Positions 1 to 64,000 of a DNA stretch of 64,000 nucleotides are shown piece by piece. The first letter of the stretch is position 1; each line of letters begins with the position of its first letter. Position numbers and translations under genes: made by a program. Source of the stretch: a virus (taxonomy: Duplodnaviria > Caudoviricetes); the IMG/VR virus record IMGVR_UViG_3300013105_000003, positions 32,001 to 96,000 of that record; one strand, given 5' to 3'. Under the pieces are notes generated by a model that was not told where the DNA came from, did not search any database, and was given only the letters and a program-made list of their open reading frames with translations.

Positions 1-2
1 AT

Positions 3-1628
3 GGTTGGGACAGCTCAGTTACTAAGGCATTCACCAAGGCCAACTACACTGTTCCAGACCTGTCTACAATTACTAAGGCACTTGATGTTTCTAAGTACCT
101 ATCTCCAGTTGTCAACATGTTCCGACACACTCAGTCACGTCTTCCCGGTAAGACCGGAATGGAACGCTACGCTACAGTAGGACCAACAAACTACAAGCAG
201 CACCCTTCACTCACTCGCGCCGTACAGAAGGTCATTGGCATTAAGGATGATGGTGTATGGGGTAGTAAGATGAGTAAGTCATACATGCAGTGGCGTGCAG
301 ACAAGGGACTACCCAGCAGATCACACGGTAGAAGTCACAACTATGTAACTACTCCTGACTGGAAGTGGCTAGCTGAAGAGCGTTACCCAAGTTCTTATGG
401 AGCTAAGAATCGTTACACAGATAAGAACTACAAGGGTGTCCGCCTAGAGGATATTGCCAATAAGTACGGCATCTCCATGTGGCAAGCTGCTGCACTGTTC
501 CAAGGTAAGAACAAGGATTACATCAGCAAGCACACTCTTAAGGCAACTAGTCACCTAGCTCAGTTTGATGCTGACCAGATGAGTGGCTCTACTTCATGGC
601 TAAATGGTAATATGATCAAGTCTTACCAAGCCATGTTCGGTGTACACCAAGACGGTACGTGGGCTACTGGTATGGCTGACTGGTCTACCTATGCAATGCG
701 TAAGCAAATGGGTAAGAAGACAGATTCTATCTTCCCTCCTTGGTGGTCACTAGACCCACTACAGAAGGCTATTGAGGACCAGAATAAGAACAACGCTGAC
801 CAGAAGGAATTCCTCAAGGATCTAGATATCCTGTCAGGGTGGGGCTTTGGTAACCTTGTAGACAAGCTGCAAAGTGATGGCCCAACAGATGGTCTACCAG
901 TAGCTAGAATTGCTGTCAAGAACCAAGCACTCGCAAAGCAATACGATGACCAGCTAAAGGAACAAGCAAGTCTTGATTCTACAGGAACCGAGGACTTTAC
1001 TAAGTTCGTTGCTACTGTAATGGCTCCCGGTGTCCAGATGGGAATTCGTAGTATTGCCCAAACTCTTGGCATTGCAGACTTCGCTGTAGTAGATATGTAT
1101 GATAAACTAATAAAGAGTGGAAGACTAAAGAAGGGTGAGCGTACTGCTCGTCTCGATAAGGAAACTACTCAGTTTAAGAGTGGTTTGTTCTACGCTGCTA
1201 CAGGTGGTCGTGTGCCAGGTACTGGGACTGGTGATACTGTTCCAGCAATGCTAACACCCGGTGAGTTTGTACTGAAGAAGGCAGCAGTTAAGGCAATCGG
1301 TATGGAGAACCTTTACAACCTCAATAACATGCAGAAGTTTGCTACTGGTGGTCAGGTTTACTCCTTTAACGATTCCAGTAGAGGATTTGGTACTAGAATG
1401 CCTGACTTCACTGGTGTTAACATCTTCTCTAAGCGTCTACTTAAGGGAGACACTACTACAAGTGATCGTAAGACCCTTGATGACGACAAGAAGGTTGTTT
1501 ACAACTACACCACTATCAATAATCCAAAGGCTGAGAAGTCTACTGCAGATATCAACAGACTACTACGTAAGAAGGCAGCCCTTGGTTTCATGGCCGTTGC
1601 CGCAGACACGACAAAGGTGAACAACTAA
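3..1628 (+). CDS. Tape measure protein, C-terminal part (5' truncated by window edge)
   Basis: Frame open from position 3. Contains GGRVPGTGTGDTVPAMLTPGEFVLKKAAV, typical of tape-measure C-termini; lies directly upstream of a Dit-like gene. Confidence 0.85.
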   Translation, partial: GWDSSVTKAFTKANYTVPDLSTITKALDVSKYLSPVVNMFRHTQSRLPGKTGMERYATVGPTNYKQHPSLTRAVQKVIGIKDDGVWGSKMSKSYMQWRADKGLPSRSHGRSHNYVTTPDWKWLAEERYPSSYGAKNRYTDKNYKGVRLEDIANKYGISMWQAAALFQGKNKDYISKHTLKATSHLAQFDADQMSGSTSWLNGNMIKSYQAMFGVHQDGTWATGMADWSTYAMRKQMGKKTDSIFPPWWSLDPLQKAIEDQNKNNADQKEFLKDLDILSGWGFGNLVDKLQSDGPTDGLPVARIAVKNQALAKQYDDQLKEQASLDSTGTEDFTKFVATVMAPGVQMGIRSIAQTLGIADFAVVDMYDKLIKSGRLKKGERTARLDKETTQFKSGLFYAATGGRVPGTGTGDTVPAMLTPGEFVLKKAAVKAIGMENLYNLNNMQKFATGGQVYSFNDSSRGFGTRMPDFTGVNIFSKRLLKGDTTTSDRKTLDDDKKVVYNYTTINNPKAEKSTADINRLLRKKAALGFMAVAADTTKVNN

Positions 1629-4285
1629 TGTGGCGTAATGAAAGAATTCTAAGAACTAACTACGCTGTTAACCCCTCCTACCGAGCTACTTCTGGCACGA
1701 CTGCGGTACGGACCAACCTCTGTACCAACCCTTCAATGGGCGCAAGTATTACAGGTCACAGTATGTGGGCTGGTACTGGTGGCACAGCAACTGTTGCGTG
1801 GAGAAATGCTTCGGACACACCACGAGGCAACACTGGCTACGGGCGGATCACTTGGACTGCTGCACCATCTTCTGGTGGAGGATACGCAAGTTCTACTGCT
1901 ATTGTTCCTGGTGGAACCACATACACATGGTCGATGTACATTCGCCCGTCAGTCACGATTGGTATGTACCCATCAGTTCAGTTTTACAATAGTAGTGGTA
2001 CTCCGACAACTAGCCCACCGGCAGGTACTGTTGTTTCTTGCCCAGCAAATCAATGGACTCGTATATCATTTACAGGAACAATGGCATCTACGGATGCACA
2101 GTATCAGTTCCGTATCTACGCTAACGGTGCAGGTATAACCTCAACTACCACCATTGACTATGATGATTGTTTGGTTGAAGCAACTGACACGTTGCAGCCA
2201 TACTTCGATGGTTCGTCAAAGTTGAATTTGTCGACAGACCCACAGTTTGCCAACTCAAATAACGGCTCGCTGCTGCTAGTGTCGTTCGACCCAAATGTTT
2301 CTCACACGGGAAATTTAGGATCAAGAAGAACTGATACTACTGGTGGAGTTTCAACTATTATTAGTACTTATGGAAACGGTGCACCAGTTACTCCAATTGT
2401 TACTCCAGGAGTATCCTACACATTTTCTTCATGGGTTCTTATAAAATCTCAGTCTGTTACAAGTGGGTATTTAAGGTTAAACTGGAGAAATTCTTCTGGA
2501 AGCGTTACATCTTCGACAACTGGAACTACTATAACTATTCAGCCTGGTTCGTCATGGGTTCAACTATCAGTTACTGGGGTAGCACCTACAGATGCTGCTT
2601 CAATGTATGTTACTTCTGCTGTTGGCAGAATTAGCGGAAATAACATACCGGGTGAAGATGTTGGCTGGATCGCTGATGCTCTGCTAGAGGCTGGTGCTAC
2701 CTCTCCTGGTCCGTTCTACCAAGGGCTGACACCTGCATGGACAGGCACAGCAAATGCTTCCACGTCTGTACTCAACGGTGCCGCCGCAGTTAACGGCTCT
2801 GCTGCGTATGCTTACTCACCATATGGTTGGACGGGGTGGGCTACTGGCAATGGGAGTTACTGTGTCTTAAACCCTAAAATGAATGCATCAGCCTCACTTT
2901 CAATATTTAGTGTAGGTGCTGCGTCTCTAAACCCACAAGCAAATGCTGGAGAGTATTGGTCCGGTCAGTTTGAAGCCCGAGTAGTGCCTGGGACTACTAA
3001 TGATCCGGTCACGATGACAGCTATGTTGTATGGCTACAACAACTCATCTTCTACAGGTAACACAACTACTTCTGTCGGCGTTGTATTACCAACTGACGGT
3101 TCGTGGCAGTCTGTATCAGCCATTGCAGGTGTTCCAATGGGTGCTGGGACTACGAACGTCAGGTGGTTGATCTATCTACCTACGACTGCTGTAAGTGGAG
3201 CTATATTTGAAGTTCGGAAAATAGTCACCGAGAAAGTAGCTGGAGCTGGAATACCGGCAGGTCCATATTTCGACGGTAACAACGTGGGCAATACAGACAT
3301 TACGTACCGTTGGACAGGTGCTGCAGACTTGTCAACCTCCCAGCAGTATATTGCCCAAGCTGCTGGACCTGTAACTGGTAATGGTACGTACTCAACAATG
3401 AATGCAGGAGAGCACTGGTTCTGTGATTACACTGACTTAACTAACTATGCTTTTGGTATTACTAAGGTTGAAAACTCTACTCCTGAGATTAGTGGAACAT
3501 TCACAAGTATTCCCCAACGAAATGGTGTAGTTGGAAGACCTAATAGAAGTTATGCAGCTGGAGAACTCTCTCTGAGCATGTGGGTAGTAGGGTGTACAGA
3601 GGGCGGCACTGTCCCAGACTACAGTACACCTATTAGACGTGCTTTGTTTGAAAGAAACCTATCAATGCTACACACTCTGCTAGGTGCTCAGAACGGCCCT
3701 GTAACGCTCATGAAGTACCGTACAGCTCCTGGTGATGGTTATACTTCACCATATGAGTCTGTGAGCACTAGAGCCTATCTAACAGGTTCTACGTCCATTG
3801 ATACTATGCTTGGTAGACAGCGTGCTGAGGTAGTATTTACATTTACACTAATTGACTCTTTCTGGACAAACATTAATCCAAACACAGCGTCAGTAACAGG
3901 CATACCAAAGCTAACAGTAAACCTAGATAAGATGGGTGACGCTCCAGTAGATGATGCCGTTATTACAATTACTGGTCCTGTTAACCTTCCTACTGTAACC
4001 TGCCCAGAGTCTGGAGTATCTTTCAGCTATAATGGTAACCTTACAACAGGTCAGACGTTGGTAGTAGATTGTAATACGTGGGATGCTAAAATTGGTTCTA
4101 CTAGTGTGGTAGCAAATATGTCACACTCAGGCCATGCACGATTTATGTATATCCCACCTCGCAGCCTTCCAACTGCTATGATGGGAGCCTTTAACTTCTA
4201 TCCAACATTGACTCTAACTGGGTCAGGTGGGACAGCAGTTACTGGTTTATCTGTTAAATATTCTACCAAATATCAGGTAGCCTAA
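1628..4285 (+). CDS. Distal tail protein (Dit) with N-terminal carbohydrate-binding-like modules
   Basis: Follows the tape measure gene. RTNxxxNPS...PYFDG CBM-like repeats; C-terminal Dit-like part (GDAPVDDAVITITGP...LVVDC). Confidence 0.75.
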   Translation: MWRNERILRTNYAVNPSYRATSGTTAVRTNLCTNPSMGASITGHSMWAGTGGTATVAWRNASDTPRGNTGYGRITWTAAPSSGGGYASSTAIVPGGTTYTWSMYIRPSVTIGMYPSVQFYNSSGTPTTSPPAGTVVSCPANQWTRISFTGTMASTDAQYQFRIYANGAGITSTTTIDYDDCLVEATDTLQPYFDGSSKLNLSTDPQFANSNNGSLLLVSFDPNVSHTGNLGSRRTDTTGGVSTIISTYGNGAPVTPIVTPGVSYTFSSWVLIKSQSVTSGYLRLNWRNSSGSVTSSTTGTTITIQPGSSWVQLSVTGVAPTDAASMYVTSAVGRISGNNIPGEDVGWIADALLEAGATSPGPFYQGLTPAWTGTANASTSVLNGAAAVNGSAAYAYSPYGWTGWATGNGSYCVLNPKMNASASLSIFSVGAASLNPQANAGEYWSGQFEARVVPGTTNDPVTMTAMLYGYNNSSSTGNTTTSVGVVLPTDGSWQSVSAIAGVPMGAGTTNVRWLIYLPTTAVSGAIFEVRKIVTEKVAGAGIPAGPYFDGNNVGNTDITYRWTGAADLSTSQQYIAQAAGPVTGNGTYSTMNAGEHWFCDYTDLTNYAFGITKVENSTPEISGTFTSIPQRNGVVGRPNRSYAAGELSLSMWVVGCTEGGTVPDYSTPIRRALFERNLSMLHTLLGAQNGPVTLMKYRTAPGDGYTSPYESVSTRAYLTGSTSIDTMLGRQRAEVVFTFTLIDSFWTNINPNTASVTGIPKLTVNLDKMGDAPVDDAVITITGPVNLPTVTCPESGVSFSYNGNLTTGQTLVVDCNTWDAKIGSTSVVANMSHSGHARFMYIPPRSLPTAMMGAFNFYPTLTLTGSGGTAVTGLSVKYSTKYQVA

Positions 4286-4288
4286 CAA

Positions 4289-4297
4289 CGATAATAT
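4289..4297 (+). promoter_or_regulatory. CGATAATAT putative phage-sigma promoter
   Basis: Intergenic copy of the recurrent 9-mer. Confidence 0.65.
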
Positions 4298-4341
4298 TAA
4301 CGACCACTACATCGGCTTGACCGGGAAGGTTTGTTTTACCT

Positions 4342-7300
4342 ATGAAGTACCTAGAGTTTTCACTTGTCGCATCCGGCAGAATCTTATTCAATGCTTTCTC
4401 TAAGCAATTTGACATTCAGGATGACTTCTCCCCCTCAACTTTGTCATTTAGTCTAGACCGTACTGATGCTGCTAACACAGACTTCTCAGGTGCTTTTGTA
4501 AAGGTAAAGGTTGACGGAGTTCAACTAAAGTCATATTACATTATTAATGGAAACTCAGTAGACTATGTAACCAGTGATGGTATACCTGCCAGGGCGTACT
4601 CAGCTTCTTCTATTCATAGTGAATTTGAAGACTCCCCAGTAGTCCCTTCCGCTTGGCCTAATCCAGTTCCATCAGGCCACGACTTCCAGAATGCCACTCC
4701 TGGAACTATTATCAAAACTCTAGTGACCAGAGTGCAGCAACTTGGATACCTTCAGAATATTGATACTTCGACTTTCACCGGAACACATGACTCTAATGGT
4801 GTGACGTGGCCTTCTATGATGGATAGAAGTTACACTACAGGTGATACAATTCTATCTGTTATCCAAGGTCTCTACACTGATGGTATGTGTGACCCCGAAA
4901 TGGATGGTTATTCTCTTAACGTATACGTTGCAGGTGGTCTAGATAAGACACTAACTCCAGATAAGGTTGTCTTTAGAGTAGGACAGAACCTTACTGAAGG
5001 CTCTACTACCACAGATGCTTCTGATTTCTACACTGATATCTTTGCTATTGGTGACGGTAGTGCAGCAGTTATGAAAACTCGACCAGCTTCTTACAACGTT
5101 CTTGGTCGTAGAAGAATGAGGTTTGCTCAGTACGCTGGTATTACTGACGTTAACCTTCTTGGTGTTCTTGCTGACCTAGAACTAGATCAGTATAATCACA
5201 TTAAGACAGAGCGTTCTTGTTCTGTCTCCCCAGACTTCTACACACCTTTTGTTGACTATAACATTCACAACTTAGTACCTTTTGATAAGGGTGACGGTTC
5301 TCTAGAGAATATTAGAATCAAGCAAATTTCTGTCACTCAGAGTGACGAGGATGGGTCTTTCTCAGTTGGTATTACTCTAGGTGATATCCTTGAAGATGCT
5401 GACCAGAAACTGAAGCGCAGACTAGACGCTATCACAGGTGCAAATGCTGGTGGTGGAGCAGTACCTAGTGATAAAACTGATGACAAGATGCCACCTGCAC
5501 CTCCTGTCTCTATTAGTTTTACAACTACACCATACCTTGACGACCAGACACGTAGAAAAGTTCTGGCTATAATTAACTGGCCCCCAGTTACAACTAATGC
5601 TGATGGTACCCCAGCAGCAGACATTGACCACTATGAAATTCAGTCGAAGGTAGGAAATGCTGCAGATTTTGGTCCCGTATCCACTGTCCCTACTGCACAA
5701 GCTGTAGTGTCTGGATATGACCCTAGTACAAAGCTACAGGTTAAAGTTAGAACTATAGACACTTCAGGACTAGCTTCAACTTGGACTACCTCTAGTGTCT
5801 ACACCATGATTGACAACACACCTTCTACCCTAAAAACTCCATCTACTCCAACAGTTACCGCCAAGTACCAAAACCTAACTATTACTTGGGATGGTAAGGA
5901 TAATCTAGGAAATTTCCCAACTTTAGATTGTGTTGCTATAGAGGTCCACTTAGCTACAAGTTCGGCTACCTTCACTCCTACCTCCGCTACCAGAATTGGT
6001 GTAATTTCCTATATCACTTCTGGTGTAGGTGGATTTACTACGGTAACTAATTTACTTCCTACCACGACTTACTATGTCCGTTTTATAGCTCTTGGTAAGA
6101 ATGGAACTGTCTCACCAGCATCTACCTCAGGAAGTGCTACTACTGAAGCACTCATCGTTGACCCAGCGGTTATTACTCAGATCAACACTGACGTAACCAA
6201 TACCAAAAATACTGTTGCTCAGAACGTCACTGACCTGAATCAAGCCAAGACTGACCTGTACAGTCCTGGTGGGACAGTTGACCTGGTGAAGACCACGCTT
6301 ACGGGTCAGATCACGTCGGGTGACACAGCTACTCTGAATGCTGCTAAGTCAGATGCTCAGGCCAAGGCAGACGCAGCGAAGCTGGCAGCAACTACCGCAG
6401 CTGCTGCCGACGCACAGACGAAAGCCAACGCGGCTCAACAAGCTGCTGTGACTGCGGCCACCACCGCAGCTGCTGCGGATGCTCAGGCCAAGGCTGATGC
6501 TGCTACCGCAGCTGCTACAGCAGCCGCCGCAGCTGATGCGAAGACTAAAGCTGACGCTGCCCAATCTGCTGCTACAGCAGCCGCTAAGACGTATGCAGAC
6601 GCTCAGGTATCCGGTGCAAGCACCACGACACTCGCTACCGCTGCTGCTGATGCTCAGGCCAAGGCAGACGCAGCGAAGCTGGCAGCAACCACCGCAGCTG
6701 CCCTGGATGCTCAGGCCAAAGCTGACGCTGCTAAGTCAGCTGCAACTACAACGGCTGCTGCTGATGCTACGACAAAAGCGAACAACGCTAAGCAAGCTGC
6801 TATTGATGCCGCCGCGCTCGACGCCACAGCGAAGGCCAATCAGGTTGCAGCAGAGGCTCAGTCTCGTGGCCCGGACCTAGTAACCAACGGTACTGGGTAC
6901 TTGGGAACGAACCGGAATTTCACATCTTCTCTAACATTTACAGCAGCTGATGCCCCTCCTGGTATGCCCGGTGCATTTATTCGTACTTCTGGCTCGTATG
7001 CTTCCATCTTCTCCGATGACTATATTCCAGTAGACCCTACTCGAAAGTATGTCCTGAGTGCATGGGCACGTGAGACAGCAAGCACCGGAGTTTCTAGGTT
7101 TTACTCTGGATTTACTGCGTATGATTCACAGAATACAGCTATTCAACCACTGCACTACTGGTACGAGCCAACCACCAGTACGACTATTGCAGCCTCCCTG
7201 AAACCTGGAGATACAACGGCTACCGTTGTCAGTGGTGCCGGGTGGGTAGCTAGTGCCTCCCAGTTCCTTCTAGCTTGGAACTACACAGATACTGCTGGTC

Positions 7301-10197
7301 GTGTATGGCCTATCGGTACCTACTCACGGTGGACTGGAAACATCGCATCAGTATCTGGGAACACCATTACGCTATCTACAGCTTGGACAGGTCCAACTCT
7401 TCCTGTAGGTCACCCTGTAGTTAACTCACACAACGGAGGAAACTATGTCTACTGTGTTGCGTCTAACGCAACAGTACCCACAGTCTGGACAAAGTTCACG
7501 TCCCCCGTCATCACTGGAACCACAGATGGCAGCAAGGGTTATGCAACTGTAAACTTTCCTCCAGGTACAGCAAAGATCAAGTTCCTATTCTTGTCTCAGT
7601 ACACAGGATCAGCTGCTGACTGTCGTCAGGCATATAGCGGAATTTCCATGTCGGAGGCAGGTGCTGCACAAGCTACTGCCGATGCTGCACAGACAACTGC
7701 GTCCGGTAAGAACACTATTTCTTGGTACACCACCGCTGCACCTGCACTGGCACCAGGCACTCAGTCTGGTGATATCTGGAACCAGTACGTCATCCGCACA
7801 GCTGCCTACATAGCAGCACAGCACCCTGAGTGGACCGCTGCACAGAAGGCCGCAGCTGCCGACAACCGTATGGCTATTCTGGCCTCTTGGCAGTCAGATG
7901 GGACTAACTGGAAATCCTCTGCACTGTCCGAGACGTATCTTCCACAGGTCAACATCGGAGTAGGTACTTACGGTGAGCTGGACGGTATCCGGCTTAAGGC
8001 AACCTCTGTCCAAGCTGACGTTGTGGTGGTGAAGGGTTCTGTTGACGATACTGTCATTAAAGATGGTGCAGTTACCACAGATAAGATATTTGCAGGTGCA
8101 GTTACTGCTGGTAAAGTAAGTGCCAATGCTATCACTGCTGACAAGATTGATGCTACTTCTTTAATTGCTAGTAATGTTAGTGCACAGAACATAGCCGCAA
8201 ACCTAGGCACGTTCATGCAGATTAAGGCCAATAATATCTTGGCTGGTAATATTAATGTGGCATTGACATTTACTGCTGGTGGTAAGGGTATCTTCGGTGA
8301 TCCAAACGGAGTTAACACCACTATTGACGGTACTGACGGGTCGGTTCGGACCAACAAACTTGACCCAGATGGAAATATTTACCCTTCTACCATGCTGGGT
8401 GGGGCTGGTAAGGACTTGCTGCAAATTGGTAATGATACTAACCCATCAGCAGCAGCGATTACATCTAACGGTGACATTACTGCAAACACTGTCGCTTCTG
8501 TAGGAGATATGAGTGTTGGTGGTATGCCCCTGATTGGTTCTAGAGTTTCTCCTGGAACGGTCATCAGGACCAACTACTTCCCCACATCACAAGATTTTGA
8601 AAACGGGATGGTGGCTCCCACCTACACCGGGAGTTGCACGGCAGCTATATCAACCGCGTTCGTGCACTCTGGCACGAGTTCTTGCGCTATCACTGCAACA
8701 GCCACCGCAACGGGCGCTCAAGCTTTCTGGACTGGTACAACCGGTACTACAATGGGCGTAAGCACGGGAGACACCGTGACGCTCTCCGCGTGGATGTACA
8801 TTCCCTCAACAGTCACCCAGAACGCCAACAACGCCATAAAGCTGACGGGTGGTGCGTTCGCTGCTACAGCGGGCGTCAACCCTAACTGGACTCTGCGAAA
8901 CCAGTGGCAGCGGGTATCTGTCACTGCTACTGTCACCACTGTCACTGGTAACATCTACCCGACTCTATGTGCGCCTGCAACTAATGGGCAAGTTATCTAC
9001 TTTGACGACGTGCAGCTAGAGGTCGGTAGCGTTGCTACTGACGCTTTCAGTGTGAATAGCCAGTCGCTCGGATACAGCTACATGTTCCTTCCCAGTACGT
9101 GGATAGCTTTGGAATATACTCCAGCGGCTCCCCTTGGGTACAGCGACACGTTGTCTTGGGGTTGTGTAGCAAGAGCACCTTTCGCTTCCATAGTCCAAGG
9201 CAAAACCATCACAGCCGGTGGAAGCATCTCCCCCATCGGGCAGTTCTCAGTGGCTCTGGACCCGTGGCGCAGCTACCAGCTGGTGATGCACTGGCGTGGC
9301 TACACAGGCACTACAGGGTCGTACAGCAACGTCACGACCCGGTTCTACATGACCAACGCGACAGACCCCAACGGTGAGGCACCCGACCCCACAACGGCAG
9401 GAGTCGCTCTAGGTCAGCAATCAGAAAACTTTGTTGGTAATACTGCCACTGGACTTGATGATCAGCTGACCATCAACTTCACAACTGACGATCCTTCTGG
9501 TGTTGGTGCGAAGGTGCAGTACAAATTCTTGCTTGGAATTTTTGCAAACGGTAACACCTTCACACCGGACACTGTAAACGTTCCTACCCAAGATAACTGG
9601 GTAGTTACTATCTTCGATACTGGTAGGGTTCCGTGGCCCTCCCCAGTCACTGTTCCTGGTGCTGGTACTAAGCGTACTTACATATCTACCTGGAATGCTG
9701 ATAACTCTAGGTCGTGGGGCGCTAACGGAAGTGTATACACAATTAGTGGTAGTACTACTGGTTACATTAGACAGGGTGTTACTAATGGTGTGCAGTACTA
9801 TGGTGCAGTCTCATTTGGTGGGAAGGCAGTCAGTGGAGAAACCACTAAGACAATTGCACAGGCTGTTCCTAGTGGTGCACTCATTCAGAAGGCCGAAGTG
9901 TTTATGCACATCAACTGGTCCGCAGATGACACTGGGCAGATCAAGATGCGCCCACTTGGTGCCAATGCTGTTCCTTCTACTATGGCAACTCCGACTGGTG
10001 CTAGTCCTGTCATTTACAACTTCAACTCACATAGTGCCGGTGCATGGATTCAAGTTCCCACGTCTTGGTTCACTACGACCAACAACGGTGTCATTATCGC
10101 TACCCCAGACTGGCTCTTCAACAACAGTCAGTTTGCTGGAGCTGCGCACCCAACAGCTTCTTGGCGACCACAGGTTAGACTCACATACACCCGATAA
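4342..10197 (+). CDS. Large minor tail protein (Tal/central fibre) with FN3-like, Ala-rich coiled-coil and CBM-like domains
   Basis: 1951 aa after Dit; FN3-like segments (YYVRFIA), Ala-rich repeats, GAVTTDKI/AITADKI repeats, CBM-like inserts. Confidence 0.8.
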   Translation: MKYLEFSLVASGRILFNAFSKQFDIQDDFSPSTLSFSLDRTDAANTDFSGAFVKVKVDGVQLKSYYIINGNSVDYVTSDGIPARAYSASSIHSEFEDSPVVPSAWPNPVPSGHDFQNATPGTIIKTLVTRVQQLGYLQNIDTSTFTGTHDSNGVTWPSMMDRSYTTGDTILSVIQGLYTDGMCDPEMDGYSLNVYVAGGLDKTLTPDKVVFRVGQNLTEGSTTTDASDFYTDIFAIGDGSAAVMKTRPASYNVLGRRRMRFAQYAGITDVNLLGVLADLELDQYNHIKTERSCSVSPDFYTPFVDYNIHNLVPFDKGDGSLENIRIKQISVTQSDEDGSFSVGITLGDILEDADQKLKRRLDAITGANAGGGAVPSDKTDDKMPPAPPVSISFTTTPYLDDQTRRKVLAIINWPPVTTNADGTPAADIDHYEIQSKVGNAADFGPVSTVPTAQAVVSGYDPSTKLQVKVRTIDTSGLASTWTTSSVYTMIDNTPSTLKTPSTPTVTAKYQNLTITWDGKDNLGNFPTLDCVAIEVHLATSSATFTPTSATRIGVISYITSGVGGFTTVTNLLPTTTYYVRFIALGKNGTVSPASTSGSATTEALIVDPAVITQINTDVTNTKNTVAQNVTDLNQAKTDLYSPGGTVDLVKTTLTGQITSGDTATLNAAKSDAQAKADAAKLAATTAAAADAQTKANAAQQAAVTAATTAAAADAQAKADAATAAATAAAAADAKTKADAAQSAATAAAKTYADAQVSGASTTTLATAAADAQAKADAAKLAATTAAALDAQAKADAAKSAATTTAAADATTKANNAKQAAIDAAALDATAKANQVAAEAQSRGPDLVTNGTGYLGTNRNFTSSLTFTAADAPPGMPGAFIRTSGSYASIFSDDYIPVDPTRKYVLSAWARETASTGVSRFYSGFTAYDSQNTAIQPLHYWYEPTTSTTIAASLKPGDTTATVVSGAGWVASASQFLLAWNYTDTAGRVWPIGTYSRWTGNIASVSGNTITLSTAWTGPTLPVGHPVVNSHNGGNYVYCVASNATVPTVWTKFTSPVITGTTDGSKGYATVNFPPGTAKIKFLFLSQYTGSAADCRQAYSGISMSEAGAAQATADAAQTTASGKNTISWYTTAAPALAPGTQSGDIWNQYVIRTAAYIAAQHPEWTAAQKAAAADNRMAILASWQSDGTNWKSSALSETYLPQVNIGVGTYGELDGIRLKATSVQADVVVVKGSVDDTVIKDGAVTTDKIFAGAVTAGKVSANAITADKIDATSLIASNVSAQNIAANLGTFMQIKANNILAGNINVALTFTAGGKGIFGDPNGVNTTIDGTDGSVRTNKLDPDGNIYPSTMLGGAGKDLLQIGNDTNPSAAAITSNGDITANTVASVGDMSVGGMPLIGSRVSPGTVIRTNYFPTSQDFENGMVAPTYTGSCTAAISTAFVHSGTSSCAITATATATGAQAFWTGTTGTTMGVSTGDTVTLSAWMYIPSTVTQNANNAIKLTGGAFAATAGVNPNWTLRNQWQRVSVTATVTTVTGNIYPTLCAPATNGQVIYFDDVQLEVGSVATDAFSVNSQSLGYSYMFLPSTWIALEYTPAAPLGYSDTLSWGCVARAPFASIVQGKTITAGGSISPIGQFSVALDPWRSYQLVMHWRGYTGTTGSYSNVTTRFYMTNATDPNGEAPDPTTAGVALGQQSENFVGNTATGLDDQLTINFTTDDPSGVGAKVQYKFLLGIFANGNTFTPDTVNVPTQDNWVVTIFDTGRVPWPSPVTVPGAGTKRTYISTWNADNSRSWGANGSVYTISGSTTGYIRQGVTNGVQYYGAVSFGGKAVSGETTKTIAQAVPSGALIQKAEVFMHINWSADDTGQIKMRPLGANAVPSTMATPTGASPVIYNFNSHSAGAWIQVPTSWFTTTNNGVIIATPDWLFNNSQFAGAAHPTASWRPQVRLTYTR
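6337..6850 (+). repeat. Coding tandem repeat, approx. 15-aa Ala-rich unit (ADAQAKADAAKLAATTAA-like)
   Basis: Repeated GATGCTCAGGCCAAGGC-type units inside the tail gene. Confidence 0.85.
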
Positions 10198-10215
10198 CAG
10201 AGAGGTAAATCTAGA

Positions 10216-10428
10216 ATGGCTGCAGACCTACCCGCAGACCCTACGAAGTTCACCAACGATGAGATGTCTGCGATGAGAGACGCAATGTCTCAAGAGACAG
10301 ACAGACGTGCTCAGCTGGCTTCCGCACCACAGACTGCCGTAACTGCGTGCTGGCAATATCAAGCTGCTGGTGGAGACCCCAACGACATACTCGAAGCTGT
10401 GCAGGATTGGATTAGTAAACGAGCATAA
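10216..10428 (+). CDS. Small tail-associated hypothetical protein
   Basis: RBS (AGAGG) and ATG directly after the fibre gene. Confidence 0.6.
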   Translation: MAADLPADPTKFTNDEMSAMRDAMSQETDRRAQLASAPQTAVTACWQYQAAGGDPNDILEAVQDWISKRA

Positions 10429-10484
10429 CGGTCTACAAACCTTAAAGTAATAGTAAAGAGTAAAACACGACACTCCCAAAACAA

Positions 10485-10493
10485 CGATAATAT
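10485..10493 (+). promoter_or_regulatory. CGATAATAT putative phage-sigma promoter
   Basis: Intergenic copy. Confidence 0.65.
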
Positions 10494-10506
10494 ATGAGTA
10501 AATCAT

Positions 10507-11121
10507 TTGTCTTTTGGGAGTGTTGTCGTGGCTAATTTGAGAAAACTTTGGGGTCGTGTCAGTCCTCACAAGCGTCTAATGAAGCTATTCGACTGGTTAG
10601 GCCCAAGAGGCACTTTACTACTTCTTTGCGGATTTATCTGGATTCAGACTGGTGTTGGTACATTACAAGGATACAGCGGTGCTCCAGATGATGCACCTCA
10701 CCTTCTAATACCAGCAACTATCAGGGGGTCTTTGTGGATCATATCTGGTATAGTAGCAATTGTTCTATGCCCTACTCGTAGTATTAAATATCACAGAGTA
10801 GCTATCACTGTCCTACCATTAATGCCACTTGTGAGATTAATCTCATACTTATTTTCTTGGATGTGTTCATGGAGTTTATTCAACTTTGCATTTCCTTCAT
10901 TTCCATTGGACGGGTCAGCTAGGGCTGAGTATCAGAGTACCTTCTGGCAAGCTGACTTACTTCTTGTAGTTGCTCTTATGCTTGCACCAGCTACATGGAA
11001 AATGATTAGTAACTACCTATCACAAGAGCAGTTGGGGGATTACGACAGGACTGTTAAAGTAGTGTCAGAGGAGAGTGAAGAAGCCTCTTCAGGGGATGAG
11101 AGAAGTGGTGAGGTCCGTTGA
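10507..11121 (+). CDS. Multi-pass membrane protein (holin-like); start may be ATG 10579
   Basis: About four hydrophobic segments; position after the tail module. Confidence 0.55.
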   Translation: MSFGSVVVANLRKLWGRVSPHKRLMKLFDWLGPRGTLLLLCGFIWIQTGVGTLQGYSGAPDDAPHLLIPATIRGSLWIISGIVAIVLCPTRSIKYHRVAITVLPLMPLVRLISYLFSWMCSWSLFNFAFPSFPLDGSARAEYQSTFWQADLLLVVALMLAPATWKMISNYLSQEQLGDYDRTVKVVSEESEEASSGDERSGEVR

Positions 11122-11636
11122 TTACTTCAACTATAGTAAGTGTGGCAATACTTACTTCAACTTCCGCACCAAATGTAGAAAGCTTAGCACAAGGAGATAA
11201 CAAGTGGACTCTTCTTGGCATTGTTATTACTTCCCTAGTAGCTCCTGCAGTTATTCTTCTTATTAATAGCAGAGCACTTAGACCACCTAGCAAGCCCGAC
11301 GAGGAACCTAATATAGTTTCTACTGACAGAGGAACTTCTTTTTCTATAGAAGGAATGTCAACCAACATGGTAGAGGTACTTCTCTCCATGTGGAAGAAAC
11401 TAGATGAGATGGAAGACAATCAGGAATCTTGGTCTGCAGAACGGCAAGAGTTTATTCGTATCAATGAGGAACTTCGCAGACACAATAGAGCACTCGCTGA
11501 GGGTTTTGATGAGGTTATTGACTGGATTGATCGTGGTGCTAAGCCACCACCACCTTCTGTGGCACAGCACGTAAGGGATCTAGTACAAAGAGCTATAGAA
11601 AATGGCACCTTTGACGGGTTAAACTCAGACCATTAA
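11118..11636 (+). CDS. Membrane-anchored coiled-coil protein (lysis-cassette type)
   Basis: N-terminal TM, coiled coil, PPPP near C-terminus; overlaps previous stop. Confidence 0.55.
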   Translation: MITSTIVSVAILTSTSAPNVESLAQGDNKWTLLGIVITSLVAPAVILLINSRALRPPSKPDEEPNIVSTDRGTSFSIEGMSTNMVEVLLSMWKKLDEMEDNQESWSAERQEFIRINEELRRHNRALAEGFDEVIDWIDRGAKPPPPSVAQHVRDLVQRAIENGTFDGLNSDH

Positions 11637-11876
11637 TATGCTATACTATATAGGTAGCCACTTAACCTGAGTTTGCAGCAAGTCCTCAACTCTGGTATAC
11701 TGAGAGAAGATAGCACTGAATCATTCACTTGACCATGAGAGTCTCGATAGAGACAGTATAGACCAGATGTATAAAGAAGCACGACTAGATGCTCTTAATG
11801 ATCCTGGTTATATGCTTGATATGATTGATGCTATGCAGAGACAGAGAGCATATAAGCGAGTCGTAGAAGAGGACTA

Positions 11877-13478
11877 ATGAGCGAACCCCTCCAAGTAAAT
11901 ACGAGGATGAAGCTAGCGGGAAAGATTAAGGGCCTACCTAATATAGAACTACCAACACTTGATGCATGGAATTATGGTCCTTGTGAGCACCATAGTATCT
12001 CTAAGCCAGACTGTGAATACCGAGCATGTGGTGGGGACTTGTTCTCTCACCAGAAGGTTGCTGTCTCTTGGCTATATCTAGTCAAGAATGGAATGGTAGC
12101 AGATGCTCCAGGAGTTGGCAAGTCTAACGAGGCTATGGCTCTACTAGCTTTACTTAAGCAAAAGGGTGAACTTAACAAGCGAGCTATTGTCATTACTAAT
12201 ACTCCAGTAGTGCCTCAGTGGCTTGCAGAGTTTCGTAGATTCGCACCTGGTCTAAAGGTTCAAGCTATCCTACCAAAGACTTCTAAAGCCAAGAGACTTG
12301 CACAGTACACTGACCCAGAGCCTTGGGACGTACTAGTAGTAGGGTTCCATTCAGCACTAAAGGATGCAGACCTCCTAGAGAAGATCGAGGCAGGCGTTCT
12401 TATTACTGATGATGTTGACGCTCTACTGACACACGCTGCTAAGGTTCATAAGCTGATTGTAAAGCTATCTAACATTGCTGAGCGTACTGTAGTGATGAAT
12501 GCTACAGTTTATAGAACCAATGCCTTAGAACTACATGCAGCCATGCAACCAATTGGTGGAACTTACTTATTTGGTCCAAAGCAATTCTTTGAAGATAGGT
12601 ATATCATCAAAGAGTGGGAGAGGGATGCTCAGACAGGTCTTAACAGGTCTAAAGTAGTAGGACTCAAGAACGGAGTTGAGTTACGCGAGAAGATTAGTCC
12701 TTGGATTATTCGTCGCAACTACTCTGATATTTCAGACATTCGTATGCCTTCAATTGCTCCTCCAACGGAGATTTGGCTAGATATGCATAAGGCACAGAGA
12801 GATAAGTATACTGAGCTGCAGCAGGGAATTCTACGCAGACGTAAAGCAGGAGAAGAAGAAGAGCTAAAGGAAGTAGCCGCAATTGCCGCCTATACTTACG
12901 GAGGTTCTATCTGTTCTGGACTTCCAGGTCTCGGAGAGCCTGATGGACCACAAGCATCATCAAAGCTTGATTGGTTTATGAAAACTATTCAAGATGAGTG
13001 GGCTGACGAGAAGGTAGTTGTATTTGTTAAGAACATTGGCCTAGTTCAAGCTCTTCACGCACGACTTGACAACGTTGGGGTCAAGTATGCTACAGTGTGG
13101 GGAAAAAACAAAGACTCACTTGAGCGAGCGAGGGAAGTTAGTAAGTTCTGGGAAGATCCAGAGTGTCGTGTTATTGTAGGTACCTCTGCTATGATTAGAT
13201 CAATTAACTTGCAGATCGCTAGAATTGCTTGCTTTATTGACACTCCAGGGCTAACTCCAGCTAACGTAACTCAGGCTCTTGGGCGAATTAGACGTGCAGG
13301 TAGCAAGCATGATAGAATCTTTCCGTTCATGCTACTCATTCAAGACTCACAAGAGTCCCGCTACTTGGAGGTACTACAGCATCGTGAAGCTATTAGCAAC
13401 TTCATTTGGGACGACGAGACTAACGCAGTCTTTGAGAAGCTGTCTGCTAAAGAACTCATGCACCTGATCGTGCCATGA
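11877..13478 (+). CDS. SNF2-like superfamily 2 helicase
   Basis: Walker A ADAPGVGKS, QWLAEF, motif VI QALGRIRRAG; Walker B degenerate (DDVD). Confidence 0.85.
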   Translation: MSEPLQVNTRMKLAGKIKGLPNIELPTLDAWNYGPCEHHSISKPDCEYRACGGDLFSHQKVAVSWLYLVKNGMVADAPGVGKSNEAMALLALLKQKGELNKRAIVITNTPVVPQWLAEFRRFAPGLKVQAILPKTSKAKRLAQYTDPEPWDVLVVGFHSALKDADLLEKIEAGVLITDDVDALLTHAAKVHKLIVKLSNIAERTVVMNATVYRTNALELHAAMQPIGGTYLFGPKQFFEDRYIIKEWERDAQTGLNRSKVVGLKNGVELREKISPWIIRRNYSDISDIRMPSIAPPTEIWLDMHKAQRDKYTELQQGILRRRKAGEEEELKEVAAIAAYTYGGSICSGLPGLGEPDGPQASSKLDWFMKTIQDEWADEKVVVFVKNIGLVQALHARLDNVGVKYATVWGKNKDSLERAREVSKFWEDPECRVIVGTSAMIRSINLQIARIACFIDTPGLTPANVTQALGRIRRAGSKHDRIFPFMLLIQDSQESRYLEVLQHREAISNFIWDDETNAVFEKLSAKELMHLIVP

Positions 13479-13978
13479 GTATTCTATTGCGAACTGTTCA
13501 TGGATCACATTTATACAACTTAAACCATGATAACTCAGACACAGATTACTATGAGGTTTACTCTGGAAAGGGTAGAGCCAAACAGACTATAGTAGGAGAT
13601 ATTGATACACTACGTATAAGCTATGACTCTTTCATGTTCCAGTGTCGTAAAGGTGTGCCTCAGGCACTAGAGGCTTTGTACTCACCTGTTAAAGAGATAG
13701 ATGAAATACCTTTTATCACAGATTCATTTAATCCTATAAGTACAGAAGTTTATAAGACTTATGTACGGACTATTAGGAATTTCTGGAAAGAGGGTAGCCT
13801 GAAGAGAAAACGTCATGCTGTCAGGCTTTGTATCAATCTATCATGTATAATGAGGTATGGAAGGTTTAACCCCTCTCTAACTCAGATAGAGAAAATATTC
13901 GTAGTAGCCTATGGAGACGTGGACGAAGAGGAATGTCCAGCTCTTAACATGTTAGGATTCCCACTTTATATATGGTAG
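13475..13978 (+). CDS. Pol-beta superfamily nucleotidyltransferase
   Basis: HGSHLYNLNHDNSDTDY signature (GS...DxD). Confidence 0.8.
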   Translation: MSILLRTVHGSHLYNLNHDNSDTDYYEVYSGKGRAKQTIVGDIDTLRISYDSFMFQCRKGVPQALEALYSPVKEIDEIPFITDSFNPISTEVYKTYVRTIRNFWKEGSLKRKRHAVRLCINLSCIMRYGRFNPSLTQIEKIFVVAYGDVDEEECPALNMLGFPLYIW

Positions 13979-14748
13979 ATAAAAAGAAGCCAAAAGTATC
14001 TATTGCTCCTAACGAAGATGAGAGGTGGAGTTTAGCCAAGGCAGGTAATACTGAGGCGCAAAACTCACTTGTTATAGAGCATGAGCCACTAGTGTATCAA
14101 GTTGTAGGAACAATGATCTTCAAGTTCCCTGACCACATTGAGGCTGATGACTTACACTCTTACGGCATGTTAGGGCTGTGGAAGGCTGTGAAGACCTATG
14201 ACCCTTCCAAGGCATCCTTCCGCACCCATGCAGCTTTTAGGATTAGGAATGCGATCTATGATGAGTTGCGCATCCAGGACTGGGCACCTGTAACAGTTCG
14301 TCAGAAGGCCAAGGAACTAAATAAGCTAAGAGAAGAATTCGTTAAAACTAACCGAAGACCTCCTACAGACGAAGAGCTAGGGGAGCTAGTAGGTAAGGAC
14401 GAAGACTGGGTACGCACTTTCAAACAACAGCTTGAAGCAACAGAGCACCGCCCGATGGAAGAACTAGAGAACACGTATGGTAGTATAGAAGCAGTACCAG
14501 ATTTCTCTACCTCTAAGAATGTATCAGAGTCCGGTGCTATGGCTTTAATCCTGCAGCAGTCCTTTGTGAGTTGGTTAGATGAACTACCCAACTCTCTCAA
14601 GTGTTTGTGGATAGTGATATACTACTGTGGTAAGTCTAAAAAAGAAGCAATGGTTATACTAGGCTTACGAACATACGAAATATCAGAACAGAATAAAAGA
14701 CTCATCAATGAGTTCAGGAAATTTTACGAGCATTTACAGTTAAACTAA
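13972..14748 (+). CDS. RNA polymerase sigma factor, FliA/WhiG-like
   Basis: DDLHSYGMLGLWKAVKTYDP, F..HA..RIRNAIYDELRIQDWAP..VRQKAK and region 3 RPPTDEEL. Confidence 0.88.
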   Translation: MVDKKKPKVSIAPNEDERWSLAKAGNTEAQNSLVIEHEPLVYQVVGTMIFKFPDHIEADDLHSYGMLGLWKAVKTYDPSKASFRTHAAFRIRNAIYDELRIQDWAPVTVRQKAKELNKLREEFVKTNRRPPTDEELGELVGKDEDWVRTFKQQLEATEHRPMEELENTYGSIEAVPDFSTSKNVSESGAMALILQQSFVSWLDELPNSLKCLWIVIYYCGKSKKEAMVILGLRTYEISEQNKRLINEFRKFYEHLQLN

Positions 14749-14761
14749 GAGAGGCTTTACA

Positions 14762-16183
14762 TTGGATTACTCTGCCGTTGTCTTAGCAGGAATCATACCA
14801 AATAGCCTTGAAAGTTTCATTCATGCTAGAAACAGACTTAGCCCTGAGAACTTCAAAGATGACCCTTACAATGGTTATTTGTGGAGACTACTAACCTCAG
14901 TAGTTGACAAGTACAACCAATTACCCTCTCCTGAGGTAGTGAGAGACTCTGTAGAGCAGAGTATGGATTCAGCTTCCGCTGCTCTTACCTTGCAGAAGTA
15001 TGTTGAGTACGCTAAGACTGCTGTATCCTCCGGTGATTTTAAGTACGCGGTAGACCAGCTACTTGATGAGGAGACTACTCGTAGGACTGGTGAGGCTCTA
15101 GCTATTGCCTATCAAATCTTTGATACTGGGTTTGAGAAAGATGGAGTATCTCACCAAGGGCATGAGGCTGTACGAGAGTTTCTTCTAACAGAAATCTCTT
15201 CTATTGATAAGACATATTCCTATGCTGATATGGATGAGGGTTCCATCTCAAGCAGCGTCAATGATATTCTCAAGGAATACCAGCACACTAAAGAGTCTGG
15301 TGACTTGTCGTATATCCCTAGTGGTATAAAGTGTATTGACGATGCTATTGGTGGTGTCTCCGTAGGAGACTTAGGTCTTATTGGAGCCTACACTTCAATG
15401 GGTAAGAGTCAGCTGTCAGTACATTGGGCCTACCAAGCTGCCATGCAAGGAAAGAATACTTATTACGCAACTACTGAGACAACACGCGGACAGATCATTA
15501 ACCGTATGCTGGCTAGGCACTCAAGGAACCCTAAGTTTGGTCTGCCAGACGGCTTGGACCATAAGAAAATTCGTCTAGGCCAGTTGAGCGAAGAGCAGGA
15601 AAAAGCTTTCTATATGGTCCTGAAGGATTTCAGAGACAACAAAGACTACGGGAAACTATTCATTGCTCAGCTAGCAGGTAACACTACAGTACAGTCACTA
15701 GAGCAGCAAATGATGAAAGAGCAAAGAGAATGGAACATTGACCTATGTGTAGTTGACTATCTCAACCTCCTGAAGCCTACTCGAAAGCGTAACAGTGCCG
15801 TAGAAGAAGGTAATGATAAGCTATCAGAGGCTAAGGTACTAGCTACTTCCTTCAACGGTCATGGAATTGCTATCATTAGTCCTTGGCAGATGAACCGAGA
15901 AGGTTATGACGAAGCTCTCATCTCTCAAGAGTTCCGTATTGATAGACTAGCTCAGACTTCAGAAGCTGAGAAGTCAGCTGACTGGATTATCTCACTTTAT
16001 CAGGACCAGGAACGTAAGAACGAAGTATATCTTAAACTACTAAAGACTCGTGACTCAGCTTTCGGACCAAAGGAGAAGGTATCTGTGGACTACCGTAATG
16101 CTTTCTTTAGCAGTGGTCAGGCTACTGGAATGAATCTAGGATTCTCTAAGGGTGGTTTTGACGGACTAGGGATTTCACTATGA
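14762..16183 (+). CDS. DnaB-like replicative helicase
   Basis: Walker A GAYTSMGKS, VVDYLNLL, QMNRE, EKSADWII, KTRD. Confidence 0.9.
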   Translation: MDYSAVVLAGIIPNSLESFIHARNRLSPENFKDDPYNGYLWRLLTSVVDKYNQLPSPEVVRDSVEQSMDSASAALTLQKYVEYAKTAVSSGDFKYAVDQLLDEETTRRTGEALAIAYQIFDTGFEKDGVSHQGHEAVREFLLTEISSIDKTYSYADMDEGSISSSVNDILKEYQHTKESGDLSYIPSGIKCIDDAIGGVSVGDLGLIGAYTSMGKSQLSVHWAYQAAMQGKNTYYATTETTRGQIINRMLARHSRNPKFGLPDGLDHKKIRLGQLSEEQEKAFYMVLKDFRDNKDYGKLFIAQLAGNTTVQSLEQQMMKEQREWNIDLCVVDYLNLLKPTRKRNSAVEEGNDKLSEAKVLATSFNGHGIAIISPWQMNREGYDEALISQEFRIDRLAQTSEAEKSADWIISLYQDQERKNEVYLKLLKTRDSAFGPKEKVSVDYRNAFFSSGQATGMNLGFSKGGFDGLGISL

Positions 16184-16815
16184 GTGATAATCCTCTAGCA
16201 AAGTATCTTCCTAAAGAAGATGCCTCTAGAAGTAGTGCTCTGGACCTCATAGAGAGAGCTAATGCGCAGTTTTCATGTGTGGATATTCTCAATAGAGAGT
16301 ATGGCTATGAGATACCAAAGGGAGGCTCTGGATCGACAAAGCAACACTGCCTGTGGGGGTGGGAGCACAAAGACGGTGGTGTAGAGAAGTGTATGCGCTA
16401 CTACTGGGAAAGTGACACAGCTTACTGTTTCCGAGACCACGGAGTAATTGATGTGGTGTCTATTAGAGCTACCCAAAAAGGTCTGTCTAAGCTACGAACA
16501 GCCAAGCTGCTTCTCACAGAAGCAGGTATTTTTAATAATGATCCTTGGAATGTTAGAGTAGAGAAAGCACAGGAACATCTAAAGAATCCTACGAAGCATA
16601 CTATGGATATGAGACTTGCCGAGAGTATGTATACCTCCAGGTTGAAATCCATTGAGGGTTATGGTACTCTACAGTATAGGTCTGAGGTAGTGAATCTAAA
16701 GAACTCCATGATGGAGGAACTAGATCCTTCTTGGAACTCTGAGAAGTTACTAGAGTGGATAGAGAAGTCGAGAACTAAGATGGAAGTTGCAATAGAGTGG
16801 CTAAGAAAGACCTAG
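16180..16815 (+). CDS. Primase-type zinc-binding-domain protein (no TOPRIM domain)
   Basis: C..H.D...Y.CF..HG..D pattern resembling CHC2 finger; adjacent to DnaB. Confidence 0.55.
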   Translation: MSDNPLAKYLPKEDASRSSALDLIERANAQFSCVDILNREYGYEIPKGGSGSTKQHCLWGWEHKDGGVEKCMRYYWESDTAYCFRDHGVIDVVSIRATQKGLSKLRTAKLLLTEAGIFNNDPWNVRVEKAQEHLKNPTKHTMDMRLAESMYTSRLKSIEGYGTLQYRSEVVNLKNSMMEELDPSWNSEKLLEWIEKSRTKMEVAIEWLRKT

Positions 16816-17018
16816 ATAATTTCTGTAATGGAAAGATAACACAGCCTCACCTCCCTAAGATCACCAAGGGTGGAAGATTCCTTGGTGATAACTCACTGTG
16901 TAGGTGGGTTGGGAAAGTTTATGTTTGCACTCATTACATCTCTTGTGGTGAGTGTGGACGTGTACTTAAGTATGAGTGGCAGATGAAGAAAGAAGATTGT
17001 CCAGACTTCCATGAGTGA
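16797..17018 (+). CDS. Small Cys-rich hypothetical protein
   Basis: Tiles between neighbours; CxxC. Confidence 0.5.
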   Translation: MAKKDLDNFCNGKITQPHLPKITKGGRFLGDNSLCRWVGKVYVCTHYISCGECGRVLKYEWQMKKEDCPDFHE

Positions 17019-17829
17019 TCTACTTGGTTACGAAGGCATCGACCGTTTGTATGAGTTTACAGATGGTCTAGCTCCTATTCTCCTACTAGGGCCTGCTGGC
17101 CTAGGTAAGAGTAGGTGGTGCCAGACTAGAGCAGAAGAGTTTGCTGGCAAGTCGATGACCAAAGTATTGACCTTTCCTAGAGTCGCAGACTTAGATGAAT
17201 ATGCTGAAATTTATGCTGGTCAGTTTAAGAACTCGTGGTCTCTAGACCTAACCCAGATTTTCTCAGGTAAGGCAACTAATCTTTTAGTAGTTCCAGCACT
17301 TGCTTCATTCCTAAGAAAAGCATCTAATCCATTTACGAGAGTTTTTCTACACTCTGATAATCCTGTTTCTCCTGAGATACGAAACCTTGTAACTGAAGTC
17401 AGTGTACCCTTGTTGTCTGATTCTGCCATGAGACAGCTCTGCAAAGAAAGAGGATTTGAGTATGATGAGACAGAGTTTGCTGTAGACTTTGCTCAGGGAA
17501 TACCTGGGGATATCTCCACTGCCTTCTCCGTGCTCAAGCGCCGAACGATGGTATTTGAGTTTCGTGAGTTGCTTATGGAAGACAAGATTGGTAAGATGGA
17601 AGACGAGATTAAGAAGTCTGTCAAGTCTTCTGATATCATGTACTTACATAATATTCTCAACTCCTTTGATACTGGGAAGTGGACTCTCTTTAAGGAACAC
17701 GAGGTAGCTTTTCTTAAGAGGGTACAGGAATTGATGCGGAACGTTCTGAGTTACACAAACTCTAACGCAGAGATTTCCTTTGTCACAGTATTTCATGCAG
17801 CTGCACACGCTTATCACGGAAGGGTATAA
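17011..17829 (+). CDS. Clamp-loader delta-prime-like AAA+ protein
   Basis: LLLGPAGLGKS Walker A; lid region FAQGIPG; size matches HolB-like proteins. Confidence 0.55.
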   Translation: MSDLLGYEGIDRLYEFTDGLAPILLLGPAGLGKSRWCQTRAEEFAGKSMTKVLTFPRVADLDEYAEIYAGQFKNSWSLDLTQIFSGKATNLLVVPALASFLRKASNPFTRVFLHSDNPVSPEIRNLVTEVSVPLLSDSAMRQLCKERGFEYDETEFAVDFAQGIPGDISTAFSVLKRRTMVFEFRELLMEDKIGKMEDEIKKSVKSSDIMYLHNILNSFDTGKWTLFKEHEVAFLKRVQELMRNVLSYTNSNAEISFVTVFHAAAHAYHGRV

Positions 17830-18794
17830 TGGCTAGAGTACATATGCACGACTTTAACAAGTTGCGTTATAGTGGTGCAAAGAATGCTCGTGCCATTGCT
17901 GTACTTGGTGACTTAGGTGTAGCACGCTGTGAGTCTGTAGAAGCCATTCTAAGAGGCTACAAAGAGAAGAACCTCCCCGTACACCACTCTTACGCTGAGA
18001 ACTCTGCACAGCTGTTCCTAGACCTCTCACAGCGTAACATGTATGGATCTGAGTCTGTGTATGTAGCAGAGAATGCAGCAGAGTGGCTGAGTGAAAGTGA
18101 TGTTCCCAAACTACACCGCCTACTGGCTAAGGTTGCTGGGCAGACTAACCTTATCGTCACTGGAAGTAAATTTACTAACCTTGAGGTTGCAGAGCAGTTC
18201 AAACGATCTATGTCTGCTACATATAATATAAACTTCTCCTCGACGGATGCTGGACAGAAACATGTCCAGACATTAGTAGAGCGAGAATTTGACCTCAGCG
18301 AAAAGCAAGCTATACTTCTGTCAGATAAGTTACAGTACAATGTGGATAGTATACTTCAGCTGTCAACTAAGGCCAAAGCCTTTGATAACTTAACATACCC
18401 AGAGCTAGACGATTTAGCAGAGGCTTCCAAAGACATTGCCTTTGCTGAGGCACTGATTAGGCTACGTCTGGCAGATGCTATGTCACTAACAGAGAATATG
18501 ACAAGGAACAATGCAGAAATGACCCTGCTAACTGTTCTACGACATTTCCGACACATTACCACAATCTATCCAGTTACTCGTCAAGTGAAGATGCCAGGAG
18601 TAGCACAGTCCAAACAGGTACGTCTTCCTTTGAAGACTATCCAAAGATGGTGGACTATTGCAGGCAGATATCCCCCGAGAGAACAAATTCGTCGTCACTT
18701 GCTTTTGGTCGAAACGTCTGATAGGATATACCGAGAGCCGAACCGCGCCAAGAATACTTTTGGTGCTTTTGAACGTCTAGTCTTATCATGGTAA
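17829..18794 (+). CDS. Clamp-loader delta (HolA)-like protein
   Basis: Degenerate AAA+ layout, LSQRNMYG at the clamp-binding position, C-terminal FERLVL; paired with the previous gene. Confidence 0.5.
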   Translation: MARVHMHDFNKLRYSGAKNARAIAVLGDLGVARCESVEAILRGYKEKNLPVHHSYAENSAQLFLDLSQRNMYGSESVYVAENAAEWLSESDVPKLHRLLAKVAGQTNLIVTGSKFTNLEVAEQFKRSMSATYNINFSSTDAGQKHVQTLVEREFDLSEKQAILLSDKLQYNVDSILQLSTKAKAFDNLTYPELDDLAEASKDIAFAEALIRLRLADAMSLTENMTRNNAEMTLLTVLRHFRHITTIYPVTRQVKMPGVAQSKQVRLPLKTIQRWWTIAGRYPPREQIRRHLLLVETSDRIYREPNRAKNTFGAFERLVLSW

Positions 18795-18803
18795 AGGAAA
18801 ACT

Positions 18804-19403
18804 ATGAAGGTATTAAACTTTTCACAAGAAGCTATCTTAGATAGTGAACTAAAGCCAATCAGTGGTTATAGAAACCATAAGAGCAATCTAGGTTTTGTGT
18901 ACCAGTGGTACCAGAATCCAGAGGCTGTCCCTCGTATTTCTGCTAAGGCACGAGAACTTATGTCAAGGAATTTCCTTGGAAAGTTCAAGAGCTTAAGAAC
19001 ATATCAAGTAGGATCTGGTTGGTACTGTACTGAGGTTGCAGCACCTCTGGGTAAGCCTAGTGGAGCTATATTCTATATGTCTATAGACGACAGCAACACT
19101 GCGGTAGTTGAAGCATACGTGCGTAACCTAAGAAACTCCAGTCCATTATCTGTGCTGACTTCTTTTGCTTTTAATATGACACCGCAGGTGAGTGTAGTAC
19201 CTAACGTTGATGGAACTACTCAAATCTATTCTATTCTTTCAGCAGAGCGCGGGATCTTTCTTGACATATCTAGTGAGATAACTCCTGATGGTATTATGGT
19301 AGACTGGAGGAACGGACTCTACAGTACACCTGAGGTATCTGCTCCTGAGAGCACTGTAATTGGACGAACCTCACTAACATTGGCAGGTTTTAGAGAAGAA
19401 TGA
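18804..19403 (+). CDS. Hypothetical protein
   Basis: RBS AAAGGA; overlaps the polymerase start. Confidence 0.6.
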   Translation: MKVLNFSQEAILDSELKPISGYRNHKSNLGFVYQWYQNPEAVPRISAKARELMSRNFLGKFKSLRTYQVGSGWYCTEVAAPLGKPSGAIFYMSIDDSNTAVVEAYVRNLRNSSPLSVLTSFAFNMTPQVSVVPNVDGTTQIYSILSAERGIFLDISSEITPDGIMVDWRNGLYSTPEVSAPESTVIGRTSLTLAGFREE

Positions 19404-21628
19404 CAAAGCGAGACTTCCAAGGCATCTTTACTATCAGTGATCTTAACTCATTAGTTTCAGAGCTGACTCATGGTCCAGAAACTGTAGCTTTTGACGTGGA
19501 GACTTCCCACAGTTCTAAGGAGAGTGTCAAGAAGAGGGCGCTAGATACAACACACCCAGATTTCTTTGTTACTGGATTTAGTATAACTAACAATACCTCA
19601 TGGGCACGATATATCCCTCTTCGTCATGAAGAGGACCATCCATTTGATACCGTGGAGGTGTGGGAAAAGTTTCGACCTATCTTAGAGTATAAGAATATCG
19701 TTGCACACAATTATGCATTCGAGCGTGGTGCCCTGTCTTCTCTACAGCGTAGTGGTGATGCCCTGGCACCAATTCTTCCTCGTAAGACTGGTCACGACAC
19801 AATGCTACTGGCTAACTCGTTGGCAGCTTTTGCTAACGTAGGTCTGAAGGTTCTTACTCGTGAAGTACTTGGAGTGGAACAGACAGAATACTGGGAGCTA
19901 TTCGGTGACGTTGTTCTTAACAAGGATGGAAAGGTTTCCAAGGCAGCTGTAGAACGTCAGCGTTTTAGTCAATTAAAAGTCTCTCAGGCTGTTATTGATT
20001 ATGGTTGTGATGACTCTGCTCTCTGTCTAGAACTACTAGAAATTCTTCTTCCACAACTCATGCAGCAGCCAGAGCAGCTTCGTAGTTATGCAGTAGATTT
20101 GCGTTGTATGATTCTGCTAGCTGAGATGCATGAGCATGGTTTCGCTTTTGACTGGAAGTCTCTGGAAAGAGATAACCAGAATGGCAAGACTTTTATCCCT
20201 CTACTAGAGGAGCATGTGCGAGAAAATCTAGCAAAGCTCACTGTGGATCCTGAGGTAAAGGCTCTAGCTCGTTCTCTTAACTTCAACTCACCAAAGCAGA
20301 AGCAAGAACTTCTTTACAAAGGATTTGGTCTACGGACAGATCGTCTTACAAATACTGGATCTATGTCCACCGATGCTAAGACTCTCCAGATTCTTGCTAA
20401 GCAGCACCCTGAGGTTAAAGGGATGGTTCACGTTGTGGAAGCAAAGAAGATGATGAGTTCTTTTACTCAGAAATATCTTACTGACTACTCTGAGTCATGG
20501 GACCACAAGGTTCACCCTACGTACAGAATCGCTTCTGACGGTGTAGATCAGGCTGGAGGTACTATTAGTGGTCGTTTCAGCTCTAGTAATCCTAATATCC
20601 AGCAGGCTACCTCTAAGTGGCTTTGGTCACTAGTGCAGGACGACGAAGGAAAGCACACTAAGGACGGGGTTAACGGATTCCAGTACTGGGGAGGTAATTT
20701 CAAGAGGTACTTCTCAGCACGAGATAAGAAGTACGTACTCTATGGTGACTTTGCTAACCAAGAGATGAGAATGCTTGCAGGTATTGCTAACGAAAAGGTT
20801 CTACAAGAAGCTTTTGCTCGTGGGGAAGACCTGCATCGTAAGACAGCTGCACTCATGTATGGAATTCCTGCCTCAGTAGTTACTGATGAACAACGCACTA
20901 AAGCCAAGACAACTGGCTTTGCCAACCTCTATGGCTCGGGTGTTAAGGGTATTGCAGACTTGTTGGCTATTACCTTTGAGGAGGCAGAAGACCTAGTGAA
21001 TAGGTATAAGTCTCAGTTCTCAGCTGTAGCAAACTGGGATGCTGCCTCTCGTGTAATGGGAATTAAGAATGGATACGTAAGAACCTGGACAGGACGTAGA
21101 ATTCCTCTACTGAACGCCCATAGTTCAAATCCTCGATTGGTAGCTTCAGCAGAACGAGCAGCAGTCAACTATCAAATTCAGGGTGGTGCAGCTGACTACA
21201 CTAAGCTAGCTATGCTAAGATGTAAGAAGTTCCTTCAAGAAGCTGATCTATGGGGACCAGAGAAAGTAATGATGGTAGTGAATGTCCACGACTCTCTTGG
21301 GTTTGAGTGCGATAATTCCATCCATCCTGAGAAGGTTAAGGAAATTCTACAGAAAGCTATTGTATTTAGCCCGTCTGAAGAAGTTCCTTCTGCAGCAAAG
21401 TACAACTTCCCAGAGTTCGCTTTTGATTGGGAGCTAGGAAAGTGCTGGGGAGACGCTAAAGATGGTGGCGGTATGTATGACTGGAAGGAAGGACAGCAGG
21501 TAGTCTTTCACAAAGAGTCTAGTCAGTGGATGGTAGAAGGTGCTGAGCCTACTATCATTGATTTGCAGCCACCAAGCCGTGAGCCTGAAAAGGTATCTAT
21601 TACAGAATTGAAGTTTAATGAAGACTAA
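19400..21628 (+). CDS. polA: Family A DNA polymerase with 3'-5' exonuclease
   Basis: Exo AFDVET, AHNYAFE, YGCDDS; pol motifs GDFANQEMR, RTKAKTTGFANLYG, VHDSL. Confidence 0.93.
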   Translation: MTKRDFQGIFTISDLNSLVSELTHGPETVAFDVETSHSSKESVKKRALDTTHPDFFVTGFSITNNTSWARYIPLRHEEDHPFDTVEVWEKFRPILEYKNIVAHNYAFERGALSSLQRSGDALAPILPRKTGHDTMLLANSLAAFANVGLKVLTREVLGVEQTEYWELFGDVVLNKDGKVSKAAVERQRFSQLKVSQAVIDYGCDDSALCLELLEILLPQLMQQPEQLRSYAVDLRCMILLAEMHEHGFAFDWKSLERDNQNGKTFIPLLEEHVRENLAKLTVDPEVKALARSLNFNSPKQKQELLYKGFGLRTDRLTNTGSMSTDAKTLQILAKQHPEVKGMVHVVEAKKMMSSFTQKYLTDYSESWDHKVHPTYRIASDGVDQAGGTISGRFSSSNPNIQQATSKWLWSLVQDDEGKHTKDGVNGFQYWGGNFKRYFSARDKKYVLYGDFANQEMRMLAGIANEKVLQEAFARGEDLHRKTAALMYGIPASVVTDEQRTKAKTTGFANLYGSGVKGIADLLAITFEEAEDLVNRYKSQFSAVANWDAASRVMGIKNGYVRTWTGRRIPLLNAHSSNPRLVASAERAAVNYQIQGGAADYTKLAMLRCKKFLQEADLWGPEKVMMVVNVHDSLGFECDNSIHPEKVKEILQKAIVFSPSEEVPSAAKYNFPEFAFDWELGKCWGDAKDGGGMYDWKEGQQVVFHKESSQWMVEGAEPTIIDLQPPSREPEKVSITELKFNED

Positions 21629-21839
21629 ATCCTCCTTTGAAGCACACACAGGACAGACAATCTCAGTAGAATTAGTTGAGTCCGATTTTCCAGAAGGCTC
21701 TCTTGATGGTCTTTCTCTTCCTGAGAAATTCAAGAAGATGAGTCAGATGGGTGACCTTCTGGTGATTAAGAGATTTAAAGACACAGGAGTCTGGCCTGCA
21801 GACTTTGCAGACCAAATGGCTACCAACGCAGTTAAGTAA
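21618..21839 (+). CDS. Hypothetical protein
   Basis: Tiles operon. Confidence 0.5.
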   Translation: MKTKSSFEAHTGQTISVELVESDFPEGSLDGLSLPEKFKKMSQMGDLLVIKRFKDTGVWPADFADQMATNAVK

Positions 21840-21847
21840 GGATTGAA

Positions 21848-22135
21848 ATGCCAAAGTATCGTAAGAAGGCTGTAGAGATTGAAGCTATGCAGTGGGAGGG
21901 TAGTGCAGCAGAAGCTACGCCAATAATTGGTTGGGCACTATCCTATGATGTGTCAATACGTTACTACTGTCCTGAGAACTGTGCTAATGACACACATGTA
22001 TTACGAGTCCAAACCTTAGAAGGCACAATGACCGCTAAGCCAGGAGACTACATAATTAAGGGAATTCAAAATGAGTTCTATCCGTGTAAGCCTGATATAT
22101 TCTTGGCAACATATGAGCCAGTTGATGGTGTATAA
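21848..22135 (+). CDS. Conserved phage protein (TLEG...PGDYIIKG...YPCKPDIF family)
   Basis: Recognisable motif. Confidence 0.75.
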   Translation: MPKYRKKAVEIEAMQWEGSAAEATPIIGWALSYDVSIRYYCPENCANDTHVLRVQTLEGTMTAKPGDYIIKGIQNEFYPCKPDIFLATYEPVDGV

Positions 22136-22143
22136 TAGAGTTA

Positions 22144-22632
22144 ATGGATAACATAGACCTACTTCTTTCAGCCTTGTCAGATATCCTCATCCAGTCCACA
22201 GAAATCCGCAACTCTTATCTTGAAGATGATTCAGTGGTGGGTGAGATTGAAGATGTTGGTGACTTGTACCTACGATTCAAGCAGTTCCGTAACGGCCTAG
22301 ACCGTATAGAGAACTTGTTGAATCAGTCTATTAGAATCAAGGCCAAAGCCGATAATATGTATGCAGAATCATGCTATGATATAGAAGACGCAGAAGTTCA
22401 ACTAGTAGATAAAAAGACACAAGATTACCAGTCAAGTAGAGACAGAAGTATTGAAATAAACGCAGCGACTATCACCGAACGAAGAGCATCACGAAGACTA
22501 TCAAAACTACTAACTGAAGCGCGAGCAACCGTCCAGGTAATTAGCAATCATCACAAGGGCCTAGAGTCTAGTAAGAGAGACCTGGAGACGAGAATGCGAG
22601 CACTCAGCTTCATATCACCATACGAGAAGTAA
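22144..22632 (+). CDS. Helical protein, possibly a UvsY-like recombination mediator
   Basis: Coiled-coil composition; next to SSB, RuvC and RecA genes. Confidence 0.4.
   Translation: MDNIDLLLSALSDILIQSTEIRNSYLEDDSVVGEIEDVGDLYLRFKQFRNGLDRIENLLNQSIRIKAKADNMYAESCYDIEDAEVQLVDKKTQDYQSSRDRSIEINAATITERRASRRLSKLLTEARATVQVISNHHKGLESSKRDLETRMRALSFISPYEK
22350..22358 (+). promoter_or_regulatory. CGATAATAT copy inside a CDS, upstream of the SSB gene
   Basis: GCCGATAATAT. Confidence 0.45.
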
Positions 22633-22695
22633 TCAACTAATAAAACAATTAATTAAACAATCAAACAAACATCAAAGAAAGAAAAGAAATTAATC

Positions 22696-23709
22696 ATGCA
22701 GGTATCATTCACTGACACAGCCCTTCTCAAGAAGGACAACAAGAAGGCTCCAAAATTCCGTGTGGAGAATAAGGGCGACACAGACCGTATCGTCATCATC
22801 TCCCCTCCAGAGCTATACTACGTACACGGCATCAACATGCCAGTCATCGACCCACAGACTGGCGAGAAGATCATGGAGACTCGGGAGAACCCATCTAACG
22901 GAAACACTTGGGAAGTTCCTAAGGAAGAGTTTGTTTCTGAAATGATGTGTTCTGGGAACCCAAAGGTTGTCTCAGAGGCAGATGGTGTTGACCCAGATGG
23001 TTGTACTATTTGCGCAGCTTACGTTGAGAATCCTGGAAAGTTCAAGAAGCCAGTTCCAAAGTACGCTTGTGTAGTTGCTCGTTACAAGACTGCCTTTGAG
23101 GAGACAACTCCTCAGCTAGATCCAGTACAGGCAGAGATTCTAGTGTGGGTGCTCACTCAGAAGCGTTTCGAGAAGATTTTCGCAATTGCCAAGGAGTACG
23201 GTGACCCTGTTGGTAAGCTAGACCTACTATGTGGCCCTTGCAAGAACGTCAAGATGCACAACTATGAGATTGCAGCTGCTGGTAAGTGTGCCTACAAGGA
23301 GTCCGAAGAGGTTCAAGAGTTTGTAGCTCGTGCTCTAAAGTCTTCAGGTATCACCAATGACGTTATCAAGTCAACTGTTGCTTACGCACAGACTGAGGTT
23401 AGCGTTAAGATGGCAATTAGCAAGGTTCTAGAGCGTTACGCACTAGAAGGTCATGGTGCCGTTGGTGGCGGAGCAGTTGATGTAGAGTTCAACGCTCTTG
23501 CCGCAGACTCTCACAAGGCTGCTGAGAGTGCTAGCGGAGACAGTCCTTGGGGTGCCGTCTCCTCTCCTGTTGCTTCCGCTCCTGACTTTGTAGAAAAGCC
23601 AGCAGAGGCAGCTGTCCCAGCCCCTAAGGCTGAGGAAGCTCCAGCACCAGCTCCTGCAACAGAGTCAAAGCCTGTTTCCCTAGATGACATTCTAGCTGGA
23701 CTAGGCTGA
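22696..23709 (+). CDS. Single-stranded DNA-binding protein, gp32-like
   Basis: Cys cluster, Ala/Pro linker, acidic tail LDDILAGLG; recombination context. Confidence 0.65.
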   Translation: MQVSFTDTALLKKDNKKAPKFRVENKGDTDRIVIISPPELYYVHGINMPVIDPQTGEKIMETRENPSNGNTWEVPKEEFVSEMMCSGNPKVVSEADGVDPDGCTICAAYVENPGKFKKPVPKYACVVARYKTAFEETTPQLDPVQAEILVWVLTQKRFEKIFAIAKEYGDPVGKLDLLCGPCKNVKMHNYEIAAAGKCAYKESEEVQEFVARALKSSGITNDVIKSTVAYAQTEVSVKMAISKVLERYALEGHGAVGGGAVDVEFNALAADSHKAAESASGDSPWGAVSSPVASAPDFVEKPAEAAVPAPKAEEAPAPAPATESKPVSLDDILAGLG

Positions 23710-23720
23710 CCCAACAACGT

Positions 23721-23756
23721 AAGTGGGGATCAGGATTAAGGTCTTGGTCCCCACTT
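23721..23756 (+). terminator. Hairpin after the SSB gene
   Basis: AAGTGGGGATCAGGA / TCTTGGTCCCCACTT inverted repeat. Confidence 0.6.
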
Positions 23757-24291
23757 GCAGTTACCTTATATTATGACTAATTCACCTACTCTATACATGG
23801 GGATAGACCTAGCACAGAGGTATAGTGGCTTTGCTATTCTTAATGATGAAGCGTCTTTGGAGTGGTACTCTACATTTGATGCAGGACCAGAGTCTGACGG
23901 ATTCAGAAATAATGTCACTAAGCTATGTGATTTCATTGAATCAACAATATCAGAACAAGGTCTAAACCTAGCTCCAGTCGTAGTGTACATAGAAGACTGT
24001 CCACATATGCTTGTAAAACCTGCGTTAGTTCTTAGACTGCAGGGTGCTTTGAGACAGAGAATCTATACACTTATGCCAGAGTCGGAAGTACATATGATGA
24101 TGCCTAGTACATGGCAGCGCCACTATGGGTGGGCCAAGACTCCCGGCACAACCTCTAAAGGATTCTCTACGTTTGCTTGCAAGGCTCTAGGTTATGAGTT
24201 TGACAAGTCCGTTAAGGGCAAGCAAGCAACAGACTTACACGATGCAGTATTGATTGCGAGATATGGATATGAAAAAGCCAACAGCAGATGA
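23755..24291 (+). CDS. RuvC-like Holliday junction resolvase (likely start ATG 23773)
   Basis: YMGIDLA..SG, VYIED, PSTWQ, DLHDAVLIA. Confidence 0.8.
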   Translation: MQLPYIMTNSPTLYMGIDLAQRYSGFAILNDEASLEWYSTFDAGPESDGFRNNVTKLCDFIESTISEQGLNLAPVVVYIEDCPHMLVKPALVLRLQGALRQRIYTLMPESEVHMMMPSTWQRHYGWAKTPGTTSKGFSTFACKALGYEFDKSVKGKQATDLHDAVLIARYGYEKANSR

Positions 24292-24607
24292 AGTTCTACA
24301 GTGTCCCATTCATTGGCGTCACGGTAAAGATACGGGGGCAGATACAGTAGAAGATTACTTGATCACTCTACTACTTGAGGTAGTAAAGTGGCAAGATGTG
24401 TTTGATGGAAAGAGACCTTTCGGAAATAGTGACTGGCTCGTTAATGATATTGGGTACTCTTTAGCAATTGAGGATTTAATTGATTCTCAACCTGATATTT
24501 ATGGAGAACTAGATTTTAACTACGGAGCAGTAGAAGAAGCTGTGTATGATGCTGTAGAGGGTATTAAAGAAAACCTACACAGACTGAGAGGTTTAGATGA
24601 TTCCTGA
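24254..24607 (+). CDS. Hypothetical protein
   Basis: GKRPFGNSDW motif; tiles operon. Confidence 0.6.
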   Translation: MRDMDMKKPTADEVLQCPIHWRHGKDTGADTVEDYLITLLLEVVKWQDVFDGKRPFGNSDWLVNDIGYSLAIEDLIDSQPDIYGELDFNYGAVEEAVYDAVEGIKENLHRLRGLDDS

Positions 24608-24753
24608 TGAGGATGGAGTTTCCAGTGCTTGGGTCCGGCAAAGTTTTGTAGAGGATTTAGACTTTGATGAGAATGGAGAAATCACAGTCGAAGTTCCACA
24701 CAAGACCAACCCAGGAGAGACTTTGACAGTTACATTTAAAAGAATCAAACTAG

Positions 24754-25065
24754 GTGAGACTTATAATGACAAGTGAAGGAGATTTCGTAGCTCCACCACC
24801 TCCAGGAAAGCCAGGACCAAAGCCTGGGCAGGCGGGTAGAAAGTCTAAGATTTTCACAGAGGATAAGCTGACACTACTGACAAGCAATCCTGGAAAGTGG
24901 ATTGTATTGAAGCAACCAGCCACACAAAACCAGTACTCAAATGCGATACAATGGACTAAGAGGAACAACGGATTCAAGGTAGTCGGAAGACACAGCCCAG
25001 ATAATCCACCGGAAGCTAAAATTACACTATTTGCAATATACAACCCAGAGGAATTAAATGGTTAA
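24754..25065 (+). CDS. Hypothetical protein (likely start ATG 24766)
   Basis: Tiles operon. Confidence 0.55.
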   Translation: MRLIMTSEGDFVAPPPPGKPGPKPGQAGRKSKIFTEDKLTLLTSNPGKWIVLKQPATQNQYSNAIQWTKRNNGFKVVGRHSPDNPPEAKITLFAIYNPEELNG

Positions 25066-26260
25066 GGCAGTTGAAAAGAAGGCATCAGGCCGCGAGCTAC
25101 TCGCTAAGATGCGTGCTAAGAAGGACTCTGTTGTAGGAGATGTTGTAAACCTAAGTATTAGTGCAATCCCTACTGGCAACTTGACCATTGACGTTATGAC
25201 CGGAATCGGTGGACTACCAAGAGGTCGAATTTCTACCCTGTATGGTTCTTACAGCTCTGGAAAAACTACGAGTGCTATTCATGCTATGGCACAAGCACAG
25301 CACAGATTGCTTGAGTCTGGTAACACAGACCGTCTCGTAGTCTTTGTAGACTATGAGCACTCTTATGACCCTGAGTATGCCCTAGGGCTAGGTCTAGACT
25401 CCTCTCTAGATAACTTTGTGTATATTAATCCAGACTCTCTTGAAGAGGGAATGCAGGCAGCAATTGACCTTATCAACACAGGTGACGTAGAAATCATTAC
25501 GTTTGACTCTGTAGCTGCAATGGTTCCACAGAAAGAGCTAGATGGTGAAGTTGGCAAAGCCGAGATGGGTAACCGAGCTAAGCTACTTGCACAGTCCTGC
25601 CGTATGCTAGCCTCCAAGGTTGCTAAGTACGACACTACAGCCATTTTCTGTAACCACGTCATGGAGAAGATCGACACATCCTTTGTAGGGCAGCAGCTTG
25701 CTTCTAGAGGTATTAAGCAGTGGACTTCTCCTGGTGGTACAGCACTTCCTTTCTACTCATCACTTATGATTTTCTTTGAGAAGTCCATCTCACAGGAAAA
25801 GGCTGAGAAGATTAATCCGCTGACTAACACAGAGATTAAGGAAGTCATCGGTCAGGTTACCAAGATGACTGTTACTAAGAACAAGGTAGGTCAGGCATAT
25901 CGTACTACGAACCTTCTCTTGACTGTACGTAACGGATTCTCTAATTACTACAGTGTGTATGAGGTTCTGCTAGGTCACAAGGTCTTCAAGAAGACGGATA
26001 CTGGTACTGTCCACAAGCTGACCATTCCAACAACTGATGGTACAGAAGAAATTAAGGGTAAGGTTAATGTCCTTGATAAGATGGAAGAAGACACTCAGTG
26101 GTTCGCTAAGCTAGAGGAAAAGGCTAGAGAGATTCTAGAGCAGCATGGGATGGACACTGTTGATAGCAGTCTCTACTCCTCTGATGGTAATATTGATATT
26201 CAGGCTGCACTAGAAGTAAGTCAAGATGAAGTAGACGAAATGAAGCTAAAGGAAGCATGA
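25058..26260 (+). CDS. recA: RecA-like recombinase
   Basis: GGLPRGRI, GSYSSGKT, FDSVAAMVP, SPGGTALPFYSS, KNKV. Confidence 0.95.
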   Translation: MVKAVEKKASGRELLAKMRAKKDSVVGDVVNLSISAIPTGNLTIDVMTGIGGLPRGRISTLYGSYSSGKTTSAIHAMAQAQHRLLESGNTDRLVVFVDYEHSYDPEYALGLGLDSSLDNFVYINPDSLEEGMQAAIDLINTGDVEIITFDSVAAMVPQKELDGEVGKAEMGNRAKLLAQSCRMLASKVAKYDTTAIFCNHVMEKIDTSFVGQQLASRGIKQWTSPGGTALPFYSSLMIFFEKSISQEKAEKINPLTNTEIKEVIGQVTKMTVTKNKVGQAYRTTNLLLTVRNGFSNYYSVYEVLLGHKVFKKTDTGTVHKLTIPTTDGTEEIKGKVNVLDKMEEDTQWFAKLEEKAREILEQHGMDTVDSSLYSSDGNIDIQAALEVSQDEVDEMKLKEA

Positions 26261-26448
26261 GAATGAGTGATGAAAACACACCAGAGATTCCAGCCACTTT
26301 TCGAGATGACTTAAGTAGAATTATCAACCACCACAGTATAGATGCTAAGTTAAATGTCCCAGACTTTATTCTTGCCTCTTTTATCGAGAATGTTCTAGTT
26401 GACTTTAATTTTGCAAACTCTGCAACTAGGAGATGGGAAGGTAAGTGA
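26257..26448 (+). CDS. Hypothetical protein
   Basis: IN.HS.....PDFILA phage motif. Confidence 0.6.
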   Translation: MRMSDENTPEIPATFRDDLSRIINHHSIDAKLNVPDFILASFIENVLVDFNFANSATRRWEGK

Positions 26449-27497
26449 AAACTGTAGACAAGGCTACTCTAGAAGAGTCTGTAAACTCTCTTACCCCACA
26501 ATTTATTACAGAGCCAGGTAAACTTAAAGTACAGATTCTAGAGGATTGGTTAGATGAAGAAGATAGTATTGAACCTCTTAGTGTCATCCATGTGTATCTA
26601 TACACTGAGAGCGGTAGATTCCAAACCAATTACCGGACTTTTAAGTCTCTTCTCGGTTCACTCTACATTCAAGAGCAGCTAATGAAGTTAGTGGCTCCTA
26701 GTGTTCTAGAGAGCCTTGTCAACAGTGTCCTTGCTGATATCCCAGCACACAAGGGTCCATCTTTCGTCATCGACTCTCAGGACATTGCTTCTGATGTAGT
26801 ACGTAATGCAGGAATACTACCCTTCTATCTGTCAGAGTCCATCGAGTACCTAACAAGTACTTTCTGTTACGCTGTAGATGGTAGTGGACAAACTGATAAG
26901 ATTGAGTACTTGCCTCTAGTTCACGAGGATAACTCAACAAAGGTGTCGGTGATTCATAAGGATCTATCTATAACTATCTTTGATGACTTGTGGTATGGGG
27001 GTGTTGCTCTTACTCAGTCTAGCTCTGGTAGACTGGTTCCTACTGTCACTTACTTTATGGCTCGTGATGATGACAACTACATCATTACACTTCCAGGAGT
27101 CAATCTCCGGTACTCGGTACCTAAGAATGGTGCTACAGTTGAAGATGGACTAGCGTGGATTGAGGATGCCGTAGGAATGGCTGCTAGCATTCTTCCTAGC
27201 GAGATGGAGAAGATCAAGCACTTGGCGAGTAAGGACATAGAAAGAGACCTCGCAACTATCATTAAGGATATTCTAAAAACAGTACAGCTTCCACAAGGGC
27301 AGCGAGCAAGGGTAGTAGCTGATGTTATTAATGATTTTGAAGACTCTTCTGCCTATGGGCTGATGCTTAACGTCGGTGCAGCACAGTTGACAGATGATTT
27401 GTCCTTTGCTATACTAGACAAGACACAACAAGCAGCAGGCAAGGTTCCAAGTGTTCTAGGCCACCGATGCTCCCACTGCCACCAACTAACGGAATGA
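26445..27497 (+). CDS. Hypothetical protein (weak DUF932-like resemblance; C-terminal CxxC)
   Basis: 350-aa ORF in operon. Confidence 0.55.
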   Translation: MKTVDKATLEESVNSLTPQFITEPGKLKVQILEDWLDEEDSIEPLSVIHVYLYTESGRFQTNYRTFKSLLGSLYIQEQLMKLVAPSVLESLVNSVLADIPAHKGPSFVIDSQDIASDVVRNAGILPFYLSESIEYLTSTFCYAVDGSGQTDKIEYLPLVHEDNSTKVSVIHKDLSITIFDDLWYGGVALTQSSSGRLVPTVTYFMARDDDNYIITLPGVNLRYSVPKNGATVEDGLAWIEDAVGMAASILPSEMEKIKHLASKDIERDLATIIKDILKTVQLPQGQRARVVADVINDFEDSSAYGLMLNVGAAQLTDDLSFAILDKTQQAAGKVPSVLGHRCSHCHQLTE

Positions 27498-27498
27498 T

Positions 27499-27933
27499 AT
27501 GACTAGTCTTAAAGGAATTACCTCAGGTAATCTAATCAGTGCTCTGCATATATTTACTGAGGCTGACAGTGAGTTACACTTCTATCTTGATTGGAGAGAA
27601 GAGGAGACTCCTTACCCACTTGTTGTCTCAGTAGACTGTAGTGATGACTACATATGGGGTTGTGCAGATTTTGAGGATTTGACTAATGCTGATATGCCAT
27701 TGTTACGAAGGTGCTACCTAGATGCCAAAGAACTTGTAGGAGACCTGAGTTTGACTACTTACGGATTCCCACTTGGTTCTTTGTTCTGTGCAAGAAAGAG
27801 AAAACTTTATCCGACTAACCTTCTCAATCATTTCGGATTTAGTTATTGGCCTGAAGAGATTAGACAAGGGTGGATTAAATTGCTTGAAGAGGCACCTAAC
27901 TTTGAACTAGTGAGAGAAGTAGGCAGTGTCTGA
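27499..27933 (+). CDS. Hypothetical protein
   Basis: CSD...WGCAD.E motif; tiles operon. Confidence 0.6.
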   Translation: MTSLKGITSGNLISALHIFTEADSELHFYLDWREEETPYPLVVSVDCSDDYIWGCADFEDLTNADMPLLRRCYLDAKELVGDLSLTTYGFPLGSLFCARKRKLYPTNLLNHFGFSYWPEEIRQGWIKLLEEAPNFELVREVGSV

Positions 27934-28153
27934 CAATTATAACCCAGATGAGATTCTTGAGGATCCAAAATCTCACCCTCTTCACAAGATGTATGCAGCG
28001 ATAAACATTGCTATACGAGACAAGGGAGAGCACTGGTATAAGTGTGCTAACTGTGGTGACCCATACCCAGAAACCGAAGAGTGGCAAAATAGTACCGTTT
28101 GTAGTGACAGCTGTGGAAATTCTTATATCAGATATTTAAACGAAGGATTTTAA
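27926..28153 (+). CDS. Small zinc-finger protein
   Basis: CANCG...CSDSC. Confidence 0.55.
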   Translation: MSDNYNPDEILEDPKSHPLHKMYAAINIAIRDKGEHWYKCANCGDPYPETEEWQNSTVCSDSCGNSYIRYLNEGF

Positions 28154-28154
28154 A

Positions 28155-28427
28155 ATGCCAGTAGAAGTTAGATACTATGATTACGATGGAGACGGTACTT
28201 GGCTAAGGCTAGTCAACCTAGAGCCAGATCCGCGAGATGAGCCAGAAGATGAGAGTGTAGTTGACGTTTGTGTAAAAAATGACCTCGATGAGAGTTCTAT
28301 AGCAGTGAGGCTAACTGCGGACGATGTGAAGAGGTTAATTACAGATTTGCAATCTACTCTTCCTAAGACAGTAGCCGGGAGTATTGACACTCCTATTGTT
28401 ACTACTATAAATCCTAGTTGGTCGTAA
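28155..28427 (+). CDS. Hypothetical protein
   Basis: Tiles operon. Confidence 0.55.
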   Translation: MPVEVRYYDYDGDGTWLRLVNLEPDPRDEPEDESVVDVCVKNDLDESSIAVRLTADDVKRLITDLQSTLPKTVAGSIDTPIVTTINPSWS

Positions 28428-28428
28428 T

Positions 28429-28803
28429 ATGGCTGATAAGTACAGTCCCCAAAAAGGTGATAGGGTTAAGTTGACAATTGAGGCTACTGTAGTAGAGTCA
28501 GATGACTACAAGGCAAAAAAGGGTTGCCTTAGTTATGTTCTCTTAGAGGCTGACACTCCTGAGTACCTAGACCCTGTGTATCTAGAGCTAGTAGGAGTAC
28601 TCGAAAAATCTTGTACTCTAGAGAAGATAGAGAAGCCTCTAGAAGAAGGTTGGGTAGTGGTTAAGTCTTTATCAAGTCAACAAAAGAATGAGACTGCTGT
28701 CTATCACAAAGACGGGTATTTGTACCTAGATAGTGGCTGTACCATATTCTGGAATAAGCTGGCTGGTGTTGAAGTAATTACTAGACTAGAGTCAGCTAAG
28801 TAA
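28429..28803 (+). CDS. Hypothetical protein
   Basis: Tiles operon. Confidence 0.55.
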   Translation: MADKYSPQKGDRVKLTIEATVVESDDYKAKKGCLSYVLLEADTPEYLDPVYLELVGVLEKSCTLEKIEKPLEEGWVVVKSLSSQQKNETAVYHKDGYLYLDSGCTIFWNKLAGVEVITRLESAK

Positions 28804-28839
28804 GATGTTTATGTAAAACTCTTGCAATTCCAACAATCT

Positions 28840-28880
28840 AATGTCAAGGTCTCGTCATTTCGATGAGACCTTACATTTTT
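28840..28880 (+). terminator. Intrinsic terminator
   Basis: AAGGTCTCGTC/GATGAGACCTT stem followed by a T tract. Confidence 0.7.
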
Positions 28881-28882
28881 GA

Positions 28883-28891
28883 CGATAATAT
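28883..28891 (+). promoter_or_regulatory. CGATAATAT putative phage-sigma promoter
   Basis: Between a terminator and nrdJ. Confidence 0.65.
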
Positions 28892-28930
28892 TAGAACACA
28901 AAAGACTATAGATAATAGAAAGAAGACCAC

Positions 28931-31036
28931 ATGACAGTCTCTGGCATTAACTTCTCATTTACCCTTCCCAATTCGTTTGTAGATGAGTACCGAGACAAGA
29001 AGCCACCATTTGGATATGTAGACGCTGCAGGAACCTCTATGGGAGAGGTAGTCTTTGCACGTACCTACTCTCGTAAGAAGGAAGACGGAGCTAAAGAGCA
29101 GTGGTATGAGGTATGTGAGCGTGTTATCAATGGCATGTTCTCCATTCAAAAGGATCACTGCCTTTCCAGCCGACTTCCTTGGAATGGACCAAAGGCACTA
29201 GCAACAGCCAAGGATGCTTACGACAGACTATTCAACCTCAAGTGGTCTCCTCCAGGGCGTGGTCTCTGGATGATGGGATCAAAGCTAGTAAATGAGCAGC
29301 ACAATGCAGCTGCACTTCAAAATTGTGCCTTTGTAAGTACTAAAGATATGACAAAGTTTGACCCCGCCAAGGTGTTTGCATTCCTTATGGAAGGTTCTAT
29401 GCTTGGAATTGGTATGGGATTTGACACCAAGGGGTCTCAGCTAGGGCTAGTAGTGCAGAAGCCAAAGGATGACGCTGAGATATTTACTATTCCTGACACT
29501 CGTGAGGGTTGGGTAGAGGCTACCAAGCAGATTATTAATGCATACCTAGTAGAAGGCAAGTCAAAGCCTAAGTTCGATTACACCGCTATTCGTCCATCAG
29601 GTGCCCCTATTAAGACATTTGGTGGTACTGCCTCTGGGCCAGCACCTTTGATTACTCTCCACGAGAATCTAGTCAAGATGTTTGAAGCTAACATCGGTGA
29701 GCCTGTAGGTGCCAAGATTATTGCAGATATTGGTAACATGATTGGTGTCTGTGTTGTTTCTGGTAACGTCCGTCGCTCAGCAGAACTTCTTATGGGCAGC
29801 ATTGAAGATGACGAATTCCTTAACCTCAAGAACCTAGACAAGAACCCAGATCGCTCAGACTGGTATTGGATGAGTAATAACTCAGTAGAGGCTAAGGTTG
29901 GTGATGACCTTTCAGCAATTGCTGAAGGTGTCAAGCGTAACGGTGAGCCTGGAGTTATCTGGATGGACGTTACACGTAAGTATGGGCGACTAAAGGATGC
30001 ACCTAACAACAAGGACTGGCGTGCAGCTGGCTATAATCCTTGCGCAGAGCAGTCTCTAGAGTCCTTTGAGTGCTGCACCCTATCAGAGTCATACCTAATG
30101 AATACGGACTCGTTAGAGGACTATCTGAAGACTCTGAAGGTTGCCTACCTGTATGCTAAGACAGTAACCCTACTCCCAACGCACTGGCCCGAGACGAATG
30201 CAATTATGCAGCGTAATCGTCGTATCGGAATGAGTATGTCAGGTATTGCTGACTTTGTTGACTCTCATGGCCTACCTAGCCTCCGCGAATACATGGACAA
30301 GGGTTACGATGAGGTACAGCGACTCGATGAAGTATACTCTGAGTGGCTATGTGTTCGTCCATCTATTAAGACAACTACAGTCAAGCCAAGTGGTACTGTC
30401 TCACTCCTAGCTGGAACGTCTCCAGGCGTTCACTGGACTGTTGGCGGTAGCTACTTTATTAGACGAGTTATCTTTGACAAGAATGATCCTGTAGTTGAGC
30501 AGTTCCGCAACTCTGGGTACCCAGTGATAGACTCTGTATACACTCCTGAAACCTCAGTAGTAGTGGAGTTCCCAATTAAGTCTAAGGCTAAGCGATCTGA
30601 AGCTGACGTAAGTATCTTTGAAAAGGCATTCCTTGCCTCAGAGGCACAGCGTTACTGGTCTGACAACTCTGTATCAGTTACTGTATCATTCGATCCTGAG
30701 ACTGAAGGTGACCACATCGAGAAGATTCTTCACATGTATGAAGGTTCTTTGAAGACTGTATCATTCCTTCCAATGGGTGGAGCATACCAACAGATGCCAT
30801 ATGAGTCAATTACTGAGGATGAGTGGGAAGAGCGTAGAGTACAGATTCTACCTGTAGACCTATCACCAATTTATGGTCTTGAGGCAGAGGATGCAGCAGG
30901 AGAAAAGTACTGCAGTACGGACGCTTGCGAAATTAAGGAATTTACATCTACGGTAGAAGATTATAAGAGTGGCCTAGATATTAATTACGAACAGATTGTA
31001 GAATTAGAAACTAAGACAGCGAAGTTAAATGACTAA
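28931..31036 (+). CDS. nrdJ: Class II (adenosylcobalamin-dependent) ribonucleotide reductase
   Basis: PPGRGLW, LQNC, GNVRRSA, NPCAEQ, TTVKPSGTVSLL, C-terminal C...AC pair. Confidence 0.93.
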   Translation: MTVSGINFSFTLPNSFVDEYRDKKPPFGYVDAAGTSMGEVVFARTYSRKKEDGAKEQWYEVCERVINGMFSIQKDHCLSSRLPWNGPKALATAKDAYDRLFNLKWSPPGRGLWMMGSKLVNEQHNAAALQNCAFVSTKDMTKFDPAKVFAFLMEGSMLGIGMGFDTKGSQLGLVVQKPKDDAEIFTIPDTREGWVEATKQIINAYLVEGKSKPKFDYTAIRPSGAPIKTFGGTASGPAPLITLHENLVKMFEANIGEPVGAKIIADIGNMIGVCVVSGNVRRSAELLMGSIEDDEFLNLKNLDKNPDRSDWYWMSNNSVEAKVGDDLSAIAEGVKRNGEPGVIWMDVTRKYGRLKDAPNNKDWRAAGYNPCAEQSLESFECCTLSESYLMNTDSLEDYLKTLKVAYLYAKTVTLLPTHWPETNAIMQRNRRIGMSMSGIADFVDSHGLPSLREYMDKGYDEVQRLDEVYSEWLCVRPSIKTTTVKPSGTVSLLAGTSPGVHWTVGGSYFIRRVIFDKNDPVVEQFRNSGYPVIDSVYTPETSVVVEFPIKSKAKRSEADVSIFEKAFLASEAQRYWSDNSVSVTVSFDPETEGDHIEKILHMYEGSLKTVSFLPMGGAYQQMPYESITEDEWEERRVQILPVDLSPIYGLEAEDAAGEKYCSTDACEIKEFTSTVEDYKSGLDINYEQIVELETKTAKLND

Positions 31037-31370
31037 AGAACTAGCATTCTCAGTTACCATGCAGGATCTAGAAGTACAGACTTTCAGAGCTGGCGGCGCT
31101 GGGGGGCAGAATCAGAATAAGAGAGACACAGGAGTCCGTCTGATTCACCACCCCTCTGGTGCAAGAGCTGAGTGTAGAGAAGAACGCTCTCAGCTACAAA
31201 ATAAGAAAAAGGCACTGAAGAGACTATCTGTAGACCCTAAGTTTGTTTATTGGGCACATGTTCAATCTGGTAGCCTAAAGGATGCTGAGCAGTGGGTTGA
31301 AGAGCAAATGGTAGAGTCTAACCTAAAAGTAGAAGTTAAAGATGAGAAGGGTCGCTGGGTAGATGAGTGA
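31029..31370 (+). CDS. GGQ peptidyl-tRNA hydrolase (RF-1 domain, ArfB-like)
   Basis: FRAGGAGGQNQNKRDTGVRL...ERSQLQNK; no codon-recognition domain. Confidence 0.88.
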   Translation: MTKELAFSVTMQDLEVQTFRAGGAGGQNQNKRDTGVRLIHHPSGARAECREERSQLQNKKKALKRLSVDPKFVYWAHVQSGSLKDAEQWVEEQMVESNLKVEVKDEKGRWVDE

Positions 31371-31638
31371 TAATAAGCCAAAGCAAGTAGTTAAGTTCTG
31401 GGCTGATTGGTGCGGTCCTTGTAAGAGATTTGCACCCATCTTTGAGGAAGTGCAGGAAGAGTATCCTGATTTCCAGTTTATGAGTGTAGATATTGATGCA
31501 CAGCCAGAAGCAGCTAAGGTGTTTGGAGTTACTACAATTCCTTACGTGGTAGTTCTTAATAATGGTGAAACTGTAGGAGAGATTAACGGTATCATTTCTA
31601 AGCCAACCTTGCGTAAGCTACTTGACTCTGTAGAGTAA
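31363..31638 (+). CDS. Thioredoxin
   Basis: FWADWCGPCK and TIP cis-Pro motif. Confidence 0.92.
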   Translation: MSDNKPKQVVKFWADWCGPCKRFAPIFEEVQEEYPDFQFMSVDIDAQPEAAKVFGVTTIPYVVVLNNGETVGEINGIISKPTLRKLLDSVE

Positions 31639-31736
31639 GAGTGCTATAGTAGGTACTTCAACAGTCAACCCCTCCACAATGGGTCTTACCAAAATGGTGT
31701 GGAGGGGTTGACGCATACCTAAGAGTCTGGTAGTAT
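31622..31736 (+). promoter_or_regulatory. Tandem sigma-A-type promoters separated by a 15-bp hairpin
   Basis: TTGACT-17-TATAGT (31622-31650); IR 31664-31678/31698-31712; TTGACG-17-TAGTAT (31708-31736). Confidence 0.65.
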
Positions 31737-31743
31737 CGTACTC

Positions 31744-32139
31744 ATGAACAAGATTAGTGAAGTTGTCGCCCAGGTCCGTCGTCTCGCTGCAGAGAATCCT
31801 GACTTTGTCTATGAGAAGGTTAAGAGTAAGAGCAGTGAAGATAGCCCAAAGTGCCTTTACACTCACAATGGTAAGGGTAGTTGCATCATAGGACAGGCTA
31901 TTCTAGCTGTAGATGATAGCCTCTACAGTAAGCTGGCTGACTATGATGAGGGATTAATCTTTGGATATTCCGCAACCATTGTTGTACATGACCTGTACCC
32001 AGAAGAGTTTAAGAAGGCTCAAGGTGAGATGTATGCAAAGTGGCTTCATTTGGTCCAGCGGAAGCAAGATGATGGGTGGACTTGGGAAGAGGCTGTTGGG
32101 TATGCCGATAGTTTCCTTGATAGTGGGAGTTTATCATGA
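31744..32139 (+). CDS. Hypothetical protein, paralog family A
   Basis: PDFVY..C.Y..GSCIIG...VQ..QD.G..W. Confidence 0.7.
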   Translation: MNKISEVVAQVRRLAAENPDFVYEKVKSKSSEDSPKCLYTHNGKGSCIIGQAILAVDDSLYSKLADYDEGLIFGYSATIVVHDLYPEEFKKAQGEMYAKWLHLVQRKQDDGWTWEEAVGYADSFLDSGSLS

Positions 32140-32510
32140 ACAAAGTAGAAGAGATTGTAAGAGAGATTCGTAGGCTAGCTGCTTTGGAGCCATATTTTGT
32201 TTATAAGGTTCCTGAGGGAAGCGACAGGTGCCGATACGTTAATTCAACGTCTGGAAGTTGTATAGTTGGTAAAGCAATTCTCAACATTACTCCAAGAAAC
32301 CACAAGTCTCATGTGTATGAGACTCTATCCTATTTCGATACGAAACCTGTGGCTATGTCAGCTGATGACGCTGTTAGGGATCTTGTAAATGTATCTGAGA
32401 AAGATGAAGAAAGCCTGAAGTGGATAGACCTAGTTCAACACTGTCAGGATAATGGTCTTCCTTGGAAACTAGCTGTTCAACGAGCCGATGAAGCAGTACT
32501 CGGAGAATAA
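32136..32510 (+). CDS. Hypothetical protein, paralog family A
   Basis: Same motifs as the upstream gene. Confidence 0.7.
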   Translation: MNKVEEIVREIRRLAALEPYFVYKVPEGSDRCRYVNSTSGSCIVGKAILNITPRNHKSHVYETLSYFDTKPVAMSADDAVRDLVNVSEKDEESLKWIDLVQHCQDNGLPWKLAVQRADEAVLGE

Positions 32511-32679
32511 ACCTCGCTGCTCTTTCACTAGAGTTGCTAAGGGAGCTAGAGATGTGGTACAGTGTTTCTTGAAAGAGCAGCACAAGGAATCACACATGAC
32601 TCTCAATCCTGGACCTAAGAGAACGTGGGATGGGATTGACTACACACCTAAGGAAGCTAATGACAATGGATACCTCTAA
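32488..32679 (+). CDS. Hypothetical protein
   Basis: C...C...H...H pattern; tiles operon. Confidence 0.45.
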   Translation: MKQYSENKPRCSFTRVAKGARDVVQCFLKEQHKESHMTLNPGPKRTWDGIDYTPKEANDNGYL

Positions 32680-32878
32680 CGAGATTCGTTACCCAGAGGT
32701 AGAAGTACCTCTCGTTGGTCAGGATGGTAATGCTTTTATGATTATAGGTTCTGTCACTAGGGCACTACGAAAGGCTGGAGTGTCTCAGGAGGAAATTACA
32801 GAATTTACTGATGAGGCTATGAGTGGAGACTACGATCACTTACTCCAAACTGTCACGCGTTGGGTAGCTGTGTCTTGA
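32630..32878 (+). CDS. Conserved phage protein (DGNAF motif)
   Basis: LVGQDGNAFMIIG...SGDYDHLL. Confidence 0.7.
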   Translation: MGLTTHLRKLMTMDTSNEIRYPEVEVPLVGQDGNAFMIIGSVTRALRKAGVSQEEITEFTDEAMSGDYDHLLQTVTRWVAVS

Positions 32879-33204
32879 TGAGTAACCCTGACGAGCTGTA
32901 TGATACCGTAAAGAAACTGCAGAGAGAATTCCCAGACCTACTTTCTCTCATACCTGTTAGTACATTCTTTAGTGATGATATGTACGAAGTGATGTTCTCT
33001 CTACTAAATACTGCACAAGAGAAGATTGAACAAGCGGCTGACGATCTTTATGACGAGCATACTAAGCACTGTGATGAGTGTGGGTTTTCATTAGCAGGGT
33101 ACGATGACATATTCTGTTATGAGTGTTATAATAGTATGGAAGCTAAGAATTATACACTAACTGGACGCATTGAATTCCTAGAAGGAAAGTTAAAGAATGA
33201 ATAA
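32860..33204 (+). CDS. Hypothetical protein with two CxxC
   Basis: Tiles operon. Confidence 0.5.
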   Translation: MGSCVLMSNPDELYDTVKKLQREFPDLLSLIPVSTFFSDDMYEVMFSLLNTAQEKIEQAADDLYDEHTKHCDECGFSLAGYDDIFCYECYNSMEAKNYTLTGRIEFLEGKLKNE

Positions 33205-33439
33205 TCAGACAACTACTAGTACTAGTGGCATAAGCACTGCTGGGCTACTTGGTGTAGCATTTGTTGTATTGAAGCTGTGCCACGTCATTAACTGGTCATG
33301 GTGGTTGGTTCTCCTACCATTCTATGGGGTGTTTGCTCTACTTATTGTTATCCTCCTAGTTGTGCTTCTTGTAGCAGGGATACTAGACTGGCTAGATGGT
33401 CGTAAGTACAAGAAGCAACGAAAGAATCTAAAGCGATAA
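33197..33439 (+). CDS. Small membrane protein
   Basis: FVVLKL..I.WSWW.V..P motif. Confidence 0.7.
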   Translation: MNNQTTTSTSGISTAGLLGVAFVVLKLCHVINWSWWLVLLPFYGVFALLIVILLVVLLVAGILDWLDGRKYKKQRKNLKR

Positions 33440-33442
33440 TAT
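33434..33442 (+). promoter_or_regulatory. CGATAATAT putative phage-sigma promoter
   Basis: Before the RNA cluster. Confidence 0.65.
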
Positions 33443-33449
33443 AAATATA

Positions 33450-33553
33450 GGGAGAATGGCTTCTTCCTGCATTCGCTAGTCAGTGTTAAACTGACAGAGC
33501 CAGACCCCTTGGGCAATAAGGTTATGATTGATTCGTAGCTGTTCAAGGTCTCA
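33450..33553 (+). ncRNA. Putative structured RNA of unknown family
   Basis: Nested stems with G-U pairs on the + strand, right after a CGATAATAT site. Confidence 0.5.
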
Positions 33554-33556
33554 CTG

Positions 33557-33630
33557 GGGAGTATAGCTTAACTGGAAGAGTGTCCTGACTCCAAATCAGG
33601 AAGGCGTCTGTTCGATTCGGACTACTCCCG
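33557..33630 (+). tRNA. tRNA-Trp(CCA)
   Basis: GGGAGTA/TACTCCC acceptor, CCTGA-CTCCAAA-TCAGG anticodon arm, GTCTG-TTCGATT-CGGAC T arm, G73; no encoded CCA. Confidence 0.9.
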
Positions 33631-33631
33631 C

Positions 33632-34066
33632 ATGGTAGATAGAATGAGATATCCAGAACTTCCTTCTGCTTTAGTTGATAGGTCTGGTTACGATAAAGGA
33701 AGGTACCAGATTCTTCGCAATAGACTTCTGGCCCTTCTTGGAGGTGTCTGTGTTAGGTGTGGAACCGATCAAAACTTAGAGTTTGATCACAGGGACCCAA
33801 AGTCCAAAAAATTTACTATCATGGCTAAGTGGAATAACTATACTAATGAAGAGCTATATAAAGAAATAGAAAAATGCCAACTTCTGTGTAAGAAGCACCA
33901 CATAGAGAAGACGAGAGAGGATATAGGAGTACCTCACGGTGGAGGCGTCTCTGGTAAGAGAGACCCAGAGAGAGGGGATAGGTGTAGGTGTGACCTATGT
34001 AAAGCTAAGTACAACGAATACATGAGAGCACTTAAGAAGAGACTAAAAGAAGAAAAGAAAAAATAA
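33632..34066 (+). CDS. HNH endonuclease
   Basis: CVRCG...EFDHRDP...CQLLCKKHH, plus HG...CRCDLC; sits between tRNA genes. Confidence 0.85.
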   Translation: MVDRMRYPELPSALVDRSGYDKGRYQILRNRLLALLGGVCVRCGTDQNLEFDHRDPKSKKFTIMAKWNNYTNEELYKEIEKCQLLCKKHHIEKTREDIGVPHGGGVSGKRDPERGDRCRCDLCKAKYNEYMRALKKRLKEEKKK

Positions 34067-34071
34067 AACAA

Positions 34072-34153
34072 GCCCTCATATCAGCGCACTCTTATAAAGT
34101 GTCCATTACAATGCTGTATCTGGTGGAGGTTGGTTCAAGTCCAACTGAGGGTA
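34072..34153 (+). tRNA. Atypical tRNA-Ile(TAT): no D-arm, long variable arm
   Basis: GCCCTCA/TGAGGGT acceptor, GCACT-CTTATAA-AGTGT anticodon arm, GTTGG-TTCAAGT-CCAAC T arm, A73. Confidence 0.75.
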
Positions 34154-34154
34154 C

Positions 34155-34418
34155 ATGGAAGTAAGAGAAGACTTGGAAGTTATTGAACTTCTAGACTATA
34201 ACTTTGCTATCCCCTGTGACCACGAAACATGTGATCTAGAGGCAGACTACTTATTAATTCTTCATTGCCCTTCCTGTGTTTATGAGGAAAAGTTCTTTAT
34301 TTGTGATCCACACTGGGTCAAGGTATCTACTACTAAAGGACTAATGGCTACCTGCTCTCGTTGTTCTGTGTATGGCTCCCTTGAAGATTTCTTGGTAGAA
34401 AGACGTTCACTAAAGTAA
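34155..34418 (+). CDS. Cys-rich hypothetical protein
   Basis: Several CxxC/CxxH; ATG directly after the tRNA. Confidence 0.6.
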   Translation: MEVREDLEVIELLDYNFAIPCDHETCDLEADYLLILHCPSCVYEEKFFICDPHWVKVSTTKGLMATCSRCSVYGSLEDFLVERRSLK

Positions 34419-34458
34419 ATTTATATCGTACCACCTACATAATTTCCAATAGGCAGTA

Positions 34459-34467
34459 CGATAATAT
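34459..34467 (+). promoter_or_regulatory. CGATAATAT putative phage-sigma promoter
   Basis: Intergenic copy. Confidence 0.65.
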
Positions 34468-34498
34468 TAGTGCCAGGGAGAAATTTGAGGTCACTAAT

Positions 34499-34771
34499 AT
34501 GGGAGACAATCTAAAACGTCACGACGATGAGCCTAGAAAGGCTTACAATCAACACGGAGATGTTGTGGAAGTCGGCACTGAAGTTAGAGATGGTGAACTA
34601 TTTCTTACTTTCTTTTCAGAAAATGGTAAAAAAGGTAGTGCGTCGATGCCTGCCGACCAAGCTTGGCTTTATGCTTCAGACATAATCAGCGGAGCAATGG
34701 AATTAGACCCAGGCTACATTGAAGATTTAATCAAAGAAAGCATTGAGAAATTCCAAGCAGGAGATTACTGA
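34499..34771 (+). CDS. Hypothetical protein, paralog pair B
   Basis: AWLYASDIISGA motif; RBS GAGG. Confidence 0.65.
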   Translation: MGDNLKRHDDEPRKAYNQHGDVVEVGTEVRDGELFLTFFSENGKKGSASMPADQAWLYASDIISGAMELDPGYIEDLIKESIEKFQAGDY

Positions 34772-35060
34772 TATGCCAGAAAGACTCAATCAACCAAGAA
34801 CTGGATTTAGTGTAGATGGAGATAGGGTAGAGATTCTAGCTCATCACACAGACGAAAGTAAGGTTAAGATCCACTTTACCGCACCGGAGCTAGAGCGGGA
34901 AGGGGATATTTGTCTAGATTTTGACGAGGCTTGGCGTTTTGCTAATGACGTTATTTCTTCTGCCTTGACTGTAAACCCAGAGTTCCTTCCTAGCTTATTT
35001 GCAGACTTAGGGAATCGTCTCAAGGTTCTAGAGCAGAAGCAACGAGAAATTACCTCTTGA
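34743..35060 (+). CDS. Hypothetical protein, paralog pair B (likely start ATG 34773)
   Basis: AWRFANDVISSA motif. Confidence 0.65.
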   Translation: MRNSKQEITDMPERLNQPRTGFSVDGDRVEILAHHTDESKVKIHFTAPELEREGDICLDFDEAWRFANDVISSALTVNPEFLPSLFADLGNRLKVLEQKQREITS

Positions 35061-35455
35061 CTCTTGAGAAAGACCCTGCTACACTTGACCACATGAGCGA
35101 AACAAAGATGCCCCCGTTGCACGACGTGGTGAAGAAGGTCCGAGAAATAGCTAAAGATGCGCCAGACCTTGTATACGAGATGCCAGATGGATGGTGCCAA
35201 TACGTATTTAATGGTCAGGGGTCTTGTATCGTAGGACAAGCCTATCTTGCTCTTGGAACTCCTATAAAGAAGGTTGAGTTGTGGGATACCGAAGAGAACG
35301 GACCTAGCGGTATAGAGGAAATAATAGAAAGAGAGTATGAAGAGTACTCAACTCTAGCTAAGTCTTGGTTGAGAGAGGTTCAGGACTCACAAGACACGGG
35401 AACCTCTTGGGCAGAAGCTGTAAAGAATGCAGATATAACCTTAGGGTTGATTTAA
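35057..35455 (+). CDS. Hypothetical protein, paralog family A
   Basis: PDLVY..CQY..GSCIVG...VQDSQDTG.SW. Confidence 0.7.
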   Translation: MTLEKDPATLDHMSETKMPPLHDVVKKVREIAKDAPDLVYEMPDGWCQYVFNGQGSCIVGQAYLALGTPIKKVELWDTEENGPSGIEEIIEREYEEYSTLAKSWLREVQDSQDTGTSWAEAVKNADITLGLI

Positions 35456-35658
35456 TGCTTAAGCTAGGAACTGTTGTAGAGTTTCCAGAAGATCGTAGTC
35501 ACTATGGAGTGGTTACAGATCCTGAGGTGGACGAGTTGCATCTATCAGCCCCAGGACTAGGAAACATTTTAGTGGAGTGGTTTAATAAAAAGAATAACTC
35601 AGACAGCTACCTGTGGTGGGAGCTTGAAGATTCTCTAGAGGTAGTTGACACCGACTGA
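35455..35658 (+). CDS. Hypothetical protein
   Basis: ATG overlaps the upstream stop. Confidence 0.5.
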   Translation: MLKLGTVVEFPEDRSHYGVVTDPEVDELHLSAPGLGNILVEWFNKKNNSDSYLWWELEDSLEVVDTD

Positions 35659-35674
35659 TCTTCTGTGATAGTAT

Positions 35675-36046
35675 ATGGATATGCAAATAACCGATAACTA
35701 TTCCTCTAAGGCAGGAAAGCAACTTAAGGCAGCTTTGGCAATTGCTGAAGCTTCTCGTTGCTCTCATCGTCATGGAGCAGTTCTAGTAAAGAATGGAGTT
35801 GTTCTCGCTGCTGCCTCAAACCAGCAGCGCCAACCGCAACTCCCACATTGGGCAGAGGGTAGCTGGCGTAGGGTTAGTGTTCATGCAGAGGAGGCAGTTC
35901 TCTCTATGGCAGGAAATCAAGCACAAGGAGCTACGCTGTATGTGGCTCGTGTTGGTAGAATGGATCAAGTTTCCCCCTCTCGTCCCTGCCTTCGCTGCAC
36001 AGGTCTTGCTGAGCGTTCTGGTATTAGAAAGATTGTCCACACATGA
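35675..36046 (+). CDS. Zinc-dependent cytidine/dCMP deaminase-like protein
   Basis: HGAVLV, HAEE, SRPCLRC. Confidence 0.82.
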   Translation: MDMQITDNYSSKAGKQLKAALAIAEASRCSHRHGAVLVKNGVVLAAASNQQRQPQLPHWAEGSWRRVSVHAEEAVLSMAGNQAQGATLYVARVGRMDQVSPSRPCLRCTGLAERSGIRKIVHT

Positions 36047-36267
36047 GATTTCCTAAGTGGATATTCTGGCACAACTGGACAGGATGGGCCATTGGGTGGT
36101 ATCCTACAGAGGTCAGTTCGTTACAACTATCCCTCTTCTACCAGAGTGGCTATTACATTAACCTAGACATTATGGTTACTGAGAAGTTTGACCACCGACT
36201 GTCTTATAAGATTCGTAAGCCGGACAATTACTTATTTCCTGAAAGACGAGGCTTTCACCTACAATGA
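36043..36267 (+). CDS. Hypothetical protein
   Basis: Tiles operon. Confidence 0.4.
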   Translation: MRFPKWIFWHNWTGWAIGWYPTEVSSLQLSLFYQSGYYINLDIMVTEKFDHRLSYKIRKPDNYLFPERRGFHLQ

Positions 36268-36452
36268 TTAGTGACACTATTGACAGTGAGATTGATTACC
36301 TGATTGAGCGCCTAGTTAAGAGAGCTACTTCACGTATATCTAGTTCTGCTTCTGATGAGAATGCTAACCTAGCGTCAGCAATTAAGGATCTAGCAGAGGC
36401 TAAGTACTACCTCTCTGGGGGAGAGCCTTCTGTTAATTTGACAAAGAACTAA
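36264..36452 (+). CDS. Hypothetical protein
   Basis: Tiles operon. Confidence 0.5.
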   Translation: MISDTIDSEIDYLIERLVKRATSRISSSASDENANLASAIKDLAEAKYYLSGGEPSVNLTKN

Positions 36453-36461
36453 CGATAATAT
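36453..36461 (+). promoter_or_regulatory. CGATAATAT putative phage-sigma promoter
   Basis: Intergenic copy. Confidence 0.65.
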
Positions 36462-36484
36462 AATTAAGACGAAAGGATAGTCAA

Positions 36485-36721
36485 ATGGCTGACGAAAAGA
36501 CTGTAGATGCTACTCCACCAACTGTGGAGGAAGACACTAACGTACAGGAAGCTCCTCCTACCGTTACCGATGAGACAAACACAGGCGCAGAGGATGCTCC
36601 AGCTGCTGCAGAAGAGCCTGTCAAGCCTGTAGAGGGTAAGACCCTTGACCAGCTTGCAGAGGAAGATCCAGAAGCATTCTGGCACCCCGGCAGGGTACTA
36701 TCAGAGGACGACTCTAAGTAA
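36485..36721 (+). CDS. Small highly acidic protein
   Basis: CGATAATAT site plus RBS GAAAGGA; 22 D/E in 78 aa. Confidence 0.7.
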   Translation: MADEKTVDATPPTVEEDTNVQEAPPTVTDETNTGAEDAPAAAEEPVKPVEGKTLDQLAEEDPEAFWHPGRVLSEDDSK

Positions 36722-36754
36722 TAACCTAATCCTATACCACTAGGATTAGTCTTA

Positions 36755-36827
36755 GTGGGTATGGGAAAATTGGGAATCCGTCTGCTTTGGGAGCAGAAGA
36801 CTGCGAGTTCGAGCCTCGCTACCCGCA
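36755..36827 (+). tRNA. tRNA-Pro(TGG)
   Basis: GTGGGTA/TACCCGC acceptor, TCTGC-TTTGGGA-GCAGA anticodon arm, GCGAG-TTCGAGC-CTCGC T arm. Confidence 0.88.
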
Positions 36828-36840
36828 CAAATTAAATATT

Positions 36841-36947
36841 TCAAGCCAGTCTCTGAGTGGTTCGGGATCTCAGAGCCTAAGTGACAGCCGGTAGGTTAGA
36901 GGTGGCCTACCGGCTGTCTACGTCTGGTGAGATTTAATCCCGATCCA
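36841..36947 (+). ncRNA. Putative three-way-junction pseudoknotted RNA
   Basis: Two hairpins in a closing stem; loop TCGGGAT complementary to downstream ATCCCGA. Confidence 0.6.
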
Positions 36948-36950
36948 TAG

Positions 36951-36981
36951 AAAGGCACCTATTTAACATGTAGGTGCCTTT
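36951..36981 (+). terminator. Intrinsic terminator
   Basis: AAAGGCACCTA/TAGGTGCCTTT. Confidence 0.7.
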
Positions 36982-37006
36982 GTGTGTTGTATCTCTCTAA
37001 TTAAGA

Positions 37007-37015
37007 CGATAATAT
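37007..37015 (+). promoter_or_regulatory. CGATAATAT putative phage-sigma promoter
   Basis: After a terminator, before the appendage cassette. Confidence 0.65.
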
Positions 37016-37042
37016 AGATACCACCAGAGAGAAGGTACGGCC

Positions 37043-37759
37043 ATGCCAGCAGACCAACCAGGTGTCTACGAAGGTACTCTAGACCCAGGAACAGTATATG
37101 GAAAATGTTATTTAAATGTATCCTATGCTACGTTTGATACAGCAGACGACGATGACGATTTTCCTGAAAGACGAGTTCCTACTACTGCCTCTCTGACGTT
37201 AACACCAAATGTAGGTGGAGCACTCCTTGGAGCTGACTCCGAAATCATTGTAGTTTCGGCCAAGACTCTTACTACAACTGATGGTCACTTTGAATTCTGG
37301 TGTATAGACGGTAGTCATTCTAGCCTTAATCCAAGTGGGTGGAACTGGAATGCTCGTCTTAATGTTGATGGTGCCTTAATCAACAGCTTTAATTTTACTC
37401 CAGACTCAACAAATGTAGATCCTATTAACCTAGGGACTTTCTTCTCTATAAAAGATGCATCTACAGGAACCGTACTTCTTCCTGGACCTCCTCCTAGCGT
37501 TGAGTGGGTCGGGGATCAGTTAGTAGTTGGTGGTAAAATAGGACCTCATCTAACAGGTGGTGGAGGTTCTGGTGGAGGCACTAGCACTCCGTTATTGGTC
37601 CCAGTGACTTACGACAAGTCCAGTAACACATGGCCCACTCTGGATACCACCTTAGCGAATAACCCAGCTGTCACTTGGCACTTCATTGGCGGATCTGTAG
37701 CTAGTCCACCGCCAACAACTGTATCAGGAACTGCTCTTTGGGATAGGCCCCTGGTCTGA
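37043..37759 (+). CDS. Virion appendage/anchor protein (minor-tail-like)
   Basis: Beta-rich N-terminus, GPPP..W.GDQL...GPHLTG linker, Gly linker; own CGATAATAT site. Confidence 0.55.
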   Translation: MPADQPGVYEGTLDPGTVYGKCYLNVSYATFDTADDDDDFPERRVPTTASLTLTPNVGGALLGADSEIIVVSAKTLTTTDGHFEFWCIDGSHSSLNPSGWNWNARLNVDGALINSFNFTPDSTNVDPINLGTFFSIKDASTGTVLLPGPPPSVEWVGDQLVVGGKIGPHLTGGGGSGGGTSTPLLVPVTYDKSSNTWPTLDTTLANNPAVTWHFIGGSVASPPPTTVSGTALWDRPLV

Positions 37760-38625
37760 TGGCTGTTGAGACATACGTCCGGGAATCCAGTGGGTGGCGG
37801 TCGCTACGTACGGGGTCTCTACTGCTGCCACCTATCCCAGGCGGGTCAGGCATTCTGCCAACCCTGAGCAACACGGGGCCAGACCAGTCTGTGTCACTGA
37901 GTGATTTCTTTGGAGATTACAGCATCACCGACGCAGGTACCCGACTTTCCGGGCTGCATATCAGAGGTAGTCTTAATGTCAATGCAGCTGATGTTGCTGT
38001 CTCTGACTGTATTGTGGATGGGTCTATAAATTTAAATCAAGATGGTAGTGTTGGTACTCCCCCAGCAGGACAAACATTTACACGCGTTAGAGCTTCTTCT
38101 GCGTATAATGCATATGGGTTCCAAGACCTGACTTTCGACCTGTGTCAGTTCACTGCTGAGGGTTCTGGGGAGTACAACTCAACTGAAATGCAGATGCGCT
38201 CTTATACATCTAACCAGCCAGGTCAGACCGCTAAAAACTTGACTGTAAGAAATTCTTACTTTGGTGCTCCACCACACAACGTAACAGGTTCCCATCTACA
38301 AGCCATACACTTGATGGGTGTTCAAGGTGCTCTGATACAGAACAACAATATGGAATACATAGCGCCTGATTCAGACACCAAAGTTTGGGTTACTGCTGTA
38401 CTTTACTGTGAAAACTATGACAGTGAGTGTCAAGACATTACGATAGACTCTAATCGTTTTCGAGGTGGTGGATACTACTGTTTGAACTTCCACGGCAGTA
38501 GGTATGTCATTACAGACAACGACATTGACCCAGACTACGCTGGTGGGTTTAAGTACCCATCCAGTGATCTAACGATTGCGCACCAGGCCGGAAATACCTG
38601 TGGCAGCACATCGGTCACTTTCTAA
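37759..38625 (+). CDS. Right-handed beta-helix protein (possible polysaccharide depolymerase)
   Basis: P..SNTGP start; repeated LTVRNSYF/LIQNNNM/ITIDSNRF..GG.Y rungs. Confidence 0.6.
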   Translation: MAVETYVRESSGWRSLRTGSLLLPPIPGGSGILPTLSNTGPDQSVSLSDFFGDYSITDAGTRLSGLHIRGSLNVNAADVAVSDCIVDGSINLNQDGSVGTPPAGQTFTRVRASSAYNAYGFQDLTFDLCQFTAEGSGEYNSTEMQMRSYTSNQPGQTAKNLTVRNSYFGAPPHNVTGSHLQAIHLMGVQGALIQNNNMEYIAPDSDTKVWVTAVLYCENYDSECQDITIDSNRFRGGGYYCLNFHGSRYVITDNDIDPDYAGGFKYPSSDLTIAHQAGNTCGSTSVTF

Positions 38626-38640
38626 GGAAGGAAAATAAAT

Positions 38641-39501
38641 ATGACTGCTGGAGATGTTGTTCAGTCTAAAGGCACCGTCACAGGGGCATCTACTGTGACT
38701 GTGCTCGCTATCACACTTGCCAGTTCTGTTACACCTGGCAATACTGTAGTGGTTGCTATCGCTCCCACGACCCCGGTGACCTCGACACCCGCAGGGTTCT
38801 CACTTGTGAACACCGACAACAACGGTAACTACCTTTACGCCTCAAGTTCAGCCTCCGGCAGCAGTTGGTCTTTTGGCTTCTCTGGTGGCGCTACTGTTGC
38901 AGCCATAGCTACAGAGTTTGTTGGGGCGGCATCCTTTACTGCGTCCACTTACGCCACTTCCGGGTCGGCAGGAACAGCTGCCAATAGCTCGCCTGTGGCA
39001 GCATCAGCAGGTCAAGTCGCTCTGGCCTACGCTCTGTATGGCAGCACTTCGGCAGTGCCTGCGGTTTCGGCATGGGCCAATGGATTCACTCAAGTCACCC
39101 AATCTGTTGCTACCTCAGGAGGAGGCTTCAACCTCAGAGCTGCACTAGCCACACGGACTTCCGCTGGTGGGCCTGAGAGCACTACAGCTACCTTCCCAAG
39201 CGCCGTTAACTGGACATTAGTGACTGCGGTTGCAAGCTTTGCTGTTCTTACCCCGTTGAGTACTCCAGTGGTCACATTGGGTAACACAGTGAACCCAACG
39301 TCGTCTTCTGCGTCTGACGGATCACAGGTTGTTACGTGGCCCGCTGTCGCTAACGCAACCAGCTACGAAGCTTGGTCTACCACTAAAGCTAATCCAGCAC
39401 AGGGTGACTTCGTGTTGGTAGCCTCAGGCGTCACGTCTCCGTACCAATTTGTAAATTTGTCAAACGGAACCTATAGCTTCGGAATTAAGGCGAAGGCTTA
39501 A
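38641..39501 (+). CDS. Ala/Ser/Thr-rich structural protein ending in an incomplete FN3-like domain
   Basis: VTWPAVANATSYE...NLSNGTYSFGIKAKA-stop; strong RBS. Confidence 0.65.
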   Translation: MTAGDVVQSKGTVTGASTVTVLAITLASSVTPGNTVVVAIAPTTPVTSTPAGFSLVNTDNNGNYLYASSSASGSSWSFGFSGGATVAAIATEFVGAASFTASTYATSGSAGTAANSSPVAASAGQVALAYALYGSTSAVPAVSAWANGFTQVTQSVATSGGGFNLRAALATRTSAGGPESTTATFPSAVNWTLVTAVASFAVLTPLSTPVVTLGNTVNPTSSSASDGSQVVTWPAVANATSYEAWSTTKANPAQGDFVLVASGVTSPYQFVNLSNGTYSFGIKAKA

Positions 39502-39503
39502 GC

Positions 39504-39785
39504 GTGGCCGGGTACTTGGATTCATCTATAGGATATGTCAGTAAAAAAATTGGCTTATCAGGTTTTTCCGACTCGTCTATAGGCTATGCAACTAAAAAAA
39601 TTGGCCTGCCCCTGTACTCTGACTCACCTATAGGCTATGCAACTAAAAAAATTGGACTGCAGACGTATCGAGACTCCGAAATAGGTTTTAACACTAAGCA
39701 AGTTGGTGTTCCACAAGCCACCAGGTTTTTGTTTGTCTCAGGAGCTTGGATTCCCACCGAGACGACGATAGTTACTAGAGCCTGA
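39504..39785 (+). CDS. Small protein with four 17-aa repeats
   Basis: DS[SPE]IG[YF]xxKxxG repeated at 51-nt period. Confidence 0.65.
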   Translation: MAGYLDSSIGYVSKKIGLSGFSDSSIGYATKKIGLPLYSDSPIGYATKKIGLQTYRDSEIGFNTKQVGVPQATRFLFVSGAWIPTETTIVTRA

Positions 39786-39873
39786 TGGTTGGTAGGGCCA
39801 GCTACCCTTAGGATAAGCTATTTGCTTCCTCAGAACCTAATAACACTAGTACCAGAAGTGTTATAATAGAAGA

Positions 39874-40956
39874 ATGACGATAAACTCTCTTCTAGTAACT
39901 GACTTTCAGTCAATAAAGAAAGCCAAGGTTGACTTTTCCTCCAAACCAAGCGGAGGGTCTGTCACTACTTTCGTTGGTCCTTCCTCTACTGGTAAGTCTG
40001 CACTTCTTAGAGCACTAAAGATGGTAATGAGAAATACCTCTTCTGCTCCTGTGAGAATCCAGGAAGCTGCTGCAAAGACTACTGTTACAGCTGACATTGA
40101 TGGAACACCTGTAAGAATCGAACGAGGTAAGTCTCTCTCAACATATTTCATTGGTACTGAGAAGTACTCTAAGGCAGGTACGTCTGTACCTCAAGCTGTC
40201 CAAGATGTGCTAAAGTTAGATGATTCTCCTGTAGAATTGCATGTGGCTTTCCAGTTCGACAAGCCATACCTACTTGATGAGTCAGGTACTACAGTCTCTG
40301 CTATCATCGGTAAGCTAACTCACGCTAACACTCTACGTCTAGCTGTCAAAGAAGGAAACCGAAGGTCACTAGAGTCTAGTAGATTACTGAAGACACGAAT
40401 AACTGACCTAGAGAAAGCACGAGAGCAGTTAGTAGAGTATCAGTGGGTAGACCAATCTACTACAGAAGTTGCCGAAGCTAAGGAACTATTAACTTATTTC
40501 AAAAGTCTCACCAACAAAGTTGCTACTGTAGATGTAGCTAGAACTACTACCAAGGCAAGTCAGCAGAAGTACCTACAAGCCTCTCAGAACGTCTCAGATC
40601 ACCCAGACGTATCAGCGGAGCTAGAGAAGGCTACAGACCTCTTACAACGCTCTGTGAAGGCTTACTCGGTACTAACCATGATAGAGGACAAGAAGTTCTT
40701 TGCTAAGAAGTTGTTGGATAAGAAGCCTGTCACGTTTGACAGCGCAGAACTTGATGTGATAGACTCGTACTACGACAAGATCGCCGCAGTAAAGAAGCTA
40801 GTGTCCGACACTAAGACTACCCTTAGTAAGTTCCAAGCACTTAAAACTCAGATTAATACCCTTAAGGAAGCCTCAGAGGATGCTCAGGAAGTTTATAATC
40901 TCACTCTACGGAGAGCAAATTACTGCCCAACCTGTGGTAACAGCGTCTGTTCCTGA
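39874..40956 (+). CDS. SbcC/Rad50-like ATPase, N-terminal half only
   Basis: DFQS, GPSSTGKSALLRAL, Q-loop, coiled coil, terminal CPTCG hook. Confidence 0.8.
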   Translation: MTINSLLVTDFQSIKKAKVDFSSKPSGGSVTTFVGPSSTGKSALLRALKMVMRNTSSAPVRIQEAAAKTTVTADIDGTPVRIERGKSLSTYFIGTEKYSKAGTSVPQAVQDVLKLDDSPVELHVAFQFDKPYLLDESGTTVSAIIGKLTHANTLRLAVKEGNRRSLESSRLLKTRITDLEKAREQLVEYQWVDQSTTEVAEAKELLTYFKSLTNKVATVDVARTTTKASQQKYLQASQNVSDHPDVSAELEKATDLLQRSVKAYSVLTMIEDKKFFAKKLLDKKPVTFDSAELDVIDSYYDKIAAVKKLVSDTKTTLSKFQALKTQINTLKEASEDAQEVYNLTLRRANYCPTCGNSVCS

Positions 40957-41149
40957 GAAAGCTGACTACCTTATTGATCTTGGAGTTATTCTAACGTCAA
41001 TCATCTTGAGCATCTTTATAGGGTGGGGAGTAGGGGTAGCTCTGCACAACACTTCTACTGTACTTACAGTAGATGCTCTACTCACAGTAGTTATTGGTAC
41101 AGTCTCTTACTTTACTGCTTTTTATATTAAGGAAAAGATTTATGGTTAA
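40880..41149 (+). CDS. Two-TM membrane protein (start uncertain)
   Basis: Two hydrophobic helices. Confidence 0.45.
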   Translation: MLRKFIISLYGEQITAQPVVTASVPEKADYLIDLGVILTSIILSIFIGWGVGVALHNTSTVLTVDALLTVVIGTVSYFTAFYIKEKIYG

Positions 41150-41381
41150 GCTTCCCGAGGAAATTGGCAAGAGTCAGACTGCTAGTAGTTCCAAGCTTGT
41201 TCAAACTCTACAAGCTTACGAGAAGTTTCTGGTAGATGTTCACAGAGTGGCATTTATGACGTACAATCAAACCCCTGCTGAAGTTGAAGCAGGAGAATAC
41301 GATATTGTGTATCTTTATGAGAGCATGGATGCAATTCGCTTAGCTGTGAGTGAGTTTGTTGAGACTTGGAATAACATCTGA
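41142..41381 (+). CDS. Hypothetical protein
   Basis: RBS AAGGA before ATG 41142. Confidence 0.5.
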   Translation: MVKLPEEIGKSQTASSSKLVQTLQAYEKFLVDVHRVAFMTYNQTPAEVEAGEYDIVYLYESMDAIRLAVSEFVETWNNI

Positions 41382-41540
41382 TGAAAGCAAACAACATGGA
41401 AATTGATGACGGAATGGTTGTGTCTCGTGCTAGATACAACTTTCTTAAGGCGGAAATTGAAAGCCTCAACATTTTAGTTGCTTCTCAGAAAGAGACCATT
41501 GAGTCACTTAATGAAGCTATCGACTCCTACAGTAAGATGA

Positions 41541-42128
41541 GTGAAAATGAGTGATGAAGAGCGTCAGAAGTGGTCTGACTACCTTACCCCAGAACAAACA
41601 CCCACCTACGGGACGTACCAAGACCGAAAGCCAGAGTACGAACAAGTTTGGAGCACCCTCTACCTAGACTTAGGATTTAGAGAAGATTCCCTAGTCCTAG
41701 ACTTAGGTGCTGGTTCATGTGATATGGACCGATACATGCGTGAGGTGTCTACAGGATCATTCAAGTACCTCCCTGTAGATGGTGCTACATTTGGTAGAGA
41801 CTTTAACTCACCAGACTTTTGGGACTGGGCACACGAGACATTCCCCACAGTTGATTACGTAGTCTCTATTGAGACTATTGAGCATGTGTTTGATTACCGT
41901 CCATTCTTTGAATTCGTTGATAATAAGGCTCGTAGGGGTGCTGTAATAACTACACCAAACGGAGCAGCAGGCTTCGATGTTCAAGCCCAAGACCCCACTC
42001 ATTACTCAGCTTTGACTGAGACAGTATTTAATAGATTTGGTTACTCAGTAAGACAGGTTTCTTTCTGTGGCCGAAGTCAAGTAGCTGGTCAAGGTGACGC
42101 ACTTATTGCATGGAAGAGTTTTGTATGA
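41541..42128 (+). CDS. Class I SAM-dependent methyltransferase
   Basis: VLDLGAGS, DYVVSIETIEHV, ITTPN. Confidence 0.8.
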   Translation: MKMSDEERQKWSDYLTPEQTPTYGTYQDRKPEYEQVWSTLYLDLGFREDSLVLDLGAGSCDMDRYMREVSTGSFKYLPVDGATFGRDFNSPDFWDWAHETFPTVDYVVSIETIEHVFDYRPFFEFVDNKARRGAVITTPNGAAGFDVQAQDPTHYSALTETVFNRFGYSVRQVSFCGRSQVAGQGDALIAWKSFV

Positions 42129-42469
42129 CAACTTATGAAGAGTACCTAGAACGATTTGCATACCTTATCACTAAGTTAGATGACGAGAATGCTGCCTGGC
42201 TTGTTATGAGTATTGAAGCAGATTCAGTAGTAACCCTCTCATTTATTAGTGATTTGATGTACGACAAGTTTGACAAGACAGCAGATCACCTATACACTAT
42301 GTACACACTTTCTGGAGTAAGTTACGAGTCTGTAGAAAAGGCTGTGAAGTTTCTCAAGGATGAGTACACAGTACGTAATTTGCCTACCGGAGTAAGCTCT
42401 GATACCATGTTACACAAGAGTCAAGTAGTTGACTACCTCAATAACCAATCAAAAGGATACGATCTTTAA
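42110..42469 (+). CDS. Hypothetical protein
   Basis: Tiles operon. Confidence 0.5.
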   Translation: MEEFCMTTYEEYLERFAYLITKLDDENAAWLVMSIEADSVVTLSFISDLMYDKFDKTADHLYTMYTLSGVSYESVEKAVKFLKDEYTVRNLPTGVSSDTMLHKSQVVDYLNNQSKGYDL

Positions 42470-42666
42470 TGCTAACTGCAACACTTACAGATGCCACACC
42501 AGAACTAGACACTCTCTCTGTCTACAAGGATAACCGAGCCGTAGACCGTATCAAGGTAGCACCTACGGGCAGTGCAGTTGACTACGAGAAGGCTCTCCGT
42601 GACGCTGGTTACCTTCCTGTTTCTTTTGATGGTGATTTCTGGACGGTAGAAGAAGTAGCTGCCTGA
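42469..42666 (+). CDS. Hypothetical protein
   Basis: RBS AAAGGA. Confidence 0.55.
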   Translation: MLTATLTDATPELDTLSVYKDNRAVDRIKVAPTGSAVDYEKALRDAGYLPVSFDGDFWTVEEVAA

Positions 42667-42671
42667 GTTAA

Positions 42672-42701
42672 TTGACACCACAGGTGACTAGGGTGTAGAG
42701 T
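42672..42701 (+). promoter_or_regulatory. Sigma-A-type promoter
   Basis: TTGACA-18-TAGAGT. Confidence 0.55.
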
Positions 42702-42734
42702 GGTGCTTACCAACAACGAAGAAGGAGCATCACT

Positions 42735-42929
42735 ATGTCACACACTACGAAGACTCACAAGCGACCTTGCCGTAAGCACAAGTATCGGGATGAGATTGCA
42801 GCTAAGCTGGCTCTTGCCAAGATTGTTCGTCAAGATAAGGCATACCGTTCTAAGACCGAATGCCGTGCCTACAAGTGTCCCTCCTGCCATAAGTACCACT
42901 TGACTAGTATGGAGAAGTACAGTGTCTGA
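42735..42929 (+). CDS. Small basic zinc-binding phage protein
   Basis: C.K..Y...RAYKCPSC..YHLTS; RBS AAGGAG. Confidence 0.7.
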   Translation: MSHTTKTHKRPCRKHKYRDEIAAKLALAKIVRQDKAYRSKTECRAYKCPSCHKYHLTSMEKYSV

Positions 42930-43131
42930 CGAGTATGTGTGGGTCGTCTACAGTAACTGTGATTGTGAAGAGTCTTACTGCTATGGTAAGGCTGATATTG
43001 AAGTATTTGTCTCTGAGCAGACTGCTAAGCAAGCTGCACAGAAGCGTTCCACCGAATATGGGAACTGCACAGGGCGTCCTGATATGCATATAGAGAAGGT
43101 CAAGATTTCTATAAAGGTTCGGAGTTACTAA
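42922..43131 (+). CDS. Hypothetical protein
   Basis: Tiles operon. Confidence 0.5.
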   Translation: MSDEYVWVVYSNCDCEESYCYGKADIEVFVSEQTAKQAAQKRSTEYGNCTGRPDMHIEKVKISIKVRSY

Positions 43132-43281
43132 TGTCTGAAGATATGAAGAACATGTACCTTGATTTTGAAAGCAGGGTCAAGGATCGTATTGTAGAGTTTT
43201 CTCGTAACTTTGGAGAGAACGCAGAGATTTATATGGGTTATGAGCCTAAGGCCAGCGAAACAGGAGATGTAGGGTACGATT

Positions 43282-43869
43282 GTGAGTAATGACTTTAGTA
43301 AGTTCACTGAGGGTGACCTGGTAGTTCTACACTTCCCAAACAGCCGTGATATTACAGATGAAGTAGTTTCTGCTACAGAAAACGAACTTAAGACTCTTAA
43401 ATACACCGTTTACTCACATGACACCGTTAGCGTATCTAAGGTTATATGGGAAAACACCACACCAGTTAAAGACTTATCTACTTCCAGTGAGGTTCGTGAA
43501 ACATCATCTACTGGTGGACAAAAAGGATCTAAGCTTGCAAAGTTCTCCTTGATCCCAGAGGATTCTCTGTGGCAACTTGCAGAGGCATATGGCATTAATC
43601 TAGAAAAGTACCCTAAGTCTGATATTGGACTAGAAAACTGGCGCTATGGGTATGAGTGGTCACTGTCTTATGATGCTGCTGAGCGCCACCTACGACAGTC
43701 TCTAGCTGGAGAGAAGTATGACCCAGATAATGGCGTTAATCATCTCATTTCCTGTGCCTGGCATTGTCTAGCCCTAGTTCATTACATGGGACGAGAAGAC
43801 TTGCAGCACTTTGACGACCGCCAGTCTACTATTTTGAAGAAGTATTTGGAGAATAAAGAAAATGACTGA
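43282..43869 (+). CDS. dATP/dGTP diphosphohydrolase-domain (DUF5664-like) protein
   Basis: GGQK...SLIP...KY...NWRYG..WS..YDAAERHL...DPDNG.NHL...AW. Confidence 0.75.
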   Translation: MSNDFSKFTEGDLVVLHFPNSRDITDEVVSATENELKTLKYTVYSHDTVSVSKVIWENTTPVKDLSTSSEVRETSSTGGQKGSKLAKFSLIPEDSLWQLAEAYGINLEKYPKSDIGLENWRYGYEWSLSYDAAERHLRQSLAGEKYDPDNGVNHLISCAWHCLALVHYMGREDLQHFDDRQSTILKKYLENKEND

Positions 43870-44446
43870 TTTCCAAAAAGGTGACGTAATTTGGGCATCT
43901 TGTGGTCCCTACTCAAGAGTAGGTGTGCTTAAGTCTGCTCCTTACTCTACCTTCCCCTATGCTCTTCTGGAAGATGGTTGGTGGTTTTACCCTCGTGACC
44001 TGACTCTTATTGGCGGACCACGCATGGAGTTTTTACCAGGAGATATAGTTGATATTTCTGAAGACGCTAAAGCTGGAATTGCTGCAAGGCTACCTAGTGC
44101 AGCTGCTGGAAAGCGAGAAACAGTAGAGAGCCTACTGTGTGGGGAAGAGGCTTTTTATATTACCACTACGGGGTGTGTGCCTGGAGAGTATCTTACTCTA
44201 GTTAAGCGTGATGGGTATATTGACCTTACTGATCGTATTCCTACGTCAACACTAGGACAACGAGTAGAAGAATATACTGAAAAGGAAGAACCAATGGAAG
44301 TAGTATCGGATTCAGAGGACTTCCGGCAACATGCTAGTGGAGAAACAGAAACACTAGGCACTTGGTCTGCTGTAGGAGACGATGATTCGCTAATTTATGT
44401 TGTGGAAGGTGGGCCAGCTTACCGAGTATGGATTGATAAGCTGTAA
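43862..44446 (+). CDS. Hypothetical protein
   Basis: Tiles operon. Confidence 0.55.
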   Translation: MTDFQKGDVIWASCGPYSRVGVLKSAPYSTFPYALLEDGWWFYPRDLTLIGGPRMEFLPGDIVDISEDAKAGIAARLPSAAAGKRETVESLLCGEEAFYITTTGCVPGEYLTLVKRDGYIDLTDRIPTSTLGQRVEEYTEKEEPMEVVSDSEDFRQHASGETETLGTWSAVGDDDSLIYVVEGGPAYRVWIDKL

Positions 44447-44452
44447 CTTAAT

Positions 44453-44800
44453 ATGTTTGGAACATACCCAAAACCTGTGAAGTATAAGAATCCGACAGTG
44501 CAGTACATGTGTGAGCACCTGGGACGTACTCTAGTGTCACTAATGCTTAATCTAAAAGATCCTCAGAAGGCTGTCCTATCAGAAGGTGACAGTGAGGCTC
44601 TACAGCTTATGTACGAGCTATACACATCTAGAGTAGAGGATTGTGGTCAAGGTATTGCAGTTATTCAATTCACTGCAATGGGAGGGTACGATATCTCAGT
44701 AGCTGAGAGCATCCGAGAAGGTGACTACGTGCAAGCTAGGCGTAGCTCTGAGTACTGGCGTGATGTAGAAAGTGGTCGCATAGATCCTATGGGCTGGTAG
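44453..44800 (+). CDS. Hypothetical protein
   Basis: Tiles operon. Confidence 0.55.
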   Translation: MFGTYPKPVKYKNPTVQYMCEHLGRTLVSLMLNLKDPQKAVLSEGDSEALQLMYELYTSRVEDCGQGIAVIQFTAMGGYDISVAESIREGDYVQARRSSEYWRDVESGRIDPMGW

Positions 44801-44829
44801 TTGACACTTAGAAGGAAGTAGGGTATAGT
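44801..44829 (+). promoter_or_regulatory. Sigma-A-type promoter for a leaderless gene
   Basis: TTGACA-17-TATAGT, ATG 7 nt downstream. Confidence 0.7.
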
Positions 44830-44836
44830 CTCTCTT

Positions 44837-45118
44837 ATGAGCAAGCAACAGTGGCTGTGGGCCGAGACAGATTTCGTGGAGATTGACTACCCAACTAGGG
44901 AACATAATCCTCCTAAGTACCTGTGCTTTCTAGATGTTCGGCAGGCGTGGGTTGAGTTCGAGGAAGTCACCACTCCTGATGACTTTGACGAGTTTTACCT
45001 TAACCACGACGGAACTACGCTTGGTGTTGTCAAAGCTGTAAAGAAAGAGTTTGGTGTGACACTCAAGCCTCGTCCTGACCTTGGAACAATTGTATTTGAA
45101 ATTATGGATGGTGTATGA
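44837..45118 (+). CDS. Hypothetical protein
   Basis: Leaderless start. Confidence 0.6.
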   Translation: MSKQQWLWAETDFVEIDYPTREHNPPKYLCFLDVRQAWVEFEEVTTPDDFDEFYLNHDGTTLGVVKAVKKEFGVTLKPRPDLGTIVFEIMDGV

Positions 45119-45663
45119 TAATGACTCTTAACACAAGTGTTCTAATTCTTGATCCTACAGACCGTGATGAGCTATATGAGTTTGTCAATGGCCTACTAGT
45201 ACTGTCTTCTGAGTTTGATAGTGACTTTGTTCCTGAAAAGTCTGTCACTGAGTTCGGTATAGGTAATCATCTAGGTCAAGGTCTGCCAGCTATTCTTGAC
45301 ATAGATGCTCATGCTGATGGAAAGACAATGATTACTCCAGAGCACAGTGACTACTGTGAGGATGACTGTGAGCATTGGTCATGCACCACCTCTCGTTATG
45401 CTGAGATTAGTTTTGACACTGCATATGGGTACAGGGGTCCAGCAGGAGAAAACTGCAATACTCTCCACATGTCTTACATTCTCAACATCGCAGAATGGGC
45501 CAAGGAGCGTAACCTACGGGTTATGTGGAGTAATGAGTACACAGGAGAGCTACACTCACCTGATGATACTGCAGCTATTGTAAAATTTCTTGGCTCTGGT
45601 GACGATGCTATGAAGTGGTTTAATGATACTGTAGCTAAGCTGTTTTCCGAAGGCACCTTGTGA
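45115..45663 (+). CDS. Hypothetical protein
   Basis: GQGLPA, FDTAYGY and W.NEYTGE motifs. Confidence 0.6.
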   Translation: MIMTLNTSVLILDPTDRDELYEFVNGLLVLSSEFDSDFVPEKSVTEFGIGNHLGQGLPAILDIDAHADGKTMITPEHSDYCEDDCEHWSCTTSRYAEISFDTAYGYRGPAGENCNTLHMSYILNIAEWAKERNLRVMWSNEYTGELHSPDDTAAIVKFLGSGDDAMKWFNDTVAKLFSEGTL

Positions 45664-45845
45664 ATAATATTCTGTTTATTTGGCTTTTTTGTGGTATACT
45701 TTGCGCTTTCCTTGCATTTACGTTCTGGGTACAGGGTAATTGCAAGACTGCTAGCCGATTTGCTCTATTGACACTATTTTTCCCTATTGCAGCTCCTGTA
45801 GGGTTGGTACTACTTACAAGATTTCTTCTCAAGAAAGCCTTTTAA
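45660..45845 (+). CDS. Small membrane protein
   Basis: Two hydrophobic segments. Confidence 0.5.
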   Translation: MNNILFIWLFCGILCAFLAFTFWVQGNCKTASRFALLTLFFPIAAPVGLVLLTRFLLKKAF

Positions 45846-46000
45846 TTACTCAGTACATCTATGACACCTAAGTTTGCTCTGGGTTAGTCACAGAGGGTCG
45901 GCAGCAGGATTGGAAGCTTAGGCACATCAACTGATGACCACTGGTGCTGCTTCTATCAAAGCGTGGCCGACACTTAAACTTCTCAAGAAAGCTTTTTAAT
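45825..46000 (+). repeat. 22-bp direct repeat (1 mismatch) flanking non-coding DNA
   Basis: CTTCTCAAGAAAGCYTTTTAAT at 45825 and 45979. Confidence 0.8.
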
Positions 46001-46277
46001 GAATAAGATTTATGTTGTTACGCAGTACATCTACGATACTCAAGGCAAGGCAGTAGGCAGTGAGCCTGTAGTTGCTTATGGATCAGAAGATACTGCACTG
46101 GACTTTATGGACACCTTTGACTTGGGTGACGAAGTGGTAGAGGTTGAGTTTGCTTGGCCTTTGTACACTAAGTTTACAGAGTCTGCCAAGGTAGTATACT
46201 CAGGAAATGTAGATGCAGCTTCTACATTCCTAGAGGGGTTCCTTAATGGGAGTATTGGAAAGGTACCACACTCATGA
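45999..46277 (+). CDS. Hypothetical protein
   Basis: KIYVVT N-terminus; tiles operon. Confidence 0.55.
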   Translation: MNKIYVVTQYIYDTQGKAVGSEPVVAYGSEDTALDFMDTFDLGDEVVEVEFAWPLYTKFTESAKVVYSGNVDAASTFLEGFLNGSIGKVPHS

Positions 46278-46528
46278 GTAGTTTCACTAAGTATAAGTGG
46301 GCTAAGTGTCCTATTCCTAACTGTGGTGAAGACCTAATTATGGTCCTATCTACACCTGTTTATGTAGACGATCGACCACTTACTAGTGTAGTAGATACCC
46401 TAGATTACTCAGAGTGGGAGACAGCATGTGCTAATGGGCATGTGGTAGATAGTGGCGGTCCTGAATGTGATGGAAGGTTACCACTACATGGATATCGTAA
46501 TGCACAGTCTCTTGGAGGTCTACGTTGA
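46274..46528 (+). CDS. Small zinc-ribbon protein
   Basis: CPIPNC...CANGH. Confidence 0.5.
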   Translation: MSSFTKYKWAKCPIPNCGEDLIMVLSTPVYVDDRPLTSVVDTLDYSEWETACANGHVVDSGGPECDGRLPLHGYRNAQSLGGLR

Positions 46529-46734
46529 AGAAGAGTAATAATAACCCTCCTAGGTACCTAACCTATCTATTTACCTTCCTGTTCTCTCTATTCTTAACAG
46601 CTGCAACTATCTTTGCATACACAGGAGTAATCTTAAATAACTCCACACCGTGGGGAGGACTCTCCGCAACCTCAGGAGTCATGGCAGTACTCTCCGGTGC
46701 AGGTCTTATATTAGCAATTGACAACCATAAGTAA
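46525..46734 (+). CDS. Two-TM membrane protein
   Basis: Hydrophobic. Confidence 0.5.
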   Translation: MKKSNNNPPRYLTYLFTFLFSLFLTAATIFAYTGVILNNSTPWGGLSATSGVMAVLSGAGLILAIDNHK

Positions 46735-46746
46735 ATACAGACCAGT

Positions 46747-46818
46747 AAGCAACTCCACTACTTCATCCCAGCTGAGAAAAGTAGTGGAGTTGCTTTCTTG
46801 GTGGTGGTGTGGTATTCT
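46747..46818 (+). promoter_or_regulatory. 17-bp hairpin whose 3' arm contains the -35 of a leaderless promoter
   Basis: IR 46747-46763/46779-46795; TTGCTT-17-TATTCT; ATG 46825. Confidence 0.6.
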
Positions 46819-46824
46819 TAGTAC

Positions 46825-47394
46825 ATGATTCTTCTTACTTCTATCTTACTTACTCCAGTGTGGTGGCTGTTGTTGTATATCCTCCTGGGGCGACAAACTA
46901 TCCCTAAGTCTATTAGTTACATGCAGGAAGTTGAGGTAGCTCAGGAAGTTCCTAAGGAGAAGCCTGAGTGGGCAATCAGAGAAGCTGAGGAATACCCTGA
47001 TTCCTCTTTTCATCAGTTTACTAAGGAAGAAACTGATGATGCCTTTAATCGGATGATTAGTAGCATTCGCAAAGAGACAGAACCTAAGGGAGAGTCTAGA
47101 GTTAGACAGCACTACGCTGAGAAGGATCAATTGTCAGACAGTGACAGTTTCTACGCTTGGGGACAGTCAGAGCCTATTGCTACCGTTGAGAGTGGGTATG
47201 TTGTCGATGAGCAGCAGACTACTGAGAGAGAAAAGTTTATTGCAGCATGTAAGAAAGGGCTTCCATACATGTATGTTGATAATGAAACTATTTATTCCAC
47301 TGATGGTTCTAGACTAATTGTGCGAAATACAAATGATTATATGAGATTCGCAGAAGAGATATCCGCAAGAAAGATTTATCGGAGAACTATTTAA
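46825..47394 (+). CDS. Membrane-anchored hypothetical protein
   Basis: N-terminal TM. Confidence 0.55.
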   Translation: MILLTSILLTPVWWLLLYILLGRQTIPKSISYMQEVEVAQEVPKEKPEWAIREAEEYPDSSFHQFTKEETDDAFNRMISSIRKETEPKGESRVRQHYAEKDQLSDSDSFYAWGQSEPIATVESGYVVDEQQTTEREKFIAACKKGLPYMYVDNETIYSTDGSRLIVRNTNDYMRFAEEISARKIYRRTI

Positions 47395-48365
47395 TGTCAC
47401 TTTTTTCAGTTGTCGGAGACGTTCATCTATCAGTCAAGCCACCCGGCCAACGTACTGAGACCTACCAGCAAGATATCCTTGACAAGCTACAGTTTATTGT
47501 AGACAAGAGTCTGGAGTTCAAGGTTGATGGTATTATTTTTAACGGTGACTTGCTACATGTTAAGACTCCTTCTCGTACCTCCTTTGAGCTAGTCCAGGCT
47601 ACTCACGAAATTCTAAAAGCTGTACCTTGTTACTTCACCATTGGCAATCACGACATTCAGAACAATAGGCTAGACAGCTTGCCACAGCAGCCTCTAGGGG
47701 CGCTCACCCGCATGAACAACATGCACCTGATGAACGGACCTGTAGGGGGTCTTCCTGTATACAGCATTCCTTACATGGTAGAGGATGACGCGGCCAAGAA
47801 TCTTCCTAAGGTTTTCCGTAAGATCGAGACGTGGCGGAAGAAAAATAAGTATGATTCAGTGATTATTTCCTCACACCTAACCATCTTCCCTGTAGGACAG
47901 AAGCCACCATATGACTACATTGCTGCTGACGACTATGCTAACCTTCTTGTCACTAAAGGATTTACTTACCTGCTAGCCAACGGCCATATTCATGACATTC
48001 AAGGGGAGTCATACCCACTCGATGGTTATAAGCATATAAAGTATGTAAATTATGGTAGTGTCTCTCGCGGATCTTTGACTAGTGAAAACTTGAAGAAACA
48101 GCCTGTTTTCTACACGTATGACACTGTTACAGAAGACCTACAGGTTTTTGATATCCCTGTCAAGCCTGCAGAGCAAGTATTTAAGTTGGATTCAGCTGGA
48201 GCAGTCAAGGAACGTAAAGCAAGTATGACAAACTTCCTAGACAGTCTACAGAGTGATGCAGTGGAGGTCACGTCCGTATCTCAGGTGGTTGACAGTGCTC
48301 GCTCTAGTGGTGTAGAGTCATCAGTAGTTAACCAAGTCGAGCAGTTACTGGAGTGGGTTGAATAA
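47394..48365 (+). CDS. SbcD/Mre11-like metallophosphoesterase nuclease
   Basis: GDVH, GDLLH, GNHD, SH, GHIH, NYGSVSR. Confidence 0.88.
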   Translation: MSLFSVVGDVHLSVKPPGQRTETYQQDILDKLQFIVDKSLEFKVDGIIFNGDLLHVKTPSRTSFELVQATHEILKAVPCYFTIGNHDIQNNRLDSLPQQPLGALTRMNNMHLMNGPVGGLPVYSIPYMVEDDAAKNLPKVFRKIETWRKKNKYDSVIISSHLTIFPVGQKPPYDYIAADDYANLLVTKGFTYLLANGHIHDIQGESYPLDGYKHIKYVNYGSVSRGSLTSENLKKQPVFYTYDTVTEDLQVFDIPVKPAEQVFKLDSAGAVKERKASMTNFLDSLQSDAVEVTSVSQVVDSARSSGVESSVVNQVEQLLEWVE

Positions 48366-48844
48366 AATGGATTTTAGTGAAGAACTTAATCACGTTCTCT
48401 ATGAAGGTGGAAACTACATAGGAAGTGAATTTTTCTACAGTATTCCTAATGGTGGAGATTTTCTTAAGGTTACATCTTACGACGATGAGGGAAATGTCGA
48501 TAAAGTTCGTACATTTTTGCTAGTAGAGGCGGAATAAAAATGCGATTTCTTGTTGAGCGAAAGAACGACACGTTTGATGATGTTGGAGCAGAAACTCTAA
48601 CTCTCTCAAACAGTGGAGCCTTGTGGTTCCTAGACGCTGATGGACAGCTAATTATGGCATATAACTCAGACCAGTGGGTTACTGTTGTGCCGGAGAAAGA
48701 GTAATGGACGACGACTTTAATTATGTAGTAGACGAAGAGACTTATAATGAACTTGTCCGCCTACTAGATGAAGAGCCTAGAGATTATCCTAAGTTTAAGA
48801 AACTAATGAATCGTACTGCTCCTTGGGAGGAAGACTAAGAAATA

Positions 48845-49042
48845 GTGGATGCTCATAAGCCTCAGATTAATGATTACGGAGGCTCACCTTTTGCAGAGCA
48901 TGATGTAGTGTGTTATATCTGCCACGAAAAGAAGGCAGTCCTTGATCTAAACCGTGGTATATTTATCCCCTGCTGGAGCTGTCAAAAAGAGGGATGGGTA
49001 GTTATTAAGCGTAAGAAACACTTTTGGAGTAGGAACAAGTAA
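48845..49042 (+). CDS. Small zinc-finger protein
   Basis: CYIC...PCWSC. Confidence 0.55.
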   Translation: MDAHKPQINDYGGSPFAEHDVVCYICHEKKAVLDLNRGIFIPCWSCQKEGWVVIKRKKHFWSRNK

Positions 49043-49599
49043 TGGGACTAGACACCACAGCATATCGGCATCACAAGCTTCTTCCTGATCTACTAGAGAA
49101 GTCTAATAACATTTCCGATGATGACTATGATGAGTTTTATGATAGTCTCTACGCTAACAACCAGAAACTGATATTTGCTTATGATAATTTTCCTCATGCT
49201 CTTGAAGGATTTGGTGTTACTCCCTTCAAACTTGATGCGCCTTGGGCGAGAGACTCTCACTTCCTTACTGTAGGGTACGCTAGTGGAGAGACTGGACCTA
49301 CAACGCAGTGTAGCTACAGTACACACACTGTATACCGTGAGGCTCTCTGTGACTACTTTAGTGTGACCTTTGGCCCTGGACTCTCTAGGGAGCTACCCTT
49401 CTATGACCTTATATGGTTTGCTGACAACGAGGGCACACTTGGACCAGCAGCATGTAAGCGACTCCTAGAGGACTATCAAACCTTCTCAGTGGATATGCTA
49501 GGTATTGCAGACTACCCGTACCACCTTGCACGGTACCACCAACAGTGGTATGATGCTGTGAGCTGGGCTGCACAAGACGGATTCATTGATTTTCACTAA
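49042..49599 (+). CDS. Conserved phage protein (MGLD...FADNEG...DFH)
   Basis: Recognisable terminal motifs. Confidence 0.65.
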   Translation: MGLDTTAYRHHKLLPDLLEKSNNISDDDYDEFYDSLYANNQKLIFAYDNFPHALEGFGVTPFKLDAPWARDSHFLTVGYASGETGPTTQCSYSTHTVYREALCDYFSVTFGPGLSRELPFYDLIWFADNEGTLGPAACKRLLEDYQTFSVDMLGIADYPYHLARYHQQWYDAVSWAAQDGFIDFH

Positions 49600-49608
49600 G
49601 GACAAGAT

Positions 49609-49764
49609 ATGCCTGAAATATCAGAGTTTTATGGAGTCAGTTCACGTCTACTGACCTTCTGCATCGAAGAGGGTTGTTCACTTGACGGACAGTCGTATAG
49701 AGACGATCCTGTGTACCTGTCACGTCCTAGTGATCCTAACAATATCAAACCTAGCTGGAAGTAA
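49609..49764 (+). CDS. Small hypothetical protein (51 aa, below track cutoff)
   Basis: RBS AAGGA; ends in the first copy of the 23-bp repeat. Confidence 0.4.
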   Translation: MPEISEFYGVSSRLLTFCIEEGCSLDGQSYRDDPVYLSRPSDPNNIKPSWK

Positions 49765-50052
49765 GTAAAATGATTATAGATCCGATGATGAGCACCATTC
49801 ATCCTTTCATCCACCCACCTGTTGACCCCGACACTGGTCGGGTAAGCTCCGACTCGAACGCCGTGCTGATGGGTAAACCTGCCTCACAACGAGACGCCAA
49901 CCCCCTGGAAGCGCACCGGCTGTCACCACCCGGATGAGGGACCACAAGGTCATCGACCACGGAGACCACTTCGACACCGTATGCCCTGACGGACATGTGA
50001 TGGCACAACCTTGACCAGTGTCGATACCTATATCAAACCTAGCTGGAAGTAA
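49742..50052 (+). repeat. 23-bp perfect direct repeat flanking a GC-richer insert
   Basis: ATATCAAACCTAGCTGGAAGTAA at 49742 and 50030. Confidence 0.85.
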
Positions 50053-50053
50053 T

Positions 50054-50335
50054 ATGACTGTATACAGAGAAACACTTGATGACTTTAAGAAGTGGACTGA
50101 GGATAAGAACTATAACTCTACGTATGCCTCTGTGGTAAATGAGTTTAAGGAATTCCTAGAGTTCCAGCCTAAGATCGGAGAGGTTTGGGAGTGCTACAGG
50201 AAGTCCACTAACATATCACTATTTTTAGTGATGCATGATGATGGGTGGCGCTACGCTAATGGTAGAAAACCCTCTAGTCAGAATTATATAGAGCCTATTA
50301 GTAAAATTGGAGTACGTCCACACTATGTCTACTGA
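50054..50335 (+). CDS. Hypothetical protein, paralog family C
   Basis: TLDDFKKW...FLE..PK.GEVW. Confidence 0.6.
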   Translation: MTVYRETLDDFKKWTEDKNYNSTYASVVNEFKEFLEFQPKIGEVWECYRKSTNISLFLVMHDDGWRYANGRKPSSQNYIEPISKIGVRPHYVY

Positions 50336-50795
50336 GATTACGTATGAGAAACTACTCTATGCTGCTCCTATTGTTAATTCTATTAGGCACAAGTATGGGT
50401 TTTTCTTAACTAATCCAGACCACTTGTTTACCCTCGGTTGGGCAGAGTTTAATGGTACTGAGACCTACCTTAAACCAACAGGAGAGTGGGTGGTTGCGCG
50501 TAATAGTGTATGGAAGGTGAGTGGAGCATTTAGCAAAGACGAATTGACTCTATTTGTAGGCTCCCATCGTGACATTGCTACAGCCACTAGACGATACCTA
50601 GAAGCTTCTCTTGAGGATGCTACTAGGTATGAAGTGAGGGACTACCAGGCAGCTCTTGGAATGCTACGCCTGGAGAGGAACGTGGCTTTTGCAAAGTATA
50701 CTCTAGTGGAGAAGAAGATTGCTGCCTTGCAGAAACACCCTGCTCGTGATAGGCTAGAGTCAATCAGTCGTAAACGAGGGAAGAAAAATGTCTAA
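50307..50795 (+). CDS. Hypothetical protein
   Basis: Tiles operon. Confidence 0.5.
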   Translation: MEYVHTMSTEITYEKLLYAAPIVNSIRHKYGFFLTNPDHLFTLGWAEFNGTETYLKPTGEWVVARNSVWKVSGAFSKDELTLFVGSHRDIATATRRYLEASLEDATRYEVRDYQAALGMLRLERNVAFAKYTLVEKKIAALQKHPARDRLESISRKRGKKNV

Positions 50796-51294
50796 GCGAA
50801 CCACTTATGAGTTCAGCAGAAAGACTATGTCTGGTATTGCCTGCAAGAATTGTGGTCGTCCCTATAGAGACTGTACTATTCGTCTTATGCGAGAGAGTGG
50901 GGGTGGTGCCTGCTGTGGAAGTTGTGCATCTACAGACACTCACGACGAGAAGGAAGAGAAGGCAGTAAGTACAGTGAAGTATAAGAATACTCTTGAGGAC
51001 TTTGAGAAGTGGGTTCGTAGTCGGAGTCATGAGCATATTGCAACTTATAAAACTCTAGACACTTTCAAGGCATTTCTTGAGGAGAATACTCCCAAGAAGG
51101 GTGAAGTCTGGCGAGTACGCTGCATTACATACCTTGGACCCGAGGTACACACATTTTATATGTGGTTCGACGGTGAGCAGTTCATTGATGGTGCTGTATC
51201 CTACGGGCTGGATGAGCTAATCCTAGAAGAGAAAATTGGCACAGACCCAGAGTATGTAAAATACTCTAATAAGAAAGCAAATGAAGATGGCTGA
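50788..51294 (+). CDS. Cys-rich domain fused to a family C domain
   Basis: CKNCG...CCGSC then TLEDFEKW...PKKGEVW. Confidence 0.6.
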   Translation: MSKRTTYEFSRKTMSGIACKNCGRPYRDCTIRLMRESGGGACCGSCASTDTHDEKEEKAVSTVKYKNTLEDFEKWVRSRSHEHIATYKTLDTFKAFLEENTPKKGEVWRVRCITYLGPEVHTFYMWFDGEQFIDGAVSYGLDELILEEKIGTDPEYVKYSNKKANEDG

Positions 51295-52336
51295 GCGTAA
51301 GCTGGCAACAGTAGAAGAAATCCTAGCTATTGAGCCTATCGAGAATGCTGATGCTCTCGAATTGGCTACAGTACGTGGTTGGGGAGTAGTTGTCCGTAAG
51401 GATGAATTCTCTGTAGGTGATAAGGTTGTCTACTTTGAGATTGACTCTTTTCTTGACGTAGAGCGACAAGAGTTTTCCTTCCTTAAGGATCGTGGCACAC
51501 GTCCTATGAATGATCCAGAGGATGAAAAGAAGAAGATTTATGGTCACGCTCTGCGCACCATTAAGCTACGTGGTCAGATCAGTCAAGGTTTAGTTCTTCC
51601 TATGTCGGAGTTCCCTAAGTTTGTAGCTGACCAGCCAGTTGGGACTGATCTAACAGACAATCTAGGTGTACTCAAGTATGAGCCTTATGTCAAGCCACAA
51701 GGTGGTCCACGACGACTCTACACGTTCCCTACGAAGTATGCTGTAAAGTCTGATGCTGAGCGGGTACAGAACCTTTCACAGCGACAGTGGAGTTCTCTAC
51801 AGGATATCCCAGGGTGGTATGCTACTCTTAAGATTGATGGGCAGTCTGTTACTTACTTCAAGGATGATGAGGGTGCTCTCAAGATAGCTACTCGAAACTA
51901 TGAGATTGTTAACCCTATTAGTCCTACATTTCCTCCCTATGAGTGGCTATGGAGCAATTGGGATACAATTGAGGGACTTCTAGAGCCTGGTAACGCCTTG
52001 CAGGGAGAGCTATATGGCCCAAGTATTCAGGGAAATAAGATGGGGATTAAGGAACTAAAGTTTGCTCCATTTAATTTCTTTTACTATGCGAGTCTTATTC
52101 CACGAGAAGAGTGGTACCCAGAGTTTGAAGAGCTAGCAGTACCAACTCTTGACGTAGAGTTCCCTGAGACTATCAAGGAAGCTGTTGACCAAGCCAACGA
52201 TCTACGGTATCCTACTAATGGTAGCCAAGCTGAAGGCATCGTCTGGCACAATAGTGACCCAGAAGTTGCTAAGGTCCTTGGACGTAACTGCTTTAAATCT
52301 ATAAACCAGAAATTCCTACTGAAAAATGAGAAATAA
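51281..52336 (+). CDS. RNA ligase (Rnl2-type, DRB0094-like with N-terminal OB domain)
   Basis: RKLAT...VYFEIDS...KLRGQISQGL; KIDGQS, QGELYGPSIQGN, EGIV, FKSI. Confidence 0.88.
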   Translation: MKMAERKLATVEEILAIEPIENADALELATVRGWGVVVRKDEFSVGDKVVYFEIDSFLDVERQEFSFLKDRGTRPMNDPEDEKKKIYGHALRTIKLRGQISQGLVLPMSEFPKFVADQPVGTDLTDNLGVLKYEPYVKPQGGPRRLYTFPTKYAVKSDAERVQNLSQRQWSSLQDIPGWYATLKIDGQSVTYFKDDEGALKIATRNYEIVNPISPTFPPYEWLWSNWDTIEGLLEPGNALQGELYGPSIQGNKMGIKELKFAPFNFFYYASLIPREEWYPEFEELAVPTLDVEFPETIKEAVDQANDLRYPTNGSQAEGIVWHNSDPEVAKVLGRNCFKSINQKFLLKNEK

Positions 52337-52752
52337 TGATTACTTCGTTTCTCTGCTGGGTTGTTGTACCATACATTTTTGTTGTTATTGTCTGGTACAC
52401 CTTTTACACTGTAGAGTTGACTGATTCTTTAAAGAGGGTAAAGGTTAATGAGGATCTGAAAGCTAGCGGAGCGTGTGATTACAGTAGAGCTAAGCATACA
52501 TTGCGTCAGGAACAGGCAGTATATTACTTAGCCCAGTCTAAACGTTCTTGGTACTGGCCGATAGCCTGTATTATTTCTTTCGTGAAAAGGAACCGTGCTA
52601 TCAAGCAAGAGGTTAATAAATTTGCTGCTGACTTGCTAATCAAGAAATTAGATGATACACTAGCAGCACAGCGAAAGCAGCAGAAGCTAGAAGAGAAGGC
52701 CAAGGAAGCTAAAGAGAAATTTGATCTACTTAAGAAAGAAATGGCACAATGA
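52336..52752 (+). CDS. Membrane protein with coiled coil
   Basis: N-terminal TM, WYWP, coiled coil. Confidence 0.55.
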   Translation: MITSFLCWVVVPYIFVVIVWYTFYTVELTDSLKRVKVNEDLKASGACDYSRAKHTLRQEQAVYYLAQSKRSWYWPIACIISFVKRNRAIKQEVNKFAADLLIKKLDDTLAAQRKQQKLEEKAKEAKEKFDLLKKEMAQ

Positions 52753-53024
52753 TTAGTGATACAGAGAAGCGTATTCTTAATGATTTCTCTGAGTGGTGTT
52801 CTGTAAATGGACAGTGGGACGTTACAGATCTAAACGAGGCTCTTGAGAGTTATTTAGCTAGGCCAGAGCCAAACGAAGGTGAAGTATGGGTTCTTGGTGT
52901 AGGTTCTTTTGATAAAGTCTTTGCTGTGCTGCACAATGGTAAGTGGTTAGACGGAAGTGGTTTCCCAATTAATACAATAGCTGTTCCACTATTCAAGTAT
53001 GAGAGTCCAGAGGATTTATTTTAA
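52749..53024 (+). CDS. Hypothetical protein, paralog family C
   Basis: LNDFSEW...PNEGEVW. Confidence 0.55.
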   Translation: MISDTEKRILNDFSEWCSVNGQWDVTDLNEALESYLARPEPNEGEVWVLGVGSFDKVFAVLHNGKWLDGSGFPINTIAVPLFKYESPEDLF

Positions 53025-53228
53025 ATGCCAGGTGTACGAGAAACTGCACGCAATGATCTATCGAAGTTGCTAAATGGATATCTTGCCCACAAGCTCTCTA
53101 AGCGTGAGGCTATGCAGATTGTTGACTCAGTGCTAGGAAAAATGTACGAGCTAGGGTATAATGATGCCTCAGCTGATGTAGCAGAGGCTTTTCGACGCGG
53201 AGTAGAGAGAGGTCTCTCAGGAGACTAA
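53025..53228 (+). CDS. Hypothetical protein
   Basis: Tiles operon. Confidence 0.5.
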   Translation: MPGVRETARNDLSKLLNGYLAHKLSKREAMQIVDSVLGKMYELGYNDASADVAEAFRRGVERGLSGD

Positions 53229-53231
53229 GGT

Positions 53232-53597
53232 ATGACAGTTGCTACAGCAGGTACTATTGACTTATTCAAGCAAGCATATCAAACACGTACTGAGATTGCT
53301 CCTGTAGAGCCTCCTAAGCCTGTTATAGAGGTAAAGCCTACTCCTACCCTACCAGCTGCTCCAAAGACTCTCAGTGAGGCTGTAGGTCGTTCTATTAGGA
53401 TCATTAGGAAGAGTCAGGGAATGACCTTGCGACAGTTGGCTGAGAAGTCATTTGTTAGTCTAGGTCATATCTCAGACACTGAGCTAGGTAAGAAGGACTG
53501 CTCTGGCTTTATGCTGTCTTGTATCATTGAAGGACTTGACGTACCTCTATCTGACGTGTTACGATTGGCAGCAGACTTACTAGATGAAGGAAAGTAA
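53232..53597 (+). CDS. XRE-family helix-turn-helix protein
   Basis: IR..RKSQGMTLRQLAEKSFVSLGHISDTELGKK. Confidence 0.82.
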   Translation: MTVATAGTIDLFKQAYQTRTEIAPVEPPKPVIEVKPTPTLPAAPKTLSEAVGRSIRIIRKSQGMTLRQLAEKSFVSLGHISDTELGKKDCSGFMLSCIIEGLDVPLSDVLRLAADLLDEGK

Positions 53598-53666
53598 TGA
53601 AATTCAGCGAGATTGTAACCCTTCTACTATATTTTGTAGTTACAATTAGTGTTATAGTTTGGATTA

Positions 53667-53951
53667 TTGACGACTCAGTGCAGCATGGTATTAATGTTCT
53701 TGTGCCTCTTGGTATCCTTATTCTATCAAGGGTGGAGCGGAATAGTGTCTCCTAAGCAGAAGCATCTTAGAGTTACAGCATCGTATACTTATGATGTTTT
53801 TATAGAAGGTGGTCTAGACATGGCTCTGGACTCTGGAGAGTTTGCAGAACTTCTGGAAGACGCTATTGATGGAGTAGCTGTTGGTGGAGTTGAGGTAACC
53901 AAAGAGCCACGGTCTGGTCCCTATGTCACTCATATTGGAATGGTAGAGTAG
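53667..53951 (+). CDS. Hypothetical protein (true start probably internal)
   Basis: Tiles operon. Confidence 0.4.
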   Translation: MTTQCSMVLMFLCLLVSLFYQGWSGIVSPKQKHLRVTASYTYDVFIEGGLDMALDSGEFAELLEDAIDGVAVGGVEVTKEPRSGPYVTHIGMVE

Positions 53952-54403
53952 TGCCCTTAAAGCAAGTAGACTCCTATAGCTCTAAGATGAGCTATGCCGT
54001 AGACTGGGACAGTCTTAGTATGGAATTTAGTCCAAAGCTACCACAGTACCCTAACTCTAGAGAGTACTGGAAACTACGGTATGTAGCTATAGGTGCTCGT
54101 AACGTACAAAACTCATTAGAAACTACTTACGGTTACCTGTGGGGAGTAACTGTAGTAGGCTCCTTTAAGGATTCCTACCTGTACTCTCCATCTTGGTATA
54201 AGGATTACTTTATTGAGAATTATGATCCTAGGTATGGTATCAGCTGGGTAGCAAAGCTGTCAGGTACTGACGATATTAAATTAGCAAACTCTCACTCCTT
54301 TAGTGATTATGAATACTACTGGGGTGCTTTAGCAGAACATAGACGAGTTATCCATAGTGGATCAACTCCAGGATTTTTTGAGGGATGGTATGTAAATGCC
54401 TAG
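53951..54403 (+). CDS. Hypothetical protein
   Basis: Tiles operon. Confidence 0.5.
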   Translation: MPLKQVDSYSSKMSYAVDWDSLSMEFSPKLPQYPNSREYWKLRYVAIGARNVQNSLETTYGYLWGVTVVGSFKDSYLYSPSWYKDYFIENYDPRYGISWVAKLSGTDDIKLANSHSFSDYEYYWGALAEHRRVIHSGSTPGFFEGWYVNA

Positions 54404-54586
54404 ATATAAAGTAACAATTGAACTTACTAGTGTACGAGAAGTAACACGAGAGATTGATGCACTAGATGACTATGATGCAGTAACTTCTATTGTTGACTGG
54501 CATAAGTCAAATGATGAAGAAGTAACTCATTGGGTTTCTACAGAAATAAATGAATCTACAGAGGATATGTAAATAGCAGTGCTGAA

Positions 54587-54595
54587 CGATAATAT
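54587..54595 (+). promoter_or_regulatory. CGATAATAT putative phage-sigma promoter
   Basis: Upstream of RBS/GTG 54630. Confidence 0.6.
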
Positions 54596-54629
54596 TGGTG
54601 GTAAATATAACCCACCAAAGGAACAGTTT

Positions 54630-54869
54630 GTGACCCTCAAGAACGAGTCATACCGTCGTAATAAGAATGAAGCTGACCACGATGATAACAAGATTCATCG
54701 TCGTAACGGAGGTTTCACTCCAGTAGCACAAAAGCTTAAGCCCGCTGGCAAGTGTAGTGCTGGGTATGCTTGGTATTACATTAATGGCAGTGACGTAGCT
54801 CAGCACATTCTAACACCTGCTGACGACGAGCAGACAAGAGCACACAAACTTTCTTGCTCAGTTGCTTGA
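54630..54869 (+). CDS. Hypothetical protein
   Basis: CGATAATAT site, then RBS AAAGGA and GTG 54630. Confidence 0.55.
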   Translation: MTLKNESYRRNKNEADHDDNKIHRRNGGFTPVAQKLKPAGKCSAGYAWYYINGSDVAQHILTPADDEQTRAHKLSCSVA

Positions 54870-54894
54870 CACCTGTCTAAAGAACTGGTAAAGT
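54866..54894 (+). promoter_or_regulatory. Sigma-A-type promoter for a leaderless gene
   Basis: TTGACA-17-TAAAGT, ATG 6 nt downstream. Confidence 0.7.
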
Positions 54895-54900
54895 GGTACC

Positions 54901-55224
54901 ATGAACCCAAATACTGTACCACCTATACAAGCACGTAGAGACAGACCTGAGCCTGTTATCTCAGTTGACCTACAGGAGCTTCTACCTGTACTCATTTCTA
55001 ATATCATTGGAGATGCTGCGTATCATCCACGACTGAGAGCTAAGGCTATTGCAGAATTGTCTGCTGGTGGAGTGTTACGTACCGAGCAGCGAGTACAGCT
55101 GTCTACAGACATTGCTGCAGAAATGGCAGAGTTTGGTCACACTAAACTTGAGTTTACCCCTACCCAAGTGTTGTCTATTATAGCTCTTTTGCATGAGGCA
55201 CTTGACGAGCTAGAGGAAGTGTAA
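54901..55224 (+). CDS. Hypothetical protein
   Basis: Leaderless start. Confidence 0.6.
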   Translation: MNPNTVPPIQARRDRPEPVISVDLQELLPVLISNIIGDAAYHPRLRAKAIAELSAGGVLRTEQRVQLSTDIAAEMAEFGHTKLEFTPTQVLSIIALLHEALDELEEV

Positions 55225-55227
55225 CTA

Positions 55228-55446
55228 ATGAGTCAATACTTGAGTAGCACTCAGACCTGTGTCTATGTGGTTACTACTTATATTGATAATAAGTATGCTG
55301 GATCTAAGGTTTTCGCATACTTAGAAGATGCCACAGAGTTTGCAGAACTTAGAGGCGCTCTGGGGGACACAGAGAATAGTCTAAATTGTACTGTTACAAA
55401 ATCCTTTCTTACTGTTACAAAAGAAACGGTCTGGCTGTATCGCTGA
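55228..55446 (+). CDS. Hypothetical protein
   Basis: Tiles operon. Confidence 0.5.
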   Translation: MSQYLSSTQTCVYVVTTYIDNKYAGSKVFAYLEDATEFAELRGALGDTENSLNCTVTKSFLTVTKETVWLYR

Positions 55447-55450
55447 GAGC

Positions 55451-55479
55451 TTGACAGTAGGTACTAGCTAGGCTAGACT
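55451..55479 (+). promoter_or_regulatory. Sigma-A-type promoter for a leaderless gene
   Basis: TTGACA-17-TAGACT, ATG 6 nt downstream. Confidence 0.7.
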
Positions 55480-55485
55480 CTCACT

Positions 55486-55686
55486 ATGAACGAAACACAG
55501 AACGTCTTCCTCGTTAACGTCTACACTTATGACGCTCAGAATAAGCACGTCAATACCTTCATCTTTACTACTTCTGAGGCAGCTAGAAGGGCTGCTCTAG
55601 AGATTGAGCTTATGAATAGCAAGCTGAATGCTGATGTACTTGAGCAGCGGGTATTCACTTCTTTTAAAGATTGGGATAAGGCGTGA
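55486..55686 (+). CDS. Hypothetical protein
   Basis: Leaderless start. Confidence 0.55.
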   Translation: MNETQNVFLVNVYTYDAQNKHVNTFIFTTSEAARRAALEIELMNSKLNADVLEQRVFTSFKDWDKA

Positions 55687-55904
55687 CTAAGCCAAAGAAG
55701 GGTCAGACCTTCACTCACGACCACTTTGTTGACACTAACTGGAAGCCTGAGCCTGGGCAGACGTGGAAGAACGATGCTCCTAAGGCTGAGATGGTGATTA
55801 CTTCTGTGTGGGAGACTCTGGTATACTACAGCTTTGCTGATGGTAAGGGTTCATATGTTCTCGACCTAGACACCTTTATGAATAAGTTTGGTGAGCAGCT
55901 GTGA
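55683..55904 (+). CDS. Hypothetical protein
   Basis: GTGA overlap. Confidence 0.55.
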   Translation: MTKPKKGQTFTHDHFVDTNWKPEPGQTWKNDAPKAEMVITSVWETLVYYSFADGKGSYVLDLDTFMNKFGEQL

Positions 55905-56230
55905 GTAATACTATCTGGCTAGAGGATGCTCCAGGAAAGGCTACCTATTTTTCCTATGGTGAAGAAGAGGATGAAGCTGAGTGGATTATTGAATGGTTCG
56001 ATGATTCTCCTACTATTCCGCCTAATGTTTCCTACCTTGCAGAAGAGCTACTGACTGAGATTGACTGCATTACATGCTATCACTGTGGTCACGGGGTGGG
56101 TATGACTCTGGCTGGTGAAAATGATGAATACACACAATGGGAGTCTTGTGCTATAGTGGATAAGTCGTTTGACCAACAGTACGTAGTCTGTGATGAGTGC
56201 TATGACAAGGAATATGGGAATGAGTTATAA
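55901..56230 (+). CDS. Acidic zinc-finger protein
   Basis: CYHCG...CDEC. Confidence 0.55.
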   Translation: MSNTIWLEDAPGKATYFSYGEEEDEAEWIIEWFDDSPTIPPNVSYLAEELLTEIDCITCYHCGHGVGMTLAGENDEYTQWESCAIVDKSFDQQYVVCDECYDKEYGNEL

Positions 56231-56486
56231 ACCTACTACATACACTAATGCTACTTTTGGTGTGCTCAAGACGCTTTCTCTCGATGAGCAAGTATATGTT
56301 ACCCGCCTGATGCACTCTATTAATTCACAGCTTACAAAGACTGATTGGCTTGCTCAAGGTACTAGCCGAGTAGGTAGGATTGATGCTACAATCACTCTCC
56401 AATCTGGTTATGTAGCAGAGCTAGCCTACCACGGAGGCTCTGTATTTCTTAAGTCTCTGGAAAAGCCTGAAGGGAAAGTAAATTAA
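56190..56486 (+). CDS. Hypothetical protein
   Basis: Tiles operon. Confidence 0.5.
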   Translation: MMSAMTRNMGMSYKPTTYTNATFGVLKTLSLDEQVYVTRLMHSINSQLTKTDWLAQGTSRVGRIDATITLQSGYVAELAYHGGSVFLKSLEKPEGKVN

Positions 56487-56947
56487 TGACTTTTATTATC
56501 TACGCGGCTGTAGTAGTCTATGTGGTTGCTGGCGCATTCTGTGCTAGCGACGGGTTTTTTAAAGCTAGAGATAAGAAGGTACCAACGGTAATTTGGGGGT
56601 ACACAGAAGCTAATCTTATTAAGAGTTGGGAAGAAAAGAATCGCTGGCCCAATATCACAACAACTCCAAGGATCACTCTAGAGAAATTCTACCAAATTCA
56701 AAGAGAGAGTAGTCTGCGAGACGCTACTGAAGCAGATGCCCTAAGAGCACAAGCATACCGTCGTTTGTTCTGGTCTCCTGTGTGGCCTATACTCGTTGTA
56801 GGAGACGTTGTGCGAGACTATCAGAAGGCTAAGGCTGGAGAGAAAGTCTACCTACTGGAGCAGGCTGCTAAGAGTCTAGAGAAGGCCAGTGCTGAGAAGG
56901 ATAGACTAGATACAGCCTACAACAATGCCACAGGCTGTACTCGATAA
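56486..56947 (+). CDS. Membrane protein with coiled coil
   Basis: N-terminal TM, WSPVWP, coiled coil; layout like 52336. Confidence 0.55.
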   Translation: MTFIIYAAVVVYVVAGAFCASDGFFKARDKKVPTVIWGYTEANLIKSWEEKNRWPNITTTPRITLEKFYQIQRESSLRDATEADALRAQAYRRLFWSPVWPILVVGDVVRDYQKAKAGEKVYLLEQAAKSLEKASAEKDRLDTAYNNATGCTR

Positions 56948-57111
56948 GGTTACAGCTGAGAAATGATGCCAGAAGAGATTAATACTCCTCTAGCAATTGC
57001 TGTGTGCTGCCGTGAGTGGAAGGTAGCAGCTTGGCAACCTATCAGTCGTTGTGGGTATTGTGGAGAACGGCCAGTCCTTACAGGAAGGTTAGCAGATGAC
57101 AACTGATATAG

Positions 57112-57140
57112 TTGACCTACTCCAAGACTCATGGTATGAT
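57112..57140 (+). promoter_or_regulatory. Sigma-A-type promoter
   Basis: TTGACC-17-TATGAT. Confidence 0.6.
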
Positions 57141-57182
57141 TAACTACATAGTAACCAACCTACAGGCCAGCAGGAGTTTGCC

Positions 57183-57344
57183 GTGGCTAAAAAGAAAAAG
57201 CACAAAATATCAAATCCATACCTTGCAGCTGGGTTAGCTGCTATTGCATTTGGCAATGCTTGGGGTACTCACGCAGACCGACGCACTAAGCGTAACCGCA
57301 GTCGCCAGGAAAAGAACCGTAAAGCTATTAAGGATTTCGAGTGA
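57183..57344 (+). CDS. Small basic protein (53 aa, below track cutoff)
   Basis: RBS AGGAG plus GTG; HADRRTKRNRSRQ. Confidence 0.6.
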   Translation: MAKKKKHKISNPYLAAGLAAIAFGNAWGTHADRRTKRNRSRQEKNRKAIKDFE

Positions 57345-57862
57345 CTCAGTTTATATTTGTAGATACAGAGTCTGTAGGGGTGTCTCCGTACTTTGGAACT
57401 ATGACAGAGTTTGGTGCAGTAGAGCTACTCACTGAGAAATCATTTCATGGTGAGATTATTAAGTCTGTCCCTAGTAAAGAAAACCCTGCTATCCCTGAGA
57501 TTACAGAAGACCTTACGGATAGTATGTACGAAGTTAAGCTTAACATCGTTATTGAGAGTTTTATGAGGTGGCTAAAGTCCTTCAATGATGAGCGTCTAGT
57601 CTTTGTTTCTGATAACCCTGCATGGGACTACATGTGGATTGCTTATGCATTTGATGTAACATCTGGTGTTAATCCATTCGGACACTCTGCACGGCGTATT
57701 GGTGACCTTTACGCTGGACTCTCTGGTAACTGGCGAAACACTAATAAGTGGAAAAAGCTACGGGTTACTAAGCACGACCACAATCCTGTCAATGACGCTC
57801 TAGGGAATGTAGAAGCTTTCAAGGCTATTCTATTCCACTACGGACAGGAACTTCCTGAGTGA
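57341..57862 (+). CDS. DEDD 3'-5' exonuclease
   Basis: FVDTES, DNPAWD, HNPVNDA. Confidence 0.82.
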   Translation: MTQFIFVDTESVGVSPYFGTMTEFGAVELLTEKSFHGEIIKSVPSKENPAIPEITEDLTDSMYEVKLNIVIESFMRWLKSFNDERLVFVSDNPAWDYMWIAYAFDVTSGVNPFGHSARRIGDLYAGLSGNWRNTNKWKKLRVTKHDHNPVNDALGNVEAFKAILFHYGQELPE

Positions 57863-57898
57863 CTTGTGTCAAGAGTTATTTCATGGTACACTTCTTGC

Positions 57899-58063
57899 AT
57901 GGACACAGTAGAGATTCAAGAGTACCTAACCTCTAGCCACAAGGGTAGGGGAACCTCTGGCTATATTCTTCTCACAAACAACTTATTCTTTCATATCAAA
58001 GATGCTCGCATAATTGATGGAGCACTTGTTATTGACAATCTTTATGGAACGGAAAAGAAGTGA
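57899..58063 (+). CDS. Hypothetical protein (leaderless)
   Basis: TTGTGT-17-TACACT, then ATG 6 nt downstream. Confidence 0.45.
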   Translation: MDTVEIQEYLTSSHKGRGTSGYILLTNNLFFHIKDARIIDGALVIDNLYGTEKK

Positions 58064-58323
58064 AGATTTATAAGTATCCTGTTGAGCTTCTCCAGGAACA
58101 AAAGATTAGCCTACCTATCGAGTCTAAGGTGCGTCACTTTGGTACACAAGATGGTAGCCTTATGATGTGGGTAGAGCTAGATCCTGACCTAGAGCACGAA
58201 ATCCATACTTTCTATGTGGTAGGCACAGGTCAGGAAATCCCAGAAGATGCTATTACCTACCACGGCACTGTTTACCTTAATTTCTATGTTCGGCACCTCT
58301 ACTCGAATGGAACGTACCTGTGA
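58060..58323 (+). CDS. Conserved phage protein (IYKY...VVGTG...YHGT)
   Basis: Recognisable motif. Confidence 0.65.
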   Translation: MKIYKYPVELLQEQKISLPIESKVRHFGTQDGSLMMWVELDPDLEHEIHTFYVVGTGQEIPEDAITYHGTVYLNFYVRHLYSNGTYL

Positions 58324-58682
58324 AGCTATTCTCATTGAAAGACTACGCTGAGTCTAAGACTAGTGCTCCTGAGTTTATTGGGGATATTTCCTCAGAGTAC
58401 GGTAAGAAGCAAATCTACAAAATGGCTGAGTTCAATGGTCTAGTTACAGGTCTTGGAGAGTCAGCTACGGTAGTACCCTTTGGGATGGACTACGAGACTA
58501 CGGTAGCTCTACAGCATATCCAAGAAACAATCTTCAGCTACGGTGGAGGGTGCTACGTCACTGAGTGTGGAGAGGTTTACGCTATCAAGGATAACCTAGA
58601 CTACTCATACCTAGATAACTCCGTAGACGAAGATGGACTATGGAGAGAATTCTACAACTACGAGGAAGAGAACAGTGCATGA
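58320..58682 (+). CDS. Hypothetical protein
   Basis: Tiles operon. Confidence 0.55.
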   Translation: MKLFSLKDYAESKTSAPEFIGDISSEYGKKQIYKMAEFNGLVTGLGESATVVPFGMDYETTVALQHIQETIFSYGGGCYVTECGEVYAIKDNLDYSYLDNSVDEDGLWREFYNYEEENSA

Positions 58683-58849
58683 TGGATTTTCTTAAAGCCT
58701 TGGTAATTACAGCTCTCTCAGGTTGGGCCTTGGTAGCTACCCTCACACAAGGTGCTCCTGCCCTAGCAGTAGTTTGTAGTGTAGTGGTGCTCTACCTTAG
58801 TGGTCTACTTATGGGTATGGCTGTGACCATATGGGCGGATAAACGATGA
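58640..58849 (+). CDS. Two-TM membrane protein
   Basis: Hydrophobic. Confidence 0.45.
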   Translation: MERILQLRGREQCMMDFLKALVITALSGWALVATLTQGAPALAVVCSVVVLYLSGLLMGMAVTIWADKR

Positions 58850-58997
58850 TCCAAGACGACTATAACCCATACCTAGACCCTAATAATAAGCCTGCGTATA
58901 TAGTAGAGGACGCAAATTCTAACAAGATGTGTACCTGTAGACCATCTACTAATAATCGGATTAAGACTCCAGGTATCTCTCGTAAAAGTATTAGAAA

Positions 58998-59189
58998 ATG
59001 CAGGAAGCTGAAGGTATGATTTACTTTATCCTGACTGTAGTAATCCTGTCATTGACCATACTTAACATCACCTACGCGGTACGGTTGACACTGTGGTCAC
59101 GTGCACTTCGTAGGGCTGATGCTAAGGAAGCTGCACGACTACACCACAGAGAGCCAACATGGCTCCTGGGTGTGAAAGTATATCGGTAA
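58998..59189 (+). CDS. Membrane-anchored small protein
   Basis: N-terminal TM. Confidence 0.45.
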   Translation: MQEAEGMIYFILTVVILSLTILNITYAVRLTLWSRALRRADAKEAARLHHREPTWLLGVKVYR

Positions 59190-59291
59190 GGAATTAGGAT
59201 TTACTGTGTTTGATGTAGAAATGCTGGATCTAACCAACGGTAAGAGAATCCCTAAAGAGTCTCTGGTAGCGTTAGATAAGCTAGAGGAGTC

Positions 59292-59567
59292 TTGGCCTGG
59301 AGCAACCTTCCACGGTGCTCGCCCTGCCATTGTAGCTGCTGTCATGGACGCTCTGAGAGATGTAGGATACATGGTATGAGCGAGACTCCACCTACTTTGG
59401 GATTCCGTAGACGCTGCTCTTGGTGCTGTGTGCAGTTGAGAGCATGGCAGCTAAACTCCTGCCGAACATGCCACGAGGATATCAAGTATAGATTCTCACC
59501 TAGGCACTTGCACGCCTCACGGTACGATGCTAAGCCTGATAAGTTCCCTACACTTAGGAAGGTCTGA
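59292..59567 (+). CDS. Cys-rich hypothetical protein (start probably ATG 59377)
   Basis: CSWC...CRTC. Confidence 0.4.
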   Translation: MAWSNLPRCSPCHCSCCHGRSERCRIHGMSETPPTLGFRRRCSWCCVQLRAWQLNSCRTCHEDIKYRFSPRHLHASRYDAKPDKFPTLRKV

Positions 59568-59694
59568 AGTTGTCACGTAGAGAGTTTCTCAATAAGATGC
59601 TACGGTGGGCCAAGCCTAGACGTAAGTCACACCTCAGATTGTCTGCCAACAAGATCGCGGCTGATGTAATCACTGTAGAGTTAAAAAACGATAG

Positions 59695-59741
59695 AGACAG
59701 CTAGGCTACTCACTATTTCTTGTGGAGTAGCCTAGCTGTCT
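59695..59741. terminator. Hairpin between convergent transcription units
   Basis: 17-bp IR AGACAGCTAGGCTACTC. Confidence 0.7.
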
Positions 59742-59765
59742 ACGGTAGAGGAAGTGCGCTTAGAG

Positions 59766-60017
59766 TCAGCGGTCCTTGTTGTCGATCCGTCGAAAGACTC
59801 TCGTCTCGTTGACGTAGAGGTCTCGCTCGATCTTGGAGCGAGTTTTACGGACGGTCTTGTAATGCACGTCTCCGATACGGTCGTAACCCGCTGCCATTGC
59901 GTCTACAGCATCGTCGGGCAGAGTGACTGCACGGCCAAGGTCGTAACCCTTTGTGAACTGAACCTTTGAAACGCTCATTTCTGTTGTTTCCTTTTCTGAC
60001 TTACGGTTGGATTCCAC
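59766..60017 (-). CDS. Hypothetical protein (likely start at MSVSK, RBS AAGGA)
   Basis: Leftward promoter TTGACT-17-TAAAGT at 60080-60052. Confidence 0.6.
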   Translation of the reverse strand: MESNRKSEKETTEMSVSKVQFTKGYDLGRAVTLPDDAVDAMAAGYDRIGDVHYKTVRKTRSKIERDLYVNETRVFRRIDNKDR

Positions 60018-60123
60018 AGCTTTGGTGCCCTGGTCTGTGGAACTGATGACTACTTTACTCCGTCCATAAGGTCAAGTCAACACTCCGTCTCACATCGTGG
60101 ACAGGAAATTTTCTAGGCACAGA

Positions 60124-60163
60124 AAAAGGCTACGGTGGAGGGTATGTCCAACCGTAGCCTTTT
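60124..60163. terminator. Bidirectional-type terminator
   Basis: AAAAGGCTACGGT/ACCGTAGCCTTTT. Confidence 0.7.
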
Positions 60164-60175
60164 CCATGTTTCTCT

Positions 60176-60445
60176 CTAGCGTGTTATCTCCATCCGTCGC
60201 AGAGCAACTAAGCAACGTTGTGCAGCTGCTGCAGCGTCCGGGTCGTCAGAGTTACTTGTGTTTGCGTAATACTTGCAGTCACTGATAAGGTCTGTCAGTC
60301 CTTCGTCAGTAAGCATTACTGTAATAGTCCGTGGTGACGATGTTACTACCGTAGTGCCTAGATGCTTTCCGATACGGTCGAACCAGTACCTTAAGTGCTT
60401 GGCAGGCAGCTTGACTGTTACGGTGTGCTTTGCCTTGAGTCTCAT
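60176..60445 (-). CDS. Hypothetical protein
   Basis: RBS AAAGGG and upstream leftward promoter. Confidence 0.6.
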   Translation of the reverse strand: MRLKAKHTVTVKLPAKHLRYWFDRIGKHLGTTVVTSSPRTITVMLTDEGLTDLISDCKYYANTSNSDDPDAAAAAQRCLVALRRMEITR

Positions 60446-60488
60446 AATAAGCTAAACCCTTTTCTTTAGTTGTGTCCTGCTACTAGCT

Positions 60489-60547
60489 ACGGTAGCACCT
60501 AGGGTTAAGTTAGTCAAGTTGACACAGAGCACTATATATGGTACGGT
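60489..60547. promoter_or_regulatory. Back-to-back divergent sigma-A-type promoters
   Basis: Minus: TTGACT-17-TACCGT; plus: TTGACA-17-TACGGT. Confidence 0.6.
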
Positions 60548-60573
60548 GAGGCTCCACAGACAACTAGATAGGT

Positions 60574-60816
60574 GTGATAATGACAAAGGTAAGAGTCACT
60601 AGCCTAGTCCGTATGGCAAATTCTAAAAGTGGTAACCCACAGTATATACTCAATACCGCTAGTGGAATGGTGCTTCACACTAAGCCTGACTCTACGGTCG
60701 GGTACGTGGCACAGGCTTTAGAGCAGTATTTACTAGACGGTAATCCGTCAGTTTCTACTGAAATCACACTAGACAAAGACGGTATGGTAACACGTCTACT
60801 AGGCTACGGTGATTAA
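60574..60816 (+). CDS. Hypothetical protein (NS.SGNP.Y motif)
   Basis: Downstream of the rightward promoter. Confidence 0.6.
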   Translation: MIMTKVRVTSLVRMANSKSGNPQYILNTASGMVLHTKPDSTVGYVAQALEQYLLDGNPSVSTEITLDKDGMVTRLLGYGD

Positions 60817-60836
60817 AATAAGCCTACGGTAACACT

Positions 60837-60895
60837 AAAATAGCTCAGCTTCTATAGTATACTTAAAGTAATGACTATAGAAGCTGAGCTATTTT
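60837..60895. terminator. 22-bp perfect inverted repeat
   Basis: AAAATAGCTCAGCTTCTATAGT and its reverse complement. Confidence 0.7.
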
Positions 60896-60950
60896 TATGC
60901 TCAAAAACAGAAGGTAGAAATTGATCCTATGAGAGTGTTAGTAGCGAACA

Positions 60951-61619
60951 ATGGAACAATATCCTATGACTAAGCCTCTACTATTAGATTTGTTTTGCTG
61001 TTCTGGAGGGAGTGCTGTCGGATATAGTAGAGCAGGTTTTACGGTAATAGGTGTAGACATTGATCCTATCTTGTCAGCTGATTATCCATATGAAATACAC
61101 CACGGTGATGCTTTAGAATTCTTAAAAAGCTACGGTGGAGATTTTGACGTTATCCATGCGTCTCCACCGTGCCAATCAAGCTCAGCACTCACTAAGGGCA
61201 CCAATAAAGGCAGACAATACTTAGACCTAATCCCTCAAACTAGGGAATTACTAGCAACGTTCAATGTACCTACGGTAATAGAAAATGTGCAAGGCGCTAA
61301 GGTACGGAGAGACTTAACCCTATGCGGTGAAATGTTTAGCTTAGGTGTGCTACGGCATAGGTATTTTGAGATAGAAAACGCTACGGTGGAAGTGCCAGAG
61401 CACAAGGCACACCGTGGACGTGTTAGAGGTTGGAGACACGGTAAGTACTACGATGGTCCTTATGTTGCTGTCTACGGATTAGGTGGTGGAAAAGGTACGG
61501 TCCAAGAATGGCAGCAGGCTATGGGTATAGACTGGACAGACAATCGTAAGTCTCTGGCCGAGAGCATACCTCCTGCCTATACGGAGTACATAGGTAATAG
61601 TTTAATAAAATCTATATAG
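60951..61619 (+). CDS. DNA cytosine-C5 methyltransferase (compact phage type)
   Basis: LDLFCCSGG, HASPPCQ, VIENV, RHRYFE, ESIPPAYTEYIG. Confidence 0.85.
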   Translation: MEQYPMTKPLLLDLFCCSGGSAVGYSRAGFTVIGVDIDPILSADYPYEIHHGDALEFLKSYGGDFDVIHASPPCQSSSALTKGTNKGRQYLDLIPQTRELLATFNVPTVIENVQGAKVRRDLTLCGEMFSLGVLRHRYFEIENATVEVPEHKAHRGRVRGWRHGKYYDGPYVAVYGLGGGKGTVQEWQQAMGIDWTDNRKSLAESIPPAYTEYIGNSLIKSI

Positions 61620-61642
61620 CCGGCCTATGTATCCTGGCAAGA

Positions 61643-61694
61643 AAAAGGCACACACCGTAGAGAGAGGATTAGTAACCTACGGTGTGTGCCTTTT
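61643..61694. terminator. Bidirectional terminator
   Basis: 18-bp IR with A/T tails. Confidence 0.7.
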
Positions 61695-61808
61695 CTATAA
61701 TGTGGTGATTAGTAACACTCAACCGAACCATAGGCATTATGGCACTCTCACCCAATCCGCGTAGTGAGCTATTACTAATTCTTATGTCACGGAACACACC
61801 ACAAATCT

Positions 61809-62123
61809 TTAAATACTCCTATGAGCAATTCCTGAGTTAGTGTACGGTCCGTACCTATCAATGGTGGAAAGCATGTTAGACCTACCTACGGGATTAGCAC
61901 TGTGAACGCGAATAGCTACGGTGGGAAAGTTCCCAGACTCTGCCATGTAATCTACTAGCGCCGTACCGTCTCCACCATCGTAGGCAAACTCCCCTAGATC
62001 ATGGTCTAGGCTAGCGTGAGTCACGGTGCCAGTCTCCAGGATACGGATAGCCTCACGGACAGACTTAGCATGCACCCAATTATCAGGGCACGGACGGATA
62101 TCGTCTAACCATAGTTTTGTCAT
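61809..62123 (-). CDS. Cyclic-phosphate-processing receiver-like domain protein
   Basis: LWLDDIRPCP...SLDHDLG...VHSANPVG. Confidence 0.75.
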   Translation of the reverse strand: MTKLWLDDIRPCPDNWVHAKSVREAIRILETGTVTHASLDHDLGEFAYDGGDGTALVDYMAESGNFPTVAIRVHSANPVGRSNMLSTIDRYGPYTNSGIAHRSI

Positions 62124-62253
62124 TAGCTTTCACCTTATTTAGAAGGTCTTTAGTTATGCTTTCCAGTGCATCCACAAATAGTCATACGGTAAGGGTTTTT
62201 ACAATTACAATCTCCAGGACAAAAACAGCCTGTCTCTAGTCTAACATCTTCCA

Positions 62254-62466
62254 TTAGAAGATAACCTCCGCATTACTCTCTGCAGCAAAGTCACGGACCC
62301 ATGCACGGTCCAACTTTTCACCATTGCCAAACCGACTAACGTTAAAGCCACCGTAGGCAGCAGTTTTACTATAGATAAATACCTTACCGTCACCTTCAAC
62401 AAATGAGAGTCTAATGTCCTTTCCGCTGGGAAAAGTCACGGTGGCATAAATGGTACGCTTAGTCAT
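62254..62466 (-). CDS. Hypothetical protein
   Basis: Leftward early operon. Confidence 0.55.
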   Translation of the reverse strand: MTKRTIYATVTFPSGKDIRLSFVEGDGKVFIYSKTAAYGGFNVSRFGNGEKLDRAWVRDFAAESNAEVIF

Positions 62467-62467
62467 T

Positions 62468-62635
62468 TTACTTTCCGCCCCACATAGTAGTAAGTTTGTC
62501 TGCTGTCATGGTACGGTGCAGAGCATTACCAATCGGGCGGTAACAATCAAGGCATATTCCTCCGGGAAAGACAGCCAACTCGCTAATGGTATTCTTACAC
62601 ATAGTGCAATTAACCTTACGGTCGATAAGTTCCAT
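62468..62635 (-). CDS. Small zinc-finger protein (55 aa, below track cutoff)
   Basis: RBS TGAGAGGA; CTMC...CLDC. Confidence 0.6.
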   Translation of the reverse strand: MELIDRKVNCTMCKNTISELAVFPGGICLDCYRPIGNALHRTMTADKLTTMWGGK

Positions 62636-62667
62636 TATTTCATATCCTCTCAGTTGTGTTTCTGTCC

Positions 62668-62724
62668 CTTAGTGGACAATGCATAGCCTAGCACACAGGT
62701 CTAGGCTACACACAATGCACTAAG
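62668..62724 (-). repeat. Leader hairpin element, copy 1
   Basis: CTTAGTG-GACAA-[stem]-CAATG-CACTAAG. Confidence 0.8.
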
Positions 62725-62843
62725 TTCTAATCCTTCCAAACGTTGGGACGGTTACGCAATTTGTAAAACTTAGGGTAACGATACCGTGACCATAAGTTGC
62801 GGAATACAGTAATCACATTTTTAGCTCCTCTCATTTGTTTGTC

Positions 62844-62901
62844 CTTAGTGGACAACTACCGACACGGTACCATGTATCCGTGTCGGAAGCAATGCACTAA
62901 G
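62844..62901 (-). repeat. Leader hairpin element, copy 2
   Basis: Same frame with a different inner stem. Confidence 0.8.
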
Positions 62902-62950
62902 AATTATCAAATTTTAAATTTAATGCCGGCTATATACCTCTCATGATATA

Positions 62951-63442
62951 CTAAACTAGGGAATTCAATCGGTGCCAAGAATCAATTGGCTTTTCATTGT
63001 CGTAATAACGAACGGTAACACGCCGTAGGATAGCAGAACAATCCTTATTTGTGCATTCCTGCACCGAATAAGAATTAGTAACGCTAAAGCCTTTAAAAGA
63101 CCACTTGTGTTGTTTATGATCCTTTGCTGTACCGTCGATCAACTTAGCGTAACGGTCTCCGAACGTCCACACAAAATGATGATAGTCGAAATAATCTCGC
63201 GTAGACATTAGGGGGTCGGTACGGTAAAGCATTTCGATAAACACGCCCCATTCGTCAAACGTTGCGGCTCGGTAATCATTACCGTTAGACATACGCGACG
63301 AATTACCGGACAGCTTAATTTCCCATGCTTTATCATGAGTACGCGAACGATGCTCCGTAGCGGTCTCCAGTGTGACACCTGCCACCGTGGCGGCATTGTC
63401 GATAACGCTACTGTCTACCGTAGAGCTAGTGTGAAAACGCAT
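62951..63442 (-). CDS. Hypothetical protein
   Basis: RBS TGAGAGGA; AATFDEWGVF motif. Confidence 0.65.
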   Translation of the reverse strand: MRFHTSSTVDSSVIDNAATVAGVTLETATEHRSRTHDKAWEIKLSGNSSRMSNGNDYRAATFDEWGVFIEMLYRTDPLMSTRDYFDYHHFVWTFGDRYAKLIDGTAKDHKQHKWSFKGFSVTNSYSVQECTNKDCSAILRRVTVRYYDNEKPIDSWHRLNSLV

Positions 63443-63466
63443 TGTATAATCCTCTCATGGTTTGCC

Positions 63467-63520
63467 CTTAGTGGACAATTCCGACCATAGTTTTAGCTAT
63501 GGTCGAAACAATTCACTAAG
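63467..63520 (-). repeat. Leader hairpin element, copy 3
   Basis: Same frame with a different inner stem. Confidence 0.8.
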
Positions 63521-63523
63521 AAT

Positions 63524-63673
63524 TCAATCTTCTTCCACTAGGTTATTAACGATAGTGGAATGAGTAAACCCATAACTATCGAGTAACTTAGATATTTCTT
63601 TTTCAATTGCGACAGACTCCCAACCAGAACACTCTACCGAAAAGGCTATTTCATACATGTTATTCTCTGGCAT
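63524..63673 (-). CDS. Small acidic protein (49 aa)
   Basis: RBS TGAGAGGA. Confidence 0.5.
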   Translation of the reverse strand: MPENNMYEIAFSVECSGWESVAIEKEISKLLDSYGFTHSTIVNNLVEED

Positions 63674-63765
63674 TATGTAATCCTCTCATATGGCTACGGT
63701 GCATCAATTGATTGATACAATACCTAATACATTCCCAGGAATGCACTAGATACAATGCCAATTAA

Positions 63766-63987
63766 CTAACACGGACAGAACCACAACGGCGTGTCGCAGA
63801 ACGGACAACGTTTGCGGTCTGTCATGTGCTCTCGCGTCGGTTCAAATGACGCGAGCGTGTCACTCATGCCATTACGAACAGTGGCACGATTACGCCGCCT
63901 CTGCTGCCTTTTCGCAATGGTAACTGCTCGCCCAATAGCACGCGATTCACGCGAGTTAGAGCGCCACTTGCCATCGTTAAGAGACAA
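63766..63987 (-). CDS. Basic Cys-rich hypothetical protein
   Basis: CPFCD...CPC; start uncertain near the window edge. Confidence 0.45.
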   Translation of the reverse strand: MSLNDGKWRSNSRESRAIGRAVTIAKRQQRRRNRATVRNGMSDTLASFEPTREHMTDRKRCPFCDTPLWFCPC

Positions 63988-64000
63988 CTCAACACGCTTA

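What the first reader, a model, noticed from the sequence alone, without database searches (positions are those of the whole stretch)
34072..34153. D-armless tRNA-Ile(UAU) in which a pseudoknot to the variable arm may replace the D-arm
Seen: intact 7-bp acceptor stem, canonical T arm (TTCAAGT loop), 5-bp anticodon stem with CT-TAT-AA, and A73. Only 7 nt (TATCAGC, 34079-34085) link the acceptor and anticodon stems. A 26-nt variable region forms CCATTA/TGGTGG around a loop with GCTG (34113-34116), complementary to CAGC (34082-34085) in the linker. Known: bacteria normally read AUA with lysidine-modified CAU, UAU anticodons are rare, and D-armless tRNAs are mainly mitochondrial. Inference: a rewired tRNA fold that gives an AT-richer phage TilS-independent AUA decoding, or acts as a tRNA decoy against host anticodon nucleases. 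Intact stems argue against decay.
Basis: partly seen in the sequence, partly recalled or inferred. Interest (0 to 1): 0.85.

Follow-up and report, generated by a model that had tools for sequence, protein, structure and literature searches.

The report
Phage isoleucine tRNA with permuted core
This 82-base phage gene is very probably an isoleucine tRNA whose standard parts are joined in a different order from the universal cloverleaf. More than a hundred phage contigs share the layout, and I found no paper describing it.

Summary
ARAGORN and the Rfam tRNA model both miss it.

It is not a decayed tRNA. It belongs to a large phage family: at least 109 IMG/VR contigs, plus Streptomyces, Rhodococcus and Microbacterium phages.

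- **Layout.** One D-stem strand lies before the anticodon arm. The other strand and the D-loop motif (U-A-N-Y-U-G-G-U) lie after it.
- **Long-range pairing.** A 15/48 Levitt-type pair also covaries (G-C 25, A-U 20).
- **Model match.** A covariance model built without the window scores it 48.5 bits (E about 2e-9).
- **Pseudoknot.** Only 3 of his 6 pairs are conserved.
- **Allele swap.** A related phage has a canonical tRNA-Ile(UAU) with the same acceptor stem at the same site. A third phage carries the identical permuted gene.
- **Context.** An HNH homing-endonuclease gene lies directly upstream.

No experiment shows charging or decoding. This scan has met the same Ile/Arg family before on other DNA.

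The parts
34072..34078 (+). acceptor stem, 5' strand (GCCCTCA)
   Evidence: Pairs with 34146-34152. The acceptor helix covaries at all 7 pairs in the family. It is identical in the canonical allele of L011.
34079..34081 (+). U8, A9 and a U equivalent to position 22 (TAT)
   Evidence: TAT is invariant in 47/47 subfamily-a members although the search pattern left these positions free.
34082..34085 (+). helix H, 5' strand: CAG (equivalent to D-stem 23-25) plus C (position 26; here it also pairs with G34113)
   Evidence: Model R1 aligns it to the family's helix H. H is 100% paired with compensatory changes at 3/3 pairs in A5 and 59/60 paired in subfamily b.
34086..34102 (+). anticodon arm: GCACT / CTTATAA / AGTGT, anticodon UAU at 34093-34095
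   Evidence: The stem covaries in the family. U33 and A37 are present.
34103..34105 (+). helix V, 5' strand (CCA), first 3 nt of the spacer
   Evidence: Pairs with UGG at 34124-26. In 20 distinct subfamily-b sequences it is 56/60 paired, with types GGA/UCC, GC(A/G)/UGC and CC(A/G)/UGG. Slid controls reach at most 39/60.
34106..34113 (+). spacer loop (TTACAATG) linking helix V to helix H
   Evidence: Relatives carry 8-12-nt spacers of the type NNNTTATAATG. Subfamily a has only (A/C/U)GAAA here.
34114..34116 (+). helix H, 3' strand: CTG (equivalent to D-stem 10-12)
   Evidence: Same evidence as for 34082-34085.
34117..34128 (+). D-loop equivalent: U13 A14 U15 C16 U17 G18 G19, then U20-G-G (helix V 3' strand, 34124-26), A, and G (position 48 equivalent)
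   Evidence: A14 and G18G19 are also kept in members found by the model rather than by the pattern (GAU, CCU versions). The 15/48 pair covaries in subfamily a: G-C 25, A-U 20, other 2. Here it is an atypical U/G.
34129..34145 (+). T arm: GTTGG / TTCAAGT / CCAAC
   Evidence: It has G53-C61 and T54-T55-C56-A58. The stem covaries in the family.
34146..34154 (+). acceptor stem 3' strand (TGAGGGT), discriminator A73 (34153), C74 (34154)
   Evidence: A73 is present in all 109 members. C74 is present in 104/109. GAGGG (34147-51) is also the only Shine-Dalgarno-like text for the ATG at 34155.
33557..33631 (+). canonical tRNA-Trp(CCA), upstream neighbour in the same tRNA cluster
   Evidence: ARAGORN and Rfam, 55.9 bits.
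33632..34066 (+). HNH endonuclease gene that exactly fills the gap between the two tRNA genes
   Evidence: phrog_4234, E 2e-28. Absent at this site in L011 and L020. Carries a 10-nt deletion in L013.
34155..34418 (+). 87-aa Cys-rich ORF that anchors synteny with L011 and L020
   Evidence: Homologues P0002 and P0008 are 72-74% identical. The ATG lies 1 nt after C74.

Best explanation
The element is a phage tRNA-Ile(UAU) gene of a widespread, conserved family of core-permuted tRNAs.

**What is kept.** Every canonical part is present: a 7-bp acceptor stem, U8, A9, a D-stem, a D-loop with A14 and G18G19, a 5-bp anticodon stem with a 7-nt loop, a 15/48 pair, a T arm, A73 and C74.

**What is moved.** The block 10-21 (D-stem 5' strand plus D-loop) lies after the anticodon arm instead of before it. 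The chain runs acceptor - U8 A9 - [22-25] - 26 - anticodon arm - spacer - [10-13] - D-loop - 48 - T arm - acceptor. The D-stem (CAG/CUG here) therefore forms by long-range pairing around the anticodon arm.

**Why it could still fold normally (inferred).** The three new joins (9 to 22, 45 to 10, 21 to 46/48) connect residues that are neighbours in the canonical L-shaped core. The RNA could then fold into a normal L shape, be cut out of the tRNA-cluster transcript, receive CCA, be charged by the host IleRS and read AUA codons. AUA makes up 18% of this phage's Ile codons. In a probably high-GC actinobacterial host AUA-reading tRNA would be scarce.

**Window's subfamily.** An extra 3-bp helix (CCA/UGG) crosses the D-stem equivalent and makes a pseudoknot.

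**Shown:** family membership, helices, covariation, genomic context, and replacement of a canonical tRNA-Ile(UAU) at the same site.

**Inferred:** the 3D fold, processing, charging and decoding.
For: 109 of the 120 parsed hits have at least 6/7 acceptor pairs, at least 4/5 T-stem pairs and A73, giving 75 distinct sequences.
2. **Covariation, subfamily a.** In a gapless 47-sequence alignment, 98.8% of cells are paired against 69.1% in shuffles (0/500 shuffles reach it). The covariation score is 0.782 against 0.205. Slid controls reach at most 50%. Helix H is 100% paired, with double changes at 3/3 pairs. The 15/48 pair is G-C 25, A-U 20. These positions were N in the pattern.
3. **Independent model.** R1, built without the window, scores the element 48.5 bits, E about 2e-9, and aligns CAG/CUG to helix H.
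4. **Covariation, subfamily b (20 distinct, window included).** H is paired in 59/60 cells and V in 56/60. Slid controls reach at most 28/60 and 39/60.
5. **Un-permuting test.** Putting the 47 sequences back into canonical order makes ARAGORN (46 as Ile-UAU, mean score 112.8). It/47 in native order and about 30/47 (mean 105.3) when block 10-21 is shuffled.
6. **tRNA-cluster context.** 78 of the 109 loci hold a canonical tRNA. The nearest is on the same strand in 78/78 and within 100 nt in 34. Nt 74 is C in 104/109. A separate canonical tRNA-Ile(UAU) co-occurs in only 1 locus.
7. **Other anticodons.** The same layout occurs with GAU (Ile) and with CCU, UCG and UCU (Arg), and in cultured Streptomyces phages.
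8. **Same slot, two tRNA types.** L011 has a canonical tRNA-Ile(UAU) (59.7 bits) with the identical acceptor stem. Its anticodon and T stems differ by 5 compensatory double changes. L020 has the identical permuted gene in an L011-like background.
9. **No other Ile tRNA.** G000 has no other tRNA-Ile gene. ATA is 8.8 per 1000 codons.
10. **Tolerance of odd tRNAs.** The E. coli translation apparatus accepts a tRNA with no D-arm at all (PMC11551756).
Against: - No transcript, end-mapping, charging or decoding data exist for any member.
- The window copy is identical in every contig that carries it. It gives no covariation of its own, and its conservation could reflect recent transfer rather than selection.
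- Its 15/48 equivalent is U/G, unlike 18 A-U in its subfamily.
- Helix H is only 3-4 bp, and helix V rests on about four independent sequence types.
- The pattern used to collect the family fixed the anticodon loop, the UGGU motif and GGTTC. Conservation of those letters in the pattern-derived set is by construction.
- An earlier check within this scan of the same kind of claim on other DNA is flagged 'part of it fell', without saying which part.
Confidence: 0.7

Rival explanations
1. It is a conserved tRNA-shaped RNA that does not work in translation. It could be a decoy or sponge for host tRNA-targeting defence nucleases, RNases or modification enzymes, or a ligand for a phage protein.
For: The rewired core would change the surfaces that D-arm- or variable-loop-directed nucleases recognise. 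Defences that cleave tRNA, and phage tRNA countermeasures, are documented (abstract of PMC13096335). In this scan the layout is so far seen only for Ile and Arg anticodons.
Against: The anticodon loop (U33, A37), A73, C74 and the T loop are all conserved as in working tRNAs. The gene takes the place of a canonical tRNA-Ile(UAU) and almost never co-occurs with one. A decoy has no need to keep an anticodon that matches the phage's codon needs. No nuclease or partner gene is consistently adjacent.
Confidence: 0.15
2. In this particular phage the gene is a non-functional passenger. It is an allele carried along by the neighbouring HNH homing endonuclease through co-conversion, perhaps because its sequence is immune to cleavage, and it spread recently between phage lineages.
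For: The HNH gene lies immediately upstream. The 82 nt, plus CAA upstream and CATGGAA downstream, are 100% identical between the window and L020, whose flanks are only about 73% identical. Their tRNA-Pro genes are only about 57% alike. L013's HNH gene is already frameshifted, which fits a homing cycle. Homing of a tRNA region by T4 SegB is a precedent (PMC2330249).
Against: Homing explains the spread, not the architecture. The same layout is conserved with compensatory changes in at least 109 other contigs, most of them unrelated to this locus. All helices and loop motifs are intact here. It is the phage's only Ile tRNA. L020 carries it without the HNH gene.
Confidence: 0.08
3. Its main role is in cis. 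It would be a tRNA-like processing and translation-control element for the downstream 87-aa ORF, since the acceptor stem sequesters the only Shine-Dalgarno-like motif and the ATG follows one base after C74.
For: GAGGG (34147-51) lies inside the acceptor 3' strand. The strand plus ACATGGAA is identical in the window, L020 and L011.
Against: Most family members are not followed by an ORF at this spacing; many sit directly next to other tRNAs. A cis element has no need for an anticodon arm, a D-loop motif or a 15/48 pair. The canonical allele has the same overlap, so the overlap is a property of the locus, not of the fold.
Confidence: 0.05
4. It is a chance fold or a recently decayed tRNA pseudogene: a D-arm deletion plus an insertion.
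For: The fold z-score is only -1.6. A 4-nt complement is expected in 13-29% of shuffles. A syntenic relative has a normal D-arm.
Against: The independent family model matches at E about 2e-9. Helices H and V covary in relatives. No stem is damaged.
Confidence: 0.02

Closest known systems
Canonical bacterial and phage tRNA-Ile(UAU) (Rfam RF00005), e.g. the syntenic gene L011:299-373 and Mycoplasma mobile tRNAIle(UAU) (PMC3575796)
   Same: It has the same anticodon loop, 7-bp acceptor stem with A73, T arm, U8/A9, A14, G18G19 and a 15/48-type pair. It occupies the same genomic slot and has the identical acceptor stem as L011. The presumed job is the same: reading AUA without lysidine.
   Different: Chain order differs: block 10-21 follows the anticodon arm, so there is no D hairpin and no four-way cloverleaf. 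The D-stem encloses the anticodon arm. The window's subfamily adds a pseudoknot helix. RF00005 gives no hit for the window element and only 31-34 bits for subfamily a, and only by deleting the D arm.
D-armless mitochondrial tRNA-Ser(AGY) (PMC9427863) and the synthetic D-arm-less mini HisT used by E. coli (PMC11551756)
   Same: There is no D hairpin between the acceptor and anticodon stems, and the anticodon-side helix is extended. Both cases show that translation can tolerate non-cloverleaf tRNAs.
   Different: Those RNAs have truly lost the D-loop and the D/T elbow contacts and adopt a Y shape. This family keeps a D-stem equivalent, A14, G18G19 and a covarying 15/48 pair, so a normal L-shaped core is expected. 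This family occurs in phages of bacteria, not in organelles.
Circularly permuted tRNA genes of Cyanidioschyzon and other algae and archaea (PMC3978253)
   Same: tRNA segments are encoded in a non-canonical order.
   Different: In those genes the whole gene is permuted at one point and processing through a circular intermediate restores a normal cloverleaf. Here both termini are in the normal place and only the internal core is permuted. No processing is known or needed to restore canonical order, so the mature RNA itself would be non-cloverleaf.
allo-tRNAs with 8/4 or 9/3 acceptor/T stems (PMC5389517)
   Same: They are unusual tRNA architectures found by mining metagenomes, some with UAU-type anticodons.
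   Different: allo-tRNAs keep the cloverleaf order, a D arm and a long variable arm. Here the acceptor/T split is the standard 7/5 and the change is in strand order.
Free-standing homing endonucleases in phage tRNA clusters (T4 SegB, PMC2330249)
   Same: An endonuclease gene sits between tRNA genes. A neighbouring tRNA allele is shared identically between divergent phages, as co-conversion would produce.
   Different: The enzyme here is an HNH, not a GIY-YIG. Its cleavage site and any homing are untested.

Membership tests
   48.5 bits, E about 2e-9 to 3e-10, full length 1-77.
   CAG 34082-84 pairs with CUG 34114-16. The family is 100% paired with covariation; subfamily b is 59/60.
   TATCTGGT at 34117-34124. 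It was part of the search pattern, but it is also present in model-found members.
   The family shows G-C 25, A-U 20, and subfamily b shows A-U 18/20. The window has U/G.
Subfamily b of that family (pseudoknotted) | 8-12-nt spacer whose first 3 nt pair with U20 and the 2 nt after it (helix V), crossing helix H | tested here: met
   CCA 34103-05 pairs with UGG 34124-26. Subfamily b is 56/60 paired, against at most 39/60 when slid.
Canonical tRNA (Rfam RF00005, cloverleaf) | Score above the family threshold, or a call by a tRNA finder | tested here: not met
   No RF00005 hit at E<=10. There is no ARAGORN call by default, only an Ile|Met(UAU) call over 34073-34127 in its mitochondrial mode.
Canonical tRNA (Rfam RF00005, cloverleaf) | D hairpin between position 9 and the anticodon stem | tested here: not met
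   Only 5 nt (TCAGC) lie between A9 and the anticodon stem.
Canonical tRNA (Rfam RF00005, cloverleaf) | Acceptor stem 7 bp plus discriminator, anticodon arm 5 bp/7 nt with U33, T arm 5 bp/7 nt with T54-T55-C56-A58 | tested here: met
   base-pair probabilities 0.9-1.0.
Functional elongator tRNA-Ile | Matured (5'/3' processing, CCA), aminoacylated by IleRS, decodes AUA | not testable with these tools
Only indirect support exists: it replaces a canonical tRNA-Ile(UAU), and C74 is conserved.
D-armless (mitochondrial-type) tRNA | Loss of the D-stem, the D-loop and the G18G19/T-loop elbow contacts | tested here: not met
   A D-stem equivalent, A14 and G18G19 are retained downstream of the anticodon arm.
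Circularly permuted tRNA gene (Cyanidioschyzon type) | 3' half encoded upstream of the 5' half, with acceptor termini in the interior of the gene | tested here: not met
   The acceptor strands are at the two ends of the gene, as usual.

The most novel reading that the evidence does not exclude
Bacterial cells translate with natural non-cloverleaf tRNAs. Phages encode Ile (UAU, GAU) and Arg tRNAs in which the D-stem strand 10-13 and the D-loop are moved behind the anticodon arm. In one subfamily a pseudoknot is added. These RNAs still fold into the L shape and are charged by host synthetases. The rewiring persists because it makes them resistant to host tRNA-directed defences or turnover. Canonical and permuted alleles are exchanged at the same locus, here possibly driven by an HNH homing endonuclease.
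Probability: 0.5. Interest if true: 0.9.

Novelty: new variant of a known kind. Interest (0 to 1): 0.82.

Why it matters
- **Textbook rule.** The cloverleaf strand order is treated as universal for tRNAs used in bacteria. A 2024 paper states that all known bacterial tRNAs adopt it (PMC11551756), and a 2020 review of non-canonical tRNAs lists nothing like this (PMC7609411). A conserved, widespread phage tRNA with a permuted core would be a natural counter-example.
- **tRNA folding.** It would show that the L shape can be built from a different chain topology.
- **Annotation.** It exposes a blind spot in tRNA annotation of phage genomes.
- **Engineering.** It offers a scaffold for orthogonal-tRNA engineering.
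- **A natural experiment.** This window adds a canonical and a permuted tRNA-Ile(UAU) with the same acceptor stem at the same site in related phages, next to a homing endonuclease.
- **Tractable systems.** Cultured Streptomyces phages that carry a family member make the question directly testable.

Tried and rejected
- **Single-sequence permutation test.** I rotated the window's interior and ran ARAGORN. The result was not significant: 94% of shuffled controls also gave a call, and 27% reached the same best score.
- **Chance of the CAGC/GCUG complement.** It is 13-29% in shuffles, so it is not evidence by itself.
Energies are -20.7 and -22.1 kcal/mol against an MFE of -23.2. Thermodynamics does not decide between them.
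- **Relatives through other routes.** The ribonucleotide reductase gave 57% identical contigs with no tRNAs there. The downstream ORF in IMG/VR, exact DNA patterns and the upstream conserved block gave nothing.
- **Metagenome scan.** It returned only the same strain and one chance hit, L015.
- **Distant ORF homologues.** L016-L019 are not syntenic. L017 nevertheless turned out to hold an Arg(UCU) member.
- **BLAST against cultured phages.** The window element, and L151 of its own subfamily, gave no match. The nearest cultured relative by reductase, Actinomycetia phage DSL-LC01, has no family member.
- **Bacterial and archaeal genome scan.** It gave only canonical tRNA-Ile(UAU) genes, in Patescibacteria and Gammaproteobacteria MAGs, and no permuted ones.
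- **Literature searches.** Five searches found no description of this layout.
- **'Canonical Ile(UAU)' ARAGORN calls.** Those checked in subfamily-b loci (L076, L118, L156) proved to be low-score misfolds of the permuted gene itself.

Full report
**Observation**

- A 7-bp acceptor stem, GCCCTCA/TGAGGGT, with A73.
- A 7-nt linker, TATCAGC.
- A 5-bp anticodon stem with loop CTTATAA (anticodon UAU).
- 26 nt that contain CCATTA...TGGTGG and GCTG, which is complementary to CAGC in the linker.
- A canonical T arm.

ARAGORN finds only tRNA-Trp (33557-33631) and tRNA-Pro (36755-36828) in the window. Rfam's tRNA model finds the same two and gives nothing for this element even at E<=10.

On the single sequence the case is weak.
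- The fold z-score is -1.6.
- A 4-nt linker/loop complement appears in 13-29% of shuffles.
- A rotation test of the interior with ARAGORN is matched by shuffled controls.

**Setting**

The window is bases 32001-96000 of a 125,231-bp IMG/VR virus with direct terminal repeats and 44.8% G+C. It has nine ordinary tRNA calls and no other tRNA-Ile.

The nearest cultured relatives by ribonucleotide reductase are actinobacterial phages. The host is therefore probably an actinobacterium.

The element sits in a small tRNA cluster, in this order:
- tRNA-Trp;
- an HNH endonuclease ORF (33632-34066; phrog_4234, E 2e-28) that exactly fills the gap between the two tRNAs;
- the element;
- one base later, the ATG of an 87-aa ORF.

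ATA makes up 18% of Ile codons in the long ORFs, or 8.8 per 1000 codons.

**Syntenic relatives**

The 87-aa ORF has only three sequence variants in the large protein collections. Their contigs are informative.
- **L012 and L013** are the same phage type and carry the identical element. L013's HNH gene has a 10-nt deletion.
- **L011** is about 68% identical in DNA. At exactly this place it has a canonical 75-nt tRNA-Ile(UAU) (Rfam 59.7 bits) with the identical acceptor stem, A73, C and ATG, and no HNH gene.
- Compared with the window, L011's anticodon and T stems differ by five compensatory double changes. The two are therefore different intact tRNA types, not one and its wreck.
- **L020** has L011-like flanks: 77.6% identical to L011 and about 73% to the window. 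Yet it carries the window's 82 nt without a single change, and no HNH gene.
- The tRNA-Pro genes of the window and L020 are only about 57% alike.

The odd gene has therefore moved recently between lineages, or is under extreme constraint. A canonical and an odd tRNA-Ile(UAU) are interchangeable at this locus.

**The family**

- A pattern joining the anticodon arm to the T loop found nine IMG/VR contigs with the same odd layout.
- A looser pattern left the acceptor, linker, stems and spacer free. 109 of its 120 parsed hits have a good acceptor stem, T stem and A73, giving 75 distinct sequences.
- The bacterial/archaeal genome scan returned only canonical tRNA-Ile(UAU) genes.

The shared layout is:
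- acceptor 5' strand;
- U-A-U;
- three variable nt (x) and one more nt;
- the anticodon arm;
- a spacer;
- three nt (y) complementary to x;
- U-A-N-Y-U-G-G-U plus a few nt;
- T arm, acceptor 3' strand, A73 and, in 104/109, C74.

**Covariation in subfamily a**

Forty-seven distinct 77-nt members align without gaps (A5). On that alignment:
- 98.8% of cells are paired, against 69.1% in shuffles (0/500 shuffles reach it);
- the covariation score is 0.782, against 0.205;
- slid controls reach at most 50%;
- the x/y helix (H) is paired in every sequence and changes on both sides at all three pairs (for example C-G 26, U-A 14, G-C 6 at the middle pair);
- the residue after U-A and the residue just before the T stem covary as G-C (25) or A-U (20). 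That is the signature of the 15/48 Levitt pair.

**Mapping to standard numbering (my interpretation)**

- y plus U corresponds to positions 10-13.
- The following A-R-Y-U-G-G-U corresponds to 14-20.
- U plus x corresponds to 22-25, and the next nt to 26.

U8, A9, G10-C25 with G45, A14, G18G19 and Y48 all fall where a canonical core needs them.

The chain is re-joined as 9 to 22, 45 to 10 and 21 to 46/48. From established tRNA structure these are joins between neighbours in the L-shaped core.

Re-ordering the 47 sequences into canonical order makes ARAGORN, 46 of them as Ile(UAU), with a mean score of 112.8. It/47 in native order, and about 30/47 (mean 105.3) when block 10-21 is shuffled.

**The window as a member**

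Model R1, built from A5 only, scores the window element 48.5 bits (E about 2e-9). It aligns CAG/CUG to helix H with an insertion in the spacer.

The window belongs to a subfamily (b) of 20 distinct sequences with 8-12-nt spacers such as GGATTATAATG or CCATTATAATG; the window has CCATTACAATG.

In that subfamily:
- H is paired in 59/60 cells;
- the first three spacer nt pair with U20 and the next two nt (helix V) in 56/60 cells, with types GGA/UCC, GC(A/G)/UGC and CC(A/G)/UGG;
- slid controls reach at most 28/60 for H and 39/60 for V.

The further three pairs of his stem would use G18G19 and are not conserved.

The window's 15/48 equivalent is U/G, which is atypical.

**Function**

Arguments for a working tRNA:
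- The nearest canonical tRNA is on the same strand in 78/78 loci that have one, and within 100 nt in 34.
- A separate canonical tRNA-Ile(UAU) co-occurs in one locus at most. The other apparent co-occurrences that I checked (L076, L118, L156) are misfolded calls of the permuted gene itself.
- C74 is conserved, and the full CCA is encoded in 27 members.
- The same layout occurs with GAU (Ile) and with CCU, UCG and UCU (Arg) anticodons.
- Cultured Streptomyces BE1 phages such as Jay2Jay carry a GAU member (91.4 bits). It is unannotated in most records and labelled tRNA-Leu in EGole.
- The E. coli apparatus accepts even a tRNA with no D arm (PMC11551756).

The step from a conserved tRNA-shaped RNA to a working tRNA-Ile is inference; I put it near 0.7.

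A decoy role, hitch-hiking with the HNH gene, and a cis role for the downstream ORF remain as rivals. The HNH adjacency, the identical copy in a divergent background and the frameshifted HNH gene in L013 fit homing-driven spread, as with T4 SegB (PMC2330249). Homing would explain the spread of the gene, not its architecture.

**Comparison with what is known**

- Rfam's tRNA model sees subfamily a only marginally (31-34 bits against a cut-off of 29), by deleting the D arm and treating the D-loop block as a variable-region insertion. It does not see the window element at all.
- Five literature searches found no description of this layout.
- A review of non-canonical tRNAs does not mention phages or permutation (PMC7609411).
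- A 2024 paper states that all known bacterial tRNAs are cloverleaves (PMC11551756).
- It differs from D-armless mitochondrial tRNAs, because the D elements are kept.
- It differs from the circularly permuted tRNA genes of algae, because the termini are normal and no re-ordering of the RNA is implied.

**Earlier notes of this scan**

Notes on other DNA describe the same Ile/Arg family. One is flagged as partly failing a later check, without detail. I reached the family independently before reading them. A note on this same stretch did suggest the permutation idea early.

Noticed in passing
window 33440-33556: A non-coding block of about 115 nt upstream of tRNA-Trp is conserved in patches with L011:1-136 and L013:1-115 (GAATGGCT, TCCTGCA, TCGCTAG, CCCTTGGGC, GATTGATTC, CAAGGTC), although the neighbouring genes are only about 70% alike. 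No Rfam match and no consensus promoter was found. It could be a promoter or leader for the tRNA cluster, or a small RNA.
   Followed up: partly
L011:224-294 and L020:1-52: tRNA-Trp(CCA)-like genes with non-canonical T loops (GGCGGAA, AGCATAA). The L011 copy scores 29.2 bits with the Rfam tRNA model. ARAGORN calls neither. They stand where the window has a normal tRNA-Trp.
   Followed up: no
window 33632-34066 (and L013:191-574): The HNH endonuclease ORF starts one base after the tRNA-Trp C74 position and ends 5 nt before the permuted tRNA. In L013 it has a 10-nt deletion (window 33957-33966) that shifts the frame. This suggests a decaying homing-endonuclease gene.
   Followed up: partly
window 34146-34157 and 33630-33634: Both tRNAs are followed by C and then the ATG of the next ORF. 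The only Shine-Dalgarno-like text for the ORF at 34155 (GAGGG) lies inside the acceptor stem. tRNA 3' processing would therefore leave a nearly leaderless mRNA.
   Followed up: no
G000 115352-115443 and 115789-115873 (outside the window): A 92-nt tRNA-Asn(GUU) with a long variable arm (Rfam only 25.9 bits), and an 85-nt tRNA that ARAGORN calls with anticodon CUA (amber-reading) despite a poor anticodon stem. TAG ends 13 of the 98 long ORFs.
   Followed up: no
L017:860-938; L074:2864-2942; L133:2526-2602; L075:1331-1407: Permuted-core tRNA genes with other anticodons: Arg UCU (discriminator G), Arg UCG (discriminator U), Arg CCU, and Ile GAU. The GAU gene lies 45 nt from a UAU copy.
   Followed up: partly
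L182 (Streptomyces phage Jay2Jay NC_029098.1) 1495-1571: The GAU member lies directly after a gene annotated 'nucleotidyltransferase' and before an FtsK-like gene. It is unannotated in about 45 BE1 phage records and called tRNA-Leu in EGole.
   Followed up: partly
window 31744-32139, 32136-32510, 35057-35455: Three paralogous ORFs of about 125-132 aa (shared motif ...GxGSCI(V/I)GxA...) flank the tRNA cluster. The one scanned (35057-35455) has no Pfam family on record in the contig look-up.
   Followed up: no
L022, L024, L026, L033 (just upstream of their permuted tRNA): In several subfamily-a contigs the gene begins immediately after a strong terminator-like hairpin and T-run (CCCTCAGC...GCTGGGGGTTTTTTTT). 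This raises the question of how it is transcribed there.
   Followed up: no

What the first reader, a model, noticed from the sequence alone, without database searches (positions are those of the whole stretch)
38641..39785. Split FN3 domain: a 93-aa protein carries four copies of the strand missing from its neighbour (candidate donor-strand scaffold)
Seen: ORF 38641 ends mid-domain at GTYSFGIKAKA-stop. The next ORF starts 2 nt later with AGYLDSSIGYVSKKIG and repeats this 17-aa unit four times (D codons at 39519, 39570, 39621, 39672). Known: FN3-like domains continue after the YxFxVKA F strand with a GYxDSxxS loop and final G strand; donor-strand complementation is established in chaperone-usher pili. 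Inference: each repeat completes one truncated FN3, so one scaffold displays up to four copies of the upstream protein. A -1 shift at the junction would give KAKA-LSVAGYLDS, a fused form with three spare strands.
Basis: partly seen in the sequence, partly recalled or inferred. Interest (0 to 1): 0.8.

Follow-up and report, generated by a model that had tools for sequence, protein, structure and literature searches.

The report
Split FN3 domain with tandem spare strands
A phage tail-appendage gene always ends one beta-strand short of a complete FN3 domain, and a partner protein, usually encoded by the very next gene, carries 2-7 copies of a short strand-like repeat, so the two most likely snap together by strand donation; no phage family of this kind is on record.

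Summary
Gene A (38641-39501) ends in GIKAKA-stop. Gene B (39504-39785) starts 2 nt later and holds four 17-aa repeats.

- **Conserved stop.** About 40 relatives of A from unrelated contigs (GC 45-68%) all stop at the same point.
- **Conserved partner.** In 23 of 28 loci a small gene with 2-7 DSxIGY-type repeats follows within about 10 nt. In others the repeats sit on a neighbouring enzyme.
- **No recoding.** The A-to-B frame varies (0, +1, +2), so a frameshift, a readthrough or a sequencing indel is excluded.
- **Truncated fold.** AlphaFold2 gives a confident six-stranded FN3 for A (pLDDT 96-98). It aligns to the first ~80 of ~100 residues of solved FN3 domains, so strand G is missing.
- **Co-variation.** Where B repeats carry Trp instead of Ile, A loses Trp245 and Gly281. 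All eight class-specific columns lie on the C, C' and F strands.

Direct docking could not be tested.

Best reading (about 0.55): B is a tether whose repeats each complete one FN3 in trans. No Pfam, PHROG or cultured-phage relative exists.

The parts
36951..36981 (+). Terminator-like hairpin marking the upstream edge of the four-gene appendage cassette
   Evidence: 12-bp stem followed by a T-rich tail.
37043..37759 (+). Gene X, 238 aa, first gene of the cassette. No family found.
   Evidence: The counterpart in L002 hits tail-fibre PHROGs weakly.
37759..38625 (+). Gene Y, 288 aa, weak right-handed beta-helix (tailspike-like). Its start overlaps the stop of X.
   Evidence: PF13229 at E=0.007, below the curated cut-off. 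Homologous loci carry beta-helix or pectate-lyase proteins in this position.
38641..39252 (+). Gene A, N-terminal cargo domain (residues 1-204). It is unique to this phage and has no recognisable family.
   Evidence: AF2 pLDDT is 30-58. BLAST places it as a singleton among four N-domain groups. Most homologs carry a ConA-like jelly roll here instead.
39253..39498 (+). Gene A, C-terminal FN3 domain lacking strand G (residues 205-286). It has strands A, B, C, C', E and F only, and ends GIKAKA.
   Evidence: pLDDT 96-98, six strands. FN3 matches at Z 8-9.2, rmsd about 2.0 A over 72-75 residues, covering target residues ~2-83 of 96-101; about 40 homologs end at the same place.
39499..39501 (+). TAA stop of gene A. 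Its position is conserved across the family.
39492..39496 (+). GAAGG Shine-Dalgarno-like motif, 7 nt upstream of the GTG of gene B.
   Evidence: Read from the sequence. Function is inferred.
39504..39785 (+). Gene B, 93 aa: four donor-strand-like repeats plus a C-terminal tail. It is not called as a gene in the public protein collection.
39519..39569 (+). Repeat 1 (DSSIGY...). It starts at residue 6 of B.
39570..39620 (+). Repeat 2
39621..39671 (+). Repeat 3
39672..39722 (+). Repeat 4, the divergent DSEIGF form. The last repeat typically has F in the family.
39723..39782 (+). C-terminal tail of B. It aligns with the family's PH(K/R)P...WDG tail and is a putative anchor to the virion or to a tailspike.
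   Evidence: Alignments. The role is inferred.
39840..39867 (+). Promoter-like site (10 of 12 matches, extended -10) ahead of the next module. It marks the downstream edge of the cassette.

Best explanation
A and B form a two-part docking system for a phage tail appendage.

**The parts**
- A is a swappable cargo domain joined to a constant FN3 domain. In most relatives the cargo is a ConA-like lectin or lyase jelly roll. In this phage it is an unrelated N-domain.
- The FN3 is genetically truncated after strand F.
- B is a short tether. Its N-terminal part is a string of autonomous 13-residue elements of the form [Y/F/R]xDSxIG[Y/F]xxx[T/K][L/I], joined by short linkers. Its C-terminal tail probably fixes it to the virion or to a neighbouring tailspike.

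**The proposed mechanism**
Each element is proposed to lie at the free edge of strand F, in the vacant G position. Its Ile/Tyr side chains would pack against the outer face of the C'-C-F sheet, over Gly281 towards Trp245. This completes the domain in trans. One B chain could therefore hold up to four copies of A here, and 2-7 in relatives.

**What is shown**
- The truncation and its conservation.
- Co-occurrence of the A and B modules.
- Autonomy and number variation of the repeats.
- Co-variation with the C/C'/F sheet.

**What is inferred**
- The physical docking and its geometry.
- One A per repeat.
- The anchoring role of the tail.

My odds are about 0.55 that at least one repeat completes the FN3, and about 0.4 that every repeat binds its own copy of A.
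For: 1. All ~40 relatives of A end 5-7 residues after the invariant Gly of strand F.
2. AF2 gives a six-stranded FN3 at pLDDT 96-98. Solved FN3 domains align only to their first ~80 of ~100 residues at Z 8-9.2.
3. In 26 of 28 loci a protein bearing the repeats is encoded next to A or close by (23 immediately downstream, L030, L024, L022). B starts -4 to +9 nt from the stop of A in 23 of them. It is fused to the downstream enzyme in L014, L016, L025 and L039. It lies at the N-terminus of the upstream tailspike in L024.
4. The B family has 85 cluster representatives. The first repeat starts at residue 2-6 in 65 of 72 scored. Repeat number is 2-7, and spacing is 17-23 aa but reaches 76. Repeats can be split by whole GH16 or SGNH domains. 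This fits independent docking units rather than one cooperative fold.
5. The variable residue 4 is uniform within each protein: Ile only in 42, Trp only in 11, Thr only in 4, and never Ile with Trp.
6. In the four Trp-class pairs A has S241H, W245 to C/C/G/A, V264A, and G281 to A/A/F/A. Only 8 of ~92 FN3 columns separate the classes. All 8 lie in strands C, C' and F, and none in A, B or E. These four FN3 domains are only 34-67% identical to each other and sit on three different cargo domains.
7. From the strand-F Ala to the DS of repeat 1 is about 10 residues, the length of an FN3 FG loop (sequence). The comparison with the FN3 consensus comes from my own knowledge.
Against: - The single-chain read-through fold of a homolog (L005, A+B) left B at pLDDT 24-59. 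It did not place repeat 1 as strand G. Only five rows of that alignment covered B, so the test is weak.
- AF2 is fully confident in the six-stranded domain on its own, so it may be stable without a seventh strand.
- The repeat does not match any FN3 profile by sequence.
- The co-variation rests on one divergent group of FN3 domains, so the number of independent events is small.
- Two loci show no repeat-bearing gene next to A. L026 is a distant relative. L023 has too little DNA downstream to tell.
Confidence: 0.55

Rival explanations
1. A and B are merely co-operonic tail-appendage parts. The six-stranded FN3 is a stable variant domain. B is a separate short fibre or anchor whose repeats oligomerise, for example as a trimeric beta-structure, or bind the host surface or another virion protein. 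Any A-B contact does not fill the G position.
For: - AF2 folds the domain confidently without a seventh strand.
- The read-through model does not dock repeat 1. Its only strand in B (residues 357-363) falls within the aligned range of two jelly-roll matches, which may place it nearer the jelly roll than the FN3.
- The same repeats occur at N-termini of tailspike-type enzymes, where N-terminal anchor regions are usual.
- In L010 the tail of B repeats the N-terminal motif of the neighbouring tailspike (score above all 500 shuffles).
Against: - It does not explain why the FN3 is always cut exactly after strand F.
- It does not explain why class-specific changes in B are mirrored only on the C/C'/F sheet of A.
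- It does not explain why the FN3-B pairing survives three exchanges of the cargo domain.
- Repeats separated by whole domains or by 40-76-aa linkers argue against a cooperative fibre fold.
Confidence: 0.3
2. A and B are made as one polypeptide by programmed -1 frameshifting or stop-codon readthrough. This would give a complete FN3 followed by spare strands.
For: - In the window a -1 shift between 39489 and 39499 would join the frames.
- In 10 loci B is in frame with A, with one codon between the stop and the start.
- In L030 no ATG, GTG or TTG precedes the in-frame repeats.
Against: - There is no X_XXY_YYZ heptamer at the junction.
- Frame relations are 0, +2 and +1 in 10, 10 and 3 loci.
- All three stop codons are used.
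- Every B except L030 has its own start codon.
- The gene order is inverted in L024.
- No fused A-B protein was found among proteins of 157-2000 aa.
Confidence: 0.04
3. Artefact or non-coding repeat. The stop would be a sequencing indel or a pseudogene break. Alternatively, the 51-nt repeats would be DNA elements, such as tandem promoters or iterons, in an intergenic region.
For: - B is not called as a gene in the public collection.
- The repeat contains a TATAGG-like core and phased A7 tracts.
Against: - The stop is conserved in about 40 homologs.
- The excess of synonymous changes is specific to the frame of B.
- A family HMM hits B at E=1.7e-14.
- Homologs at 64-68% GC keep the peptide motif but not the DNA motif.
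Confidence: 0.01

Closest known systems
Donor-strand complementation and exchange in chaperone-usher pili (PapD/FimC systems) and the strand exchange of Bacteroidia type V pili. This comparison is from my own knowledge.
   Same: An Ig-like subunit is encoded without its C-terminal G strand. The groove is filled by a strand from the N-terminal part of another polypeptide.
   Different: - There is no chaperone or usher, and the setting is a phage virion.
- The acceptor is an FN3 appended to a cargo domain, not a self-polymerising pilin.
- The donor carries 2-7 tandem strands on one chain, so it would be a hub rather than a head-to-tail polymer.
- There is no sequence relation.
- Docking is not yet shown.
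Cellulosome scaffoldin (cohesin-dockerin)
   Same: One scaffold chain has several equivalent docking sites. These recruit multiple copies of carbohydrate-active cargo that carry a constant adaptor module.
   Different: - Here the scaffold sites are about 13-residue peptides and the adaptor is an incomplete FN3.
- There are no cohesin or dockerin domains (no Pfam hits).
- Binding would be by fold completion, not by contact between two folded domains.
Engineered split-domain pairs. One is FN3 fragment complementation (Dutta et al. 2005, Protein Sci 14:2838), seen only as a title in the reference list of PMC11666773. The others are SpyTag/SpyCatcher-type pairs, from my own knowledge.
   Same: A beta-sandwich domain is split into a large fragment and a short strand peptide that reassemble.
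   Different: Those are laboratory constructs. Here the split is natural, conserved and multiplied in tandem, and no covalent bond is implied.
Ig-like domains added to phage structural proteins by programmed frameshift (Fraser et al. 2006, J Mol Biol). This is from my own knowledge.
   Same: An Ig-superfamily domain sits at the C-terminal end of a phage structural gene, next to a gene boundary.
   Different: There the whole domain is added by recoding. Here the domain is interrupted, and the frame relation is not conserved, so recoding is not the mechanism.
Tail-fibre assembly proteins encoded just downstream of fibre genes (lambda Tfa, T4 gp38 type). This is from my own knowledge.
   Same: A small gene lies immediately downstream of a receptor-binding-type gene.
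   Different: - B has no similarity to these families.
- B consists of tandem short repeats.
- The same repeats occur as N-terminal parts of enzymes.

Membership tests
Fibronectin type III fold (structural class) | Beta-sandwich with sheets A-B-E and C'-C-F-G, and a Trp in strand B and Tyr in strands C and F | tested here: met
   top matches are all FN3 domains at Z 8.0-9.2, rmsd about 2 A over 70-76 residues. The TW, SY and GTY motifs are present. Six of the seven strands are present.
Fibronectin type III fold (structural class) | Seventh strand (G) within the same chain | tested here: not met
   One search gives strands at 212-217, 227-232, 241-247, 258-262, 268-273 and 279-285 only. The chain ends at 286. 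Targets align over residues ~2-83 of 96-101.
Pfam fn3 (PF00041) sequence family | Score above the Pfam gathering threshold | tested here: not met
   There is no fn3 hit, even at E up to 10, for A, for the isolated domain or for read-through A+B.
Chaperone-usher donor-strand complementation | Acceptor Ig-like subunit lacking its C-terminal strand | tested here: met
   (by prediction).
Chaperone-usher donor-strand complementation | Donor strand from another chain occupies the groove | tested here: inconclusive
   The single-chain read-through fold is uninformative. Co-variation supports contact with the C/C'/F sheet.
Chaperone-usher donor-strand complementation | Dedicated periplasmic chaperone and outer-membrane usher genes | tested here: not met
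   The cassette genes have no such Pfam hits, and the setting is a phage virion module.
Programmed -1 frameshift fusion | Slippery heptamer and a conserved frame relation between the two ORFs | tested here: not met
   There is no heptamer at 39480-39503. Frames are 0, +2 and +1 in 10, 10 and 3 loci.
Cohesin-dockerin scaffoldin | Cohesin repeats on the scaffold and a dockerin on the cargo | tested here: not met
   No Pfam hits to either.
A/B module defined here (FN3 without strand G, plus DSxIGY-repeat protein) | A ends within 7 residues of the strand-F Gly. An adjacent protein has at least 2 repeats starting at its N-terminus. It also has a C-terminal PHxP...WDG-type tail. | tested here: met
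   The window pair meets the first two features. The tail aligns but is divergent.

The most novel reading that the evidence does not exclude
Phages of Actinobacteria and Saccharibacteria use a natural tag-and-catcher system. A constant FN3 domain lacking strand G is fused to interchangeable lectin or lyase cargos. It is captured by fold completion on tandem 13-residue donor strands. These strands sit either on a free tether protein or at the N-termini of tailspike enzymes. The number of repeats (2-7) sets how many cargo copies each tether displays. Matched Ile/Trp/Thr classes keep different systems from cross-reacting.
Probability: 0.4. Interest if true: 0.85.

Novelty: new variant of a known kind. 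Interest (0 to 1): 0.74.

Why it matters
If the docking is real, it would be the first donor-strand (fold-completion) assembly described in a virus. It would also be the first with many donor strands in tandem on one chain.

- It would explain how some phages attach and multiply carbohydrate-binding or depolymerase modules without fusing them to a fibre.
- It would explain how such cargos can be exchanged while the connector stays constant.
- It would give annotators a rule for two gene families that are now 'hypothetical'. One of them is often not even called as a gene.
- It would offer a small natural peptide-domain pair, with apparently orthogonal specificity classes, for multivalent display.

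Even if docking fails, the strictly conserved truncation of a domain at a gene boundary still needs an explanation.

Tried and rejected
**Tools and searches that gave nothing**
- AF2 of the read-through L005 A+B did not dock repeat 1. B stayed at low confidence and gave no verdict.
- A sequence search of the read-through FN3+B against PDB gave only marginal antibody V-domain hits. The profile search gave none.
- No A or B relatives were found among 50,697 cultured phage records by blastn or tblastn.
- IMG/VR gave only two loci.
- No longer proteins of 502-2000 aa carry this FN3. This is weak evidence.
- The word-index search with window B found nothing, not even itself.
- The ESM Atlas gave only unnamed viral clusters below 0.9.
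- PHROGs gave nothing for B, and nothing for three of the four A/B-GH16 homologs tested; P0004 (an A homolog) had only two weak hits (E 0.0015-0.0087).

**Ideas rejected**
- My first idea was that the 51-nt repeats are T7-like promoters or iterons, because of the GACTCAC-CTATAGG core. I rejected it on codon-level and homolog evidence.
- I also considered that the tail of B equals the N-terminal anchor of the neighbouring tailspike. This is significant only in L010, and not in the window or eight other loci.

**Rarity**
- Searches of 401 genomes of the Microbacterium MAG's order and 401 genomes of the Saccharibacteria MAG's class found only 1 and 2 carriers.

Full report
**1. What is in the window**

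ORF A (38641-39501, 286 aa) ends in GIKAKA followed by TAA. Two bases later a GTG opens ORF B (39504-39785, 93 aa).
- B contains four 17-aa units starting at 39519, 39570, 39621 and 39672.
- Tandem Repeats Finder reports the 51-nt period. The motif is confined to this spot.
- A GAAGG lies 7 nt before the GTG.
- The cassette 37043-39785 has four genes: X, a weak beta-helix protein Y, A and B. It is bounded by a terminator-like hairpin (36951-36981) and by a promoter-like site (39840-39867).
- It sits inside the replication and nucleotide-metabolism region of a 125-kb phage genome with terminal repeats.
- Its GC is higher and its GC skew opposite to its surroundings.

**2. The repeats are protein-coding**

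- Between the four copies, differing codons are synonymous in 26 of 72 pairs in the frame of B. The other frames give 5 of 63 and 3 of 62. Both of those frames are full of stops.
- A profile built from relatives without the window sequence finds B at E=1.7e-14. It is the only significant hit among 991 six-frame segments.
- My first suspicion was that the TATAGG-containing repeats are tandem promoters or iterons. This evidence rejects it.

**3. The stop is a family feature, not an accident**

- Thirty-four other proteins of 214-323 aa match A, mainly over its last ~85 residues at 44-70% identity. Every one ends at the same place: GIKAKA, GIKAKP and close variants.
- No A-B fusion appeared among proteins of 157-501 aa, nor among those of 502-2000 aa.

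**4. The partner is conserved too**

- I recovered DNA for 28 loci from Logan, JGI and ENA metagenomes and from MAGs, with GC from 45% to 68%.
- In 23 loci a small gene starts -4 to +9 nt from the stop of A and begins at once with DSxIGY-type repeats.
- The frame of B relative to A is 0 in ten loci, +2 in ten and +1 in three. TAA, TAG and TGA all occur, and each B has its own ATG or GTG.
- In L030 the repeats continue in frame after the TAG, with no ATG, GTG or TTG before them. In L022 a different gene follows A, and B-type repeats appear about 650 nt further on.
- In L014, L016, L025 and L039 the repeats are the N-terminal part of the downstream enzyme (GH16-like, SGNH-like or beta-helix). 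A still lies directly upstream.
- In L024 A is the last gene. The repeats sit at the N-terminus of the upstream beta-helix protein.
- Two loci show no partner. L026 is distant and L023 is too short downstream.
- A frameshift, a readthrough or an indel cannot explain this pattern.

**5. The B family**

- A profile search of 1.84 billion representatives gave 85 hits at E<=0.001, mostly of 60-125 aa.
- Among 76 short members the commonest repeat number is three. The regex count runs from two to five, and six or seven were seen by eye in L009 and P0043.
- The first repeat begins at residue 2-6 in 65 of 72 members.
- Spacing is usually 17-23 residues but reaches 76. In some proteins a whole enzyme domain separates repeats.
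- Most members end in a PH(K/R)P...WDG-type tail.
- The repeats therefore behave as self-contained units on a flexible string.

**6. Structure predictions**

- For the window's A, AF2 gives residues 205-286 at pLDDT 96-98 with exactly six strands.
- An all-against-all structural comparison returns only FN3 domains at the top (Z 8.0-9.2, rmsd about 2 A). The end of the model falls at residue ~76-84 of domains 90-101 long, so the FG loop and strand G are absent.
- The N-terminal 200 residues of the window's A are modelled poorly and have no relatives.
- In the main group of homologs the N-domain is a confident ConA-like jelly roll. Its matches are glucuronan lyase at Z 18.5, alginate lyases, sialidase lectin domains and the phage J-1 Dit CBM2 at Z 15.2. 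The best viral match is a Microbacterium phage 'hydrolase'.
- By BLAST the N-domains fall into four unlinked groups, while the truncated FN3 is shared. The FN3 is therefore the constant connector and the N-domain the exchangeable cargo.

**7. The docking test I could run was inconclusive**

- As a substitute I folded a natural in-frame locus (L005) read through its TAA.
- The FN3 again had six strands, and B stayed at pLDDT 24-59. Its only weak strand was in repeat 3, and its position is uncertain.
- Only five alignment rows covered B, so this neither supports nor excludes docking.

**8. Co-variation**

- Residue 4 of the repeat is uniform within each B protein: Ile in 42, Ile/Val in 11, Trp in 11 and Thr in 4. 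Ile and Trp never occur together.
- Four Trp-class pairs were recovered (L025, L033, L039, L040). Their FN3 domains are 34-67% identical to each other and sit on three different cargo groups.
- In all four, A has His for Ser241, a small residue for the Trp/Tyr at 245, Ala for Val264, and Ala or Phe for the otherwise invariant Gly281.
- The single Thr-class pair has Arg at 245.
- Only 8 of about 92 columns separate the classes. All lie in strands C, C' and F (positions 240-281), and none in A, B or E.
- By the usual in/out alternation of FN3 strands (my inference), 241, 245 and 281 face the outer side of the sheet that lacks strand G.
- A large-for-small exchange between the two chains at that sheet is what direct packing predicts.
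- The caveat is phylogeny. The Trp class may represent few independent events.

**9. Most likely mechanism**

- B is a tether. Each repeat fills or flanks the vacant G position of one A molecule.
- The tail fixes B to the virion or to a tailspike. Where the repeats are fused to an enzyme, that enzyme itself is the platform.
- In this phage up to four copies of A would hang on one B.
- I put 0.55 on fold completion by at least one repeat, and about 0.4 on one A per repeat.
- The main rival (0.3) is that the six-stranded domain is self-sufficient and B is a separate fibre or anchor element.
- Recoding (0.04) and artefact (0.01) are effectively excluded.

**10. Relation to what is known**

- The logic is that of donor-strand complementation in bacterial pili. 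The hub-like layout recalls the cellulosome scaffoldin.
- None of their defining proteins or domains is present.
- Neither A nor B has a Pfam or PHROG family (one A homolog gave two weak PHROG hits, E 0.0015-0.0087) or a relative in cultured phages.
- Full-text searches found no paper describing strand donation in phage appendages.
- Genome hits are five Saccharibacteria MAGs and one Microbacterium MAG. The module is rare there.

**11. Verdict**

The frameshift alternative is rejected.

Noticed in passing
window 39543-39549, 39594-39600, 39645-39651: Three of the four repeats contain an A7 run (Lys-Lys codons plus the A of ATT). Slippage there would truncate B after one, two or three repeats, because both other frames stop soon after. 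The GC-rich homologs have no such runs, so this is not a family feature.
   Followed up: partly
window 36000-40000: The four-gene appendage cassette has higher GC (0.47-0.48 against 0.43-0.44) and a negative GC skew. It lies inside a + skewed replication and nucleotide-metabolism region containing SNF2, DnaB, PolA, RecA, RNR and an SbcC-like exonuclease. It looks like an acquired island.
   Followed up: partly
window 39504-39785: Gene B of this phage is absent from the 5.8-billion-protein collection, although gene A is present. Gene callers apparently miss it.
   Followed up: yes
L030:549-650 (Saccharibacteria MAG): After the TAG stop of A, the B-type repeats continue in the same frame with no ATG, GTG or TTG before them. 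This could be readthrough, an unusual start codon or a decaying copy.
   Followed up: no
L010:1061-1110 and L010:4040-4127: The tail of B carries two copies of a VGVDGQW motif that also opens the neighbouring 644-aa beta-helix protein (score above all 500 shuffles). No such match was seen in the window or in eight other loci.
   Followed up: yes
In homologous cassettes gene X ends in a conserved ...W.QHPDAV.. motif. Gene Y opens with ..TLRVL..PG.LRGVGL.., and its start overlaps the stop of X. The window's X and Y ends differ. This could be a second inter-chain joint. It is untested.
   Followed up: partly
L040:157-606, L041:148-606, L039:2497-2823(-), L024:3834-4679: Collagen-like Gly-X-Y repeat proteins lie next to the A/B module in several Saccharibacteria-associated loci.
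   Followed up: no
P0087 (589 aa), P0098, P0122: Unrelated long proteins with many tandem copies of a similar short motif (for example DSNVDYGIKKL) scored weakly against the B profile. This is probably convergent low-complexity repeats.
   Followed up: no
window 33557-33631 and 36755-36828: ARAGORN found tRNA-Trp(CCA) and tRNA-Pro(TGG) genes upstream of the cassette.
   Followed up: no

Follow-up and report, generated by a model that had tools for sequence, protein, structure and literature searches.

A strand-biased field of ACGGT words in an actinobacterial-type phage genome: a candidate docking array for a DNA-binding protein

Why does one block of a phage genome carry dozens of copies of a very short word, most of them pointing the same way, and what might read them? 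The record belongs to an uncultured, actinobacterial-type phage and is 125,231 bp long; the window, i.e., the whole stretch of 64,000 nucleotides that was analysed, covers bases 32001-96000 of it. An original prediction had counted by hand about 58 ACGGT/ACCGT sites, about 45 of them ACGGT on the plus strand. The exact count between 58380 and 63700 is the same, with 45 ACGGT and 13 ACCGT. A scan of the whole record showed that this enrichment is confined to a field at window positions 58399-64409 (genome 90.4-96.4 kb, about 6 kb), confirming that the density is local rather than genome-wide. The last site, at 64409, lies just outside the end of the window (64000).

58399..64000, plus strand: motif field, with 46 ACGGT (31 of them TACGGT) on the plus strand and 13 on the minus strand, the site at 64409 included

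Over the whole field, 46 plus-strand sites stand against 13 on the minus strand (strand bias P = 2e-5), corresponding to 7.5 and 2.1 sites per kb, respectively, compared with 0.67 and 0.60 in the rest of the record (Poisson P = 5e-32 for plus, 1e-4 for minus); the plus copies are about ten times the chance expectation. The core word is gnTACGGTr, which is asymmetric (non-palindromic), with TACGGT occurring 31:5 in favour of the plus strand. Genome-wide, TACGGT is by far the top locally enriched k-mer, and a 20-kb locus has 38 copies versus 8.7 +/- 3.0 in dinucleotide shuffles (maximum 19). The site density is highest at 60-61.5 kb, and over the last third on the right the plus strand is only weakly favoured (15:8). 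The 7.9 kb that follow the field on the right contain 3 minus copies but 0 plus copies, where 6-8 plus copies were expected.

The ends of the record fall inside an endolysin gene, showing that the record is a circular assembly, in which the field is a discrete, internal island. The placement of the field at the right end therefore holds for the window but not for the genome, and the proposal that it marks a first-entering or terminal region finds no support. We found no close relatives of this phage; the closest isolate is Magritte, the record of which starts with a CDS at base 1, suggesting, without showing, circular permutation. The field sits at the junction between a 90-kb rightward gene block and a leftward small-gene operon.

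Most of the sites lie in genes, and these genes allow the word to be scored against the positions at which synonymous codons could have spelled it (hereafter, opportunities). The genes at and inside its edges are as follows.

58060-58323: DUF7352 gene, just left of the field, 0 of 4 opportunities used
58320..58682, plus strand: first field gene, 120 aa, no family, 4 of 6 synonymous opportunities used
60580..60816, plus strand: 78-aa ORF, 4 of 5 opportunities used
61809..62123, minus strand: cREC_REC-domain protein (PF20274), with three antisense (plus) copies and one sense copy
62254..62635, minus strand: two small ORFs of 70 and 55 aa, with four plus-oriented and two minus-oriented copies
62951..63442, minus strand: 163-aa orphan ORF that closes the coding field, with plus opportunities used at 3 of 8 positions and minus ones at 4 of 6

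The original prediction held that codon bias does not explain the sites. Two codon-aware nulls, covering 14 genes that contain 43 of the 59 sites, bear this out: the 33 coding plus copies compare with 9.3 +/- 2.7 under genome codon usage (maximum 18 of 2000) and with 15.5 +/- 2.7 under within-gene synonymous shuffling (maximum 25). Synonymous plus opportunities were used at 33 of 55 positions (about 60%) in the field versus 1 of 38 (about 3%) in the flanking genes (P = 2e-9), and minus opportunities in the field at only 10 of 47 (P = 1e-4 against plus). The Thr-Val pair was coded ACG-GTN in 7 of 9 cases in plus-strand genes of the field versus 4 of 140 elsewhere, and the four two-codon opportunity classes that were tallied were used 30 times out of 51 in the field versus 60 out of 534 elsewhere. 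Both edges are sharp. On the left, usage changes from none in the DUF7352 gene to 4 of 6 in the adjoining gene at 58320..58682, and on the right, the genes after the 163-aa ORF use 0 of 4 and 0 of 1. Genes on the minus strand carry 16 antisense versus 9 sense copies; the orientation of the sites is set by the DNA strand, independent of the gene strand, and the predicted polarity stands, at 46:13.

All three codon phases are represented among the sites in genes, which read both sense and antisense; other sites fall between genes, and two terminator hairpins carry the word in each of their arms. The stop codon of the 78-aa ORF has two further consensus copies within the 20 bases around it. Selection targets the DNA, neither the protein nor the RNA.

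60124..60163: terminator-like bidirectional hairpin (-25.6 kcal/mol, z -5.4), with the motif in each arm (GGCTACGGT / ACCGTAGCC)
61640..61696: bidirectional terminator hairpin between convergent genes (-31.4 kcal/mol, z -6.5), with the motif in both arms
63693..63701, plus strand: lone full-consensus copy GCTACGGTG upstream of a minus-strand gene, with a twin outside the window at 64406-64414 that edges a 700-bp non-coding region

At the density peak lies a gene whose product was itself among the first candidates for a reader of the word.

60951..61619, plus strand: short C5 cytosine DNA methyltransferase, 222 aa (PF00145, phrog_363)

This enzyme shares about 70% identity with those of Gordonia and Mycobacterium phages. 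Its gene has 7 plus-oriented copies versus 0, 0, 0, 0, 1 and 2 in six homologues, several of the 7 at conserved residues, and each of its four Thr-Val pairs is spelled ACG-GTN. The sites could be targets or landmarks of this methyltransferase, serving as hemimethylated, epigenetic marks on the block. The location of the gene at the density peak is consistent with such a role, as is the CpG in the word in a genome otherwise strongly depleted of CpG. However, methyltransferase targets require neither local enrichment nor the spacing exclusion described below, and the same enzyme family is found in many phages without such fields; the methyltransferase loci of Phabuloso and Trina, for example, have 12/10 and 20/11 copies in 12-15 kb. 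We consider this reading quite unlikely.

The CpG content also bears on the history of the block.

62700..64000: left part of a CpG-normal domain that runs on to about 72.3 kb, with CpG o/e of about 1.1 versus 0.54 genome-wide

The field straddles the sharp CpG boundary at about 62.7 kb, which argues for selection of the word where it now stands and against its import as one module. A passive history, in which the block came from a donor phage rich in the word and has no role here, or in which the word is an RNA-level motif on a long plus-strand transcript, would fit the sharp edges at gene borders and the CpG o/e of the field, which remains above that of the rest of the genome when the motif is masked (0.80 vs. 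0.57). It is nevertheless highly improbable: the field spans two compositional domains, selection still seems to be at work given the spacing exclusion and the saturation of synonymous opportunities, and an RNA motif does not suit a block in which genes run both ways and two bidirectional terminators are strong.

The distances between sites bear on the nature of the reader. None of the 59 sites lies less than 19 bp from another, although 9-10 such pairs were expected (P <= 5e-5). Spacings pile up at 19-30 bp and are roughly exponential above 19 bp, with some of the 13 minus sites only 19-28 bp from plus sites. Where two plus-strand opportunities lie close together, exactly one was used in 5 of 5 cases. 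The sites thus look like docking sites for a DNA-binding protein, and this footprint-like exclusion favours a protein-binding array that is stoperator-like in its logic, and it speaks against promoters, methylase targets and Chi-like signals. The field sites show neither helical phasing nor a regular spacing of the kind that would point to a filament.

We tentatively prefer, at somewhat less than even confidence, to regard the field as a predicted array of about 59 sites for one sequence-specific DNA-binding protein. Such a reader would recognise the asymmetric gnTACGGTr and cover about 19-20 bp per site, and selection would have written the word into every available place of the 6-kb block, i.e., non-coding DNA, the stems of terminators, and genes of either orientation, the genic copies arising by synonymous and some amino-acid changes. 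The protein, when present, would coat the block. Since the sites share one direction irrespective of the genes, the coat would most likely be directional; it may form a polar roadblock or insulator against RNA polymerase moving one way through the junction of the rightward block and the leftward operon. The word carries only about 11-12 bits and TACGGT has 39 copies outside the field; specificity would thus have to come from density. The enrichment, its strand-specific character at the level of DNA, the saturation, the sharp edges and the spacing exclusion are observations; the binding of a protein, its identity and the action of the coat are inferred.

Two basic proteins encoded in the field were folded in silico.

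59766..59978, minus strand: basic 70-aa ORF (pI 9.6) in the field core, with two antisense (plus) sites and a fold model of low confidence
60176..60445, minus strand: basic 89-aa ORF (pI 9.6), model pLDDT 76, with structural matches to uncharacterised phage proteins only

No DNA-binding fold was seen in the models of these two proteins. The only clear HTH proteins are encoded 5 kb and 22 kb from the field. The XRE protein at 53232, which had been suggested for a binding assay, is an HTH_3 protein, and we found nothing linking it to the motif. A sequence-only search of the whole record for a homologue of L5 gp71 gave no match at E <= 10. Among the candidates first proposed, the stoperator-like or protein-binding one is the best fit, given the minimum distance of 19 bp between sites, but the parallel is partial, with an orientation that ignores transcription and no L5-type repressor.

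The exclusion would also suit strand-specific nicking, in which a phage or host nickase cuts the plus strand at the word, because two close nicks would release an oligonucleotide or break the duplex. One-strand interruptions occur in T5-like and some Pseudomonas phages, and a one-strand bias of nick sites would avoid double-strand breaks. However, known nick sets are few in number and genome-wide, whereas the field has 46 in 6 kb; the 13 opposite-strand sites, some as close as 19-28 bp to plus sites, are at odds with that logic, and neither the field nor its immediate surroundings yielded a nickase or HNH gene. Nicking is a poor candidate.

The word also resembles a promoter element. The loose actinobacterial -10 pattern is GnTAnnnT, which GnTACGGT fits, and the copies are co-oriented when counted as -10 elements, so that a forest of TAnnnT elements with an upstream G might act on host RNA polymerase as a sink, as pauses or as a source of pervasive rightward transcripts. 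This is the least probable of the readings considered here. In real -10 sets the three middle bases vary, whereas here they do not; the copies come with no -35, start-site or spacing signal; the 19-bp exclusion is far below a polymerase footprint; and a sigma-70-type scan gave 18 versus 14.2 +/- 3.7, i.e., no excess.

A more serious rival, though still an unlikely one, is that the co-oriented words are Chi-like and attenuate a host helicase-nuclease (AdnAB/RecBCD) that enters at a DNA end lying right of the field. We know of no Chi sequence for actinobacterial AdnAB or RecBCD. The field word has the expected character, being short and asymmetric, with strongly co-oriented, locally clustered copies in coding and non-coding DNA alike. 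The field ends at the 700-bp non-coding region, which the 3' side of the word faces and beyond which there are no plus copies, and no Mu Gam-type inhibitor was found. Close parallels exist in the Chi sites of LLS (E. coli), clustered 20:3 near one end, and of MD8 (Pseudomonas), at 32:0 (PMC12315714). It is similarly doubtful, but conceivable, that the words promote recombination and shield the concatemer, or DNA on its way into the cell, like the terminal Chi clusters of LLS and MD8. However, Chi function gives no reason for a strict exclusion below 19 bp, and the highest density lies 3-4 kb short of the right edge. The hint of circular permutation from the Magritte record start also tells against this reading, and, unlike Chi-rich phages, this phage has its own UvsX/RecA-like recombinase, an SbcD/Mre11-like nuclease and exonucleases. 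Across 406 Actinomycetota genomes, GCTACGGT was over-represented in none, occurring at most about 52 times per Mb and usually below its reversed control, which is a weak test because the host is not identified and the core may be only 5-6 nt.

If a protein does coat the block, the field would be a device for regulation or protection that works through the density of its sites, and the strict 19-bp exclusion is a direct biochemical prediction of the footprint size. Once identified, the reader would point either to a new system of polar silencing or insulation among phages of Actinobacteria or to the recognition word of a DNA-tracking enzyme of the host. Comparing opportunities used with those available, together with the spacing exclusion, also provides a reusable test for distinguishing binding arrays from Chi-like signals. 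It is possible, if rather improbable, that the field exemplifies an undescribed recurrent feature of large phages; in this phage, the machine that reads the word might then be a new polar coating regulator, or TACGGT might be the first actinobacterial AdnAB/RecBCD Chi-type signal. Such a feature would be a several-kb block beside early genes with one strand saturated by a lineage-specific, machine-read short word.

Iterons are 10-22 bp long, number from a few to about 12, and are regularly spaced in non-coding DNA. The field shares with iteron and centromere arrays (plasmid and phage origins, ParR/ParB sites) many copies of one word in one region, a word that in those arrays binds a protein and is sometimes directly repeated, but the flanks in the field are unique and the spacing irregular, and no ParB_N gene was found in the phage. 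The KOPS, SRS and TRS words guide FtsK, SpoIIIE and TraB, respectively; they are oriented, spread over chromosomes or placed in a short clt locus, and flip polarity at the target site. The likeness is one of oriented short words read by a directional machine, here by analogy. No polarity flip or mirrored field was found on the right, and no FtsK-family gene (PF01580) matched in the phage (a host enzyme is possible), so that the KOPS-like candidate loses ground.

Chi clusters resemble the field in that a short asymmetric word is clustered locally, with a strong strand bias and without regard to coding, but they have about 1 site per kb beside a known cos end, in phages lacking recombination genes (PMC12315714), whereas the field has 7.5 sites per kb, a phage recombinase and the spacing exclusion.

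The stoperators of Cluster A mycobacteriophages (L5 gp71, the TipsytheTRex repressor) are asymmetric words bound by a monomeric repressor, and their orientation is essential for polar silencing of transcription, as reversed sites no longer block elongation (PMC9283540). These polar, asymmetric sites in phages of Actinobacteria provide the precedent for a docking array, and the two systems share many copies of an asymmetric word. However, stoperators are 13-mers, about 20-30 in number, distributed genome-wide in promoters and short intergenic gaps and pointing with transcription (PMC9283540), whereas the field has a 6-bp core in 59 copies within 6 kb, mostly intragenic (43 of 59 in the 14 genes tested), with an orientation fixed to the DNA strand. 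Unlike in the Cluster A system, no gp71-type (HTH plus Stoperator-domain) repressor was found by sequence search, and a fold-level relative is possible. The conversion of about 60% of codon-compatible positions, even with amino-acid changes, goes well beyond known operator, stoperator or Chi arrangements.

Across the whole 125,231-bp IMG/VR record, of which the window is bases 32001–96000, the enrichment of ACGGT (plus orientation) and ACCGT (minus orientation) forms a single island at genome 90.4–96.4 kb, with each of the remaining 2-kb bins holding 0–5 copies of the word per strand. The original prediction had counted 45 ACGGT and 13 ACCGT in window 58380–63700, and a recount reproduced both figures exactly. 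However, the "right end" to which these sites had been assigned is only the end of the window, the field being an internal island of the record. Both ends of the record lie inside one endolysin reading frame, which runs off the end into the start (L165:18033–19229, on a further locus of the same record, plus the record start), so that the 123-bp repeat at the termini arose from overlap in the assembly and is not a direct terminal repeat. The assembly is circular, and where the record begins and ends is arbitrary.

The word field is real, strong and under selection. It extends from window 58399 to 64409, with its final site just outside the window, and carries 46 plus and 13 minus copies (strand bias, P = 2e-5), i.e., 7.5 and 2.1 per kb vs. 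0.67 and 0.60 per kb in the rest of the record (Poisson P = 5e-32 and 1e-4, respectively). The extended word is g-n-T-ACGGT-r; within the field, TACGGT occurs 31 times on the plus strand and 5 times on the minus strand, and GCTACGGT occurs 11 times on the plus strand. A 20-kb locus contains 38 TACGGT against 8.7 ± 3.0 in dinucleotide shuffles, and when 5- to 7-mers were scanned across the genome for local enrichment, the TACGGT-type word came out above all others by a wide margin. The sequence flanking each copy is unique, which sets the field apart from a repeat family.

The claim that codon bias does not explain the word was borne out by codon-preserving shuffles, under which the excess persisted. 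Against 33 plus-oriented coding copies observed, a null of genome-wide codon usage with the proteins fixed gave 9.3 ± 2.7 (maximum 18 in 2000 trials) and a within-gene synonymous shuffle gave 15.5 ± 2.7 (maximum 25); for minus-oriented coding copies, 10 were observed vs. about 6.5 expected. The sites are spread over all three codon phases and over both sense and antisense positions, and they also lie in intergenic DNA and hairpin stems. When opportunities, i.e., coding positions where synonymous codons could form the word, were tallied in four two-codon classes, plus-oriented use was 30/51 in the field vs. 60/534 elsewhere, and Thr-Val was written as ACG-GTN in 7/9 cases in the plus-strand genes of the field vs. 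4/140 elsewhere. Gene by gene, 33/55 plus-oriented opportunities are used in the field, compared with 1/15 in the five genes to the left and 0/23 in the seven to the right (Fisher P = 2e-9); the field thus begins and stops abruptly, at gene borders. In the C5 methyltransferase gene there are 7 plus copies, compared with 0, 0, 0, 0, 1 and 2 in six homologues from Gordonia, Mycobacterium and Rhodococcus phages. Motif-forming codons are used for all four Thr-Val pairs of the enzyme and for its invariant His-Gly, and two more of its sites need residues absent in all six homologues (His at 61102 and Tyr at 61132).

The orientation of the word tracks the DNA strand, not gene direction, which changes along the field in the following order:
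First, the final genes of a rightward block of 90 kb
Second, two leftward genes
Third, two rightward genes, the methyltransferase among them
Fourth, most of a leftward small-gene operon

In minus-strand genes the copies are mostly antisense, and 60% of plus opportunities are used vs. 21% of minus opportunities (P = 1e-4). Plus copies outnumber minus copies 31:5 across the left and centre of the field (58.3–61.8 kb) and 15:8 further right. Several of the minus copies form the mirror arm of a hairpin or lie 19–28 bp from a plus copy, and the word is present on both sides of two strong bidirectional terminator hairpins. A motif acting in RNA is a less likely explanation. There are no tRNA genes within the field, and an Rfam search gave nothing above threshold. 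Sites that point one way suggest a polar mode of action, for which stoperators provide an analogue (PMC9283540).

At its right limit the field gives way to a 700-bp non-coding stretch and then to an Lsr2-like gene. This gene (L129:9117–9488 on the locus that holds the field, window 65117–65488; PF23359, E = 2e-13) encodes a predicted DNA-binding protein and is the first of the rightward block past the non-coding region. The final motif copy (GCTACGGTGTGACA, L129:8406–8419) has two imperfect inverted copies across this region, at L129:9029–9059, and the non-coding region is thus bracketed by facing motif-like elements. Separately, a structured cassette occurs three times on the minus strand, each time shortly before the ribosome-binding site (GAGAGGA) of a leftward gene:
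Window 62640–62730, minus strand, first cassette
Window 62815–62905, minus strand, second cassette
Window 63440–63530, minus strand, third cassette

The outer stem of the cassette is conserved (CUUAGUG ... UUGUCCACUAAG), and the inner hairpin is wholly different in sequence in each copy, with pairing kept. The conserved 3′ arm includes TTGTCCAC, which resembles the actinobacterial DnaA-box consensus, and the cassettes have no match in Rfam.

Among the 59 sites, no pair is closer than 19 bp, whereas random placement of an equal number per kb would give 9–10 pairs below 19 bp (P ≤ 5e-5 for a minimum spacing of at least 19 bp); nine spacings fall at 19–30 bp. In five cases two plus copies within 19 bp would have been compatible with the protein, and exactly one was used in all five. 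Together, these spacings indicate that no benefit comes from adding another site at a distance of less than about two helical turns. Neither helical phasing nor mod-3 spacing gave a signal. The exclusion matches the prediction for a protein footprint. It is also predicted if the word marks same-strand nicks, although nicking sites are considered less likely. The exclusion is not expected of methylation targets, and this makes it less likely that the word serves a methylase. A forest of promoters is likewise less likely, because the footprint of a polymerase is far larger than 19 bp.

Oriented binding sites, as originally proposed, are therefore the best-supported interpretation, based on the codon-independent, strand-bound word and the spacing exclusion. 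We rank a protein-binding array first among the explanations, albeit tentatively. One putative reader of the word, occupying about 20 bp per site, would coat the 6-kb block, and its polar effect might be that of a stoperator-like roadblock or of an insulator where opposed transcription units meet. About 40 neighbouring proteins were compared with Pfam and PHROG, and the only matches were to C5 methyltransferase, cREC_REC, DUF7352, Lsr2, XRE HTH and an Rv2179c-like family; a search of the genome for L5 gp71, Mu Gam, FtsK and ParB_N found none of them. Nor did the genome match Sigma70_r4 (PF04545), the one sigma-factor domain model tried, at E ≤ 1. Candidate readers include the small field proteins, above all those of the basic ORFs at 59766–59978, 60176–60445 and 63766–64017, and the XRE protein at 53232. 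Single-sequence folds predicted for two basic field proteins resembled no known DNA-binding fold.

For Chi-like signals, the Chi sites clustered terminally in LLS and MD8 are a good published parallel (PMC12315714), and such signals agree with the right-hand edge of the field. However, we regard them as unlikely, given that the spacing exclusion is not expected of Chi-type recognition, that the density peak is interior to the field and that the phage has its own recombination genes. In addition, the 8-mer was not over-represented in 5 + 401 Actinomycetota genomes, a weak screen in which fifteen of the 406 genomes are unpublished and enter the aggregate negative only (G125, G006, G179, G396, G231, G053, G244, G023, G341, G153, G087, G273, G323, G348 and G093).

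CpG is depleted genome-wide in every sequence context (o/e 0.54), and TpG/CpA show no corresponding excess. Two stretches depart from this: a 9.5-kb small-gene domain with sharp boundaries (window 62.7–72.3 kb, L129:6700–16300), where o/e is about 1.1, and a smaller patch at genome 122–124 kb. Passive import, in which the word would have arrived with a module, is less likely, since the field straddles the left boundary of the CpG-normal domain, which argues that the word was selected in place. To the right of the field, the plus word has 0 copies in 7.9 kb vs. 6–8 expected. Streptomyces phage Karimac has a like CpG contrast between its left 12 kb, with leftward small genes, Lsr2 and ParB-N, and the remainder of its first 50 kb; by analogy, the CpG-normal domain might correspond to a terminal or early region. 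Elsewhere, at genome 101–105 kb, ATCGAAA has 7 copies in 4 kb vs. 0.05 expected and may serve the rightward small-gene block as a promoter or operator word.

Sequence comparison showed this phage to be a singleton. The methyltransferase gene was the only part of the field to find a match by megablast or blastn among 50,697 phage records, and no relatives of two field proteins or of the DNA polymerase were found in IMG/VR. The best relative of the RNA ligase is 55% identical, on a 2.5-kb contig. The nearest terminase is that of Microbacterium phage Magritte (37% identical, with the same gene order), followed by those of 130-kb Streptomyces phages (30%). Judging by the relatives of its methyltransferase, Lsr2 and RNA ligase, the phage probably infects an actinobacterium. 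The phage also carries an RNA-repair-type gene set of two RNA ligases, a tRNA-His guanylyltransferase and a cREC_REC protein:
Window 51281–52336; L163:3471–4607; L165:7124–7828; window 61809–62123 (L163, like L165, is a further locus of the record)

A TACGGT field is absent from Magritte. In a comparable place (OR553905.1, 88–104 kb), CGCAG occurs 97 times on the plus strand and 6 times on the minus strand, CGCAGC is at 32:1, and the reverse word is used at 5/290 codon opportunities vs. about 10% elsewhere. Polarity there extends to many further purine-rich words, and it may reflect the overall composition of the strand instead of a field of one word. A rise of ACGGT in Karimac was rejected as a field, being only composition-driven in the GC-rich left 12 kb, and another word, CGGGAG, showed no enrichment over the first 50 kb of that phage. 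Karimac has TGTCAC 18 times and its complement GTGACA 6 times within about 430 bp (NC_048724.1, 14484–14915), just inside its GC/CpG composition shift. An IMG/VR scan for three successive CTACGGT yielded solely tandem coding repeats among the matches listed, of which the five densest were inspected.

We note three differences between the field and the stoperator system. First, the orientation of the field does not follow transcription. Second, its sites are intragenic and local. Third, no gp71 homologue was found in this phage. The field is thus not a member of that system, and it is unusual among known oriented-site arrays, from which it is set apart by its saturation and its strict spacing rule.
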